This document shows positions 1 to 64,000 of a DNA stretch of 64,000 bases, piece after piece (positions within the stretch are counted from its first letter, which is position 1; every line of letters begins with the position of its first letter). Source of the DNA: the human T2T-CHM13v2.0 reference genome, Homo sapiens; assembly GCF_009914755.1 (NCBI RefSeq), contig NC_060925.1. The stretch is one strand, 5' to 3'. The notes below the pieces were generated by a model. The model was given only the letters and a program-made list of their open reading frames with translations. It was not told the origin of the DNA and did not search any database. A program made the position numbers and the translations under genes.

Positions 1-426
1 TGGAAGCCAAAGAGATGACTCCTTATTTGCTGATACCTTGCAGCAGGTCTATTTCCAGTGACAAGGAGGCAAGTTTGAATTGGTTAGAGCCTCATTCACA
101 GTTCTTCAAATGTTCTTGTCAAGTATTTACTTGCTACTAAGGAGGATGGCTTCAACCTTCCCCAGGACCATTTTCCAGCATCCTTCAGCATGTTTGCTTA
201 GGACCAAGTTCCCACCCTCCTGAATTTTACCCTTGCTGGAGACACATGCACTTGATACAGTTAAAGGGCAAAACAGGCCTGATGGGGAGGTTCCAACGCA
301 TTTGCGTTGCAGACCGTAGGCGTTAGAATCTAACTCCTAGTTTTCTACTACAACTTCAAATGCCACCCTCCTCACTAAGGGTCTAAAGCCAGAGTGCGGA
401 TGAATGAATCAAGCCTTTCTTTCTGA

Positions 427-836
<410 letters not shown>

Positions 837-1915
837 TGCTCTGGACTCTTAATCTCACTCCCCTAGACCATTAGTTGGCTGTTTGTTGCATTAAACCACT
901 CAGATCTCTCTTTCATTTCCTTGTAAACTGGATTCCTTTGTCCTGCAGAAGAGATGTACACTGTCTACTTTTGTTTCAACAGAGGGCAGTAGAGAACAGC
1001 AAACAGTTTACATTTCTAAGCCCAGAAGAAACAAAACAAATCCATTTACAACATTCTCCCCAGGTCAAGGTACCCAAAATATGGCACACTGTGCTTCGTG
1101 TGTTCATAAATGGGGCATGTCTTTGTGAAAGTAGGGCAGATCCCGGAGAGTCAGCGACTCGTAGACGACTCTTCCTCTTGTGAACAACAGTTTAGTTATG
1201 TGTAACTCATGGAAGGCTTTATGGAGAAGGAGTTTGATCTTGAAGGATAAGTATGAGTTGGCAAGATAGCTTTGTTCACAGAAAGCAGCATGGGCTCAAA
1301 CATGGCAATAGCATGGCAAGCTTGGGGAAGTTAGGAATAGGATTGGGCAGAATCTGACAAGACCGCAATATACCTCAAGACTCTAGGTGCTGGAATCTTC
1401 AGTATGGCACATAGCATCCTGTGCCGTGGGGCAGCTGTGATATTACATACACTCTCAGATGCTATGTGCCATCCCGAAGTGTTTGAATGTCACTTTGAAG
1501 GGTTTAATATCATCCTGAAAGCAATGTAAAATCATTGAAGAATTTTGAGTAGGGTGGTGATCTAACCTATTAGGCAATTTGAGATTTTCTTGTTTGTTTT
1601 TAATTGAGGTATATCATGGTCTTGTTAATCTTTTAAACTTTAGCCACCCAGGTGGGTATACAGTGATATTGTGTTTTTAATGTGCGTTTCCCTGATAAGT
1701 AGTGACTTATTATCTTTTTATGTGCTTATTTGGTCATTTGGATATCCTTTTTTATGATGTTTCTGTTTAAGTCTTTTGCACACTTACGAATTGGCTTATC
1801 TTCTTCTCATTGATTTTTAATAGTTTTTTATGTATTTTAGATATGTCTTTTGTCAAATATACCTATTACAAATATTTCTCCTACTCTGTGGCTTTCCTAC
1901 TAACTTTTCAAATGA

Positions 1916-2150
<235 letters not shown>

Positions 2151-2811
2151 ACTTTTTTTTAATATTATATTTCAATAATGATTATACCAAAAATATATTT
2201 TGTATTATTTGAGAAAATCTGTAATATATATTTGGGAGATTAATGAATACAATTATGAAGGTCACTGAAGCATGACTCTTCTAAAACAAGTTAATAATAA
2301 TGACATCTTTTCATGAACAAGCAATTGATAAATCTTTTTGAAAACCCTATGAAAGATGAATTGGAATGCAGCAAGACTGAGGCAGGATGACTAGTTAAAG
2401 GCTTGTTTCAGCCCTTCTGCCATTAGAGGACACGGAAGCTACCATCTAAGAAGCAGAGAGCGACCTCTCACCAAAGAGTCTGCTGGCACCTTGATCTTGC
2501 ACTTCGCAGCTTCTAGAGCTATAAGAAATAAACTTGTGTTGTTTATAACTAGGAGGCCGTTGTACTATTATTATTCCTATTTTATGGTTGAGAAAACCAA
2601 GGCATGGGGAAATTAAATGACTTGCCTGAAGGTTTTCTACTGCTAATAATTGGCAAGAGGAAAAGAAACGTGCAAGAACTGTATTGATTGGATGGGAATG
2701 GTAGATACATTAATTTGAAGGATTTTGTCTTAATAGATCTTAGAGAAAGAAGAGTACATTTGGGAGAAATAAGTGAATTTTGTTTTAGAAAAAAAATATG
2801 CGTATGTGTGT

Positions 2812-3081
2812 TTTATTTTTTAGACAGAGTCTCTCTCTGTTGCCCAAGCTGGAGTGCAGTGGCATGATCTCTGTTCACGGCACCCTCCATCTCTCAGGTT
2901 CAAGTGATTCTCCTGCTTCAGCCTCCTGAGTTGCTGGGACTACATGCCACCATGCCTGGCTAATTTTTGTATTTTTAGTAGAGATGGGGTTTTGCCAAGT
3001 TGGCCAGGCTGGTCTCAAACTCCTGACATCCTGGGCCTCCCACAGTTCTCGGATTACAGGCATGAGCCACTGTGCCCAGCC
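2812..3081 (-). mobile_element. Alu (S/J)
   Basis: Alu consensus motifs in antisense orientation. Confidence 0.85.
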
Positions 3082-3239
3082 AAAAAAAGTTTTGAAGTGG
3101 AAATGCCTAATAGGTAGCTATCATTATATTATATATATTATATATGATAAATATATTAATGTATCTTTCTAGAGTTAAGTAGAAAAGTGTTGGCCGGAGA
3201 TAAAGACTGAGGAGTCATCAGCATATAGGGAGTGAAGCA

Positions 3240-3458
3240 AGGCTGTCATTCTGAGCACTATTGACACATGGGGCCAGATAATTCTTTGTTGTGGGGGGCT
3301 ATGCTCTCCACTGGAGGATATTTAGCAGCTTTCTTGGCCTCCACTCAATAGATGCCAGGGGAAGCCCTCTCCAGTTGTAATAGCCAAAAGTGTCTCCAAA
3401 CATTGGCAAATGTCCCCTGGGAGCGGGGGGCAAAACCAACTCTGTTGAGAACCACTGG
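3240..3458. mobile_element. MER20 DNA transposon relic
   Basis: ggggccagataattctttgttgtgggg...tagatgccag...gttgagaaccactg matches my recollection of MER20. Confidence 0.7.
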
Positions 3459-4447
3459 TGTAGAGGAAGCCAAGAATGTAGATAAAATCATTTAGAAGTA
3501 GTAAGACATATACAGGATCACGTTTCTTAGCCCTTTAAAGTTCATTTTCAACCTCTTTGAACATAAACATACTTTGTTTAATCTTATCTTAATTTTCATA
3601 TCTAGTTTGTCAAGTTTACAAGTATTAAATTGTATTATAATGCTAAAAAGGCTTTTAAAATTACACCTCTACCTCTCCTTCCCCCTCCAGTTCTGATGCA
3701 CCCTTTGAGGGGGTCTCTTCTCACTTAGAAAATTATTGATAGAGAATTATGTAGAGGACAGAAAGCTGAACAAACACCAATATTTAATGGACAGGTGAAG
3801 ACAGAGGAGTGTTCAGGGAGAGTAACGGGAGTCATCAGAGGGACACCAGGAGGGGAACCCAGGTAAGTCGTGATGAAACAGATGGTGAATGACTTCAGAG
3901 TATTTTGGCCCTGCAAACTGCAAGGGTACATCGTAAAAGACTGCATAGTGCCCCTGGGGTTCATAAATCACTTCTTAGAGAAGTGAGAGAATTCTGAGTT
4001 CTCCCTGGGCTTAGAGTAAAAAAGGCATTTCCAGTGATAGGGCCCAATGCAACATTTAGGACAACTCGGGGAAGAAAACTTTGAGATTCAGAAAGAAAAA
4101 TGACTTCTTCTGCCAAGGGAGAGATAAGGAAAACTGCAGATGAGGAGATGGCCTGAGGTTTTGGTCTTGAAGGGAAGATCAGAAAACAAGGTCTGGGTTC
4201 CCGTTTATTTTGGAAGCAAAGTATTATCGTGCATTAGAAACTAGGCTCTGTACTCTTCTTTTGCTTATCTTCATATCTTAGAAAACTTTTCTTTTAAAAT
4301 CTTCCAGCCAGTTTAGTTGGCCAAGAGAAAGATTTAGATATTTTGACATTTCCGCCAATATAACTTCTGATTATCTCCTTTGTGGCTGGCTAGAGTGGTG
4401 GCACTGGCATCCTAGCTCTCCAATCAAAATTTTTAAAATAAAGATCT

Positions 4448-4771
<324 letters not shown>

Positions 4772-4826
4772 TTAATAATGCTCTATTTATCTGTGATTTT
4801 CAGCAGTTTAAATATGATATGTTTAG

Positions 4827-4828
<2 letters not shown>

Positions 4829-4860
<32 letters not shown>
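4829..4860. repeat. (GT)n microsatellite
   Basis: Perfect GT dinucleotide run. Confidence 0.95.
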
Positions 4861-4862
<2 letters not shown>

Positions 4863-5838
4863 TTTAGTCTGCCTATGCTTCTTTGTCCTTCTTGGATTTG
4901 TGGTTTGATAACTTCCATTATTTTTGAAAAATTGTTGGCCATTTTCTCTTTAAATGTTTCCTCTCTCCCATTCTTTCTCTATTCTCTGGGATTTCAATTA
5001 CATATATGTTAGGCCAGTTTACATTGTCCCACAGTTCTTGGGTGTTCTGTTCTATTTTCTTTTTTTTTATTCCTTGAATTTCAGTTTGGGTAATTTCTAT
5101 GAACCCATTTTCAAAGTACTGATTTTTTTTTTCTCAGCTGTATGGCATCTACTGATGACCCTGCCTAATACATTCTTCTTCTCTTTTACTCTGTTTCAAA
5201 ATTTGCTAATATTTCCATTTGACTCTTCGTATAGTTTCTATCTTTCTGCTGAAATTCCCCATCTGTTTATGTATGTTGTCTACCTTTTCCACTAGAGCCT
5301 TTAACATGTTAAATATGGTTGTAATTAATGGTTTGATTTTAAAATTCCCTATTTGATAGTACCAACATCTGAATCATCTTTTAGCAGTTTCTATTGCTTG
5401 CATTGTCTGTTGACAGGATTTTTAAACCTTGCTTTTCTGTGTTGGCTCATTGTTTTTATTGAATTCTGGACATTATATGTGGGACAGTAGGAACTGAGGT
5501 AAATTGCATTTATGATTAGAAATGAGAACCCGTCTTATTCTGGTAAGCTCTTAGTGTGGGCCAATCTAGTCAAGAGTTGAGCTGGGTTCGGGTTTTATTA
5601 TTGCCATAGTTACCTTCAAATTCTTCTAGTGTTATCTTGTGCTTGGGTGGAGGCAGCATTTCAGTAGACCAAGAGCCGCCGGTACTCCTGGATGGTATTT
5701 TCTCAATTTTCCTGCACTACCCCAACTTTAGGACTTTCTAAAGTATGTGCCTGCACCTCAGAGATTCTCTCTTCAGTGGCAGAGTACTTTTGCTTCTTAT
5801 TCAGTACTTGCTAGCCTGGGAGGTAGGGCAGAGATTTA

Positions 5839-6973
<1,135 letters not shown>

Positions 6974-8584
6974 AGCTGTTCTAGTCCCGCCTCAGTTTTA
7001 GTCGGGCCTTCTGTCCCTGGATCTTGAGGATAGGGCTTTTTCAGTGATCCTAGATCTCACTCAATGGTAGAAGACCTGTAATCATCTAGGCTCGGGATGG
7101 TTTCCAGCCCCTTCCCCAAGGGTAGAGAGTTGTTTTTTGTTGTTGTTGTTGTTGTTGTTTTTTCCTGTTCCTTTCCTCCAGGTGTAATGGGCTCTTTTCC
7201 TCTGCTCTGTGCCCTGGGCCCTTATTCTAGTGATTTAAGACATTTGTTCCTTAGAAAAAAGGATTCAGGTGGGCTTCATGCCTTTCCCAGAATGATGGCT
7301 GCTCCATTACCTAGGTATGTATTCCCTGGCCACAAGCTTTTCATGAGCTCTGGTGGAGGCCCATGAAGATGCTTCAAATGCGTAGGAATGGCCCTTGTAT
7401 CATGAGCTCTCAGTTCTTGGCCACATCTGGCTTTCAGCGATTTATTAAAAATTTTAGCTGAATTCTTCTAACCCATTTGAATGGTAGCCCTGCCTTCCTT
7501 CCACGCTGTCTTACAGGTGAGCCTGTGCTCATATCCTAGCCCTCTTTAGAAACACCTGTCTTTTCTTAGATTTCAGGGTACTTGGTTGCCTCACTACCTC
7601 AGCACTCTGACGGGTTCAAGAAAAGTTATCACTTTGTGTATTATCTGTTTTTTTTCAGGTGTTTCTAATTAATACAGGTTTTTTTGGGGGGGTGTTTCTA
7701 ATGAAAACATTTTAATGAGGCTGGTTTTCACAGCTGTTTTTATACCACAAATCAAAATGGCCAAGTCCAAAATGAAAAATCACCAGAATGGCAGGGCATA
7801 ATGAATTTAAGCACAGAAATTAGATGAAGTTATCTGTTTCTCACATGACTTGATAATCTAAAAAGCAGAAAGTAAAATGGTATGTTTTAAAAGTTATCAT
7901 CAAAAGTGTCCTTGAGGTCGGCACTGACTGTGTCCTGATGGCCATGCAGGCAGGAGTTGTGCTATGTAGGTAGGCTCTGCTATTTGCTCTTCACACGTCT
8001 GGTTAGTTTACAATCTCTCCTTGTTCTAAGTTTTCACCAAAGCCTGATACTGGCTTTTGTTTCCCTTGAGGCTATGTTGTTTCTCATATAAACATGATTT
8101 CCATTTTATGACTGTCCTAACCCTTCATGGTGCAAGCCTGTTTCTCTGAGCTACTATATTCTTCATATATTTATGTTATTACTTCTTACTATTCAGAAGT
8201 ACCTTAATATTCAGAACTACCCTTCAAATTGGAGGGCTCTTTTCTGACCATATTCTCAGCTGTTGGACAGGGGACAGGGACCGATCATGCTGGGTGGTTG
8301 GAAAAGCCTATGGGAGGCCAAGTAGGGGAGACCTACTGCCAGGACTATCACTCCAAGCTCGATTCTTGGGCCTTCCACCTTCACATTCTAGAGGAAAGCA
8401 TATTGCCACTCATCCAAGTTGTGTGCTGTGATTGCTAGTGAAATCTGATCAGCTCCGGGGGCTCTCAGCTCTTGGCTGTCAATGCAGGGTGATAGTGGGC
8501 TACAGGGGGAGGAGGTAAAGAAGAGAGATTATGCAGATATGTCTGAAATCACAATCTTTCTGATTAGATATTTTGGCTCTATAA

Positions 8585-8935
<351 letters not shown>

Positions 8936-9637
8936 TCAATTTTTAATTCTACGACTTTCTGCTCTAATTCAGGTGAAGCACAGGATAGGTTTGTATTGTT
9001 TTTATATCTGTCTCCTGCAAGTATCCTATCTTTCCCATTGTAATGAGGGTTCCTCAGGACAGAGACCACTGTTCTTCTCATTTCTTCATTTCTTCCTCCC
9101 ATCCATCCCCACCCCATCTTTCTTACCTAGCAGAGTCAACATTGGGTTAGAGCACTGCATATGGGTTGAGTAAATCAGTCACTAGTTGATCCCCATGAGT
9201 TATTGCTTTCCTGCTCAGAATTTGTTGCTATTGCCACTCTCAGTATCATTTCCCTCCAGTGATTCCTGAAGACCTCATTTTACTTCTGTAATTCTGCCAG
9301 GGACCAAGTTAACTGCAGCCTGCTCTTCTGCTCCAGTCACAGTAAACTCTTCTCCTAGGGTCTCTACTGAGACTGGAGGCCACAGGAAAGAACAGATGCT
9401 GAGCAGGAACCTCCACTGTCCTCTCGTACAAAATACTTTTCCCAGTTTCTAGAACGATAAACCGCGACCCGATTGAAGGGCTTTTCCATAAGACTACTCA
9501 ACCAGCAGCAATACTTACCTTCATATTTGCAACTTTACTGAAATACCTTGGTCAGAGGAGATCTCCTTTTAATTTTTATTGTGTATTTATTTAGTAGAGG
9601 CAGAGATCTCCTTTATTTACATTCCAATCACTTTTAG

Positions 9638-10026
<389 letters not shown>

Positions 10027-11909
10027 TGACACGATTTGTTTCAAACTGGCCCTGGACCCGGCACCCTCCCTTCTGCTTCTGACTCCTCACACATCAGTCC
10101 TTCTTCTTTGGATACCTGATTAATGGACATTTCCGGTTCTCGACCCTTCTGCTTTCTCTCCAGGGGATGGCTTACATCTTCCTTCCTGGCTAGCACCTTT
10201 TTAGGGTGGCACTTACAGTAAGCTATCTCTTTGTCCTCACCCTTCTGTGTGTTGCCCCAGAGATGAGCCTGCCCAGGGGTTACCTAAGATCTCAACTCTC
10301 TTCTGTCCCTGACAGGTTGTGGCAGACTGGGCACCCTCATACTGAAAATCATCATTGAAGAGAGAGTAGAATCTGGAGCTTCATAGAGGTGGAAAGTTGT
10401 GATAACTTTCCTTGCCCATCATGAGCGTCATAGCTGACACTCCTATAACAAAAGATGAGTTAGCAAGAGAAAAGTTTGTCAAAGTTTTATTTTATTTTAT
10501 CAAAATTTTACATGATGCAGGAGCCTTCTGAAATGAAGACCCAAAGACTCAGGGAAGACTCTGTTTTTATGCTTAGGTTCAATGAGGAATGCCTAGCCCT
10601 GTAGAAATGTGACTGGATAAAGGGTAGAGTCTGATGCTAACAGACTGATGGGGAAAACTTAGCAAGGCCTGTGTGTTTAGATTCTTCTTGGCCTGTGTAC
10701 CATTCCTTCCTCCTGGGTGTGGGGCAGTACTCCTCTGAAACGAGGGTCTTTAATGACTTTTCTCAGTTGCTTTGCATTTGCTTCTTTGTGAAAGATCAGT
10801 TGACTCTATTCATGTGAGCCTATTTGGGGGCTCCCTATTCTGTTCCATTAATCTATTTGTCTGTTCTTTCACCAATAATTGGATACTTTTTACAAGTTCT
10901 TCCTGGTTCTAACCACCATGTTCCTAATGATGATAAGCATTGACTAATTTCCAATTTTACCCAGTGTTGCCAGCTGGGGCACAGAAACAATACCCCAATA
11001 TATGGCACTTTGGCCTGCTGAGTGCTTTGAACTAAGGGAGATTGGAAGACCTCAGAAGCAAGGTCTCTCTGACATTCTCTTGCCCTTCTGTCCTTTACCC
11101 TTCCTTCTCCCCTGAAGCAAGTCATAGAAACCAAAATCCCTCTTCCCCAAAGCAAGCCATAAAACTTAGAAATGTTACTCTCTCCCTCCTCCCTGGCTGA
11201 AGTGATCCACCCACTTTGGCCTCCCAAAGTGCTGGGATTACAGGTGTGAGCCACCACTCTTGGCCAGGTATTTGCATTTCTAATGGGTTGTTAGAGATGA
11301 TGATGCTTTAACACAAAGACCTGAATTCCCTGAGGAGGTGTGGCTGATGCTTAGACCTGGCTGAGGCCTCTCCAACCAGAGCCTCCATCAGTCAATCATC
11401 CTTTTTGTTTGTTTTCCTGGTGCTTGCCTTCTCTGCCAGGCTTCCCTCTCCTTTGGGGTTGGCAGCTGACTGTAGTGCCTGGCTGTCTCAGCTTGTGGGG
11501 AAGTGGCTATAAGGAGGAAACTGTAGAGAGGATTGATAAAAACAACCACAGGGATTCACTGAGCCTGTGGTCAGGATATTAAGAGGAAGAGAAACAAAAT
11601 TCAACCAAGCAGAACAAAAAGAAAGGAGTACATTCTGAATCAAGAGGCTGGAATCTGAGAGTATGTAAAATTGGAACCATTTGAGTTTATAACATTAATC
11701 TGCCTTCCCAAAGTGGGTCTATAAACACTAGTCCCAACTGGAAGCAGAGACTAGATTCTTCTAGCCTTTTAATGATAATAATGATTAAGACTAAATTTAT
11801 ATGGCAGGTTCTGTGTTTAGCATTATTTATGGATTTTCTCATTTAATCTTCATGTTATAAGGTGAGTACTAATGTAATCTCCATTTCACAGATGAGACAA
11901 CAGAGCTTA

Positions 11910-12687
<778 letters not shown>

Positions 12688-13401
12688 AAGAATTTTCCTT
12701 TCTGACTGACATATTTCAGTTTTAATAAATAGTGTGCCCCTCTATTTTAACCATTTTGTTTTAGAAATATCTCCTTGTATTTTGTGCTTTCCCTTTCCCA
12801 GCCGTGATGGGAAAAAGAGACTCATTTCTGTTTTGATTTAGTGTCCTTGGAAATGCCCTACCTGATTCTGTGTCTATCTCCTTTAATAAGTCATCTAAAA
12901 GATATTGTCTGGTTCTTTTGTCTCAGTCAAATGTCTAGTAGTGGTATTTGGATCCTGAGACAATTCAGGGAAGTAGCATGTGCACTGTGTAGGACTTCCT
13001 GATCATTTTTAAATCGTGGCACAGAGAAAACCACACAAGTAAAGTTATAAACAAATGAGGCTGCTTACAGCCAGGGGCAACTGGCCCTACCTGGCTATTC
13101 CTAGGCCTGAGAGCCACTCATTAGTTCTGTGTGCTGGTTACTCATACAAGGCATGTAGGTGGTCCCTGCATACTGTTTGTGAAGCTCATTTAGTGTTGTA
13201 GAAAACCTAAGTCTTTAGCGTCAGGCAGACTTGGTTTCATATTCTGACTCCACCACTTATTAACCATGTAGCTTTGGACAAATCATTTTAACTTCTCTGA
13301 ATCTAAGTTCTTCATGTGCAAATGAGGGTGATAATACTTATCTTCTGGGATTGTTGAAAATTAGAAATAATGTGAGTCTAGTGCCTCCTCCATAGTAATA
13401 A

Positions 13402-13978
13402 TGTGAAAGGAAAATAAAAACTCAGGATTCCAATACACTGTGCCAAAAGAAAAAACAAATTAAACTGAAAGCTGAGTCGTGCAAGATACTGACTTTCCGT
13501 TGGATCCTAAGCAGATAGCTACAGAGAAAAGATTAAAAATCTCCGTAGATGGCCAGGTGTGTTGGCTCATGCCTGTAATCCCAGCGCTTTGTGAGGCCAA
13601 GGTGGGTGGATCACTTGAGGTCAGGAGTTCAAGACCAGGCTGTCCAACATGGCAAAACCTCAGTTCTACTAAAAATACAAAAAAAAAAAAAAAAAAAAGA
13701 AAGAAAGAAATTAGCAGGGCGTGGTGGCAGATGCTTGTAATTTCAGCTGCTTGGGAGGAGGAAGCAGGAGAATCGCTTGAACCCGGGAGGCGGAGGTTGT
13801 AGTGAACCGAGGTCACACCTCTGCACTCCCGCCTGGGCGACAGAGTGAGACTCTGGCAAGAAAGAAAGTAAAGTAAAGTAAAGTAAAAAGAAAGAGAGAC
13901 TCTGGCAAGTAAGAAAGAAAGAAAAAGAAAGAGAAAGAAAGAAAGGAAGAAAGAAAGAAGGAAGGAAGGAAGAAAGGA

Positions 13979-14009
<31 letters not shown>

Positions 14010-14366
14010 GAAGCAAGAAAGGAAGAAAGAGAGAGAAAGAAAGAAAGGAAAAACTCCACAGGTTACTCGTTTCTACCTTATCTTACATGAAGTGCCAATT
14101 TACCGAGAGCAAGACAGTACATAATCGACTATTCCCCTACCTGCTACTTTTCCCTTACAACACGTGGATTACCATACTCTTCCTCTTTCCCCTCCAGCCT
14201 GCTTTTCCTCTAAATATTGAAACCCTCAAATTCATCTTTGGAGAAAGTCACAGACCACATACTGTTTCTGTGATTCTGTGTTGTTTTCTTCCAGGCATGT
14301 CCTTAACCTTGGCAAAATAAACTTCTAAATTAATTGCCACCTGTCTCAGATACCCTTGGTTTTACA
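13402..14366 (+). mobile_element. MER4-family solo LTR containing an Alu (13551-13855) and an Alu-tail-derived (GAAA)n purine tract (13857-14053)
   Basis: Starts tgtgaaaggaaaataaaa, has aaaataaa near the 3' end and ends ...tttaca. Confidence 0.7.
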
Positions 14367-14903
14367 GTAACAATTCACATGCTTACATAGTAACTATTAA
14401 TTTTGGTTTCTTAGTGTGTTACCTATATATTGTATGCCTTTGTTTCTAATGATATTTATAAAGTATTGATGCCAGCTCATTGTTATCACATTGCCAGTTA
14501 AAAAAAAAACTAATTTTTAACCTAAAAATTAGATAAGAGCTGGAGATGGATCTGGGGGTAGAACGGGGGCAGTAGTAAAAGCACGCGTCAGAGTGGGTGG
14601 GGCTGTCGAAGGTTTCTGAAGACCACAGAGTGTGATAACAAGGTTTTACAGTGTCATTTCCTTAAGTATTAAAGTATTACAGCCTGCTTCCTGAGAAGGC
14701 ATTTGGGAAAGAGTCCCCAGAAAGGGGCCCCAGGAGAGATTCCAGAGAAACTCGTGTTTTGGAGATGTTGAGGGTGAACAAATGGTAATGAGGATGATGA
14801 CAGAACGCAAGAAAAGAGAACTAGCATTCACCGGACACCCACGATGTACCAAGCACTTTGCTAACCCTCATATTCTCTTTTACTTTCCAAAAACCTGTAG
14901 TAC

Positions 14904-15108
14904 TGTGGTTCTCAGCCAGGGGCAATTCATCCCCTGGGGAACACTTGCTAATATCTGGGGGCATATTTGTTTTCACAACTGGGAGTGCCACTGGCATCTA
15001 ACAGGTAGAGCCCAGGAGTGCTGCGGAACATCCTACAATGCTCAGGGAAGGTCCTCACAAGAATAATTTGGCCCACAATGTCCATAGTGCTGAGGCTGAG
15101 AAACCGTG
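14904..15108. mobile_element. MER20 DNA transposon relic
   Basis: gtggttctcagccaggggcaatt...ctggcatcta...gctgagaaacc; opposite orientation to the copy at 3240. Confidence 0.7.
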
Positions 15109-15559
15109 CTTAAATGGTAGGCACAATAATCTTCACTTTTACAGATTGGAACCTGACACTCTGAGAAGCCACCTGGCATTCAACCCGAAACCTAACACAG
15201 CTCCAAAGCCCATGCTCTTTCACCATGCCGTTGCAGTGAGAACAGGGATGGAAATGAGGGTGGCAAAAATGACCAAGATACAAAACCAGGGCACAGATTG
15301 GTGCTCAATAGATACTTATTGGGATATTCATTAAATAGAAGAATGAATAAGAAAAAGAATGAATGAGGGCAGGGGAATAATGAGGATGAGTGTGGTCATT
15401 CTATTGCCATCCTGACATACCTCCTTGTCCTTGTTCCACAACTCAGCAGTGAGTCTGGGATTATGACAATAGAGAAAATTAAATGATGGTAGGTGGCCTG
15501 GAGTCCCCATGCTCAATTTCAAGAAGCATCCAGATTCCAGGGCCTGGGTCTCCAAATGG

Positions 15560-15984
15560 AAGTAGAAGTACTAGAAGATTGCTGGTGCACGCTGTCCTGC
15601 ATCACCCTTTCTCAGGAGGATAGAGACTGAAACAGGAGGTTCTGAGCTGAGTTTTGGTGACCATTTCCCTCTTTCTCCCAGAGGCCCAGGCCAGCTGTGG
15701 CCTCAGAGGAAGAAGAAGGGAGTTGTTTCCCTAGTTTCTAAAATTTCTGTGAATTTGAACATGGGCTACACCAGATTTATTCTGGGAAGCTCTGAATCTT
15801 CTAGGAGGGAAAGACTGAGAGGAAAGAGGGTGGAAAGGGAGGAGCCTGTGATAAAACAGAACATTTCTTTTTCACTTCCCCTTTCAGACTCCAGAATTTG
15901 TTTGCCCTCTAGGGTAGAATCCGCCAAGCTTTGAGAGAAGGCTGTGACTGCTGTGCTCTGGGCGCCAGCTCGCTCCAGGGAGTG
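15560..15984 (+). promoter_or_regulatory. FCGR2C: FCGR2B/FCGR2C-type proximal promoter and 5' UTR (-386G / -120T haplotype)
   Basis: Immediately upstream of ATG 15985. G at 15599 (-386), T at 15865 (-120), GATA motif tgataa 15849-15854 and an ETS-like cacttcc motif. Confidence 0.75.
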
Positions 15985-16096
15985 ATGGGAATCCTGTCAT
16001 TCTTACCTGTCCTTGCCACTGAGAGTGACTGGGCTGACTGCAAGTCCCCCCAGCCTTGGGGTCATATGCTTCTGTGGACAGCTGTGCTATTCCTGG
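15985..16096 (+). CDS. FCGR2C: FCGR2C exon 1 (signal peptide S1)
   Basis: MGILSFLPVLATESDWADCKSPQPWGHMLLWTAVLFL; donor gtgagt at 16097. Confidence 0.95.
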
Positions 16097-19000
16097 GTGA
16101 GTCAGGGCCCCCAGGAGGGAGAGAGGAACGGGAACCTCAGTTGGGGATAACCCTGGGCAAGGATGAGGGGTGGCATGGGAAGACCGTCAGGACACCCAGG
16201 GGAGGGAAGGCAGGCTGGTGAAGATGAAACCCTGATGACTCTGCTGGCTTTGGAAAGTCATCCAATGTGGCAGAGTTCAGGGTTTTTTCAGTGTCTTTCA
16301 CCCAATCTTACTGAACACCCAGACTCTTGATGTTCTGTTGCTTTCCACATCAGAACCCGCTCTGAGAAAAGTCTAGTAACCTATACTTGAATGATAAATG
16401 AATGGCCAGAGTGTTTGCCTTCTTTGAAATTTATGCTTCACAAAAGACCAAATCTTAGGCAGGAGGGCCAGTGCTGCCTTGGGTAAGGGGTAGGGAGGAA
16501 GTTGTAAGATGCATTTTTGGGAGGAGGTGGCAGTGGCCATTCTCCGTGCCCCTGAAACCACTTTGTGTAGCAGAAGCCTATTGTCTTCATGTGTAAGAAT
16601 ATTCCCCTAGGCAGAAGCACAGGGAGATCTGGGTTATCCAGGGAAAAGGGACTCTGAGAATACAAAAACCTGGGTAAGTCTGGAGTCATCTGTTGTGGGA
16701 CCAGAGAAATCATGCATGCTGCTTTTGACCACACAGACCATGATGGGGAAGTACTGCATCTGATCAGCAAGAGAGACAGGGTCTTTGGCCAAAATGGAGG
16801 GCTCTTTTCTAACCATGTTCTCAGCTGTTGGATAGGGGACGACGACTGATTTTGCTGAGTGGTTTGAAAAGCCTAGGGGAGGCCAAGTAGGGGAGACTTA
16901 CTGCCAGGACTATCTCTCCAAGCTCAGTTCCTGGGGCTTCCACCCTCACATTCTAGAGGAAAGCATATTGCCACTCAGCCAAGTTGTGTGATGTGATTAC
17001 TAGTGAAACGTGATCAGCTCTTGGGGCCCTCGGCTCTTGGCTGTCAATGCAGGATGATACTGGGCTACAGGAGAAAGAGGTAAGGAAGACAGAGTATTCC
17101 CCCATGAATAGGATGGAATGGATTAAAGTAGAAGAGAAAGTAAAGTGAACTACCTCATTTGTCATGTGGGGAAGTTCAGGCCTAGAGAGGTGATGTGCTT
17201 CTCTACCACCTGGGCAAGACTCCTGGGAAAGATCTTTGGTATTTTTTCCCATTTGCCTTTTACTAAGTCATCAAAGATTTACCCCATTTTTTCCATTCTT
17301 ATTGGGGCTGCCACATTTACGTCTTCATCACTTGATAACTCAATTTTTATAGCACCCTCTGATGGGGTCTTGATTGATCCTGTCTCCCCTCCCCTGCATC
17401 CATGCTGCCCACCAAGGCCACGGCATCTTCAGGTCCAGCTATGGCTGTGTCAGTGCATTTAATAAATGCCTTCCGTGCTGCTCCATTGCCCACTGCAAAA
17501 ACTCTAATTCTGCCCTGCACACTGTGTTCTCCATTGCACCCCACATGAATCTTCTTCTACAGCCAGGCAGTATGTACACTGCACTTTCTGTTTTTACCAC
17601 CTTTGCTCCTGCTGACTCTCCAAATTCTATGTGCAGGCACTGTTCTAGGACTTGGAGACTTATCAGTGAACATGACTGACAGCCTTCCTGACCGGAAATA
17701 CGAGGTCAATGAACTTATTGTGAAGCAATAAGTACACCGGGTGGGAGGATATTTGGTATTTACTACTATTTATTAACTGTGGAATGGATACATAATTGGT
17801 GACTTCTCTCTCCTTTCCTCATCTTTTCCTTTTTTTTCTCTCGCTCTTCCTCTTCTTTTTTACTCTCTCTCCCACTACACCGTCCCCCTTGCCAATCTTA
17901 CATACTCAGGTTTTTAGCTACCACTTCTATGTCAATAACTCCTAAACCTATTTCTCTTGCTTGCTTCTGTCAAGTATAATTTTATATTTCCACTGCTGGT
18001 TGGACACCTCTAAAATGATTCTCCAGCTCAAAAACAAAGCATATTCAAAATGCAACTTATCATCTCCTCCTTACAAATGTTCTCTTCCTCCTAACATTTG
18101 TATTTGCGTAAGCGCAGCCACCCTTTTCCTAGTTATCCAACTTAAATCACCCCCACAGTCTATTAAATGCCAACTTCTCTCTGCCACTTAAATTTCTTCT
18201 GCATCTGTTTCCTCTTCTTCACCTCCTATTGTCAGTACAACTTTGGGCTCTCTTATCTCCCACCTAGATTCAACCAGTGAATGATTTCCAGAGCAATGGC
18301 ACATCAAATTAATATGGCTACTGCTCTCTTTGAATTTATATTCTACTGAGGGATATAAACGGTAAGTAAACAAACAAGAAGGCATAAGTACAAATGGAAA
18401 AGGGCTATGAAGATGTAAACGGGGTACTGTGATAAGATTAGTTGTGGGGAAGAGAAGAGAGCAGCCCACTTTAAACAGGATGTTATGTAAAGAGTTTTCT
18501 GAGGGGGTGACATTTAAGCTGAGACTTTCAACATGGTAAGGATTCAGCCATTTGGTGATCAAGGACGCATTTCAGGGTAGAGGGATTGGCATACAGAAAA
18601 TCCCCAAATTTGAAGAATGCCAGGAAGGCCAGTGTTAATGAGGCTCAATGAGTAGGTGAAAAGGGATCTGAGCTGAGGCTGGAGAAGGAAGCACGGACCC
18701 AATTTGATAGGGCTTGCAGGCCATTTCCATTTTATTTTAAGACCAAAGAAAGGCAACTGAAGGCTTGTAAGTTGGGGAGTGATATCATCTGATTTCGTTT
18801 TTTTTTTTTTTTTAAGGAACTAGCTTCTTTATGGAAAATGGATTGTAGGGTGACCATAAGAAGTGAGGGGACAAATTAAGATATGGGAAAAAGCTGATGG
18901 TGACTTAAACTGAGTAGTGTCTATAAAGGGGGTGAAGAGAAGTTAGTGGGTGCAAGATCTAAGTTGGAAGCAGGATCAACAAGACTTCCTGGTGTGGAAG

Positions 19001-19249
19001 GGACTGGATTTTGGGAGACAGAGAGGTTAAAAGATGGCTTGCAGGTTTCTGGCCTATGTAGCTGGGTGGATAACGAAGATACATATTGACATGGGGAAGA
19101 CGGAGAGAAACAGAATGTGTCCACTTGCTATGACAACATGAAGCCATTGGTGATTTTGACAAGAAAAGTTTTAGTGGACTGCTGAGGGCCGAGTCCAAAT
19201 TGCAGAGAATTAGACAGTGAATGAGAGGAGAAGAAATCAGGACAGCCTA

Positions 19250-19680
<431 letters not shown>

Positions 19681-22167
19681 TTAATGGAAGATACTGAAAT
19701 AAATTTACCATTGATGGGAAGATCCAGCTAAGAGAGAAACTGGTGATGCAGAGGAGAAAGTGAATAACAGAAAGGGAAATCTTTGAGAGGATTAAAGGGA
19801 ATGGGATCCAGAGTACTTGCTTTGAGACTGACCATAGACAGGAGGAGAGATGCTTTCTCCAGTGAAATGCGAGGAAGGAGAAGACAGGTAGAGATGCAGA
19901 AAAGACTGGTAGATTTAGTCGGGGGACGATGTGAGATCTTCTGTGTAACCTCTTTTGTTTTCTCTGTGAAATATGAGGAAAGGCATCAGCTAAAAATGAG
20001 AGAGGACTGGAGGCAGAGGGTGGGATGAGAAAGCTTGGGGAATGAGGAAAAGATGAGTGTCACTACTCAGAGTAGCAGAGCAAATTTCTTGGAAAAAAGT
20101 GCCACAATGGCAGTTCAGTGTCCTTTTGAATGCGGTGATCGCACATTTACTGCGTCAACAGTTTGCCTTCTTGTGTGGTAATTTCAATAACACGCAGCTG
20201 AGCAAGTAAAGGCATGGAGAATACAGGTGCATTTGGTAGAGACAGAGAAAGGCAACGAAGTTAAGGGGATTTGCAAGGAGGTAATTATAATGATGCCTCA
20301 TTGAATTCAAGCTAGATGGGGGAGGGTGGGAGGTAAAGGCAAACATGTGCTCAAGGATAGACAGTGGTAAGATGGATGCTTTGGGGTTCTTGATAAGGTC
20401 AAAGATTATTCTGGTGGCTGTACTTGAGCAGAGAAAGTTCATCTCCAAAGAAAGAAAGTTTACTGATGATGAGCAGTTCAGGGAATGAAGAGGCCAGTTG
20501 TTTGATGGGTTATCCACATATTCTGGATCACTACAGTCATCTCTTTTTTTTTTCTTTTTCTTTTTCTCTGACCTCATTCTTCCATCACAATTAGTTTCTT
20601 TCTTAATTAAGCTCTTTGGCATTTGCCCTGTTCCAATCTATTTGACACTGCACTTTCAGCCCCAATTTGAAAATTCTAAGTGACTTCCCACTGTATACTG
20701 AACCAAGGAGTGAACTTATAAAAAAAAACTTAAATTTATTTGAAATTCACCATGTGTCATGTAGCACACTAAATGCCTTCTCTGGATTATCTCATTTAAT
20801 CCTAACAACCACCCTATGAGGTAGATACTGCTGTCATTATCTTCATTTACAAGCAAGGAAACTGAAGCAGAGAAAAGTTAAGTAATTTGTGAAAGGTCAC
20901 TTAGCAGTAGCGGAGTCAGCATTTAAACTCAGTATGTGCTTTCCCCCACTGCCACACCACCTGGCACTAGGAGCCCTCCAGAGTATGACTTCTACTTTGC
21001 TTTCCTGCTTTGTCCCTCATTATTGGAAGTGCTTGAGGAGAGACCAGAAATCAAGTAGAAGTTGGGCTGCAACTTGCTGGGAATGTTGCCAAGTACTTGC
21101 TGCTCCTTCCCATGGAATACCTTTTCCCTCTCAGCCAAAATCCTATCAGTCCTGGAAGGTCCTTGATGAACCTGAAAGGTCCCATTTTCTCCATAGGATT
21201 CCCCTCCTTATGAACCCCAAACCCTCCCAAACACAGAGCCCTGGGATCTTTTCTTTCTCTGAACCTCCATAGCATTTTATCCAAATTCCTCTAATGTCAT
21301 CTCTTTTACATCAGATTACACATGTGCTTATCTCCACCGTTAGATTCTTGCCTTCAGTGGAAGTAGGGACTTAACGTTCTTTTCCCTTAGGTGAACTCAG
21401 CATGCATTGCAGGGCAGTAGGAAGCCAATGCAGGTTTGTTGATTAATTTTGGATGCAAAGGAAGGAAGTGATTGGTCCAAGTATATATTTCGAGATATTG
21501 GAGCATCGGGACCAGAATCCAGTTCTGTAAACTTTGAAGCCAACACTTTCTCCACATTGCCCCCTTTTTACCTCTTGGTTCTGATTCCATTTCCTTCCGT
21601 ACTTTTGTCCCTGAAAATATACATGCACTTGGAAGCTTCTTGACTTTCTCTCAGCCCAGATGCAAGAGAAAACCTTCACCCATGGACAGATGGACACACA
21701 CACACATACACACACACACACACACAGAGCTCTGATTCACCTAAGGACCCAGCTTTGCTTCTTTACCCAATAACAGCACCCACAAATCTTTATCTACCCT
21801 AGCCCACACTTTGCCTCCACTACGGAAGCTCTTTTCTTAACCCAGTGGCATCCCCCTACCCCTGCATGAAGTCACAGATCTAGTGCCCTTTTGCAGTCTC
21901 TTCCTCCTTTTATCAGATATTTCTAATAGCAAAAATCTGGAAGACCTAAATGCCAAGCAAAAGAGTTGTTAAATAAATCACAGGACAGCCAAATAGTAGG
22001 ATATAGTGTAGCCATTTAAAATGACAACATGGGCGGGGAACGGTGGCTCACACCTGTAATCCCAGAATTTTGGGAGGCTGAGGTGGGTAGATCACTTGAG
22101 GTCAGGAGTTCCAGACCAGCCTGGCCAACATGGTGAAACCCCTTCTCTACTAAAAATACAAAACTTA

Positions 22168-22359
<192 letters not shown>

Positions 22360-22968
22360 TCATCTTCTAGAACTTGCATTGCTCAGTGAAAAATCAGGTT
22401 AAAGAACAGTTTTTAGAGTATATCCTCATTTACACTTATGTATGTCTGTATGTGAACAGCGTGTGTCTGTGTGTGATCACAGAAAGAAATCCAACAGGAT
22501 GTATGCCAAGGTGATAATATTTTGCTCCTGCGTATTTTCTATTTTTCTGTAGTGATCATGGATTACCTGTGCAATTTCTACCCCCTCCCAACAAAAGAAC
22601 AAATCTTGCTCTCAGGATAAACTCTGGCAAAATTATTTATACTGATGCATAAATCATATGTAAAGCCCAACAGAGACCTCTTTCCAGAGGCATATTTATT
22701 TTAATCAGTCAAGAGGGGTAAGCCAAAGGAAAATGCCACAAAACAGGTGGAAGAGGGTGTTATATACTTTTATTTCATTTTTGTATGTTACTGGGAGTTC
22801 TCAGTCCTTTTAAAAGTGCAGCTCATCCAGGCAGTCCCAGGGGATATGGCCACGAGGGCTGTGCTGTAGGTGAAGGGCGCTCTGGGCCTGGGCAGTCTCT
22901 GGGCCAAAGTGGGCAGGTGTCAGTTCAGACACTCCACTGTGGGCTGATCTTTGCTTTCTGTCTTACAG

Positions 22969-22989
22969 CTCCTGTTGCTGGGACACCTG
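22969..22989 (+). CDS. FCGR2C: FCGR2C exon 2 (21-nt S2 mini-exon)
   Basis: ttacag|CTCCTGTTGCTGGGACACCTG|gtaagt encodes APVAGTP. Confidence 0.93.
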
Positions 22990-24109
22990 GTAAGTACTCC
23001 ACCCACAGCCTTTCCTTCCCTCGGGTCCCCTTTTCCTCTCCTCCCAGTGCCCTGTCTGGAGGTGCTCTAAATGCACCAGCAACTGAGCCCAGTACCAAGT
23101 CAGGGCCAGGAAAGGGTAATTGCTCCCGAAAGATCCCCTCTCCCTCTTCCACTCTCCTCCTTCCTTTTCCTCCTTCCACGGAGGCAAGTGGTAGGCAGCC
23201 ACGGTGTTCAAATGGGGGAGCTGTCACAGAAAATGAGAACTCTGATCTCTCTCTCAACTGCCTTCCGCTGTCCAAATAAAACCAAGGGCTTCCTCTCTCC
23301 AAATAAAATTCAGGCACATGCAAAATCACATGGCCTGCATATGTTGTCCCCCTGTGTTGCTAAATCCTTGACTGTGCATGTTTCTGAGAGCTCCAAGGCC
23401 TGTTCCCTGACAGAGTGGTCTCTGCATACCTCTGGCTACACTTTGCCGGGCACTTCTGTGTTTGTGCCACTCAGCCTCCACCGCTCCAGGACTGGCCCTC
23501 CGGCTTTTCTCCCTCTCTCTTTATCCTTCTGAGGCCAGAGAGGCTCGTGTATGCTTGGGTGTGAGGACGGGCCATCTTGACCTCGTTTTTAAAGTATACA
23601 GAATGACATTAGGTCAGAACGGAAACCTGATATCCAACTCCCATGCCTGCCATCTCCACCAGAGCCCCCACTTATCTTCAGCCAGCCCCAGGGGAAATTT
23701 ATCCACTAGTGTCCAAATGCCTTTGTTTATCGGGGAGAAAAGTTAGTCTCGAAAGAGTATGTATGTATGGGGTGTCTGTGTGTCTGTGCTGGTGGGGAGA
23801 GGTTGGTGGGGAGAGAGAGAAGGAACTGGTGAAGATTATTTCAGGTAAAGTATATGTATTTCGAGGGTGTTTCTCTTGCCTGCTCCCTCCTTCTTCCCTG
23901 TTGCCCTGTCTGAGTCCTGGGTTCCCTGGGGCCCTTGTGGTGGGATGTATGAGCAAAAGCAACTGCCTTCAGTTGCAGAACCATTCTGGGCCTGGCTCAG
24001 CTTTTGGTGCCCCCAGTAGGCCTACAGGTGCTTTTTTGTCTGAGATTCAGGGCCTCTCAGGCTCTTGGGCTTCCTCTTCCTCACGCTACCTCCTCTCTCT
24101 GCCCCTCAG

Positions 24110-24367
24110 CAGCTCCCCCAAAGGCTGTGCTGAAACTCGAGCCCTAGTGGATCAACGTGCTCCAAGAGGACTCTGTGACTCTGACATGCCGGGGGACTCA
24201 CAGCCCTGAGAGCGACTCCATTCCGTGGTTCCACAATGGGAATCTCATTCCCACCCACACGCAGCCCAGCTACAGGTTCAAGGCCAACAACAATGACAGC
24301 GGGGAGTACACGTGCCAGACTGGCCAGACCAGCCTCAGCGACCCTGTGCATCTGACTGTGCTTTCTG
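24110..24367 (+). CDS. FCGR2C: FCGR2C exon 3 (Ig domain EC1) containing the Q57X stop
   Basis: [25 protein letters not shown]...[20 protein letters not shown]; TAG 24145-24147; Pro at codon 83 (CCG 24223-24225). Confidence 0.95.
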
Positions 24368-25691
24368 GTCAGTGGAGGAAGGCCCCAGGGTGGACCTGGG
24401 AGGGCCAGGATGGATGAAATCTGCTTTCAGGCAGAGGTTTGCAGGAAAGGAGGGTGGCCTGCTTACTGGGAAGTATCGCTGTGAGTTGCCTCAGCACATG
24501 TCAGTGGTTGCTTTGCCTCAGTCCTGATTGAACAGAAGAAGGTTACAAGGCCAAAAACAGGCAGCCAAGTGTGAGAGAAGCAGAAGGAAATCCCTACTGC
24601 ATAAAATCCATTTCCATTTTAATGGCAGAATTGAAAAGCACAGACCACAACTGAATCCTAGCCCTGGAAATGACTCACTATACAACATGATGAATTCATT
24701 TAACCCTTGAGTTTCCATTTCTTCACCTGCTCCGTGGGGCACTAACGCCTCCCTCAGAGGCTTCTGGTGAGAATCAGTGTTTCCCTGCCCCCGCCCCGCC
24801 CTCCATGCCCCTTCTCCACGTTCTCACTGTGCTAGGTGCTCTTCTCTGTCTTTCTCTTCCACCAGCCTGTGGGAAACCTGAGATGAAAGTCGTGTCTTAC
24901 CCATCTTTGTATTTCCAGCATCTGAAACTGGGCAGAGCTTAATAAATATTTTGCTGGAGAGGTTGATGATCTTACAAAGCTCCCATTGAAAGGTGGCTCT
25001 CTGTAAAGCAAAGTTACAATGAGATTGTGATGAACATTGTCCTTGTGGCTTTTCACTTAGTCCCCTCCCTTCACCTGAAGAGCAAATTTTCCTCAAAAGT
25101 ACACAGCAAACAAATGACCCACTGGTGACACTGCTGCCTTTAGACCCTGCTGGAAAGAATCTCCACATTTATTAACATTCCCAAAGTAAATTTATCAGGT
25201 AGCATTCATCAGGTAACATTTGTTGCACATTCATGACTTTTCTACTGTCCACAAAGGCATATGTCCTTATCATATGCAGACTCCTTGGCCACACTGGATT
25301 CCTCCTTCCCTCCTCGACATGGAAGAGATGGCATCTTAGGGTCTCTTGTGTTCTTCCTGAAGAGGCCTGTCGGGCAGGAAAAGGCTGCAGCTGCCTTCCT
25401 GGGAGAAGGAGGAGATGAGTGTATCCTGAACACCTATTATGTGCTAGGGGCTATTGTAGATACATGACATTATCATGCTCATTTTCACAAATGAGGAAAC
25501 TGAGGCTCAGAAGACTTAAATTATTTGCCCAAGAGTTCATAAATGATAGAGCCAGCATTAGAGTCCAGGACTGTCTGATTTCAGACCTAAGCTGTTCCCT
25601 CTGCACATCATGTCCCACCAGTAAGGAAGATCTGGGTCTCAGAGCTGAGCCAAGACCTCCCGGGTCCTCTGGGGTTTTCTGTGTCTTTCAG

Positions 25692-25946
25692 AGTGGCTGG
25701 TGCTCCAGACCCCTCACCTGGAGTTCCAGGAGGGAGAAACCATCGTGCTGAGGTGCCACAGCTGGAAGGACAAGCCTCTGGTCAAGGTCACATTCTTCCA
25801 GAATGGAAAATCCAAGAAATTTTCCCGTTCGGATCCCAACTTCTCCATCCCACAAGCAAACCACAGTCACAGTGGTGATTACCACTGCACAGGAAACATA
25901 GGCTACACGCTGTACTCATCCAAGCCTGTGACCATCACTGTCCAAG
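25692..25946 (+). CDS. FCGR2C: FCGR2C exon 4 (Ig domain EC2, FCGR2B-type)
   Basis: [54 protein letters not shown]...ITVQ; canonical AG/GT ends. Confidence 0.95.
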
Positions 25947-26676
25947 GTATGAGGAGTCTGCCAAGATGTAGGGAGGGGAGAAGAGGGGATGGATAAGGGC
26001 TGAGGTCACATGGGCCTACATGGAGGTCTGAGAAAGGCCACAGCGCAAAATTGGGCACTGGAGCAAAGAGGAGTGGTGTGGAGGCCTGGCTAAGTATTGA
26101 CCAATGAGCAGGAGTAGGGGCCAGAGCTTGGAGCCCTCAGGTGATAGGTGACCAGGCTGTTGTTCCACTTTGAAATGCAGGCCCCAGACTAAGGACGGCA
26201 GCGAAGCAGAGCTCCCTCGTTGGTGCAGAGGTTCCCTAAGCTCCTGGGCATTCGTAAGAACTGAGGTTTGCCTTTATTCTTCTCATGGCTCATGTTATAG
26301 CCATTCACTCCAGAAAGCCTGGCACGTCATGGACTGTTCAAGGCTGTGCTCCATAGAGTAATGATGCCTCCAGCTATGCGAGGCTTTGGGCCCACCCTTC
26401 CCACTGCCCCTGAGGGCTAAGGGGAGCCCTTCCTTCTGCTCCTGCCTGCTCACCAGTGTGCCTTTATTAGTTCGGTGGAGAAACCTCGGTAGGCAGGAGG
26501 CATAAGTCCAGCCACAGAAACCCTGTGCAGATGAGGCTGGGGATGTAGTGAGTGCTGCAGAAGTGAGTGACTCAGACACAGAAGAGCTTCGGGTGACAAG
26601 CACTAGGACATAGCATTGGATGGGGGGGAGGTGGGACAAGGAGAGTACTGCCTGTCCTGATGTCTGTCTTCCCTAG

Positions 26677-26790
26677 CTCCCAGCTCTTCACCGATGGGGA
26701 TCATTGTGGCTGTGGTCACTGGGATTGCTGTAGCGGCCATTGTTGCTGCTGTAGTGGCCTTGATCTACTGCAGGAAAAAGCGGATTTCAG
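26677..26790 (+). CDS. FCGR2C: FCGR2C exon 5 (transmembrane)
   Basis: APSSSPMGIIVAVVTGIAVAAIVAAVVALIYCRKKRIS; canonical ends. Confidence 0.95.
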
Positions 26791-27973
26791 GTTTGTAGCT
26801 CCTCCCGGTCCCTTTTGTTATCAGTTTCCACTTGGCCCAGGCCCTAACCCCAGACATTGCCAGAATCCCTCTCTTTGGGCTAGATACACATTCAGATCTA
26901 GGCCCGTATTGTATTATAGTCATTCATTCGTTTATTAGATCATTCATTTGACAAGACTTGAACAAACTAGCTTATGTGTCAGCCAATGCGTGAGACATGG
27001 TGGGTGATGCCAAGAGAAGTCCAGTCCCTGCCCTTGGGGAGTTCTCAGCATTGTGAGGAAGACAGGGTCATTATAATAAGATGGGATAAGAGCAATGATA
27101 GGGACATGAAAAGCCTAGGATAGAAGTACAGAGGAGGCTCCATAGCCCAACAAGGGCTGAGGCAGTTGGAGAAGTTCTCAGGGAGAGCAGTGTAGTGTAG
27201 TGATGGAGTGCACATAGTGGGGCCAGACTGCCTGGGTTCAAATCTAGTTCTACAGCATACCAACTATATGACCCAAGTGAGTCACTCCACCTCTCTGTGC
27301 CTCAGCTGTCTCATGTGGAAAATGGGGACACTAACAGGACTTACCTCACAGGGTTGCCATGGGGATGAAAGAGGCTGATGCTCTTACACAGTGCCTGGTA
27401 GGCAGTAACAGCACACAAACAGGGCTGTTGCCATTCTGGAGGAGGTGGTGTGTGAGGGCAGCGCTTAGCTAGGGAAGGAGGACCCTCCAGGCACTGGGCC
27501 AAGGCAGGGATTGAAGCCGGGTGGGGCTCATATGGGTGTCGAAGGGGGAGAAGAGAGGGTACTGCAAGCCACCAAGAAAGAAAGAATCCCGCTAACACCT
27601 CACAAAGCACTTTTCAATTGGTTCATAGCCAACACCTCAGTTACTGATGATAAGTAAATACAGAGAAACAGAGAGAGAGAGACTGAGACACAGGGGTGTT
27701 TTTAAAAGGCAGAGCAAGCCTCAGACAGATGCCATGGCGTGGCCTTTCTGACACTCCTGGGCATCCCCATGGGTGAGCTGAATTCTGCCTCTGGACCAGC
27801 CCTTTTCCAGGCGGGAGCGGCCCCTGAGCAGGGGAGCTGGGGGTGGGAGGACAGGAAACATCTGCCAGAGGGAAGGCCTGAGCTGGTCCCATCCAACCCT
27901 GGCCCTGGTCCTTGGTCCTGAGGACTCAGGCCCCACCGCCTAATCCTACTAACCTCCTGTGTGCCCCTCCCAG

Positions 27974-28030
27974 CTCTCTCAGGATACCCTGAGTGCAGGG
28001 AAATGGGAGAGACCCTCCCTGAGAAACCAG
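27974..28030 (+). CDS. FCGR2C: Alternative 57-nt C1 cytoplasmic exon (FCGR2B1-type insert)
   Basis: cccag|...[19 protein letters not shown]...|gtgagt; frame-preserving. Confidence 0.75.
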
Positions 28031-29481
28031 GTGAGTACAGGTTGTCTCAGGGATTCAGTGATGGCTCACCAGGGCTGCCGGCTGGACTGCAGCCAGCGAG
28101 AAGGGGCTTGTGCGAGTTCAGCTGGGAGCCAGGGAGGGAGCAGCGGTGGGAGGATGGCCGGGGCTCAAATCGCTTGGTTAGCTCTGAGTCTAACTCCTGG
28201 GCCTAAAGATGACCTCTCTGGAGATGAGAAGAGAAACACCAGTCCCAGATACAGAGGAGAGGGCTGTGTCCGAATTTCTGGTACCAGGAATCTGATGATA
28301 TTTCCAGAGCAAGAAATCAGAGATACTTTGGTCTTTCTGTGGAGCTTTGGCAGAGCTGGCAGAGGATGGGGTTAGGGGCTGTAAGACTGAGGCCAATCGG
28401 ACGTGGGAGGCAGGAGTCTAAGGGGAAAGGAGGAGGAGGCCTGGAAACCCCTCAATTTGCTGAGGAATCTGCCTCTGTGGAGGGATGGGGTGGAGTGGCC
28501 AGGCTCAGCTGTCTGTGGAACACTAAGAGGAGGTTTGGGCTTGAGAAAATTCTGGGGGGCTAGGGGCACTAGTGGGCTCTACTCTGTGGGCAAAGCTCGG
28601 TTCCAATGCCCATGCACTCAAGGTTGACTGAATTTTGGCCTGGTTCTGCCCCCATCACACAGTGGAGCCCTGAGCAAGTCAGTCTCCCTGATGGGGTTCA
28701 GTCTCCTCACTGAGGAAATGAGTGGGTGGCCAGGGTGACCTCTCAGGCCTTCTAGGTCTGACATTCAGGTGGGAGTATGTAAAGGAACTTCCAGGAGGAT
28801 GCCAGGCAACTTCCAGACTGTAGTTAAAGTCAGAGCATAAAGGAAACCAGTGCTTTCTCTGGGGGCTTCCATGACAGTAGGAACAGGCAGGAAAAAGGCT
28901 GTCAAAGACCGCACCTCAGATGGCTGGAGTATGATTCAGAGCAGAGCCAACAGATTTAAGAGCTTGAGCAAAATATCACTTGTTCAGCTGTGCTTGCAGC
29001 AAGGTTGCACGTCCACTGGCCAGGCCCAGTGGTGATAGGGGCCTGTGTTCACACCAGGGCCAAAACAGATCTGGAAAATACAAAGTCCAAGCAACTGGAT
29101 TATCCATCTTGTTGTGTGGTTCTGTCTGCACTGGCATAAGCACATTTCATGAGGCATTTTTGCAGCCAGGCATTGGGGCTGCATAAATGGTTTCTTAAAA
29201 ATCCTTTCCCAAAAGGCAAAGCTGGTTTGCTGGAATTGTTGGGGAATGTATTAGAATGGGAATTCAGAATGTGGTTTGCTGCAGAATTTACAGCATGGCA
29301 ATAAAGGCTCTCTGTGTTCAGGGGGTGAGAGAAGAGACTAGATGCATTGTGTCAGATGTCTCCCGACTTCCTGAGAAATGCCACTTTGCAAATACTGGGG
29401 CTGCTTTTCACACTGGCCAAGTCAGTTTATGACAAAAACATGAGGCAATTAGGTGTGTTTTGGACACTAACCAGAGAAAGT

Positions 29482-29600
29482 CCTTCCTTCCCTCCCTTCC
29501 TCCCTCCCTCCTTCCCTCCCTCTCTCCCTTCCTGCCTTCCTTCCTTCCCCCTTCCCTCCCTCCCTTTCTCCCTCCCTAAGCTCCCTCCCTGCCTCTCTTT
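29482..29600. repeat. (CCTT/CCCT)n pyrimidine tract
   Basis: Low-complexity C/T tetramer run. Confidence 0.85.
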
Positions 29601-30100
29601 TTCTCTCTCATGTTACTTTCTCTTTCTGTCTTCCTTTTTAATGCCATGGAGTACTATATTCTTCAAAGTTCCAACAAAGATGCACTACATTTGGACAATG
29701 TGGAAATGGCCCTCAGCCTTCTCTTCCTGATGTGGTCAGCAAAAATCTGGACTTTACTTCACTCTGATGCTGAACACCCTGCTCCACATCTTCCCCAGTA
29801 TCTCAGATCCCCAAGCTGTCTGGTTTGCTTCTAGGAAAGCTCAGCAATTCCCTGAAAAGAGTGTGGCCCAAGTGACTGCTTCCCTCCACCAGTGTGGCCC
29901 GTGGGGAAGGCTGTGGCTGGGTGACCCCAAGGGTGGGTACATGAGGCCATATTTACTTAGCCCTTGGCCTTACAGGACTGTGTCAAGGGGTCAGTAGTCC
30001 TTGCTTTGAGTCTGGTTATGGTTTTGCAGCCTCAGCATCAGCGTGGGCAGGCCCTTTTCAACAGCAGTGCCCTGGCTAATCTTTTTCTTTTTCCCCACAG

Positions 30101-30138
30101 CCAATTCCACTGATCCTGTGAAGGCTGCCCAATTTGAG
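30101..30138 (+). CDS. FCGR2C: FCGR2C C2 exon (38 nt), donor mutated to AT
   Basis: ccacag|ANSTDPVKAAQFE|atgagt; position c.798+1 is A (30139). Confidence 0.92.
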
Positions 30139-33100
30139 ATGAGTAATCCCAGCCATCTCCTTTTCTTCCTGCCTTGTCCCTTCTCTCCTGTTTCCTCTCT
30201 TTTTGCCTTTGTTAATGCAAAATTAAAATGGAGACTGGGCCTGAAAACTCCTGAGCAAACAAAGCCACCCGGGCCTTAGAAATAGCCTTATCATTGCTTA
30301 AACTGCAAACATAAGTGAAACTCAAGTTGGATTGTAACTAAAAATAGGTAATACTTAACTTGGATCATTTCTGGTAAATATTTATGTTAGACAGAAATAA
30401 GATTTAACCCTAGCCAATCGTAAGCAGCCAACTAACATAATTATGTGACTAAGAACACTTCAGTAAGGTACCTCACCCAAAAGACAATTATGTAACTGCA
30501 AACCTATCAAATTTCTTTATTTTACTTCCACATCTTCCCAATTAATACCTGTCTCTGACTTTCTGTCATTAAAACATTAGACCTCTTTTGGTTTGGTGTC
30601 ACCCAATTCATGAATTGCTTCTTACTCAAATGAACTCTTTAAAATTGTATTGTGCCTTAGATTTTTCTTTAACAGTTTGGTGTCAGAAGTAGGATATAAA
30701 GTAGAATCTCCCCCAAAGATCCCTAAGAGCAATGGGTGACCAGGCATAGGTACCCATTAAGCCCATTGTGTTCACTGGTTTCTTCCTGCATTTGTGAGTC
30801 ACTAGGTAAGTCCCTCTCAGATATCAGGCTTGCAACTTGTGTCCTGAGCTCTCTGAGTTTATTTGAGTAATTTTATTTCTCATTTGATTCAGCGGTTAAT
30901 CTGGGTATTTGACAAGTTCATCTGTTTCCAACAGGAACTATACTAGGTCCAGTATAGTGTACTAGTTTCCAGACAAGGTCTGATTTCTGGATTGGGATCC
31001 AGAGGTCAAATTGGGTATTTGACAGATTGAACTAGGTGTTCAACAGAAACTGAACTGGGGGTCCAGTTGGAGTCCTCAGGTAGGTAAATTTCAGAAGGGC
31101 AAGATATTATGGCTTTGTCAGAATGTACAGAGTCTGGGACTCCTCCATCTGAAACACAGTGATTTCTATGTTCAGATAATATGGGCCCAGAACCTGTGAC
31201 TTTCTAGAGAAATAGGTGTGCCTTACCTATTGAGCCTTACCAGAGATGACTTAAAGTTGCAATGGTCACAGTGAGGATGTTTAAATCTAGAAAAAATTGT
31301 TCATTTAAGGGATGCATTGGGAAAAAATGAGATCCCAAATGTCTCAGAAACAATGATAAATAATTTTGATTGGTATGTAAAGGTTTCTAAAAGAATGATT
31401 TAAAAAAATAGTCTCTCTAAGTAAATCTTTACAATGTGCTAATAAGAAAGTATTCTAAACCTATTAACCTCTTTGATTGCTTGCTTTTTCCATCTGAACC
31501 TACTCAATGCTAACCTCCTTAAAAAATTAGATCCTCAAATGAGCCAGGAGTATCTACAACAACTAAATTTAACTCTTGTTATTGCACACATGAACTATTA
31601 TAAAAGCAACCACTAAGGCTAAAAATAATAAAAACTAACTGGAAATAGGCCAGATAAACTAGATGTCTCCTTAGTCACTCATTTAAAATTTAATCCAGTC
31701 TCAATAAGATTGACTCCTAATAATAGGTGAAAATGCCCCAAAACTCCTTCTTGGAGAAGCTTCGTACCCTTTCTCCGGGCCTTTGAATTGTGTAAATGTT
31801 TTTAAAACACAAGCTTCAGCGAAAAGACTCATCAAAAAGAAAGAAGGAGGAATTTTTTAGAAACAAACTGGCAAATGAAAAATCTTAATAGTCCTCTCCA
31901 CAAATATCAATAAAAAGTGTCAGCCATCTGAACAGCTAACTTTAACCAGAGACTAGATCCAACTAATTAGTTTTATATTATTATACCTGGCACATGGCTA
32001 AAATTTCAGAACAAAAGCCATGAATTTCTGTTTGCATCTTTCTGTATGTTTACATATATCTACACATGTGTATGCTATTTGTACATAATATTATTCTATC
32101 TCCAGATGGTATTTATTAGAAACAGTATTAAAGGAGCTCAACTGGCCTAGAGAAAAATAAGCACTTATATAAATTACATATTTTCTCAGAAGAAAAGAAC
32201 TTGGCCAAAATGCTTTTCAACTTCATATGACCTGAGTAATCTTTTATAAATAAGAATATTGGCATTAATGAAAGTGAATATTCTACCTAGTTTTACCCAA
32301 ATAAGCTCATGTTGTCTGCTATACAATTTGTCAAAAAAATACCTTGAGATGACAGGTAGTTGGTTTTGTTAATATTATGTTTGCCACTTTAACTATGTTA
32401 AATGAAATGACAGGTATTCATTAAATATCTACACCATTTCCAGATAAGACAAACTACTAAAACAAAAATAAAAAAGTGTTCCACTTATCTTTTTCTCTCT
32501 ACCTGATTGTTTCAGAATTTGGAAACTCTTATTAAGTATTTTTATTTTCAATCTGGGTGTTTGCATAGGTTCAATAAGAATCTATTCTCCTTATGACAGG
32601 ACATAATTGGGCAAGTCCTTGGCTTGGCTTCTTAGCCTAGAGAGGCTTTTAAAGGTCTAATCTGAGATTTCTCAATTACTAGATAGTGTTTAAAAACTAA
32701 AGTTGACTGATAACAAAGTCAGTAAAGTCTCTTGGATATCACCAAAACTGTGGCTAAAATATATTTTAAAATTACTGTTTTTATTATACCTATATAAATA
32801 ATCAGGTCAAAATTAATGAAACTAGATTTATTTTTGCAAAAAAGTCAACTTTGATTTTTGGTAAAAATGGAAAATAAAAATATTTTTCTCCAGAATAAAA
32901 AAGATTATATTTTAGTAGAAAACTATTGTGCATCCATTGTCAAATTCTAGGCCTGTTCATTTTCTTTGAAGTTTTATTATCTCCCTATAAACCAGATTGA
33001 CTCCTGAATTTTTGTTTTTTAGTTCCACTAGAAACTAAAACTGCCCTTTTCCAAAGCTCTGCAAACTGAAACTGGTGACTTTAAGCTTCAGAAAAATCAC

Positions 33101-33494
33101 TGCAACAGAGCACTTATGCCTTAATGCCAATCTTAATGCCTGCTGCTATCTGGGTCACTCAGAGAGTTTACCAGAATGTTTAATGAAATAACCAGAGACA
33201 TTCAAATTGCAAACCAGTAAAGCACATCACATTGCAACTGCTATCTTCAGTCTACCATTTAAACTTGCCTCAAACTCACCTCTAGAAATTGTTTCACCTA
33301 GCTGCCCTCTAAACTCAAAAACTAAGATCATAATTTGCTCCAAATATTAACTTTGTTTTTTTAATAGAAGAATACTCTGAATTCCTTTCAAGCAATACAA
33401 TCTAAAATGAGCAAGTTAGCCTCAATAGCACCCCAAAATAGAAGTTCTTGGTATCTTAACAGCTTAACAAGGAGGAGCTTGTGTTCCTACTGAT

Positions 33495-33975
33495 GTCAAA
33501 AGAAATGCTTAAAGATCTCAGTTGGCTTTATGGTGATTCTAGAACTGGGCAATACTTGCCACCTTAAATTAGAATAAGGTTTCCAATGAGTTACAGCAGA
33601 GGAGATTGGCTTCATAGACAGAAAAAGGTCTGAAGAAAGCAGAAACAAAGAATTTAAAGTGGATTGGCTATTTTAAAGCTGGTTAAAGTTGCAAAAGACA
33701 GGAATAGGGAAACAGAATAATAAATAACTGGTTGGTTAACATCAGGTTACTCTTTTGTAAGGATGCCAATTGAAACTGGCCTGTTTGGGAGATTAGATTT
33801 TTAGGTTATTAGGTTATTATCTCTCTCTCCTGATTTTTCCAAAGGCCAGATAAGAATGTAGTTTCTGTTTGGTGACTTGAAACTTTATCGTGGGTGATTC
33901 CATTTTGATTTTTAGTCTGTTCTGTTTGGGCCTAGTGCAGGAGCTTAGTGCAAAACAACAGCCTCCTAAAATTTA
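33495..33975 (-). mobile_element. Second ERV1-class solo LTR (MER67-like) nested in the env relic
   Basis: Reverse complement begins ...ggaggctgttgttttgcactaagctcctgcactaggccc...aaaatggaatcac and interrupts the env ISD-to-TM region. Confidence 0.55.
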
Positions 33976-34180
33976 AAAGACTTTAAAGAACATACATGAG
34001 TTTTTCATCAGATAATATTTATTTGTATTCATTAATTTATTTGATTGGTTAAGTCTTGGCTCCCGAGAATCTTTGCTCAGAGGAATTTTTCAATCCTTGG
34101 CTATTATTCTCCTTATAGTTATTGTATTTACCTCCCCGGTGTATTGAATTATCCTATGGGTTTTAAATGCTTTCCTGCAG

Positions 34181-34354
34181 CCACCTGGACGTCAAATGAT
34201 TGCCATCAGAAAGAGACAACCTGAAGAAACCAACAATGACTATGAAACAGCTGACGGCGGCTACATGACTCTGAACCCCAGGGCACCTACTGACGATGAT
34301 AAAAACATCTACCTGACTCTTCCTCCCAACGACCATGTCAACAGTAATAACTAA
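34181..34354 (+). CDS. FCGR2C: FCGR2C last coding exon C3 (ITAM)
   Basis: ctgcag|PPGRQMIAIRKRQPEETNNDYETADGGYMTLNPRAPTDDDKNIYLTLPPNDHVNSNN*; YxxL-x12-YxxL. Confidence 0.95.
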   Translation, partial: PPGRQMIAIRKRQPEETNNDYETADGGYMTLNPRAPTDDDKNIYLTLPPNDHVNSNN

Positions 34355-34746
34355 AGAGTAACGTTATGCCATGTGGTCACACTCTCAGCTTGCTGAGTGG
34401 ATGACAAAAAGAGGGGAATTGTTAAAGGAAAATTTAAATGGAGACTGGAAAAATTCCTGAGCAAACAAAACCACCTGGCCCTTAGAAATAGCTTTAACTT
34501 TGCTTAAACTACAAACACAAGCAAAACTTCACGGGGTCATACTACATACAAGCATAAGCAAAACTTAACTTGGATCATTTCTGGTAAATGCTTATGTTAG
34601 AAATAAGACAACCCCAGCCAATCACAAGCAGCCTACTAACATATAATTAGGTGACTAGGGACTTTCTAAGAAGATACCTACCCCCAAAAAACAATTATGT
34701 AATTGAAAACCAACCGATTGCCTTTATTTTGCTTCCACATTTTCCC

Positions 34747-34752
34747 AATAAA
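34747..34752 (+). terminator. Proximal poly(A) signal inside the 3' LTR
   Basis: AATAAA in the LTR downstream of the stop codon. Confidence 0.65.
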
Positions 34753-34827
34753 TACTTGCCTGTGACATTTTGCCACTGGAACACTAAACTTCATGAATTG
34801 CGCCTCAGATTTTTCCTTTAACATCTT

Positions 34828-35124
34828 TTTTTTTTGACAGTCTCAATCTGTTACCCAGGCTGGAGTGCAGTGGTGCTATCTTGGCTCACTGCAAACCCGC
34901 CTCCCAGGTTTAAGCGATTCTCATGCCTCAGCCTCCCAGTAGCTGGGATTACAGGCATGTGCCATCATAACCAGCTAATTTTTGTATTTTTTATTTTTTT
35001 TTTTAGTAGAGACGGGGTTTCGCAATGTTGGCCAGGCCGATCTCGAACTTCTGGCCTCTAGCGATCTGCCCGCCTCGGCCTCCCAAAGTGCTGGGATGAC
35101 CAGCATCAGCCCCAATGTCCAGCC
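34828..35124 (-). mobile_element. Alu inserted at the 3' LTR terminus
   Basis: Antisense Alu; TSD ctttaacatctt at 34816-34827 and 35126-35137. Confidence 0.9.
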
Positions 35125-35189
35125 TCTTTAACATCTTCTTTCCTATGCCCTCTCTGTGGATCCCTACTGCTGGTTTCTGCCTTCTCCAT

Positions 35190-35273
35190 GCTGAGAACAA
35201 AATCACCTATTCACTGCTTATGCAGTCGGAAGCTCCAGAAGAACAAAGAGCCCAATTACCAGAACCACATTAA
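35190..35273 (+). pseudogene. Fossil FCGR2B-type ITIM exon in the 3' UTR
   Basis: AENKITYSLLMQSEAPEE... versus FCGR2B AENTITYSLLMHPDALEE; preceded by a pyrimidine tract ending in cat instead of cag. Confidence 0.88.
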
Positions 35274-35749
35274 GTCTCCATTGTTTTGCCTTGGGATTTG
35301 AGAAGAGAATTAGAGAGGTGAGGATCTGGTATTTCCTGGTCTAAATTCCCCTTGAGGAAGACGAAGGGATGCTGCAGTTCCAAAAGAGAAGGACTCTTCC
35401 AGAGTCATCTACCTGAGTCCCGAAGCTCCCTGTCCTGAAAACCACAGACAATATGGTCCCAAATGACTGACTGCACCTTCTGTGCCTCAGCCATTCTTGA
35501 CATCAAGAATCTTCTGTTCCACATCCACACAGCCAATACAATTAATCAAACCACTGTTATGAACAGATGTAGCAACATGAGAAATGCTTATGTTACAGGT
35601 TACATGAGAACAATCATGTAAGTCTATATGACTTCAGAAATGTTAAAATAGACTAACCTCTAACAACAAATTAAAAGTGATTGTTTCAAGGTGATGCAAT
35701 TATTGATGACCTATTTTATTTTTCTATAATGATCATATATTACCTTTGT

Positions 35750-35755
35750 AATAAA
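35750..35755 (+). terminator. Distal poly(A) signal of FCGR2C
   Basis: AATAAA at the end of the ancestral FCGR2-type 3' UTR. Confidence 0.6.
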
Positions 35756-36343
35756 ACATTATAACCAAAACATTCTGTTTACCTTTTCAGGGCTGTATTG
35801 ATTGGGGTGTAGACTGAACTATCCGGGGTCTGTTTCTTTTCGGTGATGAAAGTCTTGAGAAGGTAGTAATGGATAAGATGTGAAGGAGAGGAGAGATGGA
35901 GATTTGGAGTGTAGGGTGAGTGCCCCTCTTCTTAAAACTGAATACTCTTCTTCTAATGAACTTGTATTCTTGTTTCCATGTCTTCTTGCCTTTCCTTCTA
36001 TGGCAAATAAAACACTCACTTTGTTTTGGAACACAAGTTCTCAGAAAGGCAAACTTTAGGTGAGTCGTCAGTGGAGACTGCTGACTTCCTGCACTGCTAT
36101 TTTCCCAGTGCAGTTACCAGAAGGATGTGACCTTCTCAGAGAAGTCATTCCAGGCAGATTAGAAACATGACCCACAGTCTCCTTGATGGTTTGGTGAGTG
36201 CCCTTAAAGAGCCTTCCATTTTCCTGGGACACAGCATCACTGTGCACAATTCTTGCATTTGAAAAGTAGCAGCTTTCTCTGTTGGATAGTTTACATCGAT
36301 TTTTAAGGAGGCTATGGAGCTTCCACCCACCCTTCCAAACTCT

Positions 36344-36738
36344 ATGTATTAGTCTGTCTCTATGTATTAGTGTGTTCTCATGCTGCTATGAAGAAATACC
36401 TGAGACTGGGTTATTCATGAAGAAAAGAGGGTTAATTGGCTCACAGTTCCTCATCGCTGGGGAGGCCTCAGGAAACTTACAATCACAGCAGAAGGCAAAG
36501 GAGAAGCAGGCACCTTCTGCACATGATGGCAGGACAGAGTGAGTGCAAGCAGGGAAGGTGCCAGACACTTATAAAACCCTAAGCTCTCGTGAGACTCACT
36601 CACTATTATGAGAACAGCATGGGGAAACCGTCGCCATGACCCAGTTACCTCCACCTGGTCCCACTTTTGACAGATGGGGATTATGAGGATGACAACTCAA
36701 GATGAGACTTTGGGTGGAGACAGAGCCAAACCATATCA
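36344..36738. mobile_element. MaLR LTR (MST-type)
   Basis: tgtattagt...gctgctatgaagaaatacctgagactggg...ccaaaccatatca. Confidence 0.8.
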
Positions 36739-36799
36739 CCCTAGACAGAGGCTCCTCAAATATGTAAAGCCTTGTTAAATCCTGCTTTTACATTAAAAT

Positions 36800-37548
36800 G
36801 CACCCAACAATCTGACTGCTTCTCAGTATTCTACTCCTACCACCCTGGTCCAAGCCACCATCATTTCTCACTTGGATTACTGCAATAGCCTCCTGACTGG
36901 CCTCCCTGCACTCACCCTTGCCATCCTATAGTCTATTCTCACCACAACAGCTATTGTGATCTTTTAAAAATGTGTCATATTTGTCACTTCTTTTCCCCAA
37001 ATCATATACTATCTTCTCCTTGTGCTTGGAGTAAAGGCTAGAGCTTTTGCAATATTCTACAAGATGCTACAGGATCTTGCTCTTCACTCTGTCTGACCTC
37101 ATCTCCTACTGCTTTTTCTTGCTTGCTGTTGGTCACTCTTGCTCTTCCTTGAACGTGCCAATTATACTTCTGCCCAGAGCCTATGTTATTTCCTGTTTCT
37201 GGAATGTTCTTTCTCATAGACCCACATTATGCCTCATTATGTCCTTTAGGTCTTTACTCACATGTCACCTTATCAGTGAGGTCTCCTTGATCATTCGGTA
37301 TAACCCGTCGCCCTCCCATACTCTTAATGTCCCTTTCCTTCTTCATTTTTCTCCATTGTGCTTATTACTACTGATGTACTATTAATATATGTTTACTGTT
37401 TGTTTTGTGTCTGACTTCCCCACTCCTCTCATTAGAATGCGAGCTCCAGGAGAGGTCTTTGTCTGTTTTGTTCACTACCACATACTCAGAGCCCAGGTCA
37501 GTGTCTGGTGCATGGTAAAGCGCTTAATAAATATGTGTGGAATGAGTA
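36800..37548 (+). mobile_element. L2 3' region
   Basis: ccaagccaccatcatttctcacttggattactgcaatagcctcct...taataaatatgtgtggaatga. Confidence 0.7.
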
Positions 37549-37744
37549 AATTCTTTGACGTTTGAAATCAGAGACTTTAAACTGGAAAGTCCTTAGAAAC
37601 AATGTAGTCCAATCTCTTCATTTTAAAACGGAGGAAGCTGTGGCCCAGACAGGTGAAATGACTTGTTCAAGGACAAACAGGTAGTGGATGTCACTGACCT
37701 TTATATATATATAGTTTGGATTATACTATAACTTTTGTTCTATA

Positions 37745-38094
37745 GTGAAATGGTTTGGCTATGTCCCCACCCAAATATCATCTTGAATTCCCACAACACA
37801 TGGGAGGGACCCAGTGGAAGGTAACTGAATCATGGGGCAGGTCTTTCCCATGCTGTTCTTGTGATAGTGAATAAGTCTCATGAGATCTGATGGTTTTAAA
37901 AAGGGGAGTTTCCCTGCACAAGCTCTCTCTTCTCTTGTTTGCCACCATGTGAGACATGACTTTCACCTTTTGCCATGATTGTGAGGCCTCCCCAGCCACG
38001 TGGAACTGTAAGTCCATTAAACCTCTTTCTTTTGTAAATTGCCCCGTCTCAGGTATGTCTTTATTAGCAGTGTGAGAATGGGCTAACGCATACA
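37745..38094. mobile_element. MaLR LTR (THE1-type), opposite orientation to the MST
   Basis: atggtttggctatgtccccacccaaat...ggtatgtctttattagcagtgtgaga. Confidence 0.85.
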
Positions 38095-39348
38095 ACTTGC
38101 TTTTTTTTTGTACTCAATATTGAGTCGTGAGCTTTGCACCACTTTACAATGTCTATTTAAGTCATTACTTTAAGGTCGATTCTATTTTTAAAGCTACTCT
38201 AACTAAGCTACTAAACATAAGTGGATATATTTAAGTGTATGTATAAAATTTATACTAGGCCAGCTGCAGTGGCTCATGCCTGTAATCCCAAAGCTGTGGA
38301 AGGTAGAGGTGGGATTGATTGAGGCCACGAGTTCAAGGCTGCAGTGAGCTGTGATTGCATCACTGTACTCCAGCCTGAGGGACAGAGCAGGAACCAGAAA
38401 AAAATAAAATAAAAAGAAACAAACAAAAAAACCCCCAATAACCCTGCAGTGGCTCTTTTACAAAAAACAAACAAACAAAACCAAAACTGTACTGCATGCA
38501 TAAGCTCCCCTATGCTATGTTTGAACCACTCTGAAGAGATCAATTAAAAGGAAGTGAGTGACATTGGGAGCATGCCTCTGTGATGCTGTGGTAACATTCA
38601 TAGGCTGCGTTAGGGCTATGCCTGTAACTCTTGGAGATGAGTGGGTAAGTGGGGTTTTGAGGTGGCTGGGGGCTGGAAGAGAAGGTTGGAGGAGCCCACA
38701 CAAGACAGTCCCTTAACACGCCGGGGCACAGAACCCCAGGCTGGGCCAACTTTTCCCTGCTGAGGTGAAGACCCATCTCTTGCAGGCCGTCGGCAAACGT
38801 CTTGACTCTGGCATCCAGGTGTGACCAGCTTAGACCCTGAGAGTGAGTGAATTTAAAGCTGACAGCTTCTTTCCCTTTTGGAATTATGAAATAGGTTACT
38901 TCTTTTCAAGGACAGTTTGATTTTCCACTGTGGAAGTCATATATTGCACATTTCTTTAAACATTCCCTTTTTTCCTGAACTGATCACCTTACCAGTACAG
39001 CTGATCTCTCAAGCAGCAATCTCTACCAGCTGTCACTGGTGCTCTCGGAGAGAGGATTAACCAAGAAACCCAGCCCAGGAACAGTACTGACCTCTACTTC
39101 TGGACTCCTGCCTCCCTCTTAAAAAGTCCCTTGAACTTCCTAGTGGGTTCTAACCTGTCAAAGGAGAAAATAGCCACCTATGGAGTAAGGGTTTTTAGTT
39201 TCTCTTTTTACAAATGGAAGTTTCCTTTGAATCAGGCAAGTAACGTTAAATAGAAGCCAACTTTTAAGTTTCTCCTTATAACACACTGCTAAATTATAAC
39301 ACCAGACTATACCACATACTCTCCAGCTGCCAGCTATTGCAGTTGCCA

Positions 39349-39420
39349 TCCTTGTTACTATAGTGGTAAGTATCTCTGCCTGTCATGCATGAGAGAGGGG
39401 GTCGATTCCCTGACAGGGAG
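39349..39420 (+). pseudogene. tRNA-Asp(GTC) pseudogene
   Basis: TCCTTGTTACTATAGTGGTAAGTATCTCTGCCTGTCATGCATGAGAGAGGGGGTCGATTCCCTGACAGGGAG aligns end-to-end with tRNA-Asp-GTC but has many CpG-type and stem mutations. Confidence 0.85.
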
Positions 39421-40046
39421 GTTACGGAAAATTGTGTGGGGATTTTGTCAACCTTCAAAAGTCTCAGAAATGTCTCCTTGTTTTGGCTTTCAGCGGAAAT
39501 CCGAACACCAGAAGATCTGAATGGAATGTTCTGGATTGAAGAAAGTGGGAAATGGCCTCAATTCACAAAGTCACAGCCTGATAGAAACCAGTGTGACTTT
39601 ACTGCCCAGTGAACCCATCTCGTCCTCCAGCCTTTAGGAGGTAGGTTGGACTGGAGCCTGCAGTAGTTTACTCTCCACCTGAGTCCTGGTCTCCGGCTGG
39701 GAACCCACTTAGGCCATAGAGAAAAACGCACACTGTGCCTCTCCACCGGGCCTCTGGAGACGAGGCTCCTCGGGGATACAAACAGTGGGGAGAACATGAG
39801 GGACATCCTGACCGTACACTGCGTCCTCCTTTCCCAGGTGTTGCGTTCTCTCTGGGGTTGAGTGGCGAGGTCTCTCCCGAGTCCCAGGGCCACAGTGCAA
39901 TGTCACATCCCCTTTGTGGAAAGTGACTGGTAAAAGAGAACAAAACTGGAGGAACCTAAAGTCTTCGGCCACCTGGTTTAATTTATTCAAGAGTGATTAA
40001 TCCTAGATGAGAAAAAGAATTGAAATGGATCGGAAAAAACCAAGCG

Positions 40047-40117
40047 TGCATTGGCCGGTAATCGGACGCGGGCCTCCCGCGTTGCGGGCGAGAAGTCTAC
40101 CACTACACCACCAATGC
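40047..40117 (-). tRNA. Degenerate tRNA with a Gly-GCC body and GCA anticodon (likely pseudogene)
   Basis: GCATTGGTGGTGTAGTGGTAGACTTCTCGCCCGCAACGCGGGAGGCCCGCGTCCGATTACCGGCCAATGCA; B-box damaged; T-run terminator downstream. Confidence 0.8.
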
Positions 40118-40299
40118 TAATGTCGATGAAAGAGCTGCAGTGTCATCTCTTAAAGCTGATTATCTCTGGCCATTCCTTAAGGAAACAGGCACTGTCTTAA
40201 ATCGTGGTTTGGAAAATATTTTGTTCAAGATAAAACTGTTTTAAGATATATGTATATATATCTTATATATCTGTATTCGCATGGTAACATATCTTCGGC

Positions 40300-40841
40300 C
40301 TTCCTGAGCCGCTGGGCTCTCAGCGGCCCTCCAAGGCAGCCCGCAGGCCCGTGCTCGCCTCAGGGATCTGACCTCCCACAGCCCCGGGGAGACCTTGCCT
40401 CTAAAGTTGCTGCTTTTGCAGCCTCTGCCACAACCGCGCGTCCTCAGAGCCAGCCGGGAGGAGCTAGAACCTTCCCCGCGTTTCTTTCAGCAGCCCTGAG
40501 TCAGAGGCGGGCTGGCCTGGCGTAGCCGCCCAGCCTCTCGGCTCACGGCCCGATCCGCCCGAACCTTCTCCCGGGGTCAGCGCCGCGCTGCGCCGCCCGG
40601 CTGAGTCAGCCCGGGCGGGCGGGCGGGAGGCTCTCGACTGGGCGGGAAGGTGCGGGAAGGTTCGCGGCGGCGGGGTCGGGGAGGTGCAAAAGGATGAAAA
40701 GCCCGTGGAAGCGGAGCTGAGCAGATCCGAGCCGGGCTGGCGGCAGAGAAACCGCAGGGAGAGCCTCACTGCTGAGCGCCCCTCGACGGCGGAGCGGCAG
40801 CAGCCTCCGTGGCCTCCAGCATCCGACAAGAAGCTTCAGCC
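40300..40841 (+). promoter_or_regulatory. HSPA7: HSPA7 CpG-island promoter and 5' UTR with heat-shock elements
   Basis: nGAAnnTTCn elements at 40467-40474 and 40561-40568, gaaggtgcgggaaggttc at 40646-40663, and GC boxes. Confidence 0.8.
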
Positions 40842-42768
<1,927 letters not shown>

Positions 42769-44153
42769 ATGGCCCTTCGTGATAAGTCAGCTGTGACTGT
42801 CAGGGCTATGCTATGGGCCTTCTAGACTGTCTTCTATGATCCTGCCCTTCAGAGATGAAGGGCTTGGGGGGGTCTTCCCTCCAAAGCTAGAACTTTCTTT
42901 CCAGGATAACTGAAGTCTTTTGACTTTTTGGGGGGAGGGCGGTTCATCCTCTTCTGCTTCAAATAAAAAGTCATTAATTTATTAAAACTTGTGTGGCACT
43001 TTAACATTGCTTTCACCTATATTTTGTGTATTTTGTTACTTGTATGTATGAATTTTGTTATGTAAAATATAGTTATAGACCTAAATAAACTTTTAAAACT
43101 CCTTCTTGCTTTTCATTCCAACCAATCAAAGTACAAAAGTACATAAAGGCTTTCAGAAGCAGAAAATGTTGGGGTGGGTGCTGAAGGAGGAATGTGAAGA
43201 ATATTCCTGAGACCGTGTGCATGATTCCTATAGGGGAAGGCAGGGTTTGGAAAAGAGTTTGAGGCCAATACATTGGAACAGTACTGAAGAGTTAGGGCTG
43301 GTAAAGAGGAGAGGATTGAGATATAATGCAGGAAGAGAGAGGGAGAGATGTGGAATTGGAAAAGCAGAGAATGAAGAGAAACTTAAGTACTGGCAGTGTT
43401 TCCATGTGTGATCCTATGATTCAAATTCTGTATTTTTGTCATAGGAACCTGGTTGAGTTTGTCAGTCTAGCTGTTTTAATAACACTAACAAATAGTTTAC
43501 ATGCTTATTAGCTGTTTGTAATCATGTCACTTTATCCATTGTTCTTTTAGAGAAAAGACTCTGAGTCCTGGACTCTGGAGGATGATGGTATATGTCAGAG
43601 GAAGTAGATCTGGTGGTACGATTAAAGTTACTATTGACTTTATCTATGTCAGAGAAATAGTATGATCCCATGTGGTTTCTGCCCATGGCATAATGAGGAT
43701 GTTGGAACAAGACTCTATAGATTTTCAGCCCTGCCACTTTATATACTGTGCAAATTAAACTCTCCAAGCTTCAGTTTCTCCTTCCCTGCAGTGGGGATGA
43801 TGATGATGATAACAGTACCAACCTCCAGACTGTTGTGAGGGTTCAATTAATTAATATATGTAAGAGGCAAAGAAGAAAGGTGTATAATATACTATCAACA
43901 AACATTAGCAATTACTATTAATTGTTAGTTGGGTGATAACTATGTACTAGGTACTTGACATACACAATCTAACTTAATCTTCACAGTAGCATTATGGAAT
44001 ACTATCTTCTTTTTGAAGATGAGCATTATGAGGTTCAAAGAGGTTAAACAATTTATTCAAAGACACAAAGCTATAAAGTGGGGACAGGAAGGCTGGAATG
44101 AAGAACCCTGTCCTGCCTGAGTCTAGAGCCTCAGCATGCCACCTTACAAATAG

Positions 44154-44557
<404 letters not shown>

Positions 44558-45728
44558 GCTAGTTGTGTGTTTTTTATAGCAAGTGACGGAATCTGCAAAA
44601 TATCCTTAGGCACAACTTTACTGCCAGTTGAGTCAATGACAATATAAAAGCAAGGATATTTGCCTTTGCTTTGTTGGTGTAAACAAAATAATCAAAAGGA
44701 TAACCTTGTGTTAGTTCCCAGTCAATCCAATCCAGAGTATATTTGCCCTGTGCACATTGGGAGATTTATTTTCATCTCAGAAATTATGGGAGAGCTTGGC
44801 TAGAACAATGCTACATTATACATTATATTTCTTAGGTTGATTTTTTAAAGACGGAGAGAAGGTTACACTAACAACGCACTTGTCCCTGGCTGTCATTTCA
44901 CATTTTTAACTGCCCTTTTTTCCTGGCCCTGGCCCAAGTCTTACGCAGCCTGGCTTCACATGGAAGGAACCTGAAAAAAAAAAAAAAAGAGAGAGAGATG
45001 GAGTGACACGTACATCCTGCATTAGATTCTTCCTTTCCTGAATCTCATCTCAATTCTCAACATTGACCCCCCTCAACCTGTTTGAACTTCTCAAGAGGAT
45101 TGATGGTACTCACTTTTATATAGTTTCTTAGTATTTTGATAGCATGCCTTTTCTCCTTTTAAAAAACCCAACACACACGGAATATAAGAAGAAAGATTTT
45201 TATCGTGTTTAGTTGTGACATCTCAGATCCTCCCATTTGGGTGCAATCTATTTTTCTACAGAGAAATATAAACAAACTTTATTTACTTTTAAATGTCTGT
45301 TGATCATTTTGGTTTAGTTTCTTTGGGGACTGTTTCTTGTATACTAGGTATCTAAAAATCCTTATATTGTATGTAGTCTTAGTTTGATTATTGTAATCAC
45401 AACTATGTCACCCAGTTCCAAAGGGGGGGAAAAAGTTTGAACAAATTAAATCAGAACACATGCCCATTATTAAAAAAATCAATTCTTGGTACAAGCAGTT
45501 TCTTGCCCCCTTCCCAGGTCCTACTCCTCACAGGCAACCACTTTCAAGTTGTTGGTTTTTTAAAAGAATTTTTGATTTTGCAATAATTTTAGATGAACAG
45601 ACAAGTTGCAAAGATACTACATAAAGTTATTACTCTATATCCTTTCTACTTCCCCTAATGTTAAAACCTTACATAACCATGTTATATTTATCAAACCTAA
45701 GAAATTGGCATTGGTATAACATTAATGA

Positions 45729-46011
<283 letters not shown>

Positions 46012-46497
46012 GCTGGGGAGCGGGACAAGGCGGTGGAGAATCTGATCCTTACCAAAGTTTGACACTACTGCGTTAGCGTTAAAAAAAAAAAAACCCAGCT
46101 AAGACTGTAGAGCAAATTAAAGGATCCTGAGTTGAGGGCGTTCTCTTGTTTAGTCAAAGGAGATGGTATCTGCCTGCCTTAGTGTGCTTGACGCACAGAA
46201 AGGGCTCAACACATTGTTGTTGAATAAAAGAATGGATAAATTGACACTGGGAAGTTGGAGTCCAAAGTTACTCTTAGTCTCAACTGCTCCCTGTTTTCAT
46301 AGACCAGACTCCAGCCTACAATACAGGAAAAATAGATTTAGTTCTATATGTGCAGAGAAGCACAAATAATTTTCGTAAATGTAGATACCCAGGATAAAAC
46401 GCAGTGTTGACCGATCGAAAAGTCTTTCTCTAAGAATTCAAACATAATTGCTGGTTGGTTCAAATCAGGAGGAAAAGTAAGGATGGAAAACATACGT

Positions 46498-46581
46498 TGT
46501 CAAAAGTGGGATTCGAACCCACGCCTCCAGCGGAGGGTGCGATTTGAACGCAGCGCCTTAAGACTGCTCGGCCATCCTGAC
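46498..46581 (-). tRNA. TRL-CAA6-1: tRNA-Leu(CAA), intronless, on a Leu-CAG-type body
   Basis: GTCAGGATGGCCGAGCAGTCTTAAGGCGCTGCGTTCAAATCGCACCCTCCGCTGGAGGCGTGGGTTCGAATCCCACTTTTGACA; intact B-box, T4 terminator. Confidence 0.88.
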
Positions 46582-47269
46582 ACACGTTTTGCTAAACTTC
46601 CTAATTTCTCCTAATTTTATCATATACTGATGGTGCACGCTATCAGGTCACATTAATGTGTCTATTTACTGTTTCAAATAAAATTGTAACTCTCTCTAGA
46701 CCTTGTCGCAAAGCGGGAAAAATGAAACAGCCTCCGACAGCTCTTTCCTCTTTCCTCACTACCCAAACTAAACCTTAAGGCTCCATTTTCCCTGGCGACT
46801 CTTCGAGCGCCCCTCTGCTTCTGTAGAGGGGTCGAGCCATGTCAAGGTAGACCCTGTGTCGGCCCGTCTCCCTCGGATCCTCCGCACCAATCACTGTTGC
46901 TGAATCCGACACCCGGCGGATCCAGTGCGGAGTCTCGAACAGCTGCGGAGCTGGGAGCTACCGGACATGAGGAGTGCGCGGGGGAAGAGAAGACGGCGGA
47001 GGAAAATCCCCCGGCGGTGCTCAACTGCGGCTTTCTCTCTCGGCTGTGAGCCGGCTCCGCCCTCCGGCTTCCAGAGCAAGTGGCTTCTGCGTTCACCGCC
47101 CCCCGCCGTTTGTGGGGCGGGGCCGATTCATAAGAATCGGTTCTCACCAATGGAGGGCTTAGCTTGTTTAACCTCAGGATCATAAACAAAAGACACTGCT
47201 AGAACGGTCGGGAGAGTCATACGCTTTGCTTATCTTATATATAGATTTCTAAAATTCCAAACCGGGGAC

Positions 47270-47341
47270 GCGTTGGTGGTGTAGTGGTGAGCACAGCTGC
47301 CTTTCAAGCAGTTAACGCGGGTTCGATTCCCGGGTAACGAA
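47270..47341 (+). tRNA. TRE-TTC5-1: tRNA with TTC (Glu) anticodon on a Gly-TCC body
   Basis: GCGTTGGTGGTGTAGTGGTGAGCACAGCTGCCTTTCAAGCAGTTAACGCGGGTTCGATTCCCGGGTAACGAA; A/B boxes intact, T5 at 47345-47349; acceptor-stem mismatches. Confidence 0.85.
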
Positions 47342-49209
47342 ACGTTTTTGTCTTTCCTTCTACGAAAAACTTTTCTGAGCCGGAGCCTCCAGCGCGCTGT
47401 GTATTCGTTTTACGCCTCAACGAAACTGCAGCAATACCTCACTTTCCGTACTCGCTTCCTGTCTTTCCCCTGGCCTCTTTCTAAACCCAGGCTTTTTTTG
47501 AAGGGATTAAATTCTGATGGTTCTTTCCTCCCTTCCTTCCTTTGTAAACTTCCAACTCTTGAGGAATCTTTGGGATCATTTCAATCCTGGGATGAGTCTT
47601 AGCTTCAGAAAGGGGCTCTTGTGTCTTCACTTGCGAGGTTCATTCGCTAGCCTCTACAAATCATCACTTAAGCCCCTAATTATTCCCGGCCGAGGTCCTA
47701 GGCTAAGGTCCCGGGCCAAGCTTTCTAATTAGTCCCAGGCCAAGGTCCCAGGCCAACCTAAATCACGCATTCTCCAAAACAGCCGGCAAACTAAGCACAT
47801 TCCTTCCCGTTTCCAGTCCATAAAACCCCCCCCCAAGTGGCCTCATAGTAAGCAACTCATTCGGGCCCCCTCTCTGCTGGCAAAAAGCTCAGATGTACTG
47901 GACTGTGCATTTGATTTGGAACTGAGTTACATGGGAGAGAAGCAGGGATTCAGTTTGGCTGGGAATCAAACTCTTTTGATAATTTCCTAATAAACTGATA
48001 GTCATTAGATGACTTGTAGTCTCGATAAGTTGAAACTTTTTCCTAACATGCTGTTTATGATACTGAGTTCTTTGTCACCGGTTGAACTAACAGCAATTGT
48101 ATTCACAAATTTTCCAGCCTTTAAAATACTGTCTGAGGGTTTTATGTATCCGTTATCTTTTATTATACAAAAGTCATTTATTGGAATGACATATATAATT
48201 AGATTGACCCTAACCATTCAGGCTGGATGAGGCAACACAGTGTGAAGATTAAGTGCATGGGCTCTGTTGTGCTTCCTGTGTTTGAATCTTGGCTCTCTTT
48301 GTCTCCATTTCCTCCTGTAAAAGAGGATAATGATAATTTTAATTCTTAAATGGGTTAATATATAAACATATATTACAAATGTATAAACATTGCCAGGAGG
48401 GTCCATTGTTAATGCCTGTAGTGGGATGATGTTTGAGATTTTAAGTCTCATTCCCTAAAATGGAGGTGAAATTCAACAGGGATGGGAAGAAAGGACATCT
48501 GCACCTCAGCCACCCTTTAGCTCCAAACCTCCCTTATGCTCTCATCTGCCCCACAGCCTCCATCCTGTAACAAGAGGAGCAGCTGTGCCAGTGGAGGCCA
48601 CAGCATCTAGCTTATGCCTCCAATGTAACCTGTTACTGCCCACCTGCTCTCCCTGATATTCTCTGACTCTTAGTACTAAGGTCCCACAGAGGCTGCAGTG
48701 CCCACAGGCAAGAAGAACCAAAGGGTAGTACTGACTGGTAGTGGCTAGCCACAGCTGTGTGGGGCCAGATTGACACTGCGCAATCGCTAAGTGGATCAGC
48801 GTTCAGGCTGCCCTGTCTTGGGAGACATACAGAGACAGGGACCTATAACCAACACCTGCCATAGGCTGGCTTCAGTTAGCCCTTCACGTTGGGATTCACT
48901 GAGTGGTTTTTCTGGAAGTGGCCACCTAGAGTTCCCTGTGGCCAGCCGAGGTATGGGGCTGGCTTTTTGGGATGTCTAGGGGAAGCCAAAAGCAAAACCC
49001 AGAAGATAATTCTTTTTGTGGAGGAGTTAACAGATATAGCACTGACCAATCAGAATAGCCACTGGCTATACATTTCCCCATTATAACAGGATTCACTGCA
49101 TTCCACAAATTTTGTTTTTTTAAATTTCCAAATATATGAAGGCTTTTAAAAGTTATTTTTTGTTATTGATTTCTGAGTTAAATTCCTTATGTTCAGAAAA
49201 TGTGCTTCA

Positions 49210-49576
<367 letters not shown>

Positions 49577-50107
49577 GAAACTTATCAGCCTCATATAAAG
49601 TCAGTTTTCATAATATCCCATGTGAGTTTGAGAAGAATGTACAACTAATAATTATTGATTGCAGTTCTATATATATATATCTGTTAAATTGAGCTTGTTA
49701 ATTGCATTCATATGCTTAATAAAAGTAAATAAGAAAAAGAGACACACGCTTAATAATTTTTTTCTGTTTGATCTAGTAAGGGTTGAAGTATGCGGAATTC
49801 TCTCACTGTGGCGACGGATTTGTTCATTTTCCCTTGTAGGCCTAATTCTTGCTTTCATATTTTAATGCCATTTTATCTGTTATATATTCATCAGTAGTTT
49901 AATCTTTTATTATATGATGACCATCTTCATCCCTAATGATGCATTATTTCTTAAACTTTATTTTGTCTGATATTGTATAGCTATATGCCAACTTTCTTTT
50001 TGTTAGAATATTCCTGGCATTCCCTTTTCCATTTAGTCTTTCTGTTTCTTTACATTTTAATGTCATTCTTCTAAACAGAATAAAACTGATCTTAAAAATT
50101 CACTTTA

Positions 50108-50464
<357 letters not shown>

Positions 50465-50508
50465 TCACCACCTCGTTTTGTACTTTTGACCTCAATTATT
50501 CTTTTATT

Positions 50509-51971
50509 TTTATTTTTTTTTAATTGATCATTCTTGGGTGTTTCTCACAGAGGGGGATTTGGCAGGGTCATAGGACAATGGTGGAGGGAGGGTCAGCAGA
50601 TAAACAAGTGAACAAAGGTCTCTGGTTTTCCTAGGCAGAGGACCCTGCGGCCTTCCGCAGTGTTTGTGTCCCTGGGTACTTGAGATTAGGGAGTGGCGAT
50701 GACTCTTAACGAGCATGCTGCCTTCAAGCATCTGTTTAACAAAGCACATCTTCCACTGCCCTTAATCCATTTAACCCTGAGTGGACACAGCACATGTTTC
50801 AGAGAGCACAGGGTTGGGGGTAAGGTCATACATAGATCAACAGCATCCCAAGGCAGAAGAATTTTTCTTAGTACAGAACAAAATGGAGTTTCCCATGTCT
50901 ACTTCTTTCTACACAGACACAGCAACAATCTGATTTCTCTATCTTTTCCCCACATTTCCCCCTTTTCTATTCCACAAAACCGCCATCGTCATCATGGCCC
51001 GTTCTCAACGAGCTGTTGGGTATAGCTCACAGACGGGGTGGCGGCTGGGCAGAGGGGCTCCTCACTTCCCAGAAGGGGCAGACGGGCAGAGGCACCCCCC
51101 ACCTCCCGGACGGGGCGGTGGCAGGGCAGAGTCGCCCCCCATCTCCCTCCCAGATGGGGTGGCTGCCGGGCAGAGGCGCTCCTCACTTCCCAGACGGGGC
51201 GGCTGCCGGGCGGAGGGGCTCCTCACTTCTCAGACGGGGCGGCTGGGCAGAGACGCTCCTCACCTCCCAGACGGGGTCGCGGCCGGGCAGAGGTGCTCCT
51301 CACATCCCAGACGTGGCGGCGGGGCAGAGGCGCTCCCCACATCTCAGACGATGGGCAGCCGGGCAGAGATGCTCCTCACTTCCTAGATGGGATGGAGGCC
51401 AGGAAGAGGCTCTCCTCACTTCCCAGACTGGGCAGCCGGGCAGAGGGGCTCCTCACATCCCAGACGATGGGAGGCCAGGCAGAGACGCTCCTCACTTCCC
51501 AGACGGGGTGGCAGCCGGGCAGAGGCTGCAATCTCAGCACTTTGGGAGGCCAAGTCAGGCGGCTGGGAGGTGGAGGTTGTAGCTAGCCGAGACCACGCCA
51601 CTGCACTCCAGCCTGGGCAACATTGAGCACTGAGTGAACGAGACTCCGTCTGCAATCCCGGCACCTTGGGAGGCCGAGGCTGGCAGATCACTCGCGGTTA
51701 GGAGCTGGAGACCAGCACGGCCAACACGGCGAAACCCTGTCTCCACCAAAAAAATACGAAAACCAGTCAGGCGTGGCGGCGTGCGCCTGCAATCGCAGGC
51801 ACTCGGCAGGCTGAGGCAGGAGAATCAGGCAGGTAGGTTGCAGTAAGCCGAGATGGCAGCAGCACAGTGCAGCTTCGGCTGGGCATCAGAGGGAGACCGT
51901 GGAAAGAGAGGGAGAGAGAGACTGTGGGGAGAGGGGGAGGGGAGGGGGAGGGGGAGAGGGAGAGGGAGAGC
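50509..51971 (-). mobile_element. Full-length SVA retrotransposon
   Basis: On the - strand: (CCCTCT)n hexamers (about 51905-51970), Alu-like region, GC-rich VNTR (about 51030-51520), SINE-R and poly-A. TSD tattcttttatt at 50497-50508 and 51972-51983. Confidence 0.95.
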
Positions 51972-52197
51972 TATTCTTTTATTCTTTAAAAATTCTTCCT
52001 TTTTACTCTCCTGCTTTTGCATTGCTGTCACATACATGTAAAATGTAGCACAGGAAATGTATGTGTATTCACAATCAACTGGAAACTAATAACTTTTTAT
52101 TTCTGCTGTCAATCCAACAATGGAGGTAAAGCACAGAGTGGTAGTTCCAAACTTGAACTTCACAGATGAACAAAATTTCCCCACAATGTTGGTTACT

Positions 52198-52346
52198 GGC
52201 CAGGCGAGGTGGCTCAAGCCTGTAATCCCAACTACTTGGGAAGCTAAGGCAGGAGGATTGCTTGAGCTTGAGAGTTGCAGGCTGCAGTGAGCTAAGATCG
52301 TGCAGCTACACTCCAACCTAGGTGATAGAGCAAGACCCTGTCTCTA
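52198..52346 (+). mobile_element. Free Alu monomer (FLAM-like)
   Basis: Single Alu monomer. Confidence 0.7.
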
Positions 52347-52492
52347 ATGACATCAGAAAAGTTGGTTACTAGTATAGGGTGGCCAACTTTTCATTTTGCC
52401 AAATTGCAAAATTCATAAAACAAATAGCCACAAAACTATCATCTATCCTAATTTTAATTTTAAAAAAGAAAGGACATTTAAAAACAACTTAT

Positions 52493-54168
52493 TTTGGCAA
52501 ATGAAAACTTATTACTACTGGGTTTTCACCATTAAAGCTGATGAGCTTGGTCTTTCCTCCTTGCTTTTGATAGGGCCAAAAGAGAGACATTGGCTACTTT
52601 AACAACTTTAAGGTGGACTCCAGGAATATCACCAACAGCATGACCTTTCCTGCCAAATCCAGCAACCAGAACTGTTGCAGGAAGTCAGGGACCCTGAACG
52701 GAGGGACCAGCTGGAGCCGAGGCAGAAGAACATAAATTGTGATGATTTCATGGACATTTGTCAGTTTCCAAAATTAATACTTTTATAATTTCTTACACCT
52801 GTCTTTACTGCAATCTCTGAACATAAATTGTGAAGAATTCATGGACATTTATCGCTTCCCCAATCAATACTCTTATAATTTCTTATGCCTGTCTTTAATC
52901 TCTTAATCCTGTCATCTTCGTAAGCTGAGGATGTGTGTCACCTCAGGACCCTGTGATGGTTGCGTTAACTGTACAAATTGTAAAACATCTGTGTTTGAAC
53001 AATATGAAATCAGCGCACCCTGAAAAAGAACAGAATAACAGCAATTTTCAGGGAACAAGGAAAGATAACTGTAAGGTCTGACTGCCTGTGGGGTCGGGCA
53101 GAATAGTGTCATATTTTTCTTCTTGCAGAGAGCCTATAGATGGACATGTGAGTAGGAGAAATATTGCTGAATTCTTTTCCCCACAAGGAATATTAATAAT
53201 TGATAGCCCTGGGGAAGGAATGCATTCCTGGGGGTAGGTCTATAGATGGCCGCTCTGGGAGTCTCAGTCTTATGTGGTTGAGATAAGGACTGAAATACAC
53301 CCTGGTCTCCTGCAGTACCCTCAGGCTTACTAGGATTGGGAAATTCCAGCCTGGTAAATTCTAGTCAGACCAGTTGTCTGCTCTCGAACCCTGTTTCCTG
53401 TTAAGATGTTTATCAAGACAATGCGTGCACAGCGGGACATAGGCCCTCATCAGTAATTCTAATTTTGCCTTGCCTTGTGATCTTTTATCGCCCTTTGAAG
53501 CATGTGATCTTTGTGACTTACTCCCTGTTTGTACACCCCCTCCCCTTTTAGAATCCCTAATAAAAACTTGCTGGTTTTGTGGCTCAGGTGGGCATCATGG
53601 AACCTGCCAGTATGTGATGTCACCCCTGGTGGCCCAGCAGTAAAATTTTTCTCTTTGTACTCTTTCTCTTCATTTCTCAGACCGGTCAACACTTAGGGAA
53701 AATAGAAAAGAACCTACATTGAAATATTGGGTGCTGGTTCCCCTGATACAGAACTTCATCATTTTTTTCAATAAAATTCAAGCAATCATCATCAGGTACA
53801 AAGGCTGTGATTTTCTTGCTGTTCTCTCATCTGCCTCACAGCCTCCAACCTGTAACAAGAGGATCAGCTGTGCCAGTGGAGACCACAGCATCTAGCTTAT
53901 GCTGGATGATCAGATTGGCCCTGGCACACTTCTCAGTGGCAGAGCTGGGCTATTTGGCTCCAATCCCTACTTTTTCCAGCCCAATTCCCTTTGCATGAGA
54001 AGCACCTCCAAAAGGGCTGGTCTTCAGGACTGTGCCCGAATGGGCTTTCTTGTACCATTTACCATGCCACTTCTGATCCTGTCGGTGACAATGGAGCTTC
54101 CTGGCGGTAGACAGTCCATGACACTTGCCCATATTGCCAGCTCCACAGGTCTGAGCAAAAGAACAGAG
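52493..54168 (-). pseudogene. RPS23P9: RPS23 processed pseudogene, interrupted twice
   Basis: ATG at 54132: [60 protein letters not shown]. Continues KKITAFVP...[12 protein letters not shown] and, past the [20 protein letters not shown]; intronless. The P-number is from recalled locus order. Confidence 0.9.
52673..53748 (+). mobile_element. MER11 (HERV-K11/HML-8) solo LTR
   Basis: Starts tgttgcaggaagtcagggacc; perfect 6-bp TSD cagaac at 52667-52672 and 53749-53754 inside the RPS23 sequence. Confidence 0.88.
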
Positions 54169-54199
54169 ACAAAAATTTAAAATAAAAGAAATGACTCTA

Positions 54200-54695
<496 letters not shown>

Positions 54696-55010
54696 ATGAC
54701 TCTAGTTTAAAGATCATTTGGCAAATTTATTTATTTATTTAATTATTTATTATACATATGATACACATATATGTATTTTACATAAGATATAAAATATGTG
54801 TACACATAAACATATATGCATATATAATTTCTGCATATGCATATCTATGTTTGCATGTCTTCTCATTTCACTAAACATCATTGAAAACTTCCACCTGCAA
54901 CTAAACTGGAGCCCACTGATGACAGAGGATGGCAGGGCAGAAAGAAAGGAGATTCTGTGTGGAGGCTATGGAGAGGCCCTGGGTCTTGGGCAGTATAGAA
55001 AATGGCTTTT

Positions 55011-55483
55011 GTCCAAGTGTTCTTATTGCTCAATTCCCACCTATAAGTGAGAACATGCGGTGTTTGATTTTCTGTCCTTGCGAAAGTTTGTTTAGACTGA
55101 TGGTTTCCAGCTTCATTTATGTCCCTACAAAGGACATGAACTCATCCTTTTTTATGGCTGCATAGTATTCTATAGTGTATATGTGCCACATTTTCTTACT
55201 CCAGTCTATCATTGATGGACGTTTGGGTTGGTTCCAAGTCTTTGCTATTGTGAATATTTCCGCAATAAACATACGTGTGCACGGGTGGGGAACATCACAC
55301 ACCGGGACCTGTCGTGGGTGGGGAAGGGGGGAGGGATAACATTAGGAAAAACACCTAATGTAAATGACGAGTTAATGGGTGCAGCACACCAACATGGCAC
55401 ATGTATACATATGTAACAAAACTGCACCTTGTGCACATGTAGCCTAGAACTTGAAGTATACATATATGAATTAAAGAAAAAAA
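55011..55483. mobile_element. 5'-truncated, 5'-inverted L1PA 3' end
   Basis: Antisense L1 3' UTR piece about 55011-55281, then a sense piece ending in an A-rich tail; TSD-like aaaa(t/a)ggctttt on both sides. Confidence 0.85.
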
Positions 55484-56231
55484 GGCTTTTTAGACCCAGC
55501 ACTGACGAGGTTCCCTAGGTCGATGGTGGTGGAATTAGGGGTCTCTGTCCTCAGACATTTGGATCTGGATATGTCAGCATGAAAGTCCTTAAGTTGCAGG
55601 CATTTTTTAAAAAATATTTTTTATTTCCAAGCTGAATACCATTAATTGGAATGTTACAGGCTTTTTAAGCTCCGTGTTCTGTCTGCATGGCTAATATGCC
55701 CGTAGAAACCTTTCAAAACAGCGTGGGTTGAAGACTAATTTTGTAATACAAAACTCACTTACTTAGATATCACATTTTGCTGGACGTGATTGGACCTGAA
55801 AGAAAATATTTTTAATGCTCACGATAATAACCTCTTTATGAGTCAGCACTAAACGTGTGCACATGCATACATAAATTGTCTACATCAGCAAAAAAAGCTT
55901 ATCGTCGTACTTCTCTGACCAAAATCAACGGAACCCCCGAAATCACAGAGAGCATCCATTTTGGATTCCCCGAAGACCCTTCGTTCCTGCATCCTCTTCT
56001 GCTCTCCCTTTCTCAGCCTCTTCTGCTGGAAGCTGAGTCCTGCTCCAGATCTAGGCAAGTGCTAGCGCGGAAAAAAGACCTGCCTCGCTCGGGGCTGTGA
56101 GCCGCGCCCTGAAGCACGGAAAGCTAATTGTGTCACTGGTTTCAAATCAACTTCAAATTTTTTGGAGACGTAAGAGTGCTGAGCATTTTTTCTTCAGTGA
56201 AGTGACTTGGCAGCCCAGGTCGCCAACGCCC

Positions 56232-56305
56232 GTTTCTGTAGCGCGATCGGTTAGCGCCTTCGGCTGTTAAACGAAAGGTTGGTGGTTCGTTCCCACCCCG
56301 GGACA
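56232..56305 (+). tRNA. tRNA-Asn(GTT), degenerate copy
   Basis: GTTTCTGTAGCGCGATCGGTTAGCGCCTTCGGCTGTTAAACGAAAGGTTGGTGGTTCGTTCCCACCCCGGGACA; mismatches in the anticodon stem and B-box; T5 downstream. Confidence 0.82.
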
Positions 56306-57767
56306 GAAATCCCATTTTTGTGAACCTTGAGTTTTTGAAACTTTCACTGAAAAAAACCGCGTGCGATGCTATCCGCCGGGAGCGCTGGAGCCTTGGCTCT
56401 CAAAACCAGCCGCGGTGCTAACCGCCGGGATCCCTGGCAGCTGACCTCCGCGTTGTGTGGTTCCCAATGTCCTCTTCTGCCTTAGTGCTGTACGGGTAAT
56501 TTTGAGGTATTTGGTTTTTCCGACTAGGGTTGTAGTGATAACTCTTAGCTGCTTAACCACGGCAATTACGTTATGGAAACTGACACTTTAAGAAAATTTA
56601 CTGACCAAAGGAAGTAAGTACTAATAATACCAAAACAAATTGTTTGTCTTTCCACCAAACCTGTACCTGCCTTGCCTTTCTATTTCCTAACTCAGAAAAC
56701 GGGCACTATGTGTGGAACCTGGTCCTTAGTCATGCCATGTACTGCTGGCTGCCAATTCTTGGAGAGTCGGCCTCCTAAATACCTTGTTGATTAAGCACCT
56801 TCCTCTCCAGCCTCACCGCCAGTTACTTCCTCATTGCTCCCTTTGGGTTATTGCATCCTGCCTTGCATGCTCTATCTGGTTTCCGGTCTTCAGCTCTCCT
56901 GTCCCGTCCATCCATCAAGTAGTTGCCAGAGAATCCTTCTAAAATACTATACGGTATAAACCTGGTCTGCTTAAACTCTTTCAATGTATTGCAGGGTCTG
57001 ATACGATCTTCTTAGTTTGGAAGGTAATGCCCTTCATGATCTGGCCCTGAAACTCTTTCCTCTCCCTCACCGACACAGAACCAAACTGCTTTCTTGAACT
57101 CACACTCTGGCTTTTGAATCTTTGCCTATGAACCTTGGGCTTTTCTTCTCTTCTTTGCCTGGCGAACTCCTACTCATCCTTCATGACCACACCCCCCAAA
57201 TCAAGCCTCTTTTCTGCAGCCCTTTCTTCATTCTCTTCCTATTTAACTGTTTTTCTCACTAGAAATAAAGCTTCTCCAGGGAATGACCCTGTGTTGTTCA
57301 TCTGGTATCTTCAGCACCTGAACTCAAGCTTGCACATTGTAGGTAGTAAATAAATGTGAGTTGAATGTCCAAGGTTTCCAAATGCACCTGTGTCGTGTCG
57401 GAATCTTATGTAATATTTATGTATGTAATCTAGCTTGAATCGTCTTGGTATATAGCTCATAATTCATACAATCAGGCTGACCCTCTACCTCTGCCCAGGC
57501 CTCTACCTCCTGTGTAGCTGTGCCTTCTCCTATCTGCCCCAATGCTCTAAAACGATCTCTAATGCTTATTCACCCTCCTATCCCATACTTCCCATAAGAA
57601 TCCCCCTTAGCCCAATTGTCTCAGCAAGATTTGGAAAGCAAGCTGGCTAATTCATATGAGTTGTGGTGAGATGGTTGCTGGGAGGAGGGGGTGTTTCTTA
57701 CCAATCCAAACCAATCTCTGTTACAATGTTGGACAAAGGGAAGAAGAAAGAATTTTATCATTCATAT

Positions 57768-57773
57768 TTTATT
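57768..57773 (-). terminator. FCGR3B: FCGR3B poly(A) signal (second candidate 57829-57834)
   Basis: tttatt on + equals AATAAA on -, about 1.3 kb after the stop. Confidence 0.6.
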
Positions 57774-59071
57774 ACCATGGTTTTGCCATCTTCTATCTAA
57801 GAGTAGCATGCAAGATCTTGTAAAATGCTTTATTGGAACCAAGAAATGTTGCACTGAAAGCTTACAAAACAGAGACAGCTAAAGCTTTTTTTCATAAGCA
57901 ACAATTGTCTTCTCCATCCCCACCTCATTGGAACTGACATGAAGAAGGATTTGAAAGTTTCACAGCGTAACTCAGTGAAGCTCAGTAGTACATTTAGTAT
58001 TGGTTATACAACATTTGTTTAATAAATGCAATGAACAAAGCTATACAGGAACTAGACATTGAAGCAGAAAAGGTGGTTTTACAGTCCCTGCATTAACCTC
58101 TAATTCTTACTACCCTGGCCAAGAAAGCATTTTCACCTCCTGCGCTTTCCTTCCTGTGTGCTTGTGGTTGGTTCTTTCTTCTCAGGCTTTCTCATTCTGA
58201 TGCTGAGATAGTTCTGTTCACTTAGCTTAACTTGGGACAGTGACACAGGGTTTGTTCTGTACTTTCTTTTCCACCCCACCCCCACCCCAATCCTCAGTCC
58301 CCTTCCTAGGACCATTTGCTACTCCTAGCATTAGAGGGCTCATCGTTATATACTTGGAAATGGTCCAGTTCTGATAGAGTCCCCTGGAAGACTCAATTCT
58401 ACGTCACCCTCATGATTTCCTGTTAATTCCACTACGGCTAATGTTCTAGGAAGACACCCTTATCTCTGGGCTCAGATGGGAACACCTCCCTTAGACTATC
58501 CTGGACTACCCTGCTATTTCTCAGCCATGCTTTCATTGGTCCCACTGAATTCTCTAGATCCCCAGCAGTTCCCACACTCTGTAGGGTCCTGCCTCAACCA
58601 TTAATTCTACTTATCCATTTGTTTAGGAATAATTATTTTCTTTTTTCCCCTCTAAACTGGGTAATTTATAATACGAGCAATTTTTGTATGTTTAAAGGAT
58701 TACCATCCCTAGCCTGTATTGTTGTTTTACTGTGAGGGAATGGTTGGGACAGAAAAAGTGTTTGTGTAGCTCTGAAACTTCAATTTCTAGGAATGCAGCT
58801 ACTCACTGGGGCTTCCCTGCTTGAAGATCATGGGCTTTTCCCTTCCACTGGAGACCAAGGAAAAATCGAGAGTTGGATAAAGGATCTGGCTCTGAGTTCT
58901 ATGTTTCCTGCTGCTTGTAGAGAGGCCTGAGGATGATGGGGTTGCAAATCCAGAGAAATGTTCAGAGATGCTGCTGCCACTGCTCTTATTACTCCCATGG
59001 GATGGGGGTCATTTGTCTTGAGGGTCCTTTCTCCATTTAAGTTTATGGTCCTTCCAGTCTCTTGTTGAGCT

Positions 59072-59196
59072 TCAAATGTTTGTCTTCACAGAGAAATATA
59101 GTCCTGTGTCCACTGCAAAAAGGAGTACCATCACCAAGCAGAAAGAGACTTGGTACCCAGGTGGAGAGAATGATGAGATGGTTGACACTGCCAAAC
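59072..59196 (-). CDS. FCGR3B: FCGR3B last coding exon (GPI-anchor signal)
   Basis: GLAVSTISSFSPPGYQVSFCLVMVLLFAVDTGLYFSVKTNI*; Ser203 and the early TGA distinguish it from FCGR3A. Confidence 0.96.
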
Positions 59197-60700
59197 CTAT
59201 TAGGAGAAGTGGAGAGATGAAAAAAAATGACAGTCACTAAGGCAGATATTTGGAACAAACAGTGAGGTCACCAGTAGAGAGTCTTTGACAACGGCCAACA
59301 GGCAAGTGGTAGGAATGGTGGGGAGGTGTGGGGGAAAGTATTGCTTCCTCCCATTGGTTCCTGATCTTAGTGCTATCTGAGCAGAGGACAGCTCACCAAA
59401 CACTTAGCAAAGGCTCCTGCTTGTTTGACAGAGATGTGACAGGGAGCGTTAACAAGTTAGGTTGTAAGCTGGGTTTTGTGTGACAGTTAAGAAATTGTCA
59501 GACAATGCTATGGTCTAGAAACTGGGACAAATTTGTTGATTTTGCATTTCAATTTTTTAAACTCTTGATTTTGATATATTTCCAAACTTAAAAAAAATGA
59601 CCAGAATAGTATAAAGAAATCTCGTATATCCTTTACCCAGATCCACTCATTGTTTACATGTTACCCCATTTGCTTTATTTGCTCTCTTTCCCTAACCACT
59701 TGGGAGTATTTACTTTCAGTTTAAAGTGTCATGAAATTATTTTTGTACAAATTATGGCATTGTAGTGTCAAAATCTCAAAAGGTGTTTTGCTGCCTTTCT
59801 ACATGCAAATTGTTTACAATTTATGTCTTGGGCTAGTTACAGATAGTAGTTCTGTGAAACTGGAAAGTCCAGGCACACCACTCTAGAGCTCTGATTCTGG
59901 AGGCTGGTGCTATGGAACCTAGAGATGTTTTGTGGATGACTTAATGGGATCATAGGATATTAGTGCTTGTTCAAATCTTTTACTTACTGGTTAAATATAC
60001 AGGCTTTGAAGTCTTTGATGTGACCTTAGGGAAACTTATTTATTTATTTTTGCACCTCGGTTACTTCATCTGTAAAATGGAATATTACCTATCTCATGTT
60101 GTGAAGGTCTACTGTGGTAGTCAAACCAGGTGCATGTAAAGAATTGTTTAGCACAGAGTCTAGCACACTGAAAGGTGCCCAATAAATGTCAGCTTATTTT
60201 TGTTACGGAAGAAGAAATTGGGGTTCAGAGAGACTAAGTGGCTCACCTCTGGTCAGATGGTTAATTAGCTGCAGGGCCAGAACCCAGGTTCTGGGCTCTT
60301 TCTGTGAGGGGATGAGGGGCTCCTGCCAGTTTGGATCGTGGCTAAAAGGCTTGGATAAGAAGGAGGCCAGCACGATAGGAACATATGACACCGTGGGTGT
60401 GATTAGGGTAAGGAAAGACAGAGGTATTTATTGGGGAGGAGATGTGGCTTCTGCTCCTGCCATCATGCTGCAGAGTGAATGACACCTCCTAGCTACCCCA
60501 AAAGAATGGACTGAAACAGAGCTGCAAACCTACCCTGCAATCAGGGACTTTTGGGGACCTCCTGGTGATCACCAGGAGGGAACCACATATGAAGAAGTGC
60601 GTGTAAGAATCAGGAATCTCCTCCCAACTCAACTTCCCAGTGTGAGTGCAGGTTCCACACACAGGCGTCCCTGGGCATTCCAGGGTGGCACATGTCTCAC

Positions 60701-60958
60701 CTTGAGTGATGGTGATGTTCACAGTCTCTGAAGACACATTTTTACTCCCAACAAGCCCCCTGCAGAAGTAGGAGCCGCTATCTTTGAGTGTGGCTTTTGG
60801 AATGTGGAAGTCAGAATTATGATGAAAATACTTCCTGTCTTTGCCATTCTGTAAATATGTGACCTTATGCAGAGCAGTGTTCTTCCAGCTGTGACACCTC
60901 AGGTGAATAGGGTCTTCCTCCTTGAACACCCACCGAGGGGCCTGGAGCAACAGCCAGC
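60701..60958 (-). CDS. FCGR3B: FCGR3B EC2 exon (upstream exons lie beyond the window end)
   Basis: [86 protein letters not shown]; the D and H residues are the IIIb type; 258 nt, AG/GT ends. Confidence 0.96.
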
Positions 60959-62547
60959 CTGAAAGACACAGAGACACCCCAGGCCCGGGAGGCCTCAGCT
61001 CTCAGTGCAGAGCTTTGTGAAGGGGCCACGTACCACCCAGATCCTGAGACATAAGGGAAAGCCAGATTGGGAGTCAACCCTGCATAGCTCCCTTTGGGGA
61101 AGAGCTGATGGGGCCCTGCAAGAGAACTGAAGTCATACCAAGACCTTTGTCTAATGGGGAAGAGGGACACACACACATGTGATCAACACACAGGGTTAGA
61201 GCAGAGGGACTAAGCAATGAGGTAAGTGAGAAGCAACGATGAGCATATCTGCAGGATCCTTAAGTGCTAGACTTAGATTTGCTGTGGCAGGTGACAAGGA
61301 TTCACAGTAAGTTCTAGATCAGAGTAAAAATTGCATTTGAAAATGATGAGTTGCTCTATTAGAGGAAAAGGTAGATTTCAGAAGGAATAGGCAATCAAAG
61401 GAATATTGAAAGACTCTTGTGGCCTTCAGGAATAAGCTGACGGTCGCCACAGAGTGGCTGCAGAAATTGTGAAGGAGAACTAACTCAATGTAAACATCAG
61501 GGTGGCGAAGGGCGGGACTGGTAGTGCTCAGAGTGGCAATTCGTGGTTTCTAAGGTGTCACAGGGCCTCGGTGAGACCAACTTTATTACTGAGCATGGCC
61601 TTCAAGAGAGGAAATTCTTATATCGCCAGAGCTTATTCTCACAATCATGTCACCAAGTAATCAGACTTCACAAAGAGAGAACATGAGGTCATGGTCGGGA
61701 AATGGCCTGAATAATTAAAAAAATAATGATGTTATAGGTAAGTATTATAATGGCATAAGAAAATATTCATGAGACAATGTTAAGTTAAAAAAGCATAATA
61801 CTTCAAATATTTTAAAAAGTATTATGCACAGAAAAAAGAAGGATATGCACTTACATATTAACAGGGGTTTTCTCTGAAGGAGTGGGACCAAAGGACATTT
61901 TAAATTTCTCCTGTTTACTTTTATATATTTTTGAAATTGACCGGAAACGTAATAAGAGCAAAACTAAATTTTCTGTAATTTTATTTTTTAAATCTACATT
62001 CTCAGGTTGAATTACTATAATTTTAAAAAACTACTACCTGATGCTAAACAAAATTGGTAGGACGTGTGTTGGTCATGATTCTCTAACACAAAGATTTGCC
62101 AAACAGAAAGTAATCTTCATTACCTATTAAGAGATATCATTTATCAAAAGAAGCCATGTGCCTATCTATCCACTTACTTTTTCAGCAAAGAGATGAATCA
62201 TTATTAGCATAAAGTCATGGTTAGTATATAGTCTGGTGGCCTTTGGAGGAACATTCTTGTTCGAATCTGTCCTGTCATGGACTCAGTGAATGCCCATGTG
62301 TATATTCCTTCAAGTGATATTTCATCAAGCACTCACTATGTATGACACACTGTGGACTGGAGATACCCAGATGATGGGACATATAGTTCTCAGCCTCAAA
62401 GAATCTACAGCCTAGACATAGAAACATAAATATTCAGAAATAATCACAATACAATATGACGAGTGCTACAACAGGCTAAGAATAAAGGACTGCGGGGCCG
62501 ACTAGATTGGAATAAAGAAATTCTGCCTGAAAGAAGTAAAAAATGCA

Positions 62548-62878
<331 letters not shown>

Positions 62879-63702
62879 TCAGAGGAGGACATAAGTCAAA
62901 TGGGTCCTAAAGGAATAAAGGATGCTCAGAAGTTTACCTGGTGAAGCTAATTCTCATGGTCACAGTTTAATATAGCCTTGATTGGCTAGACTTCTAAAGC
63001 CAGTTTCTAGAGCCAAGTTCAAGGCAAACTAGTAACTCCTAGACTTGATTTTTCTATTGCTTTCTCTTGGTAATTCCCCCATTTTATTTGGTTGTAGGTG
63101 GACATCTCTTACCTAGCTAGAAATGGACATACCTTCTTGTAGCTCTGGAGAGTGAAGACCATGTCAGTTGAGTGGTACTGTCAGAGGCCAAAGAGCCACA
63201 AAAATCAGTTTCAGAGGCCCAATTCCATGGAGCTCTCTTGCAGATCCACCTCCTTATGCCCTTCTTCCCCCAAAGCTTGTTCCACCCATAAACATTGTAT
63301 GAATGGAACAGCCGTGGAAGTAGAATTAGGTTTGCAGGGCGACACTGCAGGGACCAGCCTATGTGGTAAGATTGTAGGGACACCAGGAAAGACCCCTGCC
63401 TTCAAAATATTTCTCCTACCTGTGTCTGATGTCTATATTCTGTTAATAGTACACAAGAACTTTCATGTCATGATTAATGTGCAGGCTGAACATGTATCTG
63501 CCTCTATTGGAAGAGCTATCACATTACCAAATTTATGCTTAATTATAGGTTTGAGTATAGCATTGATGAGGAGACAGAAAGATATGATGCTAGGCCACTA
63601 GGATTGCTTTGGGAGGTGGCTTAGGGCATTACATGTCTGAGAGCGAGAAGGAGATTGAGGTCCTAACACCAAATTCATTAATTTATTCAATAAATATTAT
63701 TG

Positions 63703-64000
63703 GCCAGGTGTGGTGGCTCACGCCTGTAGTCCCAGCACTTTGGGAAGCCAAGGCTGGTGAATCACCTGAGGTCAGGAGTTTGAGGCCAGACTGACCAACA
63801 TGGTGAAACCCTGTCTCTACTAAAAATACAAAAATTAGCTGGGCGTGGTGGCGGGTGCCTGTAATCTCAGCTACTCGGGAGGCTGAGGCAGGAGAATCAC
63901 TACAACCCAAGGGGGCAGAAGTTGCAGTGAGCTCAGATTGCCGCATTGCACTCCAGCCTGGGTGAGAGAGTGATACTCTGTCTCAAAAAATAAAATTAAA
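63703..64000 (+). mobile_element. Alu (S)
   Basis: Full sense Alu at the window end. Confidence 0.9.

What the first reader, a model, noticed from the sequence alone, without database searches (positions are those of the whole stretch)
30210..34823. The activating exon, stop codon and proximal poly(A) site all lie inside an endogenous retrovirus
Seen: paired LTRs, a PBS matching the tRNA-Leu 3' end at 17/18, a gag-like relic, a PPT directly before the 3' LTR, and 4-bp flanks matching 3/4 (cctt/tctt). The ITAM exon ends 52 nt before the PPT. Removing the provirus and the Alu leaves an intron of about 125 nt between C2 and the fossil ITIM exon. Inference: a single sense-strand proviral insertion into a small intron rewired the receptor tail. 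A retroviral origin of the FCGR2A tail has, as I recall, been suggested before.
Basis: partly seen in the sequence, partly recalled or inferred. Interest (0 to 1): 0.8.

Follow-up and report, generated by a model that had tools for sequence, protein, structure and literature searches.

The report
Fc receptor tail from retroviral envelope
The activating tail of the human antibody receptor FcγRIIA/C is encoded inside an old endogenous retrovirus, which was already published, and here it turns out to be the inner tail of that virus's envelope protein, still read in the viral frame.

Summary
Window 30210-34823 is a real provirus: paired LTRs (84% identical), tRNA-Leu primer-binding site (17/18), polypurine tract, and a 4-bp target duplication. 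FCGR2B keeps the empty site, to the base. The ITAM exon, its stop codon and one AATAAA lie inside the provirus. An intact-looking ITIM exon lies stranded downstream.

No gag relic was found in any scanned frame of the window or of two fuller copies.

The core idea is already in print (Lejeune et al. 2019, PMC6563257), so the finding as given is known. That paper reported no gag, pol or env homology.

Here the element's family does show a gamma-type env relic. A chr18 copy matches Pfam TLV_coat (E=1.6e-13) and Syncytin-1 (E=4e-14). Downstream, in one frame, follow a hydrophobic membrane span, the ITAM-like tail and a stop about 50 nt before the polypurine tract.

Across 12 dispersed copies that frame has 12 stops in 1166 codons, against 68 and 96 in the other two frames.

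So the receptor's signalling tail is most likely an envelope cytoplasmic tail captured in frame. I did not find this in print.

In this window the gene copy is an FCGR2C-like pseudogene with a broken C2 splice donor.

The parts
30101..30138 (+). Exon C2 of the FCGR2C-like gene; it ends on a codon boundary
   Evidence: Hub annotation; alignment to FCGR2A, FCGR2C and FCGR2B
30139..30140 (+). C2 splice donor, AT in this copy and in FCGR2C, GT in FCGR2A and FCGR2B
   Evidence: intron-7 splice defects of FCGR2C are described in PMC6786274 (passage)
30206..30209 (+). 5' copy of the 4-bp target-site duplication (CCTT)
   Evidence: FCGR2B carries CCTT once at the empty site
30210..30674 (+). 5' LTR (TGTTAA...TTTAACA)
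30678..30695 (+). Primer-binding site complementary to the tRNA-Leu(CAA) 3' end, 17/18
   Evidence: a second copy (L029) has the same PBS with a 2-nt insertion
33368..33505 (+). Decayed env TM ectodomain relic (region of the immunosuppressive-domain and CX6CC motifs)
   Evidence: DNA colinear with L028 7353-7466. BLASTP to the L028 piece E=7e-6. The L028 piece hits TLV_coat E=1.6e-13 and Syncytin-1 E=4e-14. The window piece alone is not detectable
33506..33975 (.). Nested insertion of an unrelated interspersed repeat of about 465 bp that splits the env relic
   Evidence: Absent from 12 of 12 family copies; 551 first-look candidates genome-wide, of which 40 were scored, giving 49 listed matches (3 of them the FCGR2 paralogues, 98-100% identical); dispersed matches 67-97% identical, the near-full-length ones 67-72%
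34085..34165 (+). Relic of the env membrane-spanning domain, in the same frame as the ITAM exon, with one TGA at 34145-34147
   Evidence: Kyte-Doolittle 19-residue maximum 2.69 at 34097-34153; conserved in family copies; P0004 aligns ungapped to EnvT residues 562-621, E=0.032
34168..34180 (+). Pyrimidine tract and splice acceptor (tttcctgcAG); most family copies read CCAGCAG (Gln-Gln codons of env)
34181..34353 (+). ITAM exon (PPGRQMIAIRKRQPEETNNDYETADGGYMTLNPRAPTDDDKNIYLTLPPNDHVNSNN) with stop TAA 34351-34353; read here as the env cytoplasmic tail in the env frame
34406..34418 (+). Polypurine tract
   Evidence: conserved in family copies
34420..34823 (+). 3' LTR
34747..34752 (+). AATAAA in the 3' LTR, the candidate proximal poly(A) signal
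   Evidence: It is the only AATAAA between the stop codon and 35750. Family LTRs carry AATAAA-like hexamers at this position. Use not tested
34824..34827 (+). 3' copy of the target-site duplication (TCTT)
34828..35137 (-). Antisense Alu with its second target-duplication copy (CTTTAACATCTT 35126-35137; first copy 34816-34827)
   Evidence: The duplication includes the LTR end, so the Alu came after the provirus
35190..35273 (+). Fossil ITIM exon (AENKITYSLLMQSEAPEEQRAQLPEPH*), frame open, acceptor AG changed to AT at 35188-35189
   Evidence: identical in FCGR2A, FCGR2C and this copy
35750..35755 (+). Distal AATAAA
   Evidence: The annotated FCGR2C gene end (117560) minus the paralogue offset 81789 gives 35771

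Best explanation
A non-autonomous class-I (gamma-like) provirus inserted, in the gene's orientation, into the short intron between exon C2 and the ITIM exon of an FCGR2B-like gene. That intron is 110 nt in FCGR2B and 123 nt here once the insertions are removed.

The only recognisable viral gene left in the element is the 3' half of env. It comprises a relic of the TM ectodomain, the membrane-spanning domain, the cytoplasmic tail, and a stop about 50 nt before the polypurine tract.

An AG inside two Gln codons near the start of the cytoplasmic tail, just after the membrane span, serves as splice acceptor. C2 ends on a codon boundary and the acceptor falls on an env codon boundary. The receptor is therefore fused in frame to the last 57 codons of Env, which carry the YxxL boxes now called the FcγRIIA ITAM.

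Translation stops where env stopped. The transcript can end at the 3' LTR's AATAAA or at the old host signal about 1 kb further on. The ITIM exon is left untranslated in the long 3' UTR and has lost its acceptor.

Shown: the insertion, the empty site, the env relic in the family, the common frame, and the positions. Inferred: that the membrane span and tail belong to env (by position, frame and hydropathy, with only marginal similarity), actual use of the LTR poly(A) site, and the order of events.

In this window the copy is an FCGR2C-like pseudogene with an AT donor after C2. The working version is FCGR2A, about 81.6 kb upstream and 99% identical over the segments compared.
For: Provirus and empty site.

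Family: 23 matches to window 34040-34425 in the genome at E<=1e-10 from 31 scored candidates; 3 are the FCGR2 paralogues. In 12 of 12 dispersed copies fetched, the tail region runs on into the same LTR type.

Env: chr18 copy L028 hits PF00429 TLV_coat at E=1.6e-13, 50.7 bits against a cut-off of 22.5, profile positions 439-504 of 560. It also hits Syncytin-1 6rx1 at E=4e-14, and Syncytin-2, an entry titled only 'Envelope glycoprotein' (4jf3), MLV and HERV-S71 TM chains. The window relic versus the L028 piece gives E=7e-6. L024 versus the EnvT ORF at residues 490-512 gives E=8e-4. L031 versus Syncytin-1 at residues 374-398 gives E=0.023.

One frame: L029 reads from KKSCFCVNK... through the hydrophobic span to the tail's end in a single frame. 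That opening stretch aligns to L028's EKCCFDVNK inside the TLV_coat match, E=8e-4.

Library protein P0004 is an uninterrupted 112-aa ORF of span plus tail. It aligns without gaps to the last 60 residues but five of the EnvT ORF, E=0.032.

Stop-codon control over 12 copies read in the window's codon register: 12/1166 in the exon frame against 68/1161 and 96/1151 in the other two.

Indels shared by 3-10 of 13 sequences: 21, 9, 3, 3, 3 nt in span plus tail (5 of 5 multiples of 3), against 1, 1, 3, 4 nt after the stop (1 of 4).

Hydropathy maximum 2.69.

The Tyr boxes are a family trait: Tyr at the DY, YMTL and YLTL positions in 8, 4 and 8 of 12 copies. The copy at chr11:21.95 Mb reads DYGIADGGYMTLNPSEPIDNNNIYLTL.

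End of the frame: five of 12 copies have TGA at the window's stop position and five have TAA two codons later (three read CAA GAG TAA, two other codons). The remaining two (L025, L034) show no in-frame stop there.
Against: The window's own env relic is too decayed to be recognised by Pfam or against PDB sequences.

Only 1 of 21 scanned frames, from 7 copies, reached a Pfam retroviral family.

Similarity of the membrane span and tail to known Env proteins is marginal: E=0.032 for P0004, E=3.1 for L029 and nothing useful for the window piece.

L029's span-plus-tail reading had no PDB match.

No intact Env with this tail turned up among 1.84 billion representative proteins. The 5 hits were two FcγRII-like receptors, two short ERV ORFs and one frame-shifted reading of the receptor's 3' end that runs on into the 3' LTR.

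The tail is about twice the 25-35 residues given as typical for gammaretroviral tails (PMC9967133, passage).

The 12 copies share an ancestor, so the stop-codon count speaks about one ancestral sequence, not twelve independent ones.
Confidence: 0.82

Rival explanations
1. The exon arose by chance from non-coding DNA of a non-autonomous retroelement with no gag, pol or env content, as Lejeune et al. describe the interior. On this view the open frame and the YxxL boxes are fortuitous.
For: Lejeune et al. found no homology with gag, pol or env (PMC6563257, results passage). My Pfam scans of the window agree for this copy.
Against: A family copy has a significant env TM match. The exon frame continues from it. 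Stops are depleted 6- to 8-fold in that frame only, and shared indels there are all multiples of three.
Confidence: 0.1
2. The virus had picked up a host ITAM-coding sequence by transduction before it spread. The tail would then be of host origin and merely ferried by the element.
For: Retroviruses do transduce host sequence (general knowledge). The tail is longer than typical gamma-type tails (PMC9967133, passage).
Against: The tail is continuous in frame with the membrane span and lies just before the PPT, where env ends. The search of 1.84 billion representatives returned no other host ITAM protein at E<=0.001. That library is mostly microbial, so this is weak evidence.
Confidence: 0.05
3. 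The two repeats are unrelated solo LTRs flanking host sequence; this is the reader's own refutation case.
For: None found.
Against: There is an empty site in FCGR2B with a 4-bp duplication. PBS and PPT sit at the inner LTR edges. Interior plus LTR is colinear in 12 of 12 dispersed copies.
Confidence: 0.01

Closest known systems
The HERV in FCGR2A described by Lejeune, Brachet and Watier 2019 (PMC6563257)
   Same: It is the same element in a paralogue. The paper reports an LTR-flanked segment of about 5 kb between IC2 and the old IC3, a new ITAM-like IC3 exon inside it, and a vestigial ITIM exon behind it. It also reports a second copy at 11p14.3 with a DX2YX2LX11YX2L reading, and traces of the element in Otolemur, Callithrix and Macaca.
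   Different: The paper names the LTRs MER57F and the interior MER34B, and states that no gag, pol or env homology was found. Here a gamma-type env TM relic is found in the family, and the exon is placed in the Env cytoplasmic tail, in frame. Also new here are base-level detail on the PBS, PPT, target duplication and FCGR2B empty site, and the order of the Alu insertion. Their RepeatMasker table (Supplementary Table 3) could not be read; only its caption is held as text.
Domesticated gamma-type env genes (Syncytin-1, Syncytin-2, EnvT and others)
   Same: Coding sequence from a gamma-type env is expressed as part of a host protein. The family's TM relic matches these proteins.
   Different: Those genes keep the whole env ORF and use its ectodomain. 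Here only the last 57 codons, the cytoplasmic tail, are spliced onto a host receptor, and the rest of env is decayed.
[quoted passage not shown]
   Same: It is an Env TM tail with paired YXXL boxes that transduces signals when fused to CD8 (PMC1839114, passages).
   Different: That is an exogenous deltaretrovirus. No homology to this tail was tested or claimed, and whether this family's tail ever signalled in the virus is unknown.
LTR-supplied polyadenylation and exonised transposable elements at gene 3' ends
   Same: The terminal exon, stop codon and one candidate poly(A) signal are contributed by an inserted LTR element.
   Different: Here the captured coding part keeps a viral protein's own frame and its membrane topology (a cytoplasmic tail of a type I membrane protein).

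Membership tests
Endogenous provirus (LTR retroelement, class I / gamma-like) | Two LTRs in direct orientation with TG...CA ends | tested here: met
   30210-30674 and 34420-34823, 84.4% identical over 391 nt
Endogenous provirus (LTR retroelement, class I / gamma-like) | Target-site duplication (4 bp is the class I length, recalled) and an unoccupied site in a paralogue or orthologue | tested here: met
   CCTT/TCTT; FCGR2B has CCTT once, and its matches to the two flanks abut exactly
Endogenous provirus (LTR retroelement, class I / gamma-like) | tRNA primer-binding site just inside the 5' LTR and polypurine tract just before the 3' LTR | tested here: met
   PBS 17/18 to tRNA-Leu(CAA); PPT 34406-34418
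Endogenous provirus (LTR retroelement, class I / gamma-like) | gag and pol coding relics | tested here: not met
   0 of 6 window frames and 0 of 9 frames of the 5' interiors of L029 and L033 hit a retroviral Pfam family. The element is non-autonomous
Gamma-type Env TM subunit (Pfam PF00429 TLV_coat) | Region of the immunosuppressive domain and CX6CC motif, recognised by the family model | tested here: inconclusive
   Met in family copy L028 (E=1.6e-13; Syncytin-1 E=4e-14). The window's own copy is linked only through L028 (E=7e-6; DNA colinearity) and fails on its own
Gamma-type Env TM subunit (Pfam PF00429 TLV_coat) | Hydrophobic membrane span followed by a cytoplasmic tail with a YxxΦ motif, ending shortly before the PPT | tested here: met
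   Hydropathy 2.69; same frame across copies; stop 52 nt before the PPT; features as listed in PMC9967133 (passage). Sequence similarity to EnvT is only marginal (E=0.032)
ITAM | Two YxxL/I boxes with a defined spacer | tested here: met
   YMTL, 12 residues, YLTL in the window and FCGR2A. This is non-canonical spacing, as stated in PMC6563257
ITAM | Tyrosine phosphorylation and Syk recruitment | not testable with these tools
   Known for FcγRIIA from the literature (recalled); unknown for the viral tail
Repbase/Dfam MER57F LTR with MER34B-int interior | Match to the curated family models | not testable with these tools
   No repeat library was on hand. The names are taken from PMC6563257 and PMC5753468 (table passage)

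The most novel reading that the evidence does not exclude
The paired YxxL boxes were already a working signalling or trafficking module in the ancestral virus's envelope protein, as in bovine leukaemia virus TM. On this reading primates did not evolve the FcγRIIA ITAM. They inherited a ready-made viral one, with the right membrane topology, in a single insertion that also switched off the ITIM.
Probability: 0.3. Interest if true: 0.75.

Novelty: already known. Interest (0 to 1): 0.5.

Why it matters
FcγRIIA is the only activating IgG receptor that signals without the common γ chain. It matters in immune-complex disease, heparin-induced thrombocytopenia, antibody-dependent enhancement and therapeutic antibody action (general knowledge).

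That its tail came with a retroelement is published. Knowing that the tail is an envelope protein's cytoplasmic tail, kept in frame, would correct the statement that the element has no viral gene content. It would also explain why the captured piece works on the cytoplasmic side of a type I membrane protein.

It raises a testable question: did a viral Env tail already bind Src/Syk-family or sorting machinery?

It also warns that HERV expression atlases listing 'MER34B_1q23.3' loci may simply be counting FCGR2A/2C mRNA (inference).

Tried and rejected
Pfam on the six frames of the window interior found nothing retroviral.

The PDB sequence search with the window's env relic gave 0 hits at E<=10. 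The same search with L029's span plus tail also gave 0 hits.

Pfam on P0004 and on the window's span plus tail gave no TLV_coat match, only sub-threshold unrelated families.

BLASTP of the window's span plus tail against the EnvT ORF gave no meaningful alignment.

A search for gag or pol in the fuller copies L029 and L033 found nothing.

The search of protein representatives for an intact Env with this tail found none among 5 hits.

ARAGORN with default settings missed the intron-containing tRNA-Leu genes. Rerun with introns allowed, it found them.

The literature search on use of the proximal poly(A) site found 0 papers. An old cloning paper that I recall as reporting 1.5- and 2.5-kb transcripts could not be opened. 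That point therefore rests on recall only.

The copy statistics therefore rest on 12 of about 19 dispersed matches.
Full report
WHAT IS THERE

The window is human chr1 (T2T-CHM13), in an FCGR2C-like pseudogene according to the hub annotation. Between exon C2 (30101-30138) and a fossil ITIM exon lies an LTR element.

The 5' LTR is 30210-30674 and the 3' LTR is 34420-34823. Both begin TGTTAA and end TTTAACA. They align over 391 nt with 330 identities (84.4%; 38 transitions, 23 transversions; K2P 0.177). The 3' LTR lacks 24 and 35 nt that the 5' LTR and the family LTRs possess.

Three bases after the 5' LTR comes TGGTGTCAGAAGTAGGAT (30678-30695). I searched the genome for the reverse complement of its first 15 bases (all but the three that pair with CCA), with one position left free. 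This gave 163 matches against 21 for the control pattern. Four chr6 matches are intron-containing tRNA-Leu(CAA)-type genes. ARAGORN, rerun with introns allowed, labelled one of them Leu(caa) and misplaced the intron in the other three, which share the same body. Their 3' end plus CCA pairs with the PBS at 17 of 18 positions. A tRNA-Leu(CAG) gene and the window's own tRNA-Leu(CAA) at 46496-46582 give 16 of 18.

The polypurine tract AAAAAGAGGGGAA (34406-34418) ends one base before the 3' LTR. The stop codon of the ITAM exon (34351-34353) lies exactly 52 nt before it.

THE EMPTY SITE

The window's assembly could be searched. Window 30000-30209 matches FCGR2B at chr1:161021550-161021752, and window 35138-35420 matches at 161021753-161022027, the very next base.

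In the alignment FCGR2B reads ...GTTGCCTT|CTTTCCTAGG... The window reads ...TTTGCCTT[provirus]TCTT[Alu and its duplication]CTTTCCTATG.... FCGR2B thus has the 4-nt target once and the window has it twice, with one substitution. The 3-of-4 flank match would mean little in a pyrimidine tract on its own. With the empty site it becomes a sound 4-bp duplication.

The antisense Alu is flanked by CTTTAACATCTT on both sides (34816-34827 and 35126-35137). That is the last 8 nt of the LTR plus the 4-nt flank, so the Alu came later.

Without the insertions the intron is 71 + 52 = 123 nt. The FCGR2B intron is 110 nt.

The fossil exon (35190-35273) still reads AENKITYSLLMQSEAPEEQRAQLPEPH*. Its acceptor is AT where FCGR2B has AG. 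It is identical in FCGR2A, FCGR2C and this copy.

WHAT WAS NOT THERE

Reading all six frames of the interior with X at stops, Pfam found no retroviral family at E<=10. It found none in the 5' interiors of two fuller copies either (0 of 9 frames).

PRIOR PUBLICATION

Lejeune, Brachet and Watier (PMC6563257; abstract, results passages and the whole discussion read) described this element in FCGR2A.

- They report a segment of about 5 kb with LTRs close to MER57F and an interior close to MER34B.
- They report a similar reading in a copy at 11p14.3.
- They report traces in Otolemur, Callithrix and Macaca.

Two later reviews repeat the retroviral-element statement without more detail (PMC11659932 and PMC6786274, passages). 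The finding as given is therefore known.

THE FAMILY AND ITS ENV RELIC

The stretch around the exon has dispersed relatives. At E<=1e-10 there are 23 matches from 31 scored candidates, 3 of them the FCGR2 paralogues. I fetched 12 dispersed copies.

All 12 are colinear with the window from about 34030 into the LTR. Several also match 30768-33505. LTR and interior therefore belong together in this family.

Copies lack window 33506-33975. That stretch is a nested insertion of another repeat of about 465 bp, with 551 first-look candidates in the genome.

I read 21 frames of 7 copies with X at stops. One frame, from the chr18 copy L028, matched Pfam TLV_coat (E=1.6e-13, 50.7 bits, cut-off 22.5, profile 439-504 of 560). 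The other 20 frames gave no retroviral family.

The same piece matches solved Syncytin-1 (E=4e-14), Syncytin-2, an entry titled 'Envelope glycoprotein' (4jf3), HERV-S71 and MLV TM chains. It reads ...[38 protein letters not shown]...

The window's homologous stretch (33368-33520) reads NTLNSFQAIQSKMSKLASIAPQNRSSWYLNSLTRRSLCSYxCQKKC. It aligns to the L028 piece (E=7e-6) but is undetectable alone.

Two other copies give weaker independent matches to intact human env ORFs taken from the same genome. L024 against the 626-aa ORF that I take to be EnvT gives E=8e-4 at residues 490-512. L031 against the 538-aa ORF that I take to be Syncytin-1 gives E=0.023 at residues 374-398. The names EnvT and Syncytin-1 are recalled from position and length.

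THE EXON IS THE ENV TAIL, IN FRAME

In the window, the frame of the ITAM exon read upstream gives ...SLLRGIFQSLAIILLIVIVFTSPVYxIILWVLNAFLQ|PPGRQMIAIRKRQ... The hydrophobic stretch has a Kyte-Doolittle 19-residue maximum of 2.69. A basic cluster follows it. The acceptor AG sits just after the span, about ten residues into the inferred tail.

Copy L029 reads, in one frame with three stops, from KKSCFCVNKLEMVAQNLKTL through the span to ...IYMTLCSSDYINSDNHK and a stop. That opening stretch aligns to L028's [20 protein letters not shown] inside the TLV_coat match, E=8e-4.

The representative library holds an uninterrupted 112-aa ORF of span plus tail from an unnamed record (P0004). It aligns without gaps to residues 562-621 of the 626-aa env ORF, E=0.032, including PCILSRVLNDFQQ against PCILNSFLNFIKQ. 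That similarity is marginal. The assignment rests mainly on position, frame and hydropathy.

Controls. I read the 12 copies in the window's codon register. The exon frame has 12 stops in 1166 codons. The other two registers have 68 in 1161 and 96 in 1151. The copies share an ancestor, so this says that the ancestral sequence was open in this frame over about 108 codons.

Indels shared by 3-10 of 13 sequences are 21, 9, 3, 3 and 3 nt within span plus tail. After the stop they are 1, 1, 3 and 4 nt. This fits coding constraint while the family was diversifying.

The frame ends at the same place. Five of the 12 copies have TGA at the window's stop position. Five reach TAA two codons later: L028 and L033 read CAA GAG TAA and L027 a variant of it (CAA GAG GAA at the third codon), L029 and L031 have other codons. 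In L025 and L034 no in-frame stop is seen there.

Tyrosine at the three Tyr positions is seen in 8, 4 and 8 of 12 copies. Both 11- and 12-residue spacers occur among the copies.

The FCGR2 copies differ from most relatives just before the acceptor. They read CCTGCAG where the others mostly read CCAGCAG, which lengthens the pyrimidine run.

3' ENDS

After the stop codon the hexamers are AATAAA at 34747 (3' LTR), ATTAAA at 35670 and AATAAA at 35750.

Family LTRs carry AATAAA-like hexamers at the 34747 position. The 5' LTR has AATTAA there.

The annotated end of FCGR2C (117560 in window terms) minus the paralogue offset of 81789 is 35771, just after the distal signal. The long 3' UTR therefore crosses the LTR, the Alu and the ITIM fossil.

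I could not show that the LTR site is used. No paper was found on it.

AGE

The LTR pair is 84.4% identical. The FCGR2B flanks are 78.5% identical (near upstream), 91% (far upstream) and 86-87% (downstream).

The insertion is therefore about as old as the tract of homology with FCGR2B. This fits the published view that loss of the ITIM and gain of the ITAM were close in time.

At a recalled neutral rate of 2.2e-9 per site per year, K2P 0.177 gives about 40 million years. That sits uneasily with the reported traces in Otolemur. A slower rate or LTR-LTR gene conversion would reconcile the two; I could not test either.

THIS COPY

The C2 donor is AT here and in FCGR2C, and GT in FCGR2A and FCGR2B. 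This matches the intron-7 splice defects reported for FCGR2C (PMC6786274, passage). The arrangement is seen here in a dead paralogue. FCGR2A, 99% identical over the compared segments, is the working one.

NOVELTY

Six searches turned up no paper that places the exon in env. The two candidates that held all the terms were opened and are irrelevant. Subscription journals and repeat-database annotations were not searchable, so prior knowledge cannot be excluded.

Noticed in passing
window 30139-30140: The splice donor after exon C2 is AT in this copy and in FCGR2C, but GT in FCGR2A and FCGR2B. This fits the reported intron-7 splice defects that abolish FcγRIIC expression.
   Followed up: partly
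window 33506-33975: An unrelated interspersed repeat of about 465 bp is nested in the env relic. It has 551 first-look candidates in the genome; near-full-length dispersed copies are 67-72% identical. It is present in all three ERV-bearing FCGR2 paralogues. Its family was not named because no repeat library was available.
   Followed up: partly
window 35190-35273: The stranded ITIM exon still has an open frame with ITYSLL and is identical in FCGR2A, FCGR2C and this copy, although its acceptor AG is now AT.
   Followed up: yes
window 34343-34344: The RefSeq model of the pseudogene uses a GT donor inside the ITAM exon, 8 nt before the stop, and splices to 35791-35915. It is a predicted model and was not checked.
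   Followed up: no
window 46496-46582: The window's tRNA-Leu(CAA) gene has no intron. Its 3' end (…CTTTTGACA) differs from that of the chr6 intron-containing tRNA-Leu(CAA) genes, so it pairs with the PBS at only 16/18.
   Followed up: partly
chr1:160780317, 160861900 and 160943689 (L003, L001, L002): This assembly carries three ERV-bearing FCGR2 copies (FCGR2A, the window's FCGR2C-like copy, and FCGR2C). That amounts to an extra FCGR2C/FCGR3B module.
   Followed up: no
literature, bioRxiv 10.64898/2026.09.25.754430: A HERV expression study lists MER34B_1q23.3a and MER34B_1q23.3b as microglia-enriched loci and does not mention FCGR2A. These are probably reads of the FCGR2A/2C terminal exon (inference).
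   Followed up: partly
P0001 and P0002 (unnamed records of the protein library): These are two FcγRII-like receptors with the ERV-derived tail, an 11-residue spacer, and IRIRQ/IRTRQ where human has IRKRQ. That is closer to the dispersed copies' reading.
   Followed up: no

What the first reader, a model, noticed from the sequence alone, without database searches (positions are those of the whole stretch)
35161..35330. Fossil inhibitory (ITIM) exon preserved in the 3' UTR of an activating receptor
Seen: a pyrimidine tract ending cttctcCAT, then GCTGAGAACAAAATCACCTATTCACTGCTTATG = AENKITYSLLM, open for 27 codons to TAA 35273. The ITYSLL motif is intact and in phase 0, matching the C2 exon. Known: FCGR2B ends AENTITYSLLMHPDALEEPDDQNRI. 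Inference: this is the displaced ancestral last exon, silenced by AG>AT. A T>G change at 35189 could resurrect an inhibitory isoform.
Basis: partly seen in the sequence, partly recalled or inferred. Interest (0 to 1): 0.75.

Follow-up and report, generated by a model that had tools for sequence, protein, structure and literature searches.

The report
Vestigial ITIM exon in FCGR2A/2C tail
This is a dead copy of the inhibitory last exon of FCGR2B, pushed downstream by an old retroviral insertion and carried in the long 3' UTR of FCGR2A-type genes; it is real but was already described in 2019.

Summary
Window 35190-35273 reads AENKITYSLLMQSEAPEEQRAQLPEPH*, preceded by ...cttctccat.

It is the homologue of the FCGR2B last exon. 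A 661-base query matched four places in the genome: this window, FCGR2C, FCGR2A, and the FCGR2B last exon plus 3' UTR (88% identity, E 5.8e-238). FCGR2B has TAG|GCTGAG where the relic has CAT|GCTGAG.

- **Displacement:** a 4.6-kb LTR element (30210-34823) carrying the ITAM exon, plus an Alu (34828-35125), sits in what is a 110-base intron in FCGR2B, 52 bases upstream of the dead acceptor.
- **Decay:** a 7-base insertion shifts the frame after codon 16, so only the ITIM part is intact. Its divergence equals the UTR background, and a neutral simulation keeps ITYSLL in 26% of runs.
- **Host gene:** this copy is an FCGR2C-Stop pseudogene with a premature stop and an AT donor at C2. FCGR2A carries the identical relic.
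- **Novelty:** Lejeune et al. 2019 (PMC6563257) already describe this "vestigial IC3 exon".

The idea that one base change could restore an inhibitory isoform is untested, and cannot hold for this copy.

The parts
30101..30138 (+). C2 cytoplasmic exon (38 nt, ends in phase 0). In this copy its donor is AT (atgagt); FCGR2A and FCGR2B have gtgagt.
   Evidence: annotation table supplied with the finding
30206..30209 (+). Left target-site copy CCTT of the LTR-element insertion. The right copy is TCTT at 34824-34827, repeated at 35134-35137 by the Alu duplication.
   Evidence: FCGR2B has a single CCTT at the empty site
30210..34823 (+). LTR retroelement (4,614 nt), absent from FCGR2B. 5' LTR about 30210-30640, 3' LTR 34420-34823, starts TG and ends CA. 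Lejeune 2019 names it MER57F LTRs with a MER34B interior.
   Evidence: LTR pair K2P 0.27; name (paper), not tested here
34181..34353 (+). ITAM-encoding last coding exon (PPGRQ...HVNSNN, stop at 34351-34353), lying in the interior of the LTR element just upstream of the 3' LTR.
   Evidence: 30 dispersed copies of this stretch elsewhere in the genome at 65-84% identity
34747..34752 (+). AATAAA inside the 3' LTR, a candidate proximal poly(A) signal that would end the mRNA before the relic.
   Evidence: the 5' LTR has AATTAA at the aligned place
34828..35125 (-). Antisense Alu flanked by the 12-nt direct repeat CTTTAACATCTT (34816-34827 and 35126-35137), inserted at the LTR/flank junction.
   Evidence: sequence; many matches in both orientations. 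The name Alu is recalled from the sequence pattern.
35138..35189 (+). Last 52 nt of the ancestral C2-C3 intron, with its pyrimidine tract. The FCGR2B-aligned stretch 35135-35189 also covers 35135-37 of the duplicated target-site copy (35134-37) and is 51 of 55 identical to FCGR2B. The acceptor reads CAT where FCGR2B has TAG; 35189 is the T.
35190..35273 (+). Relic of the FCGR2B C3 (ITIM) exon coding part: 27 codons plus TAA. ITYSLL lies at 35202-35219.
35239..35245 (+). 7-nt insertion relative to FCGR2B (placement ambiguous by a few bases) that shifts the frame. In the old frame the sequence after it reads KEPNYQNHIK.
35274..35771 (+). Homologue of the FCGR2B 3' UTR, with the shared AATAAA at 35750-35755. 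The FCGR2C gene annotation ends at the position equivalent to 35771.
   Evidence: annotation table supplied with the finding (FCGR2C end 117560, mapped through)

Best explanation
Window 35190-35273 is the vestigial third cytoplasmic (ITIM) exon of an FCGR2B-type ancestor. It is kept as non-coding sequence in the distal part of the long 3' UTR of FCGR2A-type genes (FCGR2A, FCGR2C and this extra FCGR2C-like copy).

In FCGR2B the C2 and C3 exons are separated by a 110-base intron. In the FCGR2A lineage a 4.6-kb LTR retroelement inserted into that intron, 58 bases after the donor and 52 bases before the acceptor. An Alu later inserted at the element's 3' edge.

The element's interior supplies a strong acceptor, the ITAM reading frame and a stop codon, and its 3' LTR supplies an AATAAA. 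C2 therefore splices into the retroelement exon, and the old exon is never reached as coding sequence (inferred).

The old exon has since decayed. Its acceptor AG is now AT, and a 7-base insertion shifts the frame after codon 16. The ITIM core ITYSLL survives, at a divergence no lower than the surrounding UTR, so its survival needs no selection.

It persists because the gene still uses the ancestral distal poly(A) site, which makes it a passenger in the UTR. In this window the host gene is itself dead (FCGR2C-Stop type).
For: - Homology (shown): a 661-base query (35130-35790) gave 4 of 4 scored matches in the genome: the window, FCGR2C (100%), FCGR2A (98%), and the FCGR2B last exon with its 3' UTR (88%, E 5.8e-238). 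The three-way alignment has 94% mean column identity and the AATAAA is invariant.
- FCGR2B exon (shown): it translates to AENTITYSLLMHPDALEEPDDQNRI*.
- Acceptor (shown): FCGR2B has TAG|GCTGAG; the window and FCGR2A have CAT|GCTGAG.
- Insertion anatomy (shown): FCGR2B coordinates are continuous across window 30209/35135. The LTR pair is 4.2 kb apart. Target-site copies are CCTT/TCTT and the Alu has a 12-nt duplication.
- ITAM exon is retroelement interior (shown): 30 further dispersed matches at 65-84% identity, including one on contig 11 at 21.95 Mb. This agrees with Lejeune 2019, whose passages I read.
- No special conservation (shown): K2P is 0.097 for the 11 ITIM codons against 0.10 for the UTR homologue. 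In a neutral simulation ITYSLL stays exact in 26% of runs, and the ITIM consensus in 54%, at 10% change per site.
- UTR location (indirect): the FCGR2C annotation ends at the equivalent of 35771, 16 nt after the AATAAA (annotation table). A 2024 review states that FCGR2A/2B/2C homology includes 'part of the 3'-UTR' (passages).
- Age bound (inferred): AT is present in both FCGR2A and the FCGR2C copies, so the loss predates their duplication.
Against: - No transcript data could be examined here, so the claim that the relic sits in mature mRNA rests on annotation ends and a review legend. [quoted passage not shown] I read that as 'not as a spliced coding exon', but this is my reading.
- The predicted model in this window splices 34343 to 35791 and skips the relic altogether (annotation table).
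- The order of events (insertion first, AG loss later) is not shown, because no other primate genome was available.
- Divergence is uneven. The right flank (0.08-0.15) is much less diverged than the left flank (0.18-0.29) and the LTR pair (0.27). A simple 'displaced once and left alone' history does not predict this.
Confidence: 0.92

Rival explanations
1. The FCGR2B-like 3' stretch (relic exon plus UTR) is not the original exon left in place. It was refreshed or copied in later by gene conversion or unequal exchange with FCGR2B, after the retroelement had inserted. Its defects (AT, 7-base insertion) would then be younger than the element.
For: K2P to FCGR2B is 0.077-0.10 for the intron remnant, ITIM codons and UTR, and 0.12-0.15 beyond the poly(A) site. 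It is 0.18-0.29 on the left flank and 0.27 between the two LTRs. FCGR2A against FCGR2B identity varies by block: 88.7, 92.3, 80.2, 86.8 and 84.8%. That is the pattern of repeated exchange in this cluster.
Against: - Site numbers are small for the short segments.
- LTR ends align poorly, with 54 gap columns, which can inflate the LTR distance.
- Constraint on a shared functional 3' UTR would also lower right-flank divergence.
- The insertion site and target-site copies fit FCGR2B exactly on both sides, so any conversion tract would have to start right of the element.
Confidence: 0.2
2. The relic is still a latent or low-level alternative exon. C2 could splice to the first AG after the dead acceptor (35194-35195, GAG|AAC, in frame, losing two codons), or to 35190 in carriers of a base change that restores the AG. 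Either would give an ITIM-bearing FCGR2A isoform.
For: - The pyrimidine tract and the stretch aligned to FCGR2B just upstream of the exon are 51 of 55 identical to the working FCGR2B intron.
- An in-frame AG lies 6 nt downstream.
- The phase matches C2.
- FCGR2A has a good C2 donor.
- The same gene has a precedent: a single base change brings the vestigial C1* exon into FcgRIIa3 mRNA (review passage).
Against: - Lejeune 2019 report no such mRNA or EST.
- The competing retroelement acceptor lies upstream and is the one used.
- GAG is a poor acceptor context (established knowledge, recalled).
- The T>C difference at 35165 takes the candidate branch-site stretch further from the consensus (my reading).
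- The product would carry a frameshifted tail.
- It cannot happen in this window's copy (stop in EC1, AT donor).
Confidence: 0.05
3. The stretch is kept because it acts as a 3' UTR regulatory element (mRNA stability or translation) shared by FCGR2A and FCGR2B, not merely as a neutral passenger.
For: The UTR homologue is somewhat less diverged (K2P 0.10) than sequence beyond the poly(A) site (0.12-0.15). A review reports that chimeric genes with the FCGR2A or the FCGR2C 3' UTR differ in expression, attributed to mRNA stability (passage).
Against: - The difference in divergence is small.
- The relic ORF itself is identical in FCGR2A and the FCGR2C-type copies, so it cannot explain the reported 2A/2C difference.
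- No element was identified here.
Confidence: 0.25
4. A chance open frame with a chance ITIM-like motif, unrelated to FCGR2B.
For: None beyond the shortness of the motif.
Against: A 655-base collinear match to the FCGR2B exon and UTR, E 5.8e-238. The position is continuous with the FCGR2B intron.
Confidence: 0.003

Closest known systems
Vestigial IC3 exon of FCGR2A/FCGR2C (Lejeune, Brachet & Watier 2019, Front Immunol, PMC6563257)
   Same: It is the same object: an FCGR2B-IC3-homologous exon lying downstream of a roughly 5-kb LTR element that brought the ITAM exon into FCGR2A (passages and section 11 read). My coordinates, LTR pair and dispersed copies agree with theirs.
   Different: The text I read gives no base-level detail.
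- the insertion point, 52 nt before the acceptor of a 110-nt intron;
- the target-site copies and the Alu at the junction;
- the CAT versus TAG acceptor;
- the 7-base frameshift;
- the old-frame reading with a second tyrosine;
- the in-frame AG 6 nt downstream.

They state that the exon was never found in mRNA. Annotation ends and the shared poly(A) signal indicate that it lies inside the long 3' UTR. Their supplement, as held (2,698 characters), had none of my search terms. Figures are not held.
FCGR2B exon C3 (ITIM exon) and its 3' UTR
   Same: The match covers exon plus UTR at 88% nucleotide identity, with the same phase, the same ITYSLL core, and the same poly(A) signal at the same aligned place.
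   Different: The acceptor is AT instead of AG. A 7-base insertion makes the tail unrelated after codon 16. There is a T-to-K change three residues before the tyrosine. The exon lies after a stop codon rather than in the coding path.
FCGR2A C1* exon / FcgRIIa3 (review PMC6433993)
   Same: This is another FCGR2B-type cytoplasmic exon that is normally skipped in FCGR2A and was long regarded as vestigial or cryptic. It shows that a relic exon in this gene can return to the mRNA through one base change at a splice site (passage).
   Different: C1* lies within the coding path between TM and C2, so including it only adds 19 residues. The ITIM relic lies behind the terminal coding exon and its stop, so using it would require bypassing that exon.

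Membership tests
   88% identity over query positions 6-660 of 661, E 5.8e-238; alignment A1.
Homologue of the FCGR2B C3 (ITIM) exon | Same position and phase relative to the C2 exon | tested here: met
   FCGR2B coordinates run on from window 30209 to 35135 once the insertion is removed. C2 ends in phase 0 and the relic starts in phase 0.
Functional terminal coding exon | AG acceptor dinucleotide | tested here: not met
   CAT|GCTGAG in the window and in FCGR2A, against TAG|GCTGAG in FCGR2B.
Functional terminal coding exon | Reading frame of the FCGR2B tail kept to the stop | tested here: not met
   A 7-base insertion after codon 16. Tail QRAQLPEPH* against PDDQNRI*.
ITIM motif (I/V/L/S)xYxx(L/V); consensus recalled | Motif present in the frame that C2 would read | tested here: met
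   ITYSLL at 35202-35219.
ITIM motif (I/V/L/S)xYxx(L/V); consensus recalled | Translated, phosphorylated and able to recruit phosphatases | not testable with these tools
   No transcript or protein data. The motif lies after the stop codon of the used reading frame.
Part of the FCGR2A-type 3' UTR | Lies between the stop codon and a used poly(A) site, within one continuous exon | tested here: inconclusive
   The AATAAA at 35750 is invariant in the three aligned copies (window, FCGR2A, FCGR2B). The FCGR2C copy is 100% identical to the window over 35130-35790. The FCGR2C annotation ends at the equivalent of 35771 (annotation table). A review legend speaks of homology in 'part of the 3'-UTR'. Continuity of the exon was not seen directly, and the predicted model in this window skips the stretch.
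Activating receptor gene (host of the relic in this window) | Open reading frame and working splice sites | tested here: not met
   Stop in EC1 (..LKLEP*W..) and an AT donor after C2. These match the FCGR2C-Stop and c.798+1A states listed in the review.

The most novel reading that the evidence does not exclude
The relic is a latent exon rather than a dead one. In FCGR2A, which has a good C2 donor, rare carriers of a base change restoring the acceptor at the position equivalent to 35189 could make an FcgRIIa isoform that ends in an ITIM instead of the ITAM. So could low-level use of the in-frame AG at 35194-35195. This would parallel the way a single base change brings the C1* exon back in FcgRIIa3. 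A quieter corollary: in the old frame the relic reads ..NYQNHI.., a second tyrosine that human FCGR2B (..DDQNRI) lacks. The relic may therefore record the ancestral primate tail.
Probability: 0.05. Interest if true: 0.6.

Novelty: already known. Interest (0 to 1): 0.2.

Why it matters
FCGR2A is the main activating IgG receptor on platelets, neutrophils and monocytes, and FCGR2B is the only inhibitory one. The relic is physical proof of how one was made from the other: a retroelement dropped into a 110-base intron swapped an inhibitory tail for an activating one.

That story is in print, so the value here is confirmation at base level plus some small additions:
- the exact insertion site;
- the state of the acceptor;
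- the frameshift;
- the uneven divergence that hints at later exchange with FCGR2B.

If the relic could be spliced in, it would matter for antibody therapy and for immune-complex disease. Nothing here shows that it is.

Tried and rejected
- **Chance ORF:** rejected by homology.
- **Selection on the ITIM:** rejected as unnecessary. ITIM-codon divergence (0.097) equals the UTR background (0.10), and the neutral simulation keeps the motif often.
- **Old cloning papers:** Stuart 1987 (PMC2188792) holds the string ITYSLL once according to a search listing, and Brooks 1989 (PMC2189488) was also listed. Only abstracts and references could be read. I cannot say whether the homology of the FCGR2A 3' UTR to the inhibitory tail was already noted then.
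- **Mouse tail:** two papers on the mouse receptor hold both AENTITYSLL and YQNHI by listing, but the passage could not be read. The comparison of the old-frame reading with mouse is therefore a lead only.
- **Transcript sizes:** listings show '2.5 kb' once in Stuart 1987 and '1.5 kb' once in Brooks 1989. My own sums from window exons are about 2,461 and about 1,460 nt for the distal and LTR poly(A) sites. The match with Northern bands is recalled, not seen.
- **Lejeune supplement:** the held text had none of six search terms.
- **ORF scan of 35100-35400, both strands:** 16 stop-to-stop frames of 20 aa or more, and nothing else of note.
- **Not possible with these tools:** other primate genomes, population variants and RNA-seq junctions.

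Full report
**Observation.** A pyrimidine-rich run ends in ...ccttctccat at 35189. It is followed by GCTGAGAACAAAATCACCTATTCACTGCTTATG, which reads AENKITYSLLMQSEAPEEQRAQLPEPH and stops at TAA 35271-35273. ITYSLL lies at 35202-35219. The C2 exon (30101-30138) ends on a whole codon (..AAQFE), so 35190 would be read in phase 0.

**Homology.** A search of the window's own genome with 35130-35790 scored four candidates, and all four matched:
- the window itself;
- a second copy at 100% identity, which the supplied annotation places in FCGR2C;
- a copy at 98% identity, 46 kb upstream of the window, which is FCGR2A by its reading frame;
- a copy at 88% identity (E 5.8e-238) that lies in FCGR2B.

Translating the FCGR2B copy gives AENTITYSLLMHPDALEEPDDQNRI*.

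In the three-way alignment the homology runs from 55 bases upstream of the exon through the whole FCGR2B 3' UTR. It reaches an invariant AATAAA (window 35750-35755) and continues beyond it.

**Acceptor and frame.** FCGR2B has ..cttctctag|GCTGAG. The window and FCGR2A have ..cttctccat|GCTGAG. The G-to-T change at the last intron base is real and is shared by the three FCGR2A-type copies, so it predates the FCGR2A/FCGR2C duplication (inference).

A 7-base insertion (placed at 35239-35245) shifts the frame after codon 16, and 11 of those first 16 residues match FCGR2B. Read in the old frame, the sequence after the insertion gives KEPNYQNHIK. There the old stop is lost (AAG), and there is a tyrosine where human FCGR2B has aspartate. 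Two papers on the mouse receptor hold both AENTITYSLL and YQNHI by search listing, but I could not read the passages. That the relic keeps an ancestral second tyrosine is therefore a lead, not a result.

**What displaced it.** BLAST of window 26000-40500 against 14 kb of FCGR2B shows the FCGR2B coordinates running on without a break from window 30209 to window 35135.
- *FCGR2B intron.* In FCGR2B the C2 exon is followed by gtgagt and a 110-base intron, and then the ITIM exon.
- *Retroelement.* In the window that intron holds 4.9 kb of extra DNA. The main part is a retroelement at 30210-34823. Its LTRs lie 4.2 kb apart, it starts TG and ends CA, and it is flanked by CCTT/TCTT where FCGR2B has one CCTT.
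- *Alu.* An antisense Alu at 34828-35125 is flanked by a 12-base duplication that spans the LTR end.
- *Insertion point.* It lies 58 bases after the donor and 52 bases before the old acceptor.
- *ITAM exon.* The ITAM exon (34181-34353) lies in the element's interior, 67 bases before the 3' LTR. The stretch 33950-34420 has 30 further dispersed matches in the genome at 65-84% identity, including one on contig 11 at 21.95 Mb.
- *Proximal poly(A) signal.* The 3' LTR carries an AATAAA at 34747.

The element thus supplies an acceptor, a coding tail, a stop and a poly(A) signal. That is enough to take the old exon out of the coding path without any change to its own acceptor (inference).

**Is it in the 3' UTR?** The evidence is indirect.
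- The FCGR2C gene annotation ends at window-equivalent 35771, 16 bases after the shared AATAAA (annotation table mapped through).
- A 2024 review says the homology among FCGR2A, 2B and 2C includes 'part of the 3'-UTR'.
- Summing the annotated exons gives about 2.46 kb for the distal site and about 1.46 kb for the LTR site. I recall Northern bands of about 2.5 and 1.5 kb; the listings give only weak support.

Against this, the predicted model in this window splices 34343 to 35791 and skips the stretch. Lejeune et al. also say the vestigial exon was never found in mRNA or ESTs, which I take to mean as a spliced exon.

**Is the ITIM preserved by anything but chance?** No sign of it. K2P distances to FCGR2B are:

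| Segment | K2P to FCGR2B |
|---|---|
| 11 ITIM codons | 0.097 |
| UTR homologue | 0.10 |
| Intron remnant | 0.077 |
| Coding tail after the ITIM | 0.30 (11 of 46 sites; P = 0.003 against the UTR rate) |

Random substitution of the FCGR2B exon at 10% per site leaves ITYSLL exact in 26% of 20,000 runs, and an ITIM consensus in an open frame in 54%.

**The host gene in this window.** Joining the annotated exons gives a frame with a stop in EC1 (..LKLEP*WINV..), and the C2 donor is AT. These are the FCGR2C-Stop and c.798+1A states tabulated in the review. FCGR2A has gtgagt at that donor and an open ITAM exon. 'Activating receptor' therefore applies to FCGR2A, not to this copy, and no single change at 35189 could yield a receptor from this copy.

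**Unexplained.** The left flank of the element is much more diverged from FCGR2B (0.18-0.29) than the right flank (0.08-0.15), and the LTR pair stands at 0.27. With a recalled rate of 2.2e-9 per site per year, these are roughly 60 My for the LTRs and 25 My for the right flank. The LTR figure fits Lejeune's report of traces of the element in a strepsirrhine, a marmoset and a macaque. The younger-looking right flank suggests later exchange with FCGR2B or constraint on the UTR. I give the exchange reading 0.2.

**Resurrection claim.** A restored AG would sit behind a pyrimidine tract and upstream stretch that are 51 of 55 identical to FCGR2B's working one. FCGR2A also offers a precedent in the C1* exon of FcgRIIa3. 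But the site would have to compete with the upstream retroelement acceptor, and the product would have a frameshifted tail. I also note an in-frame AG at 35194-35195 that junction searches should include. None of this could be tested here.

**Comparison with what is known.** Lejeune, Brachet and Watier 2019 (PMC6563257; passages and section 11 read) describe three things:
- FCGR2A aligns with FCGR2B through IC3;
- the alignment is interrupted by a roughly 5-kb MER57F/MER34B element that brought the ITAM exon;

A search for FCGR2A with vestigial, pseudoexon, cryptic exon, fossil or IC3 found no other paper on it among the 15 of 1,680 hits that were listed. The finding is therefore already known.

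**Verdict.** The object is real and its origin is clear, but it is already published and, on present evidence, inert. Interest 0.2.

Noticed in passing
window 24110-24367 and 30139-30140: This extra FCGR2C-like copy carries both known inactivating states: a stop codon in the EC1 exon (..LKLEP*W..) and an AT in place of GT at the C2 donor. The acceptor of the ITAM exon is a normal AG.
   Followed up: partly
window 28250-29250: At sites where FCGR2A and FCGR2B differ, the window is FCGR2B-like up to about 28250 and FCGR2A-like from about 28500, with a mixed patch at 29000-29250 (9 sites like 2A, 6 like 2B). The hybrid junction of this FCGR2C-type copy therefore lies in the intron between the 57-nt C1 exon and C2.
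   Followed up: partly
window 34343/34344 and 35790/35791: The predicted model uses a GT donor inside the ITAM exon, 8 bases before its stop codon, and an acceptor 20 bases past the distal poly(A) site. That would replace the last three residues (SNN) by RLY and skip the whole 3' UTR, relic included (annotation table).
   Followed up: no
window 29500-29620: A CT-rich low-complexity run of 8-nt periodic repeats. The BLAST alignment to FCGR2B breaks here from 96.6% to 78.5% identity.
   Followed up: no
L011 (G000:C11:21953248-21956691): This is the best dispersed match to the ITAM-exon stretch (75% over 451 bases). It probably corresponds to the 11p14.3 retroelement copy that Lejeune 2019 say could encode an ITAM-like motif. 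I did not translate it.
   Followed up: no
window 35130-35790 versus L001: The window copy and the annotated FCGR2C copy 82 kb downstream are 100% identical over 661 bases. This fits a very recent extra copy of the FCGR2C/FCGR3B unit in this assembly.
   Followed up: no
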